A DNA stretch of 24,088 nucleotides, taken from an uncultured bacterium. Its GTDB lineage: Bacteria; Armatimonadota; Hebobacteria; Hebobacterales; Hebobacteraceae. Below the pieces are notes generated by a model. That model had not been told where the DNA came from. It made no database searches and saw only the letters and a list, made by a program, of their open reading frames with translations. Below, piece by piece: positions 1 through 24,088 of this stretch. The DNA is taken from contig CAZWRO010000004.1 in the NCBI GenBank assembly GCA_964635365.1, positions 6,800 to 30,887 of the forward strand. The letters are read 5' to 3'. A program made the position numbers and the translations under genes. Position 1 is the stretch's first letter, and each line of letters begins with the position of its first letter.

Positions 1-375
1 GGTAGGGTGGAAGTCGACGCCGAGAAGTGTGTTGGCTGCGGCGGGTGCGCCGAGGTGTGTCCTCCGCGCTGCATTGAGGTGACGGACGTCAGCCCGGAGA
101 AGCGGCGGTTGGAGTTTTTTCTGGAGCGGTGCACGTACTGCGAGCGATGTGCCGAGGTGTGCCCGGAGCAGGCCATCACAGTGACCAAGGAGTTCGAGAC
201 CGCGACGAATGACCGAGAGGACTTGCACATGCGGGTCGAGGTCTTCATGAGCACTTGCCGTCGGTGCGGACGATGCTACGATCCTCCGACTCCGCTGGAT
301 CGCTTGATGGTTACCGGGATGCGGCCGGCGGAAGGTGAGAGGGAGGGGACGGATGTACGACGCGAAGCTGATTGA
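1..375 (+). CDS. 2x[4Fe-4S] ferredoxin-like subunit of a group 4 hydrogenase / FHL-type complex (HycF/HyfH/NuoI-like), probably 5'-truncated by the window edge
   Basis: Two CxxCxxCxxxCP motifs (CVGCGGCAEVCP, CTYCERCAEVCP), then 'AITVTKEFETA' as in NuoI/HycF proteins and a C-terminal CRRCGRC. The frame is open from base 1 (GR-VEVDAEKC), so the true start is probably upstream. Confidence 0.85.
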   Translation, partial: GRVEVDAEKCVGCGGCAEVCPPRCIEVTDVSPEKRRLEFFLERCTYCERCAEVCPEQAITVTKEFETATNDREDLHMRVEVFMSTCRRCGRCYDPPTPLDRLMVTGMRPAEGEREGTDVRREAD

Positions 376-1015
376 GACACTCAGCCTGATCATGATCATC
401 ACGTCGGTGGCTGCGGTGGAGAGCTACCATCTCAGGCGGGCGGCGACGGCCTACTGCGTGCAGGCTCTACTCGTATGTGGTCTCATTCTGGCCTTCGCGG
501 CCGGCAACCCAGCTTTGTACGTGTGGGCCGCGGTGGCGCTGGTGACAAAGGCTATCATCACCCCTTGGCTGTTGCTGCGTGCCATCGGCAAGACGGGTGA
601 CGTGGAGGCCAAGGCTATCATCGGTTTCGGGCCTTCGGTGCTTCTGGCGTCGGGCCTGTTGATCGCTTGCTATACCTTGACGCACAGGTATGTGCATTTC
701 CTGGCGCCCACGCCGGAGGCGGCGCAGGGAGTATTTCGGACGAACCTTGCCGTAAGCATGACGGTTTTTGCGCTGGGGCTCTACGCGATTCTGTCCCGGC
801 GGGATGCGATCAAGACGGTTATTGGTCTCTGTCTGCTGGAGAACGCAATTCATCTGAGCTTGGTGAGTTTGGCACCTCATATGCGGGAGACGGCGCTGGT
901 GGGAATTGCCACCGAGGTCGTGATAACGGTGGCGCTGTTGCTTTACGTGATCGTGGGGATACGCGAGCAGATCGGCACCACCGACACGTTCGAGTTGTCG
1001 GAGCTCCATTGGTAG
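353..1015 (+). CDS. hyfE: Hydrogenase-4 membrane subunit HyfE-like (NuoK-related)
   Basis: Multi-TM hydrophobic protein with 'QALL..TKAIITP.LL' and 'IGLCLLENAIHL' HyfE-type motifs. ATG at 353 follows a GGGAGGGG SD and overlaps the upstream gene end; the ORF-track start at 335 is less likely. Confidence 0.8.
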   Translation: MYDAKLIETLSLIMIITSVAAVESYHLRRAATAYCVQALLVCGLILAFAAGNPALYVWAAVALVTKAIITPWLLLRAIGKTGDVEAKAIIGFGPSVLLASGLLIACYTLTHRYVHFLAPTPEAAQGVFRTNLAVSMTVFALGLYAILSRRDAIKTVIGLCLLENAIHLSLVSLAPHMRETALVGIATEVVITVALLLYVIVGIREQIGTTDTFELSELHW

Positions 1016-1030
1016 GAGAGGGCGAGGCTG

Positions 1031-2593
1031 ATGCATGAGAATGAGGTGCAGTCGCTGCTGCTGATTGCTATCTGCGTGATTCCGGCGGCTCTGGCGGTGA
1101 TCACGTATCCGCTGGCTCGTCTGTTTCGACCGTTCGGTCCAGCGCTCAATATTTTTGGCGCCGGCGTGGTCACTGCACTGGCCATTCCCATCGCGATGCA
1201 GGCCGCCGGTGGGCAGGTTATGGTTGCTCTTGGGCGCGAGCTTCGCGTCGACGGGCTGTCAGCGCTTCTGGTGCTGGTGATCAGCGTGATCAGCCTGGCG
1301 GCGGCGATCTACGCTGTGCCCTACATGAGGCTCACGCCTTTGCTGGAGCGGGTACGCGACGCGGCGGGGCGGGACGTAACGGGGCGGCGACTGGCGACCT
1401 TCTATGCACTCTCCCAGGCCTTCTTGTTCTCGATGCTGTGGGCCTGCGTTACCAACAACATTGTGATGCTGTATGTGGCCGTGGAGGCAAGCACTATCGC
1501 CTCCGGGCTTCTGGTGGCGTTCTATTGGGATCGACGGTCGCTGGAGGCGGCCTATAAGTATCTGATGCTGCTGACGGTGGGGATCGCTTTTGCGCTGGTT
1601 GGATGCGTCCTGCTGTATGCCTCCGCGGCACCACATATGGGCGAGCAGGCGGGCGTGCGCGCGATGCTGATCAGCGATCTTCCCGGCGTGGCGGCTCAGA
1701 TACCGCATGGCATAGCGCTGGTGATATTGAGCTTCGTGATTGTGGGGTTCGGGACCAAGGCCGGCATCGCGCCTTTCCACCCCTGGCTTCCGGATGCACA
1801 CGCGGAGGCGCCGAGTCCGGTGAGCGCGCTGCTGTCGGGCGTAATGATTAAGATGGCGCTGTATGCGCTGGTGCGGGTGCTGTCGATCTTCTTCCCGTTG
1901 GCTGCCTATCACCCGGTGGCGATGTTTGTGATAGTGCTGAGCGCGTTTACGATGCTGCTGGGCGGGGTGATGTGTCTTGCGCAGGATGACCTGAAGAGGA
2001 TGCTAGCCTACTCATCGGTAAGCCAGATCGGCTATATTGCTATGGGGCTCGGGCTGATAGGGATCGGATTCGATCAGACGGCCCGGTATCTGGGAGGCTA
2101 TGGCAGTCTTTTCCACCTTTTGAACCACGCGCTTTCGAAGGGGCTGCTGTTCCTGGCCGTCGGCGCCATCATCTACAAGACTTCCGGCCTGCGGCGCATG
2201 AGCGACCTGAGGGGGATGGCGCGCCGGATGCCGGTCACAGCTGTATGCTTTTTCGTGGGGGCTTTTGCGATCTCCGGGATGCCGCCGTTCAATGGTTTCT
2301 GGAGCAAGTTGACTCTCTATCTGGCGGCGGCAAGAGCCGATCTGTGGTGGGCGCTCGGAATTGCCATTGGCACGAGCTTGCTGACGCTGATCGCGTTTGT
2401 CCGTGCCGGGTATCTTGTGTTCTGGAGCGATGCCGATACCGAGGTCGGGGAAGACGAACGGGAGGATGCTCCGGCTGCGATGTTGATTCCGATGGGCGTG
2501 CTGGCGGCGCTCTGTGTGGCGATAGGGTTGTTCCCACAGATCGTCTATCCGCTGCTGGACCCGGCCGTTAAGGTGCTGGTGCACATCCCCTGA
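1031..2593 (+). CDS. hyfF: Proton-translocating antiporter-like membrane subunit (HyfF / NuoL-M-N / MrpD family)
   Basis: 'GFGTKAGIAPFHPWLPDAHAEAPSPVSALLSG', 'KRMLAYSSVSQIG', 'HALSKGLLFL', 'GMPPFNGFWSK' and many TM helices. AGGAG SD at 1014-1018. Confidence 0.85.
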   Translation: MHENEVQSLLLIAICVIPAALAVITYPLARLFRPFGPALNIFGAGVVTALAIPIAMQAAGGQVMVALGRELRVDGLSALLVLVISVISLAAAIYAVPYMRLTPLLERVRDAAGRDVTGRRLATFYALSQAFLFSMLWACVTNNIVMLYVAVEASTIASGLLVAFYWDRRSLEAAYKYLMLLTVGIAFALVGCVLLYASAAPHMGEQAGVRAMLISDLPGVAAQIPHGIALVILSFVIVGFGTKAGIAPFHPWLPDAHAEAPSPVSALLSGVMIKMALYALVRVLSIFFPLAAYHPVAMFVIVLSAFTMLLGGVMCLAQDDLKRMLAYSSVSQIGYIAMGLGLIGIGFDQTARYLGGYGSLFHLLNHALSKGLLFLAVGAIIYKTSGLRRMSDLRGMARRMPVTAVCFFVGAFAISGMPPFNGFWSKLTLYLAAARADLWWALGIAIGTSLLTLIAFVRAGYLVFWSDADTEVGEDEREDAPAAMLIPMGVLAALCVAIGLFPQIVYPLLDPAVKVLVHIP

Positions 2594-2613
2594 GGAGTAT
2601 GCGGAGGAGGCCG

Positions 2614-3141
2614 ATGGCAGTTAAGGACTTTCTGCAGAAGCTGTTCCCGAAGTCACTTTGGGTATATCACCTCAACACCGGGGCCTGCAACGGCTGCGAT
2701 ATCGAGGTGATAGATGTCTTGACGCCTTACTACGATGCCGAGCGGTTCGGGATCAAGCTGGTGGGATCACCGCGGCATGCGGACGTGCTCCTGGTCAGCG
2801 GACCGGTCACGCGCCAGGTCCTACCGGCGGTTAGGCGGGCGTACGAAGCCGTGCCGGCCCCGAAACTCGTGTTCGCGATTGGGTCCTGCGCCTGCGGAGG
2901 GGGGATGTGGCACGACAGCTACAACATAATTGGGGGCACCGAAAAGGTGATGCCTGTCGATTTCTACATCCCGGGGTGCCCGCCGCGACCAGAAGCGATC
3001 TTGTACGGGGTGGCCGTTGCTCTGGGACTGGCCCCCAAGAAGGCGGCGCCGGTCTACAGCCGGCAGAAGTTCTTGGACCTGGTGGAGAAGCAGTCGGGGG
3101 AGACTCTGGCGGCCGGTCTTCCTGAGGCCAAGGAATCCTAG
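2614..3141 (+). CDS. Group 4 hydrogenase small subunit / NuoB-family [4Fe-4S] protein (HycG/HyfI/MbhJ-like)
   Basis: 'GACNGCDIE', 'SPRHADVLLVSGPVT', 'GSCACGGG' and 'PGCPPRPE' supply the four Cys ligands. ATG at 2614 follows a GGAGGAGG SD (2603-2610). Confidence 0.9.
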   Translation: MAVKDFLQKLFPKSLWVYHLNTGACNGCDIEVIDVLTPYYDAERFGIKLVGSPRHADVLLVSGPVTRQVLPAVRRAYEAVPAPKLVFAIGSCACGGGMWHDSYNIIGGTEKVMPVDFYIPGCPPRPEAILYGVAVALGLAPKKAAPVYSRQKFLDLVEKQSGETLAAGLPEAKES

Positions 3142-3220
3142 AGCAGAACAGCTTTGAAGAAACCTAATAGGTAGGGGAAGCCGAGGAAGGAACCTACCTC
3201 TCTGTTCGAGAATCCTCGTC

Positions 3221-5641
3221 ATGGCTATGGCAGCCTGGGCGAGGATATCTTTTGTCTGTGGCCTGTTGGGTCTCTCCGCGCTCCAGTTCAGCGTTGGCCC
3301 CGGAACTGCCGCCGAGCTGACTGCTGACCGCGCGTGGGCCCGCGATCAAGTTGTGGTCCCCGTCTCGCCGGGCCTGTCCGCCCCGTCTTCCCGTTCCCAC
3401 GTCGTATCGGTCGAGTCGAAGGTGGTGCTGGCAGCACCGAACGATCCCGCTTACACCGACCTGATGGGTGAGCTTCACGTCCAGTGGCCCGCCCATGCGC
3501 TGAATCTCGTCGAGGCCTGGGGCTACTATCCTGGTTGGTACTTCGAGGCCTCGGGCCGTCCGCAAGAGGCGCCGATTGTGGCGGTCATCGACACGGGCGT
3601 GGACTCCAGCCACGCGGACTTCATGAATCCCGGCGCGACCAGCAGCGCGGCCTGTGACGGGGGGCAACTCATGCTATCGGCCGCGCGAAGTTTCCTTGTT
3701 GGAGATCCTGACCAGTACCAGGACGGCGCGGTGGATGAACACGGGCATGGGACGCATCTGGCGGGGCTGATTGCGGCCGGTGCGAACAACGGAGTCACGG
3801 AGGAGGGCGGCGTCGCGGGGCTGGGATATCCGGTGCGGCTGCTCCCGATCAAAGTGGCCGGCGCCAACGGAGTCGCGATGAACGTCGATGTTGCGGCGGC
3901 AATAGTGTATGCGGCCGACCAAGGCGCGTTGGTGATTCTGCTCGGGGTGGCCTGCCCCACTTGGTCACAGGTGGTCCAGGATGCGGTGGACTATGCGTGG
4001 GAGCGGGGCTGCTTTTTGGTGGCGCCGGCTGGTGTCGAGCCGGAGGAACAGCACATGTTTCCGGCGGCCTGTCCTCATGTGTTCGGTGTCGGATCTGTTG
4101 CGTCTGACCTGGCATTGGCCGGCTATTCGCCGGCGGGAGATGAGGTTGCGCTTGTGGGGCCGGGGGGTGACGAGATGATAGGGGTGTACTCGACGCTGCC
4201 GACCTATGCTTGTACGCTCAGGAGCCAGCCTGTCGGAGCTGATTACGGATGGCTGTGCGGCACGTCGCAGGCCGCGGCGCACGTGGCGGCGGCGGCCGGA
4301 TTGTATGCTGGGCTGGATGCTGGATCTCAGAGCGGTGAGCGTGACGGGGCCAGGATCTGGCAGGCGCTGCAGCGCAGTGCCACCGCGGTGGAAGGCGCCA
4401 CCGAAGGGACGTGGGACGAATTCCGTGGATACGGCTTGGTGTCGCCATCCGGGGTTCTCAAGGGGGAAGCGACAGAAGGCGCCGGGGGAATCGTTGGAAG
4501 GGTGTTAGCGTCGGGCACCGCGGCTGTGGGAGCCACGGTGACGGCCTACCCGGAGGGGGGAGGCACACCGGTGACAGCGGTGGCAAGGCGGCCAGCCGCA
4601 GCCTACCGCCTGGAAAATGTTCCCACTGGCACCTATCTAGTGAGGGCGGAGACGGAGGACTACACGGGCGAGTGGGAAGGGGTGGTGGTCGCGGGGCACT
4701 GCGATGTGCCGGGTGTGGATTTCCGACTTGCCGACCCTCCGGCGGGAGCGACGCTGATTGCGGCCGAGATCCCGGCGGCGGCCGTGCGCGGGGAGCGGTT
4801 GGAGGTATTGGTGAGGCTAGCGAATACGGGGGATTCGTCATGGCAACGCGCCGACGGGTACAGGCTGAGGCAGACCGCATGTGACAACCCGCTCTGCGTT
4901 GACCCCGCGGAGATGGACCTGGAGCCGGGTGAAATCGTGGCACCGGGGCAGTCGCGGACCTTCGTGGCCTCGTTGCCCGTTCGCGACACCTGCGGCTTCT
5001 ATGAGACAGCCTGGCAGATGTGCCAGCAGGGCGGCGCAGGTAGATTCGGGGAGGTTGCCGTGGGAACCGTGAGCGTCACCTCCTTTTTGGACGTCCCTGC
5101 GGATCATTGGGCGCTGGCGGCCATTGAGGCAGCGAAGGCCGCTGGATTGGTGTCGGGGTATGATGGACATCTGTATCATCCGGAGTGGCTCGTGTCCCGC
5201 GACCAGATGGCCGTCTACTTGGCAAGGGCCCTGGCCGGCGGGGACGCTCTGGTGCCGGCGGGGCCGGCTGCCTCGACTTTCGAGGATGTGTCGCCGGGAC
5301 ACTGGGCCTATAAGTACGTCGAGTATGTGCACGAGCGGGAGGTCGCGCAAGGATACTTGAACGGCCTCTACCATCCGGAGTACGTGCTCGACCGCGCGCA
5401 GATGGCGGTTTTCATTGCACGGGCAATGGGGGGAGGAGAAGGGGGGCTGGAAGGCTATGTGCCACCGGCGAGGCCGAGCTTTTCGGATGTGCCGCCGGAC
5501 TCGTGGGCCTACAAGCACGTGGAGTACATCAAGGGAAGCGGCGTGGTCGCAGGGTATCCGGATGGCTTGTACCATCCCGAGTACGAGTGCTCGCGGGATC
5601 AGATCGCGGTGTACATCGCAAACGCCTTCGGGATGGAGTGA
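3221..5641 (+). CDS. Secreted S8 (subtilisin-like) serine peptidase-family protein with carboxypeptidase-regulatory-like and NBR1/FW-type Ig-like domains and 3 C-terminal SLH domains
   Basis: N-terminal signal peptide; triad motifs VAVIDTG, HGHGTHLAG and GTSQAA; 'PNDP' mature-start motif; three SLH repeats (FxDVxxxxWA..G..YHPE...R.Q.AV..A) from 5081. Confidence 0.85.
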   Translation: MAMAAWARISFVCGLLGLSALQFSVGPGTAAELTADRAWARDQVVVPVSPGLSAPSSRSHVVSVESKVVLAAPNDPAYTDLMGELHVQWPAHALNLVEAWGYYPGWYFEASGRPQEAPIVAVIDTGVDSSHADFMNPGATSSAACDGGQLMLSAARSFLVGDPDQYQDGAVDEHGHGTHLAGLIAAGANNGVTEEGGVAGLGYPVRLLPIKVAGANGVAMNVDVAAAIVYAADQGALVILLGVACPTWSQVVQDAVDYAWERGCFLVAPAGVEPEEQHMFPAACPHVFGVGSVASDLALAGYSPAGDEVALVGPGGDEMIGVYSTLPTYACTLRSQPVGADYGWLCGTSQAAAHVAAAAGLYAGLDAGSQSGERDGARIWQALQRSATAVEGATEGTWDEFRGYGLVSPSGVLKGEATEGAGGIVGRVLASGTAAVGATVTAYPEGGGTPVTAVARRPAAAYRLENVPTGTYLVRAETEDYTGEWEGVVVAGHCDVPGVDFRLADPPAGATLIAAEIPAAAVRGERLEVLVRLANTGDSSWQRADGYRLRQTACDNPLCVDPAEMDLEPGEIVAPGQSRTFVASLPVRDTCGFYETAWQMCQQGGAGRFGEVAVGTVSVTSFLDVPADHWALAAIEAAKAAGLVSGYDGHLYHPEWLVSRDQMAVYLARALAGGDALVPAGPAASTFEDVSPGHWAYKYVEYVHEREVAQGYLNGLYHPEYVLDRAQMAVFIARAMGGGEGGLEGYVPPARPSFSDVPPDSWAYKHVEYIKGSGVVAGYPDGLYHPEYECSRDQIAVYIANAFGME
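5081..5632 (+). repeat. Three tandem SLH (S-layer homology) domain repeats within the S8 gene
   Basis: SFLDVPADHWA…YHPEWLVSRDQMAVYLARA; FEDVSPGHWA…YHPEYVLDRAQMAVFIARA; FSDVPPDSWA…YHPEYECSRDQIAVYIANA. Confidence 0.9.
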
Positions 5642-5708
5642 GTTCCCGCGGCGGCCGGCGGCGAAGCGGATGCGCAGATAGGAGGTGGGCAGCGAGACCC
5701 GGGGTGCG

Positions 5709-6536
5709 CTACTCGGTTTCCTCCATCGCGCGCCGAATCATCTCTTTTCGGAGTCGCTCGATTTCATCGTCGTTACCGGCGGCAAGTGCGGCGTCGAGCT
5801 GCTCTTCCAGCGAGGTCGGGAGATCGGCCTCCCGTGCCAGAAGTTCAGCCAGCGCGGCGAGATGTTCGAGCATCTGTGAGCACATGGACTGCTGATCTTC
5901 TTGGCTCTGTGTATAGCGGTCGGCGTGGCGCTCCTCGAACTGCTTGATGCTGCGTTGGGCACGGTAGAGCTCGGTGGCCGCGTGCTCTGCGTTGCCCTGC
6001 TCAATGTCCCACAGCGCCTGGGCGGTGGCGCGGTCCCGCTCGATCCAGGGCCACCATCTGAGGTAGCTCCATTTGGCCTCCTCGGCGGCGTCCGACTGGT
6101 CTATCAGGTTCCAGATGCCGAGGTTGTGCTCCGCGTCCTCGCGCGCCTGTAGGTAGTCCCCGAGCAGGAAGGCGAAGTTTCTGCGGACGTAGTACTGCCA
6201 GGACTCGTCTCGCAGCGCGGACTGCTCCTCGTCGCTCAGGCTGACCGGTTCGTCGCGACGGGAGGTGAGGTGGAAGTCGAGGAGGGATTCCCGGCCATAG
6301 GGGCGTTCGCCGTCCGGGCGGCCGTGGACTTCGTATTCCTGATTAATCAGGGCCTGGCCCTGCATCTCTCCCGTGGCGGAGAGTATGGTGCAGCCTTCGA
6401 TGAACGCAATGCGCTCACGCGCGAATCTTTCGACTCTGCCTATCAGGAGGTAGCGCGGGTCGCGGTAGAGGCGCTGGAGGTAGGTATGAACAGTGGAGGG
6501 TAGCCCTTCGATCTCTTGGTCGTCGGCTTCGTGCAT
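5709..6536 (-). CDS. Hypothetical helical protein with a C-terminal UVR (UvrB/UvrC) coiled-coil motif
   Basis: 'GRPDGERPYGRESLLDF' and 'QYYVRR…GDY..AREDAEHNL' resemble, from recall, an uncharacterised UvrB/C-motif family. The C-terminus 'SLEEQLDAALAAGNDDEIERLRKEM' fits UVR. ATG at 6536 follows a GGGAGA SD. Confidence 0.65.
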   Translation of the reverse strand: MHEADDQEIEGLPSTVHTYLQRLYRDPRYLLIGRVERFARERIAFIEGCTILSATGEMQGQALINQEYEVHGRPDGERPYGRESLLDFHLTSRRDEPVSLSDEEQSALRDESWQYYVRRNFAFLLGDYLQAREDAEHNLGIWNLIDQSDAAEEAKWSYLRWWPWIERDRATAQALWDIEQGNAEHAATELYRAQRSIKQFEERHADRYTQSQEDQQSMCSQMLEHLAALAELLAREADLPTSLEEQLDAALAAGNDDEIERLRKEMIRRAMEETE

Positions 6537-6648
6537 CACATCTCTCCCATCTGCGACGCCCACCCCCACCACAGAGCGTCGGCATCGCAGAATACGAGCC
6601 AGGTGCTCAGTGGGCCAGTTCGGCAGCCCGGCCTCGGGCTCCTGCGCC

Positions 6649-6677
6649 TTGACCCGGCCATATCCAGATGCTATTGT
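6649..6677 (+). promoter_or_regulatory. Putative sigma70-type promoter of the S55 protease gene
   Basis: TTGACC (6649-6654), 17-nt spacer, TATTGT (6672-6677) preceded by TGn; 32 nt upstream of ATG 6710. Confidence 0.5.
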
Positions 6678-6709
6678 CTGTGAACTTCGTTGTCCCGGAG
6701 ATTTTGCTC

Positions 6710-9700
6710 ATGATCCGTTCCTTGCGTGTTGGCCTGCTCTTACTCGCACTTATCCTTCTGGTGGCGCACCCTTGCCTGTCGCAGAGCAGGGCGGATATGT
6801 ACCCGCTTGACGAAGTGCGCGTGGGTCAGCGCGCGGTGGCCAAGTCTGTGTTCCGCGGGACGCGGATCGAGTCGTTTCATGTGGAGATCATCGGGGTTCT
6901 GCGCAAGTTCGACGGCACTCGGAGCTTGATACTTGGCCGCGTGCTGGATGGGCCGGTGGTGGCGAGGAACAGCGGGGTGATAGGCGGCATGAGCGGGAGC
7001 CCAGTTTACATTGACGGGCGCCTGGCGGGAGCGATAGCTCTAACCTGGCCGTGGAGCAGGGAGCCGATAGCGGGGATCACGCCGATCGAGGATATGCTGG
7101 CCGCGTGGCAGACCGCACCTTCGGACGGGAGCCAACCGGCGGCGGCCTCCGGGGGGGCGCTCATCTCTCCACTGCGGGTGGAGGATACGGTCATTCGACG
7201 GCTGAACGTGGCTCCGACTCCCCCGGTGGAGCCAGACCCACCCGGAGTGATGACACTCGTGCCGTTGGGCGGGTTCATGCAGGTGTCGGGGTTCAACCGC
7301 CGAGGTCTGGAGCGTGTTGCCGAACTGCTGTCCCCTTACGGGCTGCACGTGGTGCAGGGGCCGGGCGGAACTGAAGATCAATTGACTCCCGCGCTGGTGC
7401 CGGGTGCGGCGCTCGGAGCGCAGTTGGTCCGGGGCGATTTCGATATGACCGCGCTGGGCACCGTGACCCTGGTGGAAGGCGACCGCGTGCTGGGTTTCGG
7501 GCACCCGCTCTTCGAGCTCGGAGCGATCGATGTGCCGATGACCGGGGGTTATGTACACGACATACTGCCGAGTCTGCAGTTCTCGAACAAGATCATGTCG
7601 GCCACGCAGGTGGTGGGCCGGATCTACCGAGATCACCAGTGCGCCATCGCCGGCGTGCGCGGCGAGCAGGCGGATATGCTTCCGGTGACCATAGAAGTGA
7701 CGGATCGCGATAGCGCTCGGTCGCGCACATTCGAGATCGAGGTGGCACGAATACGTCGGCTATTGCCGTCTCTGGTTGCGACCTCGGTGGTGACGGCGGT
7801 CGATGAGACGCGCGGGAGGGTCAACCGCGGCACCGCGCGCTTCAGCATGGATATTGAGCTTGAGGGACGTCCCGCTCTGCATCGCGAGGACGCGGGATAT
7901 AGCGAGGGCGACGCCGCCCTGGCGACGCTGTCTTTGGTGCTCGGGCCCCTGGCGCTGTTCACCGACAACCAGTTCGGTGAAGTTAGGATGAATGACGTAA
8001 GGATTCACTTGGAGACCGAGGACGCGCGGGAGACAGCCGCTATCGAGCGGGTGACCGTGGCGCAATCGCGGATTGAAGCGGGCGATGAAGTGACCTTGAA
8101 TGTGAGGGTCCGGCCTTATGGGAGAAGCTCGGCGGAGGTGCCGGTGCAGCTCTCGCTGCCGCCCGACCTGCCAACAGGACAGGTGCGCGTGGTTGTGAGC
8201 GGGGGGGCCAGCGCCGACGAGGCACGCCAGGCGATCGGCGCGCCCAGGCCGCGCCCGATCTCGTTGGATCAGTTGGTGGACCGCTATGTGTCCGGGGATG
8301 GAGCATCGGATCTGATCGTCCAGGCGCGGCTGCCGCGGGCCGGGGTGTCGCTGCTGGGCGCGGAGCTTCCTCGGCTGCCAGTGGCGGCACAGCAGGCGCT
8401 TCGGGCGGTCAACCCAACTGATCTGCGTCCTGCGCCCTCGGTGCTTAAGGCCATCGTCCCCACGGAGTGGGTGCTGACGGGGCGGCAGCTGGTGACGCTG
8501 CAGGTTGAGAGTCCGGTTGCCGCCGGGGCGCCGGCCAGGCCGGAGGCGCCACCCGCGGAAGGACCACCAGAGCAACCGGAGCCGGGAGAGAACGAGGCCG
8601 GTTCGCACGGTGGAAGAGGTGACGCGGTCGAGGTGCGAGGCGCGGAGTTGTTGCCGGCGGTAATCGAGCTGGCCGGCGGGAACAACAGCCGGGGACGCGG
8701 GGGGCAGGCAGCGGAGGAAGAGGGTCCGGAGCCGCCCACGCGAGCGCCCGAAGTCTGGGTGCATCAAACGAGGTCTGACTTCGCCGGGGCCGAGACGGAC
8801 AACGTGGCGGTCGATGTTGACGGCGGGCTGTCGCTTTCGTTGTCTCAGGCCGAACTGGCGCGACTGCCGGCAGACGTGATATGGAGCGTCGCGGTGCACG
8901 ACGGTGAAGTCTATGTTGGCACCGGCTGCAACGGTCTAGTTTACAGACTGTCGGATGGCGGGGAGCCGGTGGAGTTTTTCGCCACCGGGGAGATGAACGT
9001 GCACGCGCTGGCCTTCGACAGCGAAGGCAACCTGTATGCGGCCACCTCGCCGGAGGGGAGGCTGTTTCGCATTGCGCCGGACGGAACCGGGCGACTGGTG
9101 TCCGACTCCGAGAGCGCCTATCTCTGGTGTCTCGTGATTGGCCCGGAGGAAACGGTCTATGCCGGCGGAGGCGCTCCGGCAAGGATCTACGCGGTCCGCC
9201 CTGACGGTGAGTCGGAAGTGTTGGCGGAGCTTCCGGCGGCCAACGTTCTCTCCTTGGTCCGGGGGAGTGCGGGCGAGCTATTCGCGGGCACATCTGAGGC
9301 CGCTGTGATTTATCGGGCTGAGGCTGATCGGACTGTGAGAGCGCTGTGTCAACTTTCGGGCACTTCAGTCGACGCTTTGGTCATCGATGAAGACGGCGAT
9401 CTGTATGCCGCGGCTTCGCCCGGGGGGAACGTCTACAAAATCCCAAGTGACGGTCTGGCCGATCTGTACTGCGAGACGGATCAGCAGGTAATCCACGGGC
9501 TGGGCGCCATTTCGGGCGGAGATCTGATTGTCGCAACGGGACCGGAGGGAATCTTGGTGCGCGCGGCGGCCGCGGGGGAACCGGAAGCGATCTTTCGTCC
9601 GGAAGCGGGGATTGCGACGGCCCTTGTCGTGAGCGATGGCGCGGTGTATGTGGGGAGCTCGGGGCCGTCCGTGCTGCGCAGATTTGGGCCGGGGCAGGCG

Positions 9701-10633
9701 GCTGTGGGGTCGGTTGAGTCGACGGTCCTCGATGCGGGGAGGCCGGCGCGCTGGGGGAGGGCGAACTTGACGGCCAGCGTCCCGGAGGGAGCCGAGGTGC
9801 GGGTCGAAACGCGGTCGGGTAACTCGCCGGACGCGGAAGACCACTGGAGTAGTTGGTCCCCCGTGATGCAGGAGGTAATAACCAGCCCGCCGTCGCGGTA
9901 TCTTCAGTACAGGCTGCGCATCGCCGCTTCCGTGACGGGGGTGACTCCGACGGTGCAGCAGGTGCGGATCTCTTATCGCTCTCAGAATCGTCCTCCGGCG
10001 TGCTCGTTGAGGGCCCCGGAGGCGGGAGATCGAATTTCCGGGACGGTTGACATGACGTGGCAGGCCCGGGACCCCGATAGGGATACTCTAAGCTATCAGG
10101 CTGCGGTTTCTACTGACCTTGCGGAAAGCTGGGAGGAGCTGAAGGCGGGTCTCACGGAAACCACCTATGAGTGGGATACGACCGAGAGAGACGATGGCCG
10201 CTACGTGGTTCGGATCACGGCCAGCGATGTCCGCAGCGTGCCGGAGGATCCTCGCACGGCCAAGGATACGGTGATCGTCTGGGTGGATAACACGGCTCCA
10301 CAGGTCATGCTGTTCAGGACATCGGTTTCTGTGGGGGAGGATCGACGGGTGCAAGCGACGGGCATGGCAAGCGATGCGACTTCGCCGATTCGCAGCGTGG
10401 AGTACCGGGTGGATGAGGGGGAGTGGAGTTCTCTGCCGCTGCCCGCCATAGAGGCTTCGCTGACGGACTTCTCCGTGGCTACCGACGCCCTTGCGGTCGG
10501 CGAGCACACGCTCGAGGTGAGGGCGTTCGACGGCGCCGGGAACCTGGCGACCGACAGCGTGCAGGTTACCGTCGCAGAGGGCACGTCGGAGTCTGGCGTG
10601 CAGGCCACAGGGGAGGAAGTGCGGGAGCCTTAG
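6710..10633 (+). CDS. Secreted SpoIVB/S55-type serine peptidase fused to a beta-propeller and Ig/FN3-like domains
   Basis: Signal peptide; 'GVIGGMSGSPVYIDGRLAGAIA' (SpoIVB GIVQGMSGSPII type); 'ALGTVT…GFGHP'; Pro/Glu-rich linker; repeated 'xxLAxDxxGxLYAxT/S..G.v.r' propeller blades; C-terminal 'DNTAP' and 'GEHTLEVRAFDGAGN' Ig domains. ATG 6710 chosen because a signal peptide follows directly. Confidence 0.8.
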   Translation: MIRSLRVGLLLLALILLVAHPCLSQSRADMYPLDEVRVGQRAVAKSVFRGTRIESFHVEIIGVLRKFDGTRSLILGRVLDGPVVARNSGVIGGMSGSPVYIDGRLAGAIALTWPWSREPIAGITPIEDMLAAWQTAPSDGSQPAAASGGALISPLRVEDTVIRRLNVAPTPPVEPDPPGVMTLVPLGGFMQVSGFNRRGLERVAELLSPYGLHVVQGPGGTEDQLTPALVPGAALGAQLVRGDFDMTALGTVTLVEGDRVLGFGHPLFELGAIDVPMTGGYVHDILPSLQFSNKIMSATQVVGRIYRDHQCAIAGVRGEQADMLPVTIEVTDRDSARSRTFEIEVARIRRLLPSLVATSVVTAVDETRGRVNRGTARFSMDIELEGRPALHREDAGYSEGDAALATLSLVLGPLALFTDNQFGEVRMNDVRIHLETEDARETAAIERVTVAQSRIEAGDEVTLNVRVRPYGRSSAEVPVQLSLPPDLPTGQVRVVVSGGASADEARQAIGAPRPRPISLDQLVDRYVSGDGASDLIVQARLPRAGVSLLGAELPRLPVAAQQALRAVNPTDLRPAPSVLKAIVPTEWVLTGRQLVTLQVESPVAAGAPARPEAPPAEGPPEQPEPGENEAGSHGGRGDAVEVRGAELLPAVIELAGGNNSRGRGGQAAEEEGPEPPTRAPEVWVHQTRSDFAGAETDNVAVDVDGGLSLSLSQAELARLPADVIWSVAVHDGEVYVGTGCNGLVYRLSDGGEPVEFFATGEMNVHALAFDSEGNLYAATSPEGRLFRIAPDGTGRLVSDSESAYLWCLVIGPEETVYAGGGAPARIYAVRPDGESEVLAELPAANVLSLVRGSAGELFAGTSEAAVIYRAEADRTVRALCQLSGTSVDALVIDEDGDLYAAASPGGNVYKIPSDGLADLYCETDQQVIHGLGAISGGDLIVATGPEGILVRAAAAGEPEAIFRPEAGIATALVVSDGAVYVGSSGPSVLRRFGPGQAAVGSVESTVLDAGRPARWGRANLTASVPEGAEVRVETRSGNSPDAEDHWSSWSPVMQEVITSPPSRYLQYRLRIAASVTGVTPTVQQVRISYRSQNRPPACSLRAPEAGDRISGTVDMTWQARDPDRDTLSYQAAVSTDLAESWEELKAGLTETTYEWDTTERDDGRYVVRITASDVRSVPEDPRTAKDTVIVWVDNTAPQVMLFRTSVSVGEDRRVQATGMASDATSPIRSVEYRVDEGEWSSLPLPAIEASLTDFSVATDALAVGEHTLEVRAFDGAGNLATDSVQVTVAEGTSESGVQATGEEVREP

Positions 10634-10651
10634 GTCGCCAGCATGTCGGCG

Positions 10652-11395
10652 CTAGTGACGCCGCCCGCGGCGTCGAGATCGGAAGCCGCGGAAGGGTCGC
10701 GCGAACCAAGGTGGGTTGGGGGATGGCGTGGGTGACGAGCTGGTGAGGCGCACGTAGATATGCTGAGCCGTCTCACGATCTACGGCTATCTGGCTCTGCC
10801 CAAGGTCGAAGACGAAAGAGGGGAAGCGCTGCCGGAGCACGACGGGCGTACCCGGAACGGCCCCCAGGGAGAGCAACCGCTGTAGGATGTCGCGGCGCGG
10901 GGTCTGGAGATAGGCGATGACGCCGGTCTCGCCGGGCTTGAGATCCGCGAGGGATGAAACCACTGTCTGGGCGGCACGGGCACCCGCGCGGCAGCAGTCT
11001 CCCGGGGGGATGGGACTTCCGTGGGGGCAGAAGCGGGGATGGCCGAGCAGGGTGCAAACTTGGTCGTCGAGGCCCTTTCTGAGCAGGTGTTCGAACTTGC
11101 AGGCCGTCTCCGTGGCGAGGTTGTCGCTGACGTTGAGAACATCAACGAGGAGGCGTTCTGCAAGGCGCTCCCGCCGCAGCACCGAAGCGGCCTGTCGCGT
11201 TCCGGCGGCCGTAAGCGAGAAGCCCTCCGACTCTTGCTCGACCAGGCCGGCCTCCAGCAAGTCGCGCACAGTCTGACCGTCGGGCGAAGCATCGACGCCG
11301 TCTGGTGGAACCCACTTGTCGAGTTGCTCTTCCTCGGCCACGGCGAGGCTGGCGAGTAATTCCTCGGAGGCTTCGGTCAGCTCTATTTCGGGCAT
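10652..11395 (-). CDS. DtxR/MntR-family metal-binding protein with a degenerate N-terminal HTH and a C-terminal FeoA (SH3-like) domain
   Basis: 'LTAAG..A..VLRRERLAERLLVDVL', 'ACKFEH', 'LGHPRFCPHGSPIP' and FeoA 'LADLKPGETGVI…RLLSLGAVPGTPV'. Its ATG (11395-11393) overlaps the feoB TGA (TGATG coupling). The ORF-track extension to 12112 is spurious. Confidence 0.85.
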   Translation of the reverse strand: MPEIELTEASEELLASLAVAEEEQLDKWVPPDGVDASPDGQTVRDLLEAGLVEQESEGFSLTAAGTRQAASVLRRERLAERLLVDVLNVSDNLATETACKFEHLLRKGLDDQVCTLLGHPRFCPHGSPIPPGDCCRAGARAAQTVVSSLADLKPGETGVIAYLQTPRRDILQRLLSLGAVPGTPVVLRQRFPSFVFDLGQSQIAVDRETAQHIYVRLTSSSPTPSPNPPWFARPFRGFRSRRRGRRH

Positions 11396-13428
11396 CAGAT
11401 TTGCACCTCTAGTGCGGTCAGGATGAGATTCAGCAGCGCGCCCACTCCGAAGGCGAATGGCAGGATGAACCCGGCCACGGCCAGCGCAGTGCGGAGACCT
11501 CGCTCCTTCTGCATCACCAGGAATTGAGCGACACAGGGGATGAATAGCGTGATCGTCACCATGGCGACCACGAGCGGAACGCCGGATACGGCGCCGGCTG
11601 AATGGACGTCGAAGAGTCGGGCCGCGCCGTAATCGCGACGGAAGAAGCCGAAGAGAAAGGCATCGGCCGCAGCCTGGGGCAACCCGATGGCGGCCACCAG
11701 GGGGCGGAAAACGGAGAGGACCAGCTCGAAGATATGGGTGAGCTGACCGAGCCAGATCAAGACGCTGGCGAGCAGGAAGAGCGGGATGACTTCGATTGAG
11801 TACCACCGCAGCCTCGAAAAGGTCTTGACGGCGACGTTGCGCAGCGAAGGCGGTCGCAGGGGGGGCACCTCGACGTAGAAGCGAGCCGCCTCTCCCGGGA
11901 GAAGGCGAGCCGCCAGGAAGCCCGAGAGCAGGAACACCATTATTAGGACGCCGGCCCAGATGGCGAGGCCCAATGGATGCAGGGAGAGGAGTCCGAGGAT
12001 GACGCCGAGCTGGGCCGAGCACGGGATCGCGAGAGCAAGCAGGAAAGTAGCGATCAATCTCTCTCGCCGCGTTTCCAACACTCGCGTAACCAGGGTGGCC
12101 ATGGTGCCACATCCGAGCCCCAGGACGAGCGGGATGACGGCGCGACCGGAGAGACCTATGCGCTTGAACAGTCGATCGACGAGGAGTGCCAGGCGCGGGA
12201 GGTAGCCGCTGTCCTCAAGCACGGCGAAGGTCAGGAAGAAGGCGCCGACTAGAGGCAGCACGATGGCGAAGGCATAGCGCAGCCCCAGGGTGATGACGCC
12301 GAACTCACCGACGAACAGCGACGACCAGGTGGGATAGGGTAGCAGGTGCTCAACCCACGCGGTGAGGACCGGATTGATCCTCTCCCCGAATAGCTTCGCG
12401 TCGAGGAAGTCGACGAGTATTCCGGCCCCCAGTCGGCCAACGATCAGATAGAGACCGACGTAGAGGACGGCGATCAAGAGGGGGATGCCGGCAAGCGGAT
12501 GCATTGCCATCCGCCCCAGCACTTCCATGAAAGTCGCGCGCACCGGGCGCGGGCGCGCGACGACGACCTCATCTGCGAGGCGGTCGGCCGCTTTCTGTCG
12601 GGCGACAGCAATCGGGAATATAAGGGGCTGAAGGTACTGGGCCTCCGCGTCGGAGACGGCCTTCTCGATCTCCGGGATCGAGTCGGGATCGGTTTGCAGC
12701 ACACGCTCCCAGATTCCGGCCTCGCGCTGAAGTAATTGAAGCGCCAGGGCCCGCGCCGAGATTGCGTATTCCCCACGCAAGGTCGTCGTGATTCGTTCGA
12801 TCGTCGACTCAATGGGCGGCGGATATTCGACGGAGAAGTCGGATACAGACGGCAACGAGTCCGAGATCAACACGCGCAGTCGGTCCATGCCGAGGCCGAC
12901 GGCAGCCGCGGTGGCGACGACGGAGAGGCTGAGGCGGCGGGCCAAGGCGCCTAAGTCGACTTGCATGCCGGCCCGCGTGGCTTCGTCGATGATGTTCATG
13001 TCCAGGACTATGGGGAGTCCGGCCTCGATGAGCTGGAAGGTGAGCGGGAGCATGCGACGGAGGTTCTTCGCATCGACGACGTGGACGAGCAGGTCGGGCG
13101 GGTCGTCCAGCAGGAGGTCTCTAGCGACGCTCTCGTCCTGGGACAACGGGGTGAGGGAGTAGGTGCCGGGACTGTCCAGTACTTCGAGCAGAACGTGGCC
13201 TATGCGAGAGTGGCCACGGGCGACTTCGACGGTCGTGCCAGGGTAATTCGACACCACGGCATAGGAGCCGGTGAGCTGGTTGAAGATAACGCTCTTGCCG
13301 ACGTTCGGCGACCCGAAGAGGACCAACTTTCGGGCGGTGGTGGGCCCGGCGAGGGCGCAGCTATCGCAATCACAGCCGAGCGCCCCGCTCAGGAGTCGAC
13401 GGAAGAAGTGCAGTGCTCGCAAGATCAC
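11395..13428 (-). CDS. feoB: Ferrous iron (or Mn2+) transporter FeoB
   Basis: G1 GSPNVGKS, G2 NYPGTTVE, G3 DSPG, G4 NIID; membrane domain with 'LEDSGYLPRLA', 'LGLGC' and 'IPCSAQ'. GTG at 13428 lies directly after the upstream stop, with a GAGGG SD. Confidence 0.95.
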   Translation of the reverse strand: MILRALHFFRRLLSGALGCDCDSCALAGPTTARKLVLFGSPNVGKSVIFNQLTGSYAVVSNYPGTTVEVARGHSRIGHVLLEVLDSPGTYSLTPLSQDESVARDLLLDDPPDLLVHVVDAKNLRRMLPLTFQLIEAGLPIVLDMNIIDEATRAGMQVDLGALARRLSLSVVATAAAVGLGMDRLRVLISDSLPSVSDFSVEYPPPIESTIERITTTLRGEYAISARALALQLLQREAGIWERVLQTDPDSIPEIEKAVSDAEAQYLQPLIFPIAVARQKAADRLADEVVVARPRPVRATFMEVLGRMAMHPLAGIPLLIAVLYVGLYLIVGRLGAGILVDFLDAKLFGERINPVLTAWVEHLLPYPTWSSLFVGEFGVITLGLRYAFAIVLPLVGAFFLTFAVLEDSGYLPRLALLVDRLFKRIGLSGRAVIPLVLGLGCGTMATLVTRVLETRRERLIATFLLALAIPCSAQLGVILGLLSLHPLGLAIWAGVLIMVFLLSGFLAARLLPGEAARFYVEVPPLRPPSLRNVAVKTFSRLRWYSIEVIPLFLLASVLIWLGQLTHIFELVLSVFRPLVAAIGLPQAAADAFLFGFFRRDYGAARLFDVHSAGAVSGVPLVVAMVTITLFIPCVAQFLVMQKERGLRTALAVAGFILPFAFGVGALLNLILTALEVQI

Positions 13429-13429
13429 G

Positions 13430-14098
13430 CTAGCCTGTCCCTCGAACGGGCCGCACCCGAATCGCGGCGGCGGGCGCCGCACCAAGTGCGTGAGCCTGTC
13501 CGCCGACATCAACGACCAGCACCTCTCCGATGGATTCTCGCAGCTTTACCTTGACGCGACGACCGGGCAGCAGCTTACGCTCCGATAGGTAGCGCACCAT
13601 GTCCGACGACTCGTCGTCGAGGCGAACGATGGTGAAGGTTCGGCCCGGTGGGGCTTCGGCCAGGGAAATAGTGTGATCATCGACGGAGACGTCAATGGGG
13701 TGACCGTGAGGGCAAGCCTCCGGCCGGCCAAGGGTTTGGGCGATGCGATGCTCCAGCTCGGGCGATACCGCGTGCTCTATACGGCAGGCCTCGTCGTGAG
13801 CCTGCTCGAGGGGAAACCCGAGGAGGTCTGTGAGAAGCCGCTCGGCAAGTCGGTGTCGGCGGATCAATTCATGTGCCCGCAGCTGGCCTTTGGGGGTAAG
13901 CGATATGCGTCCGTAGCGGCGGTAGGTTATGAGTCTGAGGTCGGAAAGACGTCTGAGCATGCCGGTGACGGAGGCCGGCTTCACGTTGAGGTGTTTGGAT
14001 AGGCGTGTGGTGGAAACACCCTCAGGGCTGTGCTGAAGTCGCTCGATGGCTTCCAGGTACTCTTCCGCGCTGTCCGACAGTGGCTTGGGGGATGGCAT
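13430..14098 (-). CDS. DtxR/MntR-family metal-dependent transcriptional regulator with a FeoA domain
   Basis: 'AEEYLEAI…VKPASVTGMLRRL' wHTH, 'RRHRLAERLL', 'AHDEACRIEH', 'CPHGHPI' and a C-terminal FeoA domain. AAGGAG SD at 14110-14105. Confidence 0.92.
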   Translation of the reverse strand: MPSPKPLSDSAEEYLEAIERLQHSPEGVSTTRLSKHLNVKPASVTGMLRRLSDLRLITYRRYGRISLTPKGQLRAHELIRRHRLAERLLTDLLGFPLEQAHDEACRIEHAVSPELEHRIAQTLGRPEACPHGHPIDVSVDDHTISLAEAPPGRTFTIVRLDDESSDMVRYLSERKLLPGRRVKVKLRESIGEVLVVDVGGQAHALGAAPAAAIRVRPVRGTG

Positions 14099-14127
14099 CG
14101 CGCGCTCCTTTAGCCAGTACGACGTAG

Positions 14128-14149
14128 AATATTAGCCTCGCCTAACATT
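14128..14149. promoter_or_regulatory. Putative DtxR/MntR-family operator (imperfect palindrome)
   Basis: AATATTAG-CCTCGC-CTAACATT (7/8 arm symmetry). The core TTAGGCGAGGCTAA on the minus strand resembles the DtxR/IdeR TTAGG…CCTAA box and overlaps the -10 element. Confidence 0.7.
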
Positions 14150-14173
14150 ATACCACAACGGAAGCAGAGTCAA
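14147..14173 (-). promoter_or_regulatory. Sigma70-type promoter of the dtxR-feoB operon
   Basis: Minus strand: TTGACT (14173-14168), 15-nt spacer, perfect TATAAT (14152-14147) with extended TG; lies in an AT-rich patch. The spacer is short, but the extended -10 may compensate. Confidence 0.65.
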
Positions 14174-14251
14174 GCAGCCCGGGCGCAGCGATCTCGACAG
14201 GCGGCGAGACCTCTCGCGCGGGTCGGGCGGAAGCGTTCGGGGGGAAGTGAT

Positions 14252-14282
14252 GCGGCACCCCGTGTGATACACGGGGTGCCGC
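14252..14282 (-). terminator. Perfect 14-bp hairpin downstream of the A2M gene (probable terminator)
   Basis: GCGGCACCCCGTGT-GAT-ACACGGGGTGCCGC, 34 nt after the A2M stop; only a weak U-tail on the minus strand (AUCACUU). Confidence 0.6.
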
Positions 14283-14316
14283 TTCTTGTCGACCGTACTA
14301 TCTTCGGTGCGGGAGG

Positions 14317-17300
14317 CTACCGTACTTCTATCGTCACAGGCTCTGCGGTGGCCTCGATCTCGGGGTTGTAGTAGCGGTAGACCCGGGAGCTCGGCGTGGC
14401 GGCCCTCATGGGGAAGTTCGCCCGGAGCCGATAGGAGATGTCCAAGGGTTCTCGGGAAGCCAGGCGGTCGAGATAGATGATGATCTGGCGAGCCGCAATG
14501 GTGTACTTCTGGATGGTGCCTTCGTCCACCAGGCTCTGGAGGTCCTCGGCCAGCACCTGGAATCCGGGCGGGACGCCGAGATCGATCACGACCATGTTGC
14601 AGTCCCGCGGATCCTGGTTGACGACCCGGACGGAGGCGGTGACGATATCGTCAGTGGAAAGGGTCGTGCGGTCGTAGTCGACATCGATGGTCAGCAGCTC
14701 CTGGGCCGGCGGCCGGACCATCTCCCACGGGAGGTAGTACTTGGCGACGATTTGGTAGAGCGCGCTGCCCTCGCCGGTGATTGCGACGCGGACGTCGTTG
14801 GCGCCCGCGCGCACCAGCTCTCGAGCGTCGACTTGGCGCACCACGTCGTAGTCGTCCTGAGTGATGCGGAAGGAGCCAGCCTGCTCGCCGTTAACCTCGA
14901 CGGTGACCGTGGCATCGATCTGCTCGGTCGCGCGATGGAGCGAAAGGAGCAGCGCCTTCAGGGACCACACCGTCGCCTGGGTGGTCTGCCAGGTCCCGAA
15001 GCTATCCTTGGAACGGATCAGATAGGTGATGGCCTTGTTGGTGAGGCCGACGTGGCGTTCGGACTTGACCAGCGCGTAGGTCGCCAGGGCCGTGGTTTCG
15101 AGGTCGGCCGAGCCGTCCTGCGCGGAGGTGAAGGTCGGCGCTTGAGCCTGCCAGTAGGCGGCGCTTTCGTCGGCGATCGCCAGGCCGGCAAGGGCGTCGA
15201 CGACGCGGGTTGCGTTGGCGGAGTCCGGTGCGCCGCTGAGGTAGGCATTGGCGATCACGGCGAGGGTGTACGGGTCATCGACCTCGCGCCAGTGAGCGTC
15301 GAGGTAGCGGAGCCCGAGCGAGATTTCCTCTCCCTGGTAGCCGGATTCGGCCAGGGTCCAGGTGATGTAGGCCGTGACGCGCACGGTGTCGGTCTGACGG
15401 TTGATAACGCCTTCCGCGATGCCTCCTTCGTCACGCTCCCAGGAGCCGTCTTGTCTCTGCAGGCCAGCCAGCCAGCGCTGGGTGCGAGTGATGACGTTTT
15501 CGTCCACCTCGTGCACTCGGCTCATGTCCCGGAACAGCAAGAGCCCGTAGGCGGTGAGCACCTTGTGGGCCGGGGGCTGTCCGAACCAGGAGAAGCCGCC
15601 GCCGTCCACCTCGAAGGACAGGAGGCGTTGATAGCCGACGTTGATGTGCTGCTCGGCTTTCATTTGGATCTCGGGATTGGCCTGGTTGGTGGACCTGAAG
15701 TAGTCGAGCACCAGAACGTTAGGATAGGTGACGGAGCTGGTCTGCTCGAAGCAGCCGAACGGCATTCGCAGGAGCGAATCGAGGCCCTCAACGGCTTGGC
15801 TGAAGAGGCCCGGGTAGATCTTCACCAGGATGGTGGAGGCGTCCGGGATGGCCTGCTGCGGGAGGGTGACAGTCCGCTCCACGGTGCCTTCCAGGCGGTC
15901 GTTCCAGGTGTCTCGCTGTTCTTCGCCGTCGGGGAGCACCTCGATCTCGCGACGGATGGCATCGCTCAGCCGAGAGCCGCGGGCACGGACGGTGAGACGG
16001 TGAACGCCGATGCCGGTGGTCCGGAGGCGGTAGTAGACGACGCGGATGTCGGAGGCCGCGATGTCCAGCGACTTCTCGGCTTCGTCGTCTACGAGCTCGA
16101 ACCAGGGCTGAGTCTCCAACGCCAGATTGATCGTCTGGGGTTCCGGAAGGTAGTTGTAGACGGCGATGGGGATAGAGACCTCGTCGTTCTGCGTGAGGGC
16201 GACGGGGAGGTCGATGTCGATGAAGAAGTCCTGGAAGACCCGAAGGCCAGAGCTGGTGCTACCGAGCTGGCCGCGCTGGGAGGAGGCCAGGGCGCTCAGG
16301 CGCCAGGTGGTGATCGAATCGGCCATGTCCACCGTCACGGTTGCCTCTCCGCGCTGGTCGGTGATGATGGCCGGATTGACGTACATGGTCTCGGGGAAGA
16401 ACTGGCGCAAGCGGACTTGGGGTTGCCCTGGGGCTTCGGCGGACGCAGCTCCCTGGGCGACCTCTGATTCAGCCGCCGCCATGGGGGCGGCCACGCCTTT
16501 CTCCATGGCCATCATCGCGTCCAGGGCCACGACGCCTCCACCTCGGCCGAAGAAGCGGCCCACGAGTCCTTCGCGGGGCCAACGCGTGATGTTGCTAATG
16601 TCGTCGGAGGTCCGCCACTGGCCGTCGGGCCCGGCCGAATTTAGGGAGCACTCGGCCTGCCGCCATCGCACTCGGTAGGGATTGCCCCAGCGGTCGCGCA
16701 GGTCGTTGCGGTAGAGCAGCCCTTCTTCCACCAGCACTGAAATATCGGCCTCCGGCGACAGGTAGCGGTGGTGACGCGTATGGTACTGCTGGAGGGCGCG
16801 ATTGATCTTCTCGGCGTCTCTGGCGATGTCCCTCACCCAGGATTCCATCGCCTGCGCGAGGCGCTCCTGGTAAGTATTGACGGTGAGGTTGAAGGGATCG
16901 CGAGGCTGCGCGGCGGCGAAGAGGACGGCTGCGGCCCGCTGGCGAGTTGCCTCCGCCTCCGCCGGCTCGGGGGCTTCGAAGGGCAGTCGTCCGCTGACTA
17001 TGCCCTGGGGCGTGAAGCCGTGGATCTCGTAACGGGGGTGCAGGAGCTCACGCTCCAGAGCGAAGTACACTCGCTCCAGCCCGGGCTGCATCTCTTGGAG
17101 CGCGAAGACGCTTTCGTCAACGATGCTCACGCCGAGCACGGCGTGGACGGGGTTGCCTTGCTGATCGCGCACGGCGAAGGTCAGGCTGGCCGAATCGCCA
17201 GGTCGGTAGGTGTCTTGGTCGGGTCTGACCTCAACCAGGAGGTCGTTGGCCGGCTCCACGTAGAGAAGCCGGGTGCATCGGATGATGTTCTCGTCCGGCA

Positions 17301-18885
17301 GGATCTGATAGGCGTGTATCTCGAGCGTGCCGGACAGGTCGTGGGTCAGAGGGAGTTCGAAGTGCGCCCGCCCGTGGGAGATGTCAACGGTGCGGGTGAG
17401 CACGGTCTGGTTGTCGCGGATGACATCGACGTAAGTCGTGCCGGCCTGCTTGGTCGATATCACGTCGAACTGAACAGAGGTGCCGACGGGGGCGATGGAA
17501 CGATCTCCGCGGAGAATCAGGGCCTGCGCGGCGGTATCGGTGGGCAGGTCGATATCGCGGCTGACGCGATGTCCGGCGCTATCCACGACGTCGACGTGCA
17601 TTTGAACTCCGCCGCGCGGAGACGTGATGCGAGCGGCGAAGATGCCGGCCTGGTCGGTGGCGCCTTCGAGTACGGCCGGCGCCGCGGCTTCGCCGGCCGG
17701 CTGGGTGCTGACGGCGACGCGCGCACCGGCCGCGGGGTTTCCGTCCGGGGACGAGATGAGCAAGTAGACAATGTTCTCGATGTTCGGCTTGAGGTCACCG
17801 GACTCCGGGACGGCGGTGATGATGAGAGGAGCCGTGGCAACCGGAGCGGTGTGGACTATTCTCTCGGTGTGATCGGCGCGGTCGGTGACCTCCACGTCGA
17901 GCTTCACGAAGGCATTGCCCTGCTCCAACGGCTGTCCGACGAAGTAGGTCGGCAGGTCAGTCTCGAATCGGAAGCTCCCGCTCTCGTCCGTGCGGCCTCG
18001 GATCTCGGCCACCTCGTGGAAGGCGGTGTCGAAGGTCGAGACGGTGATCAATACCTCGGATTGGGAGGTTGGCTTGCCGAAGAAATAGTCAGCCTGGATC
18101 CTTCCGGTGAGTCGATCTCCCGGGAGGTAGTAGGGTCGTTCCGTGGTGAGATTCACGCGGAACTTGGGCAGCACGTAGCGCCTGACGTTGACCGTCCGCT
18201 CGGCGCGGCCGTCCTCCATCACGGCACGCACCGTGTAGGCTCCGAAGTTGATCTCGTCGGCGAGGATGAATTCGGCGGAGGCGACGCCAAAATCAGAGGT
18301 CTGAAGCTGCCGCTTGAAGACCTTGTTGCCCCTGGAGTCATCCACTTCCAGAGTGATCCCCGTGCCAGCGGCCGGCTGGAGGGAGGGCCGCTGCAGGGCC
18401 AGCGCGCGAAGGTGGATGGTCTGTCCCGGTTGGTAGAGGGGCTTGTCTGTAGTGAGCAAGATCTGCGCTTCGCGCGTGATGCTAATGGAGCGCTCAATGA
18501 CGTCGATTCCCAGGGCCGAAACTACTCGCACGGAGAGGTCGTACGCTCCGGGCGGCAGCTCGGGGACTCTGAACGAAGCGTCCACTGTGCCGGCGTCCAG
18601 GGCGCCGGTGAACAAGCGCTGAGGCGCCATGCGCAGGTCGGGGTCGGTGGGCGAGAGGGTGACATGGACGGCCCCGCGAACCGGTTCCCCGGTCTCGTGA
18701 TTGGTAACGATGATCCGCAGGGAGGCCGGGCCGCCGGCAAGCCATTGCGATTGGCCTCGGAGGACAGTCTGGAGGGGGGACAGGTCATCCGAAGAGCGGG
18801 AAGTGGCGGCAAGGGCAACCGACAACGCCACGCCGATCACGACAATCGCTAGCCACTTAGTCAAGAGACGACTGTTCTTGCTCAC
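14317..18885 (-). CDS. Alpha-2-macroglobulin-family thioester protein (secreted, complement/TEP-like layout)
   Basis: MG2 'LLTTDKPLYQPGQTI', 'VSIVDESVFAL', post-bait 'RQFFPET…DSITTW', thioester 'MPFGCFEQ' (15753-15742), alpha/alpha TED 'GGFSWF…LTAY' and receptor-binding domain 'NMVVIDLGVPPGF…RVYRYYNP'. GTG start with AAGGAG SD; Sec signal without a lipobox Cys. Confidence 0.92.
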   Translation of the reverse strand: MSKNSRLLTKWLAIVVIGVALSVALAATSRSSDDLSPLQTVLRGQSQWLAGGPASLRIIVTNHETGEPVRGAVHVTLSPTDPDLRMAPQRLFTGALDAGTVDASFRVPELPPGAYDLSVRVVSALGIDVIERSISITREAQILLTTDKPLYQPGQTIHLRALALQRPSLQPAAGTGITLEVDDSRGNKVFKRQLQTSDFGVASAEFILADEINFGAYTVRAVMEDGRAERTVNVRRYVLPKFRVNLTTERPYYLPGDRLTGRIQADYFFGKPTSQSEVLITVSTFDTAFHEVAEIRGRTDESGSFRFETDLPTYFVGQPLEQGNAFVKLDVEVTDRADHTERIVHTAPVATAPLIITAVPESGDLKPNIENIVYLLISSPDGNPAAGARVAVSTQPAGEAAAPAVLEGATDQAGIFAARITSPRGGVQMHVDVVDSAGHRVSRDIDLPTDTAAQALILRGDRSIAPVGTSVQFDVISTKQAGTTYVDVIRDNQTVLTRTVDISHGRAHFELPLTHDLSGTLEIHAYQILPDENIIRCTRLLYVEPANDLLVEVRPDQDTYRPGDSASLTFAVRDQQGNPVHAVLGVSIVDESVFALQEMQPGLERVYFALERELLHPRYEIHGFTPQGIVSGRLPFEAPEPAEAEATRQRAAAVLFAAAQPRDPFNLTVNTYQERLAQAMESWVRDIARDAEKINRALQQYHTRHHRYLSPEADISVLVEEGLLYRNDLRDRWGNPYRVRWRQAECSLNSAGPDGQWRTSDDISNITRWPREGLVGRFFGRGGGVVALDAMMAMEKGVAAPMAAAESEVAQGAASAEAPGQPQVRLRQFFPETMYVNPAIITDQRGEATVTVDMADSITTWRLSALASSQRGQLGSTSSGLRVFQDFFIDIDLPVALTQNDEVSIPIAVYNYLPEPQTINLALETQPWFELVDDEAEKSLDIAASDIRVVYYRLRTTGIGVHRLTVRARGSRLSDAIRREIEVLPDGEEQRDTWNDRLEGTVERTVTLPQQAIPDASTILVKIYPGLFSQAVEGLDSLLRMPFGCFEQTSSVTYPNVLVLDYFRSTNQANPEIQMKAEQHINVGYQRLLSFEVDGGGFSWFGQPPAHKVLTAYGLLLFRDMSRVHEVDENVITRTQRWLAGLQRQDGSWERDEGGIAEGVINRQTDTVRVTAYITWTLAESGYQGEEISLGLRYLDAHWREVDDPYTLAVIANAYLSGAPDSANATRVVDALAGLAIADESAAYWQAQAPTFTSAQDGSADLETTALATYALVKSERHVGLTNKAITYLIRSKDSFGTWQTTQATVWSLKALLLSLHRATEQIDATVTVEVNGEQAGSFRITQDDYDVVRQVDARELVRAGANDVRVAITGEGSALYQIVAKYYLPWEMVRPPAQELLTIDVDYDRTTLSTDDIVTASVRVVNQDPRDCNMVVIDLGVPPGFQVLAEDLQSLVDEGTIQKYTIAARQIIIYLDRLASREPLDISYRLRANFPMRAATPSSRVYRYYNPEIEATAEPVTIEVR

Positions 18886-18937
18886 GGGAAATCTCTCCTT
18901 TGTGCGGCGGAAAGCAGGTGAATCGGACTTACCCCCT

Positions 18938-18966
18938 TTAGACAGCGGGTGAAGGCGGAATGTTCC
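18938..18966 (-). promoter_or_regulatory. Putative ECF (RpoE/sigmaE-like) promoter of the A2M gene
   Basis: Minus strand GGAACAT (18966-18960), 16 nt, GTCTAA (18943-18938); close to the RpoE/AlgU-type GGAACTT-N16-GTC(T/A)AA pattern and about 50 nt upstream of the start codon. Confidence 0.55.
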
Positions 18967-18988
18967 GGGGGGAGGGGAGACAAGTGAT

Positions 18989-19014
18989 GAGCGGCGGACG
19001 AATGTCCGCCGCTC
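18989..19014 (-). terminator. 11-bp GC hairpin downstream of the LysM gene (probable terminator)
   Basis: GAGCGGCGGAC-GAAT-GTCCGCCGCTC, 30 nt after the stop at 19045; followed on the minus strand by AUCACUUGUCU. Confidence 0.6.
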
Positions 19015-19044
19015 GGGAGGTCATCATTGAGCCTGGGGCCTGTT

Positions 19045-20853
19045 CTAGTGGGCGCTGGCGATATGGATGACTCCGCCCTCGTATTGGAGGACGAGGTCTA
19101 GAATATCTCCGAGGAAGCGTAGAGGAACAACGGTGCGATCGCATCGCAGCGCGGCCGGAGCGCCCATTGCCACCGTCGCGCCATCCACGCCGGCCTGGTC
19201 GCTGCCGATGGTCACGGCTATGCTGTGTCCGCCGGCCGAGGCGGAGGCCTGCCGGGCTTCAGGCTCCCAGGTGACGCTGCCGCCAGCCTCTTCGATCACC
19301 GTCCGGAAGGGCACAATGGCGAGACCGTTTGCAATGGTGGTCGGGGCGTCCGCGCTCAACGGGTGGCCGTCGAAGTAGACCGGAACGGCCGGCACGACGA
19401 GGCGCTGGCCGGGGTGGATCGGATCGGATATAGACAGGTTGTTCGCCGCGGCCAGCGCGCCGGGCGATACGTGATATTCGGCGGCGATGCTCCAGAGACA
19501 GTCGCCGGAACGCACGGCGTAGCTGAGTTGCTGTGGGGCCGGCTCTGCGGCGACTCTGGAGGTCGGGGCCGGCTCGGCCGGTCGTGGCGGCAGAAGGGCG
19601 ACTTGAATGGCGGAAGGTATGGAAGCCGAGGACGGCGCGGCGGGCTCCGCAGTCAGCGTTTGCGGTGCGTCGGCCGTGGCGGCAATGGTTATCGGTGACG
19701 CCGAGGCGACCGGCTCGGGTGAGAAAGCTGGCCCCGTTGCTGGATGAGTGGGCGCAGGGGAGGGCTCTCGATCGCCGACCGCGAGGGGTTCAACTTGAGT
19801 GATCGGGAGCGGCTCGGAGCTGGCGGGCAGGCTGCGTGCGGGGTCAGCCACCGTCGGCGCCGGGGGCGTGGCAACCGCGGTGGCCGCGGGAACGCCGGCC
19901 ACCGGCTCCTCCACGGCCGTACTGGGAAGCATGGCGATCTGGATGGGGGCTACTCGGGAGCTGCGCTCCAGAGGCAACGGGGAAGGAGGACGAATTAGGT
20001 TGCCGCTTGGGCTCACGAAGGGAGCCGTTCCAGGAAGGGCCAGTTCGGGATCGGCTACTCTGACGGCCCGCGCTTCGGGCGCAAGGCTCTCGGTGTGCAT
20101 GGGTGGAGGCAGGACCGGGCTGCCGGCTCGTGCCGGCGGCTGCATTGGCTCGGGGGTCGGGGTTGAACTGGCGGCGCGCATCGCCGTCGCCCCGCTCGGA
20201 TTGTTGACGAGCACCTCTAGGGGTGAAGCCAGCGACTCGGCGCCTCCCGCAAGATGGGCTCTCGCCTGAACGCGATGCAGACCGTTGAGATAGCTCGTCG
20301 TGTCCCAGAAGTAGGTGTAGGGACGGACGTTGGACATCGCCTTGAAGGTGTCGTCCACGAGGAAGACCACGTACCTGACCAGGGAAGGTCGATCGGTTTC
20401 CACCTCGACGGGGGTGACGCCTGACACCGTCTGACCGGCCGTCGGAGAGGTCAGGCGAATGACCGGGCCGATTCCCTGCGGGGTGCGTTGCAGCCAGATC
20501 GACAGACTCGTTTCGGCGGCGCGCCCCTCGGTGTCCAGCGCGCGAACGGTCAGCTCATGCGCTCCATTCGCGCAGTAGGAGGCAGTCCAGGTGAGGGAGA
20601 CGGATCCGCGCGTTTGCGGCGGATCTAGGTCGACCTCTTGCATCACGGCGCCATCGACTATCAGGAACAAGCGCTCGATGGCCGCATCGGTCGACGAGGA
20701 GTAGGAGGCGACTGTTTCGAGTGTGTTGGATACGACAGTAATGCCGGCCTGGGGAGCAGTAATGGTGACAACTGGGTCGGCCGTGGCTGCGGCGAGGGCG
20801 GTGACGAGAAGGAGGGTTGTCAGAATGACGACGAGAAACGCGGAGCCTTTCAC
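19045..20853 (-). CDS. Secreted cell-surface protein: 2 bacterial Ig-like domains, Pro/Ala-rich linker, LysM, and copper-amine-oxidase N-terminal (stalk) domain
   Basis: Signal peptide after GTG 20853 (AAGGAG SD at 20868-20863); Ig 'PVVTITAP…NGAHELTVRALD' and 'PVIRLTSP…WDTTSYLNGLH'; LysM 'YAVRSGDCLWSIAAEYHVSPGALAAANNL…IHPGQRLVVP'; stalk 'VPFRTVIEEAGGSVTW…RTVVPLRFL'. Confidence 0.85.
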   Translation of the reverse strand: MKGSAFLVVILTTLLLVTALAAATADPVVTITAPQAGITVVSNTLETVASYSSSTDAAIERLFLIVDGAVMQEVDLDPPQTRGSVSLTWTASYCANGAHELTVRALDTEGRAAETSLSIWLQRTPQGIGPVIRLTSPTAGQTVSGVTPVEVETDRPSLVRYVVFLVDDTFKAMSNVRPYTYFWDTTSYLNGLHRVQARAHLAGGAESLASPLEVLVNNPSGATAMRAASSTPTPEPMQPPARAGSPVLPPPMHTESLAPEARAVRVADPELALPGTAPFVSPSGNLIRPPSPLPLERSSRVAPIQIAMLPSTAVEEPVAGVPAATAVATPPAPTVADPARSLPASSEPLPITQVEPLAVGDREPSPAPTHPATGPAFSPEPVASASPITIAATADAPQTLTAEPAAPSSASIPSAIQVALLPPRPAEPAPTSRVAAEPAPQQLSYAVRSGDCLWSIAAEYHVSPGALAAANNLSISDPIHPGQRLVVPAVPVYFDGHPLSADAPTTIANGLAIVPFRTVIEEAGGSVTWEPEARQASASAGGHSIAVTIGSDQAGVDGATVAMGAPAALRCDRTVVPLRFLGDILDLVLQYEGGVIHIASAH

Positions 20854-20951
20854 GGCAGGCCACTCCTTTTTTGGGTCGTGTCCGGGGCCCTCGACGGGAT
20901 CGGTTGGCGCCGGTTCGCGCCCCGATCCCACCCCGCTCTGGAAGCGCAGGA

Positions 20952-20980
20952 ATGATAGCATGCGAGTTATGGTACGTCAA
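20952..20980 (-). promoter_or_regulatory. Putative sigma70-type promoter of the LysM gene
   Basis: Minus strand TTGACG (20980-20975), 17-nt spacer, TATCAT (20957-20952) with TGn extension. Confidence 0.65.
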
Positions 20981-21174
20981 ACGTTTCCTGGCCCAATGGG
21001 GCTGGATCGGGCCGTTTCCGCCATGCCCGAGGGGACCGGAAAACAGAGCGTCTGACAGGTGGCTTGGAGAGATGGCGGGGGCGCAAAAACGACTCGATTT
21101 GTTCACAACTCTTTCAGCATAGTTCGCTAGGATTTGGTAGCGGCGACGCAATTACGACAGAGGGCAAGAAAACG

Positions 21175-22029
21175 GTGAAGCAGGTGAAGCAAGTGACGCG
21201 ATGGACGATTCTGTTGGTGGTGGTGGGGATGGCTATGCTGGTGGCGGGGTGCGGTCAGGGCACAGCCACTGAGAGTGCGGAGACGAGCACCATAGAGGCG
21301 CTGGTGCCATGTGGGCAGGTGGGTCCGTTCTCTGAGATCGTTCGGTTGTTCGAGGAGGAGCATCCAGATGTCACGGTTGAGTGGGTGCCCGAGAACATCG
21401 TCACCATTACGAGTAAGGTCATTGACGGTGTGGAGCAACCGGATGTCTTCCTGTCTATGGGTGACCTAGAAATGGATCAGGTCGACGAGGAAGGGCGCGT
21501 GGTCGAGGGTACGCGTACCCAGTATGCGGCGAACTCGCTGTGCATCATGGTGCCGACCGGCAACCCGGCGGGCGTCAGGACTATCGCTGACCTGGTCAAG
21601 CCGGAGGTGGAGATGATCGCGATTCCCAATCCGGAGGAGAACTCGGTGGGAAAGCACGCGGTAGAGGCGATTCGGGCGGCGGGGATCTGGGATCGAGTAG
21701 AGGATAGGATCCTCTACCCGCGCTTCGCGGCCGATGGCAAGGACGTGATCGCCCAAAATCGCGTGCAGGTGAGCATCGGCTACTACCCATGCGCGGTTGA
21801 AGTGCATGTCCCGGGGGAGGAGCCGGCCACGCCCCGCAACATCGAATTGGTCGGCCAAGTCTCGCCCGAACTCTACGATCCGTTCTATTGTGAGGGAGCT
21901 GTGATCAAGGGCTCTCCGAATCCGGAGGGAGGACGCATGTTGCTCGAGTTCATGACGACCCCTGAGGCGCAGGTTATCTTCGAGAAGTGGAGTTTCATCG
22001 CCGAGTCGGTGATTCCCGAGGGCGAGTGA
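21175..22029 (+). CDS. modA: ModA-like ABC transporter substrate-binding lipoprotein (molybdate/tungstate family, divergent)
   Basis: Lipobox 'MLVAG-C'; 'PDVFLS', 'YAANSLCIMVPTGNP…TIADL', 'IAIPNPE..SVGKHA.EA' and 'FMTTPEAQVIFEKWSF' follow the ModA fold. Start uncertain (GTG 21175, 21184 or 21193). Confidence 0.7.
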   Translation: MKQVKQVTRWTILLVVVGMAMLVAGCGQGTATESAETSTIEALVPCGQVGPFSEIVRLFEEEHPDVTVEWVPENIVTITSKVIDGVEQPDVFLSMGDLEMDQVDEEGRVVEGTRTQYAANSLCIMVPTGNPAGVRTIADLVKPEVEMIAIPNPEENSVGKHAVEAIRAAGIWDRVEDRILYPRFAADGKDVIAQNRVQVSIGYYPCAVEVHVPGEEPATPRNIELVGQVSPELYDPFYCEGAVIKGSPNPEGGRMLLEFMTTPEAQVIFEKWSFIAESVIPEGE

Positions 22030-22158
22030 TAGGCCGCGGCCGTGGGCCTGAGGAGATACAAGAGGCGGCTTCCATCGCAGGTTGCGCCGGGCGAAGAGGG
22101 GTAATAGGAGTGTGGGGCCGGCGGGGAATAAGAACGGCTTCAGAACGGAGAATGGTGA

Positions 22159-22392
22159 ATGGGTTCCATGAAGGAGAAAGTAGAGGCGGCTCTGGCCGAG
22201 GTCAGGCCGGCTCTTCAGCGTGACGGCGGCGACGTTGAGCTGGTAGAGGTGACGGAGGACTCTGTCGCCAAGGTTCGTCTGACCGGCGCTTGCCGCGGCT
22301 GTCCGATGGCTCAAATGACGTTACAGATGGGTATCGAGCGCGTGCTGAAGGAGAGGATTCCGGAACTGAAGGCTGTGGAAGCCGTAGCCTAG
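22159..22392 (+). CDS. Stand-alone NifU C-terminal / Nfu-type Fe-S carrier protein
   Basis: 'VRPALQRDGGDVELV…VRLTGACRGCPMAQMTLQMGIE' with the CxxC motif; GGAG SD at 22147-22150 (alternative ATG at 22168). Confidence 0.92.
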   Translation: MGSMKEKVEAALAEVRPALQRDGGDVELVEVTEDSVAKVRLTGACRGCPMAQMTLQMGIERVLKERIPELKAVEAVA

Positions 22393-22425
22393 CCTGTTTG
22401 ACAGAAGTACACCGATCGATGCTGG

Positions 22426-22457
22426 CGGCGGGTCAGACCGACCCGCCGTTTCGCTTT
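22426..22457 (+). terminator. Rho-independent terminator after the nfu gene (possibly bidirectional with cca)
   Basis: CGGCGGGTC-AGACC-GACCCGCCG followed by TTTCGCTTT, between convergent genes. Confidence 0.7.
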
Positions 22458-22478
22458 GTTGAGGCGCGCGGAAGTGGG

Positions 22479-23819
22479 CTACTTCCCCAGGAACCGGGAG
22501 CGGAGGGCCTCGATGGCATCCTCCCGGCTGGTAATCTCTCCGTCAATCTGCCGGTCGAGCAGATAGTCGAGCGCTTCGCCCACCTTTGGCCCCGGCTCGA
22601 GGCCGAGGAGGGCCATCACTTCGTCGCCGTTGAGCAGGGGTTTCATTCGCGCCAGCTCAGCGGCCTCTCCCACCCGCTGGATGCGGGCCCGCAGCTCGCC
22701 GAGGCGCTCCTCGAACTCCAGATAGTCGCGGGGGTCGCTGGCCGCCACGTCGGCTGCGGCCAGCGCGATGGCTGATTCGAGCTGGTCGCCGAGATCGAAC
22801 ATGAGCCGGCGCACGGCGGCCTCCGACCATTCGGAGCGGTAGTAAGGGATACGCAGATGATGCCGCACCAGGTGCGCCACTTGATTGGTCAGCCAGGCGG
22901 GCTGGCGGAGGCGTGAGAGGATGGTCCGGGAGCGCTCCTCCCCAATCGCCTCGTGACGATGGAAGTGGACTCCCGACGCGTCGCGAACGAAGCACTCGGG
23001 CTTGGCGATGTCGTGCAGCAGGGCGGCATAGCGGAGCGCCTTCTGGGCGGGCACGAGATCGACGGCTTCCAGGGTGTGTTCGAGCACATCCTTTATCTGG
23101 TCTCGTTCGCTCTCGGGTAGGTGGAGGCGAGTCAGTTCGGGAAGAGCGTGCTCGGCCAGGCCAAGCTCAACCATCAGACGGAGGCCGTCGGCTGGGTGCG
23201 ATGACAGGAGCAGTCGATCGAGCTCATCCCTGATGCGCTCGCACGAGATTCGCGGCAGCTCCTTGGCGGACCGAGCGATGGCGGGCGCGGCCTCCGGGCC
23301 GAGCGCGAAGTCAAGCTGGGCGCAGAAACGCACCGCCCTCAGCATTCGCAGCGGGTCCTCGGCTATTCGTTCGGCCGCATCGCCGACGAAGCGGACAACC
23401 CGCGCGCGGAGATCGTCCTGACCTCTGAAGGGATCGAGGAGGTCGCCGCGGTGCAGGTCGCGGGCCATGGCGTTGATGGTGAAGTCCCGGCGAGACAGAT
23501 CCGCTCGGATGTCATCGCCGAACGCGACTTGGGGCTTCCGGGAGACGCCGTTGTAGTCGTCGGAGCGGAAGGTGGTGATCTCGGCCTTGACGCCGTCCTT
23601 CTCCACCCCTACGGTGCCGAATCTCTCGCCGACCAGCCACACGGAGTCGGCCCACGACTCAACCCGCTCGCGGATCTCCTCTGGTCGCGCATCGGTGGCG
23701 AAATCGAGATCGCTGCTGGGACGATGGAGGAACTGATCTCGCAGGGAGCCGCCGACGAGGAAGAGCTGTCGGCCGGCAAAGGCCTTAGTGAACTGCCGGA
23801 TCAGTTTCTCTGTCGGCAT
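22479..23819 (-). CDS. cca: Class II CCA tRNA nucleotidyltransferase with HD domain
   Basis: 'LVGGSLRD', 'DLDFAT', 'RRDFTINAMA', 'EDPLRMLRAVRF', 'ERIRDEL' and HD domain 'VLEHTL…LLHDIAKP'. ATG 23819 gives a typical N-terminus. CCA versus poly(A) polymerase or CC-/A-adding activity cannot be fully resolved by eye. Confidence 0.88.
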   Translation of the reverse strand: MPTEKLIRQFTKAFAGRQLFLVGGSLRDQFLHRPSSDLDFATDARPEEIRERVESWADSVWLVGERFGTVGVEKDGVKAEITTFRSDDYNGVSRKPQVAFGDDIRADLSRRDFTINAMARDLHRGDLLDPFRGQDDLRARVVRFVGDAAERIAEDPLRMLRAVRFCAQLDFALGPEAAPAIARSAKELPRISCERIRDELDRLLLSSHPADGLRLMVELGLAEHALPELTRLHLPESERDQIKDVLEHTLEAVDLVPAQKALRYAALLHDIAKPECFVRDASGVHFHRHEAIGEERSRTILSRLRQPAWLTNQVAHLVRHHLRIPYYRSEWSEAAVRRLMFDLGDQLESAIALAAADVAASDPRDYLEFEERLGELRARIQRVGEAAELARMKPLLNGDEVMALLGLEPGPKVGEALDYLLDRQIDGEITSREDAIEALRSRFLGK

Positions 23820-24088
23820 ATCAGGACCGTGGCGCCTGGCTGAGCGACCTCCGGGCCGCTCCGGGTAGCCTTCACTCCGCCCCACGCTGTCCACTTCGTC
23901 ACCTTCCGGTTGCCTCCTGCTGGTGAGCCGGCCAGCCGGGGCCGGGAAGCCGGCGGGGGGTCGCCCGGGGGAGCGGGCGACACCCGAGATTCAGGTCACG
24001 GGTTAGGTGCCCCGCAGAGAGGTTCGTCCCGAGGCGGAAACACACCTGTGAACGGGAGGTGCATGTCTCTGCGTTGCAGAGCTTTGGC

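Follow-up and report, generated by a model that had tools for sequence, protein, structure and literature searches.

A probable exported serine endopeptidase of the chymotrypsin/SpoIVB (S55) lineage with its two beta-barrels in reversed order in an uncultured member of the Armatimonadota

Few enzyme scaffolds have been studied as much as the chymotrypsin fold, and to our knowledge all clan-PA families in MEROPS carry their catalytic residues in the order His-Asp-Ser/Cys. A serine protease joined to a beta-propeller is familiar from tricorn protease and prolyl oligopeptidase, in which the propeller may filter or present substrates; these enzymes have catalytic folds unrelated to that of the family described here, whose propeller is in most cases encoded by a coupled gene of its own. 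For both barrels of this family, the closest structural matches are the HtrA/DegP/DegQ/DegS proteases (S1C, clan PA; Z 5-6.5), which are likewise serine proteases of the envelope equipped with accessory domains for substrate binding, as the family would be. They differ, however, in having the catalytic residues in the canonical order His-Asp-Ser and PDZ domains at the C terminus, and sequence similarity beyond the fold is absent. SpoIVB of Bacillus subtilis (S55, PF05580, TIGR02860, 9LNF) has several features in common with the family: both are exported, their Ser barrels are homologous (~25-29% identity) and have the GMSGSP loop and the closing helix in common, and a GT.T ... G.GH ... G.I..(D/N)...I.G pattern is weakly common to their His barrels. 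In contrast to SpoIVB, the family shows a reversed barrel order, no PDZ domain and a domain of ~85 aa inserted between the barrels. The catalytic triad of SpoIVB is itself debated, as earlier genetics, in the form in which it is cited in PMC12502668, named Asp363 as catalytic, whereas in the crystal structure this residue lies ~24 Å from His236 and the authors doubt its catalytic role (PMC12502668). Natural permutation that alters the order of catalytic residues has been described for papain-like peptidases (NlpC/P60, LRAT, PPPDE; PMC10318531), which differ from the present case in their fold, in their Cys-His catalysis and in that the permutation shifts a helix and not a whole barrel. A literature search, which the earlier note on this DNA had called for, found no description of a permuted trypsin/chymotrypsin fold or of a permuted S55 peptidase.

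The window analysed here is the whole stretch of 24,088 nucleotides from an uncultured bacterium of the Armatimonadota (assembly GCA_964635365.1, contig CAZWRO010000004.1, positions 6,800 to 30,887). The longest frame at the locus (6668..10633, + strand) encodes 1321 aa, and residue numbers throughout follow this ORF. The likely start is the ATG at 6710 (M15), which yields a product of 1307 aa; this start is favored because a database protein of 1307 aa is 100% identical to that product, because a GGAG (6697-6700, +) lies 9 nt upstream, and because a promoter-like site (TTGACC-17-TATTGT, 6649-6677, +) overlaps the earlier ATG at 6668, both of these signals being consensus matches only. The ORF upstream of the gene is on the opposite strand. 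With the 6710 start, the gene (6710..10633, +) encodes a fusion of a protease with a propeller/Ig-like part. Its N terminus is a predicted Sec-type signal peptide (aa 15-39, 6710..6784, +) with a basic start and a Leu-rich core, for which the model shows a helix over aa 10-32; the N-termini of relatives start at the same Met, and the signal peptide is all that precedes the Ser half. The product is likely an exported serine endopeptidase from the chymotrypsin (clan PA)/SpoIVB (S55) lineage, with the order of its two beta-barrels reversed along the chain.

The Ser half (barrel 1, aa 44-150, 6797..7117, +) is a homologue of the C-terminal, Ser-bearing barrel of SpoIVB/S55 including the closing helix. 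Its match to PF05580 (Peptidase_S55) is above the gathering score (34.5 bits, E 2.9e-8, cut-off 25) and is limited to aa 47-124, corresponding to model positions 115-191 of 210. Profile comparison of the Ser half with the C-terminal half of SpoIVB/S55 gave an hhalign E of 7e-19; at the sequence level, aa 49-137 match residues 223-308 of the SpoIVB structure 9LNF (numbered by the deposited chain sequence, whose first residue is SpoIVB residue 101), and Foldseek superimposed barrel 1 on 9LNF with an rmsd of 2.4 over 103 columns (probability 1.00). Structural matches extend to the C barrels of HtrA/DegP/TEV/SpoIVB (VIA Z 5.7-7.4). The match to TIGR02860 is confined to model positions 303-377 and, at 29.7 bits against an equivalog cut-off of 305 and with no PDZ signal before the protease or in the insert, places the protein outside SpoIVB proper. 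When the whole module was compared with true SpoIVB by hhalign, aa 44-175 alone aligned (probability 98, E 1.3e-13), and the SpoIVB region matched was the C-terminal barrel with its tail. A collinear alignment over the whole module was not obtained, and instead of an S55 unit with the His half followed by the Ser half, only the Ser half matches PF05580. The swap proposed in the earlier note is thus borne out: the Ser barrel precedes the His barrel, which folds as a six-stranded barrel of the trypsin type, and the order His, Asp, Ser/Cys of clan PA is not found in the module.

Between the barrels lies a linker with a small inserted alpha/beta domain (aa 151-244, 7118..7399, +) of variable length among relatives. 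The domain itself (aa ~156-235, about 85 aa) consists of four strands, one helix and one strand. An insertion of about 120 residues had been suggested at this place; its presence is confirmed, but it amounts to ~95 aa here (aa 151-244) and varies among relatives. The absence of a PDZ domain claimed at the same time holds as well, as a Pfam search of the whole protein, taken to E 1, listed no PDZ family and neither a PDB profile search nor hhalign against SpoIVB gave any signal of a PDZ remnant in the insert. The best match of the insert was the designed protein Octarellin (E 0.016), and a PDZ remnant was rejected.

The His half (barrel 2, aa 245-346, 7400..7705, +) is modelled with a pLDDT of 90 and carries the invariant His and Asp. 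In the models, His279 (LGFGHP, 7502..7504, +) follows the third strand and Asp322 (7631..7633, +) sits where the fifth strand meets the sixth; His57 and Asp102 of chymotrypsin occupy these strand positions. A further acidic residue, Asp257 (GDFD, 7436..7438, +), is located in the turn that connects strands one and two and is kept in 258 of 263 relatives. Clan-PA proteases make up about 40 of the best 50 structural matches to barrel 2 (Z up to 7.2), and both barrels of the module show the six-stranded Greek-key topology of the clan, with Z values that are middling. The complete 420-aa module was modelled with a pTM of 0.82; models of the same module in the AlphaFold DB and the ESM Atlas, named 'Peptidase S55 domain-containing protein', resemble it with TM 0.72-0.89. 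Whole-module fold searches aligned one barrel, and the longer alignments to DegP/NMA111 had an rmsd of 17-29 Å and were not meaningful. Modelling the barrels as two chains gave an ipSAE of 0.39 (best control 0.00), which we count as weak support for their packing; 58 of 80 solved complexes and 2 of 110 mismatched pairs attained this mark, but at values of 0.60 or under just 7 of the 80 did so, together with both passing mismatches. The interface in this weakly supported model would include aa 105-112 (with S109), aa 275-279 (with H279) and the residues on either side of D322. Covariation analysis (mean-field DCA; 261 sequences, Neff 207) placed 3 of the top 10 and 10 of the top 50 pairs in the modelled interface against 12% expected, a marginal enrichment; the strongest inter-barrel pair was G106 in the Ser loop with N307 in barrel 2.

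We propose an exported protease whose chain runs from the Sec signal peptide through the barrel bearing Ser109 and the GMSGSP oxyanion loop and the insert of ~85 aa to the barrel bearing His279 and Asp322. Judging from the models, the barrels would lie face to face, the Ser loop meeting the His and Asp loops so as to form a Ser-His-Asp triad. Circular permutation of an S55-like ancestor would be the most economical origin of this arrangement; the cut may have fallen in the inter-barrel linker, and the old termini may have become joined via the inserted domain. With no PDZ domain, substrate selection would likely come from the beta-propeller/Ig protein, which in most phyla is encoded by a translationally coupled downstream gene and here extends the protease at its C terminus. 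The mechanism of activation may, as the earlier note supposed, differ from that of SpoIVB. Processing of envelope or extracellular proteins is our best guess for its role. We lean, by a modest margin, towards the wider reading that the family represents a natural permutation of clan PA, an active Ser-His-Asp protease with thousands of clusters in many, mostly diderm, phyla and obligatorily paired with an envelope propeller/Ig protein. If so, a large natural family with swapped barrels would demonstrate that the chymotrypsin fold tolerates barrel rearrangement.

The catalytic residues can be judged from their conservation among 263 relatives. The proposed nucleophile Ser109 (GGMSGSPVY, 6992..6994, +), which aligns with the GMSGSP serine of SpoIVB, is kept in all 262 relatives aligned at this position, and both the proposed general base His279, aligned with the catalytic His of SpoIVB, and the proposed third triad member Asp322 are kept in 263 of 263. 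All peptides quoted in the earlier note are present, its three codons at 6947, 6992 and 7502 encode D94, S109 and H279, and its spacing of about 170 codons is exact for H279 relative to S109. What did not stand is its choice of acid. A triad of Asp94, Ser109 and His279 in the order Asp-Ser-His would follow by analogy with SpoIVB Asp363, with which Asp94 (6947..6949, +) aligns 15 residues before the Ser, and would agree with the earlier genetics as cited in the structural study; yet only 116 of the 263 relatives have Asp at position 94, while 95 have Gly and 38 have Ser; more than half carry one of Gly, Ser and Asn there. The distance and the doubts reported for its counterpart SpoIVB Asp363 speak against this triad as well. 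Asp94 is probably not catalytic, and we give this triad hardly any credence. Since D322 of the His barrel is the acid that never varies, we infer the order Ser109, His279, Asp322 along the chain and predict proteolytic activity. D322 aligns with the Asn of the SpoIVB KNT motif; the positions of SpoIVB Asp363 and Thr393, on the other hand, are not kept in the family, where D94 is variable and Ala occupies the Thr position. Should the proposed triad be correct, the family would offer a point of comparison for the debate on SpoIVB, as it keeps an Asp where SpoIVB has Asn. That the activity is a prediction from sequence leaves some room for a pseudo-protease, that is, a non-catalytic binding or scaffold domain as in MamO or in the lectin-like trypsin domains of Umb; indeed, the structural neighbours of barrel 2 include MamO and subunits of the Umb particle (degenerate trypsin domains). 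Pseudo-proteases typically lose catalytic residues, whereas Ser, His and Asp and also the oxyanion-loop Gly residues of GMSGSP are invariant among 263 divergent relatives from many phyla, and we regard a pseudo-protease as quite improbable.

A more serious competitor concerns the origin of the His barrel: with the same architecture, barrel 2 might have been recruited independently, or might be a duplicated C-type barrel which later gained His and Asp, in which case no S55 permutation would have occurred and the likeness to the SpoIVB N barrel would be convergent or reflect the general fold only. In line with this, isolated barrel 2 aligns best with C-terminal and not with N barrels of clan-PA proteases (Z 5-7.2), namely those of Spl, DegQ/HtrA, norovirus and 3C proteases, and 9LNF is absent from its best 50 structural matches. 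A HMMER profile of the His half, run against PDB sequences and Pfam, found neither SpoIVB nor PF05580/S55; its best match, 'Peptidase' chains of the 3NJG group (E 0.18, 25 residues), was treated as chance. Small hhalign profiles (32 family against 6 SpoIVB sequences) aligned the His motif to the GSP loop of the SpoIVB C barrel, the control (19.7), as readily as to the GH loop of the N barrel (17.7, reached by 5 of 200 shuffles); with the whole protein they gave a GHP/GSP alignment only, which was judged spurious. Larger profiles (263 family members against 33 SpoIVB sequences) point the other way. Against full-length SpoIVB, the best match of the His half was the N barrel (79 columns, P 0.008), with H279 aligned on the catalytic His, and against the N barrel alone the score was 22.7 (P 0.002), a value reached by 1 of 300 column shuffles. 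N-barrel scores with these profiles (22.7-23.9) exceed that for the C barrel (13.6) and that for the family's own Ser half (12.4), and the alignment keeps its register across the four motifs GT.T, G.GH, K and G.I..D/N...I.G, although the hhalign probabilities of the link are low (5-14%), a point in favor of recruitment. Furthermore, the two barrels of the family lack detectable similarity to each other, and internal duplication was rejected on this ground; as both barrels are alike in every PA protease, the preference for C barrels at Z 5-7 also discriminates poorly. We regard independent recruitment or duplication as unlikely, though clearly less so than the two readings above. Aligning each half separately to SpoIVB, as the earlier note proposed, thus gives a match for the Ser half and, for the His half, a weak one to the N barrel which is in register on the catalytic His.

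The permuted protease proposed here belongs to a large family of 5715 clusters at 50% identity from many phyla, including Armatimonadota, Acidobacteriota, Planctomycetota and others. Its members, which are uncharacterised and automatically named 'Peptidase S55 domain-containing protein', are 31-93% identical to the present protein over aa 1-420, and the protein shows the complete family layout of signal peptide, Ser barrel, insert, His/Asp barrel, conserved core of ~600 aa and invariant Ser, His and Asp. A reversed barrel order would account for the fact that only half of an S55 domain is recognised by automatic annotation, and for the possible scoring of such proteins as devoid of a catalytic His. 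The rest of the core (aa 347-640, 7706..8587, +) comprises an alpha/beta domain followed by beta-rich domains and has no Pfam match. It is followed at the fusion joint by a Pro/Glu/Ala/Gly-rich linker (aa 641-694, 8588..8749, +) and by the propeller and Ig-like part (aa 695-1303, 8750..10576, +), which has Pfam matches to Reg_prop and Big_7 and weak ones to SGL. This part is homologous along its entire length to the protein that other phyla encode in a gene of its own, downstream of the protease gene at two-gene loci; blastp alignments with these free-standing partners start at about aa 695. Short relatives of the protease have 560-660 aa, and in most phyla the gene for a protease of ~600 aa has a coupled propeller/Ig gene (~730 aa) behind it, whereas both are fused here. 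Of 48 ORFs lying downstream at two-gene loci, 44 were homologous to aa 695-1303 (blastp E 1e-26 to 1e-73, with 42 of them at E 1e-39 or lower across most of the length); the intergenic gaps ranged from -4 to about +40 nt. Their union in one Armatimonadota gene provides direct genomic evidence for joint action of the protease and the propeller/Ig protein, and if our reading holds, they represent a widespread and unstudied protease-propeller pair of the bacterial envelope. Unlike SpoIVB, which acts in the sigma-K checkpoint of endospore formation, the family occurs in non-sporulating phyla, and in genomes of Negativicutes it is found together with true SpoIVB. An 'S55 domain-containing protein' that may belong to the family is reported to co-elute with BamA after cross-linking in Acetonema longum (PMC13018214). 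Five Bacillota genomes encode a family member (about 610 aa) in addition to a true SpoIVB, and from this co-occurrence the two represent distinct paralogous lineages.

The family module occupies the 5' end of a long ORF (6668..10633, + strand, 1321 aa), in which we found all peptides cited in the earlier note; the codons at 6947, 6992 and 7502 correspond to D94, S109 and H279, the latter two lying 170 codons apart as described (residues numbered from ATG 6668). The real start of the protease gene is probably ATG 6710 (M15), because the identical database protein has 1307 aa and the equivalent Met starts the relatives. A GGAG is located 9 nt 5' of ATG 6710, and the earlier ATG 6668 falls within a promoter-like site (6649-6677). 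The protein has a typical Sec signal peptide at residues 15-39. Upstream, the next ORF (5709-6572) is encoded on the opposite strand, leaving no coding room for a barrel ahead of the Ser half.

This Ser half (aa 44-150) is matched by only part of the known SpoIVB models: PF05580 (Pfam) covers only aa 47-124, corresponding to model positions 115-191 of 210, and TIGR02860 covers only its positions 303-377, with 29.7 bits versus a cut-off of 305. In hhalign comparisons, aa 44-175 pair with the C barrel and tail of SpoIVB (probability 98, E 1.3e-13; 32 family versus 6 SpoIVB sequences), and larger alignments (263 versus 33 sequences) gave an E-value of 7e-19 for aa 47-146. Residues 223-308 of the solved SpoIVB structure 9LNF, in the count of the deposited chain, which begins at SpoIVB residue 101, align to aa 49-137. 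In an AlphaFold model of aa 1-420 (pLDDT 86.3, pTM 0.82), residues 37-155 superpose on the C-terminal barrels of TEV protease, HtrA/DegP/DegQ and SpoIVB, matching the 9LNF range 313-423 with a Z of 5.7 (Foldseek: rmsd 2.4 A over 103 columns, probability 1.00), and the Swiss-Prot SpoIVB P17896 superimposes on aa 44-145 with an rmsd of 2.7 A at 27% identity. No collinear alignment spanning both halves was obtained in hhalign of the family module against the true SpoIVB alignment, which, together with the pairing of the Ser half with the C barrel, supports the proposed swap of the two barrels.

The His half (aa 245-346) is less easily placed. HMMER searches with it found nothing, and hhalign with the earlier, smaller alignments gave no clear answer. 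Modelled alone, aa 236-345 fold into six strands (pLDDT 90.1), and about 40 of the top 50 structural matches among 48,161 representative chains are clan-PA proteases (Z 4.1-7.1), including Spl, V8, NAPase, alpha-lytic homologues, DegQ/HtrA/Deg, 3C, norovirus, astrovirus and NS3 proteases; the remainder are mainly MreC and PilZ barrels, and 9LNF is absent from these 50. The matched proteases are aligned through their C-terminal barrels, a caveat for equivalence with the N barrel. However, the N and C barrels of the chymotrypsin fold resemble each other and Z-scores of 5-7 are middling, which tempers this preference. In the models of aa 1-420 and aa 236-345, H279 is placed after strand three and D322 where strands five and six meet, the same strand positions as those of His57 and Asp102 in chymotrypsin, and the His half would therefore be the equivalent of the N barrel. 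With the larger profiles the best local match of the His half inside full-length SpoIVB is the N barrel (79 columns, score 23.9, P 0.008), with GTVT on GTLT, FGH on LGH (containing the catalytic His) and VGRIYRD..AIAG on IGDIQKN..GIYG. When the SpoIVB N barrel was used alone, the score was 22.7 (P 0.002), a value reached by one of 300 column shuffles, versus 13.6 against the SpoIVB C barrel and 12.4 against the family's own Ser half. Weak sequence evidence and the topology thus indicate that the swapped order likely originated by permutation.

The earlier note had regarded D94 as the catalytic Asp, giving the order Asp-Ser-His. This assignment does not hold among 263 relatives, in which the position is Asp in only 116 (Gly in 95, Ser in 38); D94 corresponds to Asp363 of SpoIVB, which is located ~24 A from His236 and whose catalytic role is doubted by the authors of the structure (PMC12502668). 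Invariant instead is D322 (263/263), as are S109 (262/262 aligned), H279 (263/263), G107, M108, G110 and P112 of the GMSGSP loop, and G264 and T265; T267, F277, G278 and K308 are nearly invariant, and D257 is kept in 258. The predicted catalytic triad of this putative protease is S109, H279 and D322, in the order Ser-His-Asp. Since D322 is aligned with the Asn of the SpoIVB KNT motif in the larger-profile hhalign, the family may retain a canonical acid that SpoIVB lacks. This Asn is conserved in true SpoIVB (alignment from loci L083-L088 and L095-L123), which may bear on the non-canonical triad of the SpoIVB crystal structure (PMC12502668).

The pTM of 0.82 suggests a defined domain arrangement of the module. 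When the barrels were modelled as two chains, ipSAE was 0.39 versus 0.00 for the best control, which lends weak support to their pairing. Of 80 solved complexes, 58 attained this mark, as did two of 110 mismatched pairs; at 0.60 or below it was attained by only seven of the 80 and by both passing mismatches. The modelled interface brings together the invariant patches of the two barrels: aa 105-112 (with S109), 263-268, 275-279 (with H279), 305-308, 321 and 323-328 (flanking D322). The top inter-barrel pair in mean-field DCA (Neff 207) is G106-N307, the overall enrichment at the interface being marginal.

Between the barrels, aa 151-244 form a linker and a small alpha/beta domain of variable length without a detectable PDZ signal, in agreement with the PDZ-less architecture noted earlier. 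Residues 347-640, without a Pfam match, complete a conserved core of ~600 aa, and at the loci analysed most members outside the Armatimonadota have 560-660 aa. At 48 loci a same-strand ORF of at least 600 aa follows at -52 to +256 nt (mostly -4 to ~+40 nt), and 44 of these ORFs are homologous to the window's protein: 42 align to its aa ~695-1300 (E 1e-39 to 1e-73), the part containing the propeller-type and Ig-type Pfam matches, and two over only ~225 residues (E 1e-26 to 1e-35). In most other phyla this propeller/Ig part (8750-10576, + strand, aa 695-1303) is a separate ORF of ~660-770 aa (loci L010-L082), located directly downstream of the ~600-aa protease gene and often overlapping it by 4 nt. 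Single proteins of 1290-1470 aa are found in Armatimonadota members and one Obscuribacterales member. By sequence comparison, the window's protein thus unites the products of two genes that elsewhere form a conserved and often translationally coupled pair; this fusion argues for joint action of the protease and the propeller/Ig protein.

The family is large: an exhaustive phmmer run with aa 1-420 retrieved 5715 clusters at 50% identity (E up to 1e-3), 1605 of them at E up to 1e-30. Full-length relatives of ~1300 aa were detected in Armatimonadota by word-index search, a few of them named 'SpoIVB peptidase S55 domain-containing protein' at NCBI, and models of this module, auto-named 'Peptidase S55 domain-containing protein', are also present in AlphaFold DB and ESM Atlas. 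Among the matches listed in a genome scan (at least 600) are Armatimonadota, Acidobacteriota, Planctomycetota, Gemmatimonadota, Latescibacterota, Spirochaetia, Verrucomicrobiota, Obscuribacterales and Bacillota (Negativicutes, for example Pelosinus and Propionispora). A second paralogue (L002, contig C2:29698-32913), also in Ser-then-His order and with its sequence partly masked, is present in the genome from which the window comes, a 2.43-Mb Armatimonadota MAG with 81.7% completeness. Judged from their sequences, the family and true SpoIVB are separate lineages, because five Bacillota genomes (L083-L093), Negativicutes among them, encode both a true SpoIVB (409-506 bits, above the cut-off) and a ~610-aa family member matching only TIGR02860 positions ~289-398. 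The literature check called for by the earlier note found no description of a permuted S55 or chymotrypsin/trypsin fold; for papain-like peptidases circular permutation is well documented (PMC10318531). In a proteomic cross-linking study of Acetonema longum, an 'S55 domain-containing protein' that may be a family member is reported to co-elute with BamA (PMC13018214).

The neighbourhood includes a second large exported protease, an 806-aa subtilase (3221-5641, + strand; Peptidase_S8) with three C-terminal SLH domains, which lies immediately upstream of the divergent 287-aa ORF (5709-6572, - strand; no Pfam match) located between both protease genes. An A2M-type protease inhibitor is encoded ~4 kb from the two proteases, namely a 1522-aa alpha-2-macroglobulin-type protein (14317-18885, - strand) with MG2, bait region, A2M, thioester (TED) and receptor-binding domains, whose aa 679-769 resemble T2SS protein G (pseudopilin). 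At 10652-14098 (- strand), a FeoB gene lies between two ORFs encoding DtxR-type repressor/FeoA fusions; the ORFs 10652-12112 and 11395-13512 overlap, and one of them probably starts later than in the mechanical ORF list.

Follow-up and report, generated by a model that had tools for sequence, protein, structure and literature searches.

Introduction

Proteins of the alpha-2-macroglobulin (A2M) family are textbook spring-loaded protease traps, and the way in which their trigger is kept in place continues to be investigated. Human A2M, A2ML1, and CD109 (PDB 6tav, 7q1y, and 8s3o) exemplify the metazoan domain order of MG1-6, LNK, bait, alpha'NT, MG7, CUB/TED with a CxEQ motif, and RBD/MG8, with only flexible sequence between LNK and the bait. 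Roles for the LNK helix and for residues R732 and F735 have been described in human A2M (PMC9352918). In complement C3, C4, and C5, the position after LNK and before the scissile/bait site and alpha'NT is occupied by the anaphylatoxin (ANA) domain (PMC9352918). Thioester protease traps with a bait are also found in bacteria, as in E. coli YfhM/ECAM and the Salmonella A2M (type I).

Pseudopilins belong to a different setting. Their assembly needs a hydrophobic N-terminal helix and prepilin processing, and the resulting pseudopili are periplasmic and seldom exposed to outside factors. [quoted passage not shown] Calcium is coordinated in GspG by D117, T/S122, and D125 (PMC3396595, PMC13081927). 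PulG deprived of calcium is disordered and degraded, its calcium site controlling pilin stability, whereas OutG, a close GspG, stays stable without the ion (PMC13081927).

Here, we describe a secreted bacterial A2M, P0002, that brings these two settings together by carrying a GspG-type head between LNK and its bait. P0002 belongs to a natural group of bacterial traps, large and widespread, that places a foreign folded domain at the anaphylatoxin slot of complement and provides a simple bacterial system for asking how a slot domain affects bait exposure, trigger stability, and specificity.

Results

The window, by which we mean the whole 24,088-nucleotide stretch of DNA analyzed, encodes P0002 on the minus strand (14317..18885; 1522 residues). 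MG2, MG3, A2M_BRD, A2M, TED_complement, and A2M_recep all score above their Pfam cut-offs and occur in canonical order, while bMG10 and bMG5 fall under theirs. The nearest solved structures are human A2M (E 4e-71), CD109, and A2ML1, matched over their full length at E values from 4e-71 to 2e-59; E. coli YfhM reaches only 1e-9. Residues 1-27 (18805..18885, minus strand) form a Sec-type signal peptide or N-terminal anchor without a lipobox Cys, and a hydropathy scan finds residues 5-32 to be the sole hydrophobic segment of the protein. The thioester motif GCFEQ, read directly at residues 1044-1048 (15742..15756, minus strand), leaves CxEQ intact, and GCFEQTSS is kept in all 13 orthologues examined. 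No pbpC gene was found in the window. P0002 therefore differs from type I A2Ms in its missing lipobox, missing pbpC neighbor, and sub-threshold bMG-type domains, and it follows the domain order of the metazoan proteins, from which it is set apart by its bacterial origin, its Sec signal, and its length of about 1520 residues. Judged from its sequence, P0002 is a thioester A2M of the animal-like subfamily.

The trigger region retains the parts expected of this subfamily. Profile alignment places a first LNK helix, LERVYFALERELL, at residues 603-615 (17041..17079, minus strand), where it would form the floor of the plug-in-channel; a profile search aligns it with the complement C5 segment PLERVFQFLEKS. 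Across 16 orthologues drawn from the whole phylum, this helix averages 74% pairwise identity. A second conserved LNK helix spans residues 642-660 (16906..16962, minus strand) around the core RQRAAAVLFAAAQ, is nearly invariant across 39 homologues, and is helical in both models. Residues 772-821 (16423..16572, minus strand), rich in Ala, Gly, Arg, Pro, and Met, constitute a disordered bait, with pLDDT values of 30-50 in both models; in the 16 orthologues this stretch varies from 48 to 82 residues and averages 16% pairwise identity. The alpha'NT plug segment VRLRQFFPET follows at residues 824-833 (16387..16416, minus strand) and aligns with human VRKYFPET, so that R827 and F830 correspond to R732 and F735. 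R827, F830, P831, and T833 are invariant in the 39 homologues.

The segment that is the subject of this work separates the LNK helices from the bait, which the conserved plug residues follow. Profile alignments to C5 and C3 flank this insert and resume at alpha'NT, 8-14 residues past the convertase sites, which puts the insert in the slot that ANA occupies in complement. A first-pass annotation had read the segment as a GspG-like pseudopilin domain lacking the prepilin transmembrane helix, keeping its calcium loop, and immediately preceding a flexible bait located where A2Ms have theirs. Each of these points was borne out, and the peptide strings that it quoted are present in the minus-strand frame of the open reading frame. 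Its interval of 16410-16830 (residues 686-826) takes in most of the head, the entire bait, and the opening residues of VRLRQFFPET, but misses the true start of the head at Y672 (16872), 14 residues earlier.

The head thus comprises residues 672-770 (16576..16872, minus strand), with a long helix, short helices, and a beta-sheet. When residues 640-800 were excised and compared with Pfam T2SSG, they matched profile positions 5-108 of 108 at 27 bits (E 4.9e-6), above the curated cut-off of 21 bits. A genuine GspG of 140 residues, encoded in a T2SS operon of this phylum, aligned with the head in BLASTP at E 1e-10, with 34% identity across 90 aligned residues, and hhalign matched the head to a second genuine GspG of the phylum with a probability of 97.7% (E 1.7e-12). 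The five best PDB matches to a profile built from 30 homologous inserts are all GspG/PulG structures. AlphaFold2 models the core, residues 670-769, at pLDDT above 90; structural matches of the model are pseudopilins and pilins only, and VIA-align superimposes it on EHEC GspG (3g20) with a Z score of 8.0 over 97 residues (rmsd 3.2 A). Residues 672-770 are homologous to the head of the T2SS major pseudopilin GspG. The contrary reading, that no real domain exists and a short DPWG...GPDG...DD motif matches by chance within an ordinary linker, could point to full-length P0002 scoring 19.8 bits against T2SSG, slightly below the cut-off, and to the excised segment reaching 19.5 bits against the GspG equivalog TIGR01710, far below its cut-off of 88.85, yet it is refuted by the full-profile match, the reciprocal matches to genuine GspGs, and the confident, independently obtained fold, leaving it a negligible chance.

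What the head lacks is equally informative about its class. Ahead of Y672 there is no prepilin leader, no G/F cleavage site, and no alpha1-N helix with Glu5, and the hydropathy scan reveals no membrane helix in the head; genuine GspGs of the phylum carry GFTLIEL. The domain differs from GspG in lacking the leader, the N-methyl-Phe/Glu5 helix, and the membrane segment, and in being embedded in a 1522-residue protein outside any T2SS operon. With this predicted make-up, the head cannot polymerize in the known pseudopilin way. It is also distinct from ANA, a disulfide-linked helical bundle, in having the unrelated alpha/beta pilin fold, and, unlike ANA, it shows no evident second processing site for release and is not known to signal. 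The pilin head accordingly joins ANA as a second, independent example of folded-domain insertion at this slot.

The calcium-loop motif AGPDGQWRTSDD, at residues 751-762 (16600..16635, minus strand), was delimited by alignment to PulG and EHEC GspG. D754, T759, and D762 align with the GspG ligands D117, T122, and D125. Among homologues, D754, D761, and D762 are invariant and T759 is retained in at least 90%. With its side-chain ligands all conserved, the head is predicted to bind calcium. Calcium dependence of the head should not be assumed, because OutG is stable in the calcium-free state.

Conservation varies along the protein. Among the 16 orthologues, mean pairwise identity is 38% for the head, 48% for the MG ring, and 66% for the TED domain. 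The head evolves faster than either, as expected for a peripheral domain.

We then used complex prediction to ask where this region might sit, pairing residues 640-780 with MG1-MG6a, MG6b-MG7, and RBD. The prediction scored 0.51, against 0.00 for the best of three controls, on a scale whose mark is passed by 58 of 80 solved complexes and 2 of 110 mismatched pairs, and where passes at 0.60 or below comprise 7 of the 80 solved complexes together with both of those mismatches. All confident contacts map to residues 643-679. These cover the second LNK helix, which supplies most of the contacts made with the MG ring, and the opening turns of the head helix. The head proper contributes none, including to MG3 or MG8, where ANA-like docking was looked for; residues not named in such contacts are uncertain, and not thereby free. 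The calculation used chopped chains and self-made alignments, and the predictor may in part have been recalling structures already solved for the A2M family. It lends weak support to residues 640-780 contacting the MG ring.

The layout is not peculiar to P0002. An A2M with one head occurs in 96 of 301 sampled genomes of the phylum and in 60 of 159 genera, in one copy each; the pilin head defines an orthologue group present in about a third of the sampled genomes. The nearest related A2M group of the phylum carries a membrane-helix block in the same slot, and Acidobacteria-type A2Ms, dominant in the best 150 of 3985 representative matches, hold three tandem GspG-like modules there. P0002 differs from both in that its slot contains one module and neither CarboxypepD_reg nor membrane helices, while the ECAM-like paralogues of the phylum have only 11-22 residues at this point. 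The LNK-bait slot of A2Ms is therefore an insertion hotspot, accepting one or three pilin heads or a membrane-helix block. The leaderless head module also appears without any A2M, both in secreted proteins that are small and built of three modules and in giant repeat proteins with up to 25 matched stretches; a pseudopilin head can thus exist in soluble form, without a leader, away from secretion systems. In literature lying mostly outside subscription journals, we found no paper on a pilin-like domain in an A2M, and we rate the architecture as an apparently undescribed variant of the known A2M family.

In two related proteins, the last membrane helix reads like a pilin alpha1 (LFPVFAKAREKAR). 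When inserts of the membrane-helix type were compared with NCBIfam, the top match for the protein L036 was GspG, at a weak 17.9 bits (E 0.0024); for the protein L039 there was no match.

Genomic context was compared in 16 orthologous loci across the phylum. A protein with LysM, Big_7, and Cu_amine_oxidN1 domains is encoded just upstream of the A2M in 4 of 5 loci within the host's family, and no conserved operon partner was found beyond that family. A T2SS gene was linked to the A2M in none of the 16 loci, and the window contains none either, the pilin head sitting inside the A2M gene itself. The genome encodes several T2SS or type IV pilus systems, with six secretins, many GspE-type ATPases, and, on a contig (C21) other than that of the A2M, a complete T2SS-like cluster comprising a secretin, GspE, F, G, and minor pseudopilins.

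Discussion

The best reading of these data is an ordinary A2M trap with a pendant, calcium-stabilized head serving as a stopper or spacer beside the trigger, an account that we regard as evenly balanced between right and wrong. Protease trapping by P0002 is suggested by its sequence features, and the role of the head by its position and by analogy with ANA. P0002 would be an exported, monomer-type thioester protease trap using the plug-in-channel trigger usual in the family. A protease would cut the exposed, disordered bait at residues 772-821, upon which the segment bearing R827 and F830 would leave the channel made by MG2, MG3, and the LNK helix; the body would collapse, and the thioester formed by C1045 and Q1048 would capture the protease. 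The head, compact, calcium-stabilized, and probably protease-resistant, would serve as a bulky stopper and spacer at the channel's entry side. It would hold the bait's N-terminal end clear of the MG ring and restrict cutting to the flexible stretch, and once the bait is cut it would remain on the N-terminal fragment. Because human A2M, A2ML1, and CD109 work without a folded domain at this position, the head should be dispensable for the basic mechanism.

A more ambitious possibility, which we consider unlikely, is that the head takes an active part in triggering and is no passive spacer, acting as a calcium-dependent switch, or else that the head and the membrane-helix inserts derive from a single capture of a whole pseudopilin into the slot. 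If the single-capture version is true, the captured pseudopilin would first have stitched the trap to the inner membrane.

The switch can be stated more specifically by analogy with PulG, in a form that seems to us quite unlikely. The head would fold only with bound calcium; its calcium-free form would unfold, offering extra bait or letting the plug slip, and the calcium level outside the cytoplasm would arm or fire the trap. The retention of every side-chain calcium ligand fits such gating, as do the disorder and degradation of PulG without calcium, but the calcium-free stability of OutG speaks against it (PMC13081927).

We give an equally low chance to a binding or oligomerization role, in which the head tethers the trap to the cell envelope, recruits targets, or dimerizes traps. 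Purifying selection on the head across the phylum (38% identity, compared with 16% for the bait) would suit such a role, and so would its multi-copy arrays, which are typical of binding modules, whether the three of Acidobacteria-type A2Ms or the up to 25 stretches of the giant proteins. The LysM/Big_7 protein upstream could likewise hint at an envelope partner, although its association stops at the host's family, and no result indicates a ligand or partner.

The first-pass annotation had proposed that the head mimics a pilin, luring pilin-recognizing proteases, phage proteins, or predator factors to the trap's trigger. A true GspG homologue with an intact calcium loop adjoining the bait, in a genome with several T2SS or type IV pilus (T4P) systems, would be consistent with such a lure. 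However, a BLASTP comparison of the insert with the GspG that this genome encodes (on C21, the gene being partly masked) returned a 7-residue motif only, without significance (E 0.12), so mimicry of the cell's own pseudopilin is unsupported; the insert is no more than about 34% identical to the phylum's genuine GspGs. The head residues that can be identified as conserved among orthologues are fold-core and calcium-site residues common to GspG. The head also lacks the hydrophobic helix used in pseudopilin assembly, the same leaderless module is found outside A2Ms, and pseudopili, confined to the periplasm, would rarely meet outside factors. Evidence bearing on mimicry is scant and leans against it, and we strongly doubt the decoy.

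Still harder to sustain is the companion proposal that the head docks on T2SS or T4P parts, such as the pseudopilus tip, the assembly platform, or the secretin, and thereby routes or stations the A2M. The complete T2SS-like cluster in the genome provides a candidate machine, and a protein with a Sec signal only and no lipid anchor could make use of one. P0002 lacks the hydrophobic N-terminal helix and prepilin processing on which pseudopilin assembly depends, however, and the absence of T2SS linkage in the 16 loci argues in the same direction; we judge docking or export through the head highly improbable. As a separate observation, T2SS and T4P genes look common across the phylum.

Identity and position of the inserted domain

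A 1522-codon open reading frame on the minus strand (window 14317-18885) contains the segment of interest and encodes an alpha-2-macroglobulin (A2M) whose sole hydrophobic segment is an N-terminal Sec-type signal without a lipobox cysteine. Its Pfam matches above cut-off are MG2, MG3, A2M_BRD (residues 460-596), the A2M domain (838-921), TED_complement (1029-1312), and A2M_recep (1429-1514), and the thioester motif GCFEQ is intact in the sequence at residues 1044-1048. As human A2M (E = 4e-71), CD109, and A2ML1 head the solved-structure matches, followed by frog A2M, C4, TEP1, and C3, with E. coli YfhM reaching only E = 1e-9 in the same comparison, the sequence assigns the protein to the animal-like A2Ms and not to the ECAM type. 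pbpC was not found anywhere in the window.

The A2M_BRD-to-A2M interval spans approximately 240 residues here and approximately 130 in human A2M. The first-pass annotation had placed a GspG-pseudopilin-like domain at this site, and the strings it cited were confirmed in the window translation. Pfam T2SSG matched residues 679-769 over its whole profile length, with 19.8 bits on the full-length protein and 27 bits (E = 4.9e-6), above the cut-off of 21, on the excised piece 640-800. The strict NCBIfam GspG equivalog model was far from reached (19.5 vs 88.85 bits). With a profile of 30 homologous inserts, the five best PDB matches were GspG/PulG structures, and no other match fell below E 0.05. 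AlphaFold2 modeled 630-830 with a core (670-769, pLDDT >90) in which a helix of 34 residues is accompanied by two short ones and a small sheet; the larger piece 440-940 yielded the same core. Foldseek ranked EHEC GspG, Vibrio EpsG, and PulG at the top, and VIA-align to 3g20 gave Z 8.0 over 97 residues. The strongest evidence for homology is reciprocal: a profile of A2M inserts only retrieved genuine 140-144-aa GspGs from other genomes of the phylum (Armatimonadota), which carry a GFTLIEL leader and are located directly after gspF in T2SS operons. One aligned with the window head at 34% identity over 90 residues (BLASTP, E = 1e-10) and a second at 97.7% probability (hhalign). Because the alignment starts around position 46 of the pseudopilin precursor, the prepilin leader and membrane helix are indeed missing, with a hydrophilic helix extension instead.

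The loop PGPDGVPNTEDD of EHEC GspG holds calcium through D117, T122, D125, and two backbone carbonyls (PMC3396595); the same positions are used in PulG and OutG, and this site governs the stability of the pilin (PMC13081927). The window loop AGPDGQWRTSDD (residues 751-762) aligns with it, and among 39 homologues D754, D761, and D762 are invariant while T759 is retained in at least 90%. The GspG ligand positions are therefore kept, and the head likely binds calcium.

A profile of residues 440-940 aligned the post-MG6a segment with GLERVYFALERE (602-613) to the C5 segment PLERVFQFLEKS and picked up again at VRLRQFFPET, 8-14 residues past the C5 and C3 convertase sites, where human A2M reads VRKYFPET. 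In the native state of A2M-family proteins, the first helix of the linker (LNK) forms the floor of a channel through which this alpha'NT segment (R732, F735) passes, and cleavage of the bait permits the segment to retract (Harwood et al., PMC9352918). The corresponding plug residues R827 and F830 are invariant among homologues, and no short element is more conserved than the first LNK helix (74% pairwise identity). From these flanking alignments and the conservation of LNK and plug, the order is MG6a, LNK helices (603-615 and 642-660), head (672-770), disordered bait (772-821), plug, and MG6b. In C3, C4, and C5, the anaphylatoxin domain occupies the slot that the pilin head fills here. The flexible bait after the head has pLDDT 30-50 in both models, with abundant Ala, Gly, Arg, Pro, and Met; across 16 orthologues its length ranges between 48 and 82 residues and its pairwise identity is 16%.

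Distribution and related A2Ms

All of approximately 50 close homologues (approximately 1520 aa each) contain the insert. A census of the A2M plus T2SSG-type architecture found head matches (E <=1e-10) in 96 of 301 sampled genomes of the phylum, covering 60 of 159 genera and 13 of 14 genomes in the window's family, almost always one per genome and within an open frame of 1500-1700 codons. Each of the 15 intact orthologues fetched has a single module in the slot, and none has a membrane helix there; a sixteenth locus (L020, G178) was left out of slot scoring as its full-length gene was not recovered. An orthologue appears broken in three genomes (G133:C1:1195722-1196541, G265:C1:2651231-2651555, G092:C18:29435-30221), two with head matches split across adjacent frames and one with an in-frame TAG.

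Among 1.84 billion cluster representatives, 3985 matched at E 0.001, 387 of them reaching 1e-10. Of the 3985, the best 150 are mostly A2Ms of approximately 2000 aa with three modules, include small secreted proteins with three modules and giant proteins with many repeats, and show no prepilin leader. Outside A2Ms, P0104, P0115, P0129, and P0195 (approximately 275 aa) combine a signal peptide with three leaderless GspG-like modules, and the giants P0053 (4137 aa), P0057, P0094, and P0161 have 13-25 matched stretches of the module's C-terminal half.

By an alpha'NT-MG7 profile, 245 of the 301 genomes have A2M-type genes. Among fetched genes, on which this three-group sorting rests, head-type orthologues have a slot of 194-263 residues with one head, and a more closely related group has no head but 3-6 predicted membrane helices in a slot of 182-253 residues, whereas ECAM-like proteins of the phylum have just 11-22 residues. 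Since different groups hold a head, membrane helices, or little there, the LNK-bait slot is an insertion hotspot. The membrane-helix group, animal-like and from the same phylum, comprises loci L036 (G142:C159), L038 (G056:C126), L037 (G071:C4), L039 (G244:C41), and L041 (G092:C45); in L037 and L041 the CxEQ thioester is missing as well, and L036 has an N-terminal zf-HC2 (anti-sigma-like zinc finger) fusion and two membrane helices. The last membrane helix, LFPVFAKAREKAR in L036 (4066-4338, minus strand) and LFPVFSRAREQSR in L039 (4859-5116, minus strand), resembles type IV pilin alpha1. The L036 insert has GspG as its top NCBIfam match, a weak one (17.9 bits), followed by PilA, GspH, and ComGE mixed with unrelated membrane-protein matches; the L039 insert has no pilin-type match in NCBIfam. 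This helix may be an evolutionary link between the two insert types. An ECAM-like A2M with bMG3, bMG10, CTEQ, an N-terminal CarboxypepD_reg, and an 11-residue slot occurs within the window's own family (L035, G133:C1:574000-582000), so two A2M kinds coexist in one family.

Possible role of the head

The head was originally suggested to be a decoy for pilin-recognizing factors or to dock the A2M on secretion or pilus machinery. Both are possible but unsupported. Such machinery is encoded in the genome, where the T2SS/T4P check found a gspF-G-H-like cluster (contig C21) along with six secretins and many GspE-type ATPases. However, the head and the genome's own GspG are alike only in a short motif, the head lacks the helix used for pseudopilin assembly, and none of 16 loci examined links a T2SS gene to the A2M. 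Within the C21 cluster (L001, 14619-17918), gspF is followed by a GspG-like gene (247 aa) that is partly masked and extends unusually far at the C-terminus, and then by minor pseudopilin-like genes.

Because the canonical trigger and warhead parts are all intact and conserved, the simplest reading of the sequence is that the protein would act as an ordinary protease trap. Possible ANA-like docking of the head on the body was addressed by predicting the complex of 640-780 with MG1-MG6a, MG6b-MG7, and RBD. The score of 0.51 (best of 3 controls, 0.00) gives weak support. Of 80 solved complexes, 58 attained the mark, as did 2 of 110 mismatched pairs; at <=0.60 it was attained by just 7 of the 80 and by both of those mismatches. 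Confident contacts were limited to 643-679, which covers the second LNK helix and the first part of the head helix; the head proper contributed none. With 38% pairwise identity, the head also evolves faster than the MG ring (48%) and TED (66%), which together with the contacts fits a pendant domain. As the results together fit this arrangement, we favor a calcium-stabilized stopper or spacer that would keep the N-terminal end of the bait outside the ring and restrict cleavage to the flexible stretch. Human A2M needs no domain of this sort, so the head must contribute something, be it stability, exposure, calcium sensing, or binding.

The literature searched, whose coverage is incomplete, yielded no description of a pilin-like domain in A2M or of this architecture. 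Precomputed Pfam annotation already gives two homologues the T2SSG label, so the architecture is implicit in databases. We rate the A2M with a pilin head as an undescribed form within a known family.

Neighboring genes in the window encode SLH, LysM, and Cu_amine_oxidN1 domains, which together with the named homologues indicate Armatimonadota. A 638-aa protein (19045-20961, minus strand) with two Big_7, LysM, and Cu_amine_oxidN1 is encoded 159 bp upstream of the A2M in the same orientation, a pairing found in 4 of 5 loci within the family and absent beyond it. Two large exported protease-like proteins (3221-5641 and 6668-10633, plus strand) lie 4-11 kb from the A2M: one is an S8 subtilase with three SLH repeats, and the other (1321 aa) has an S55 SpoIVB-like domain, a propeller motif, and an Ig domain. 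Only two other in-family loci again have the S55 protein and a DtxR-FeoA gene near the A2M.
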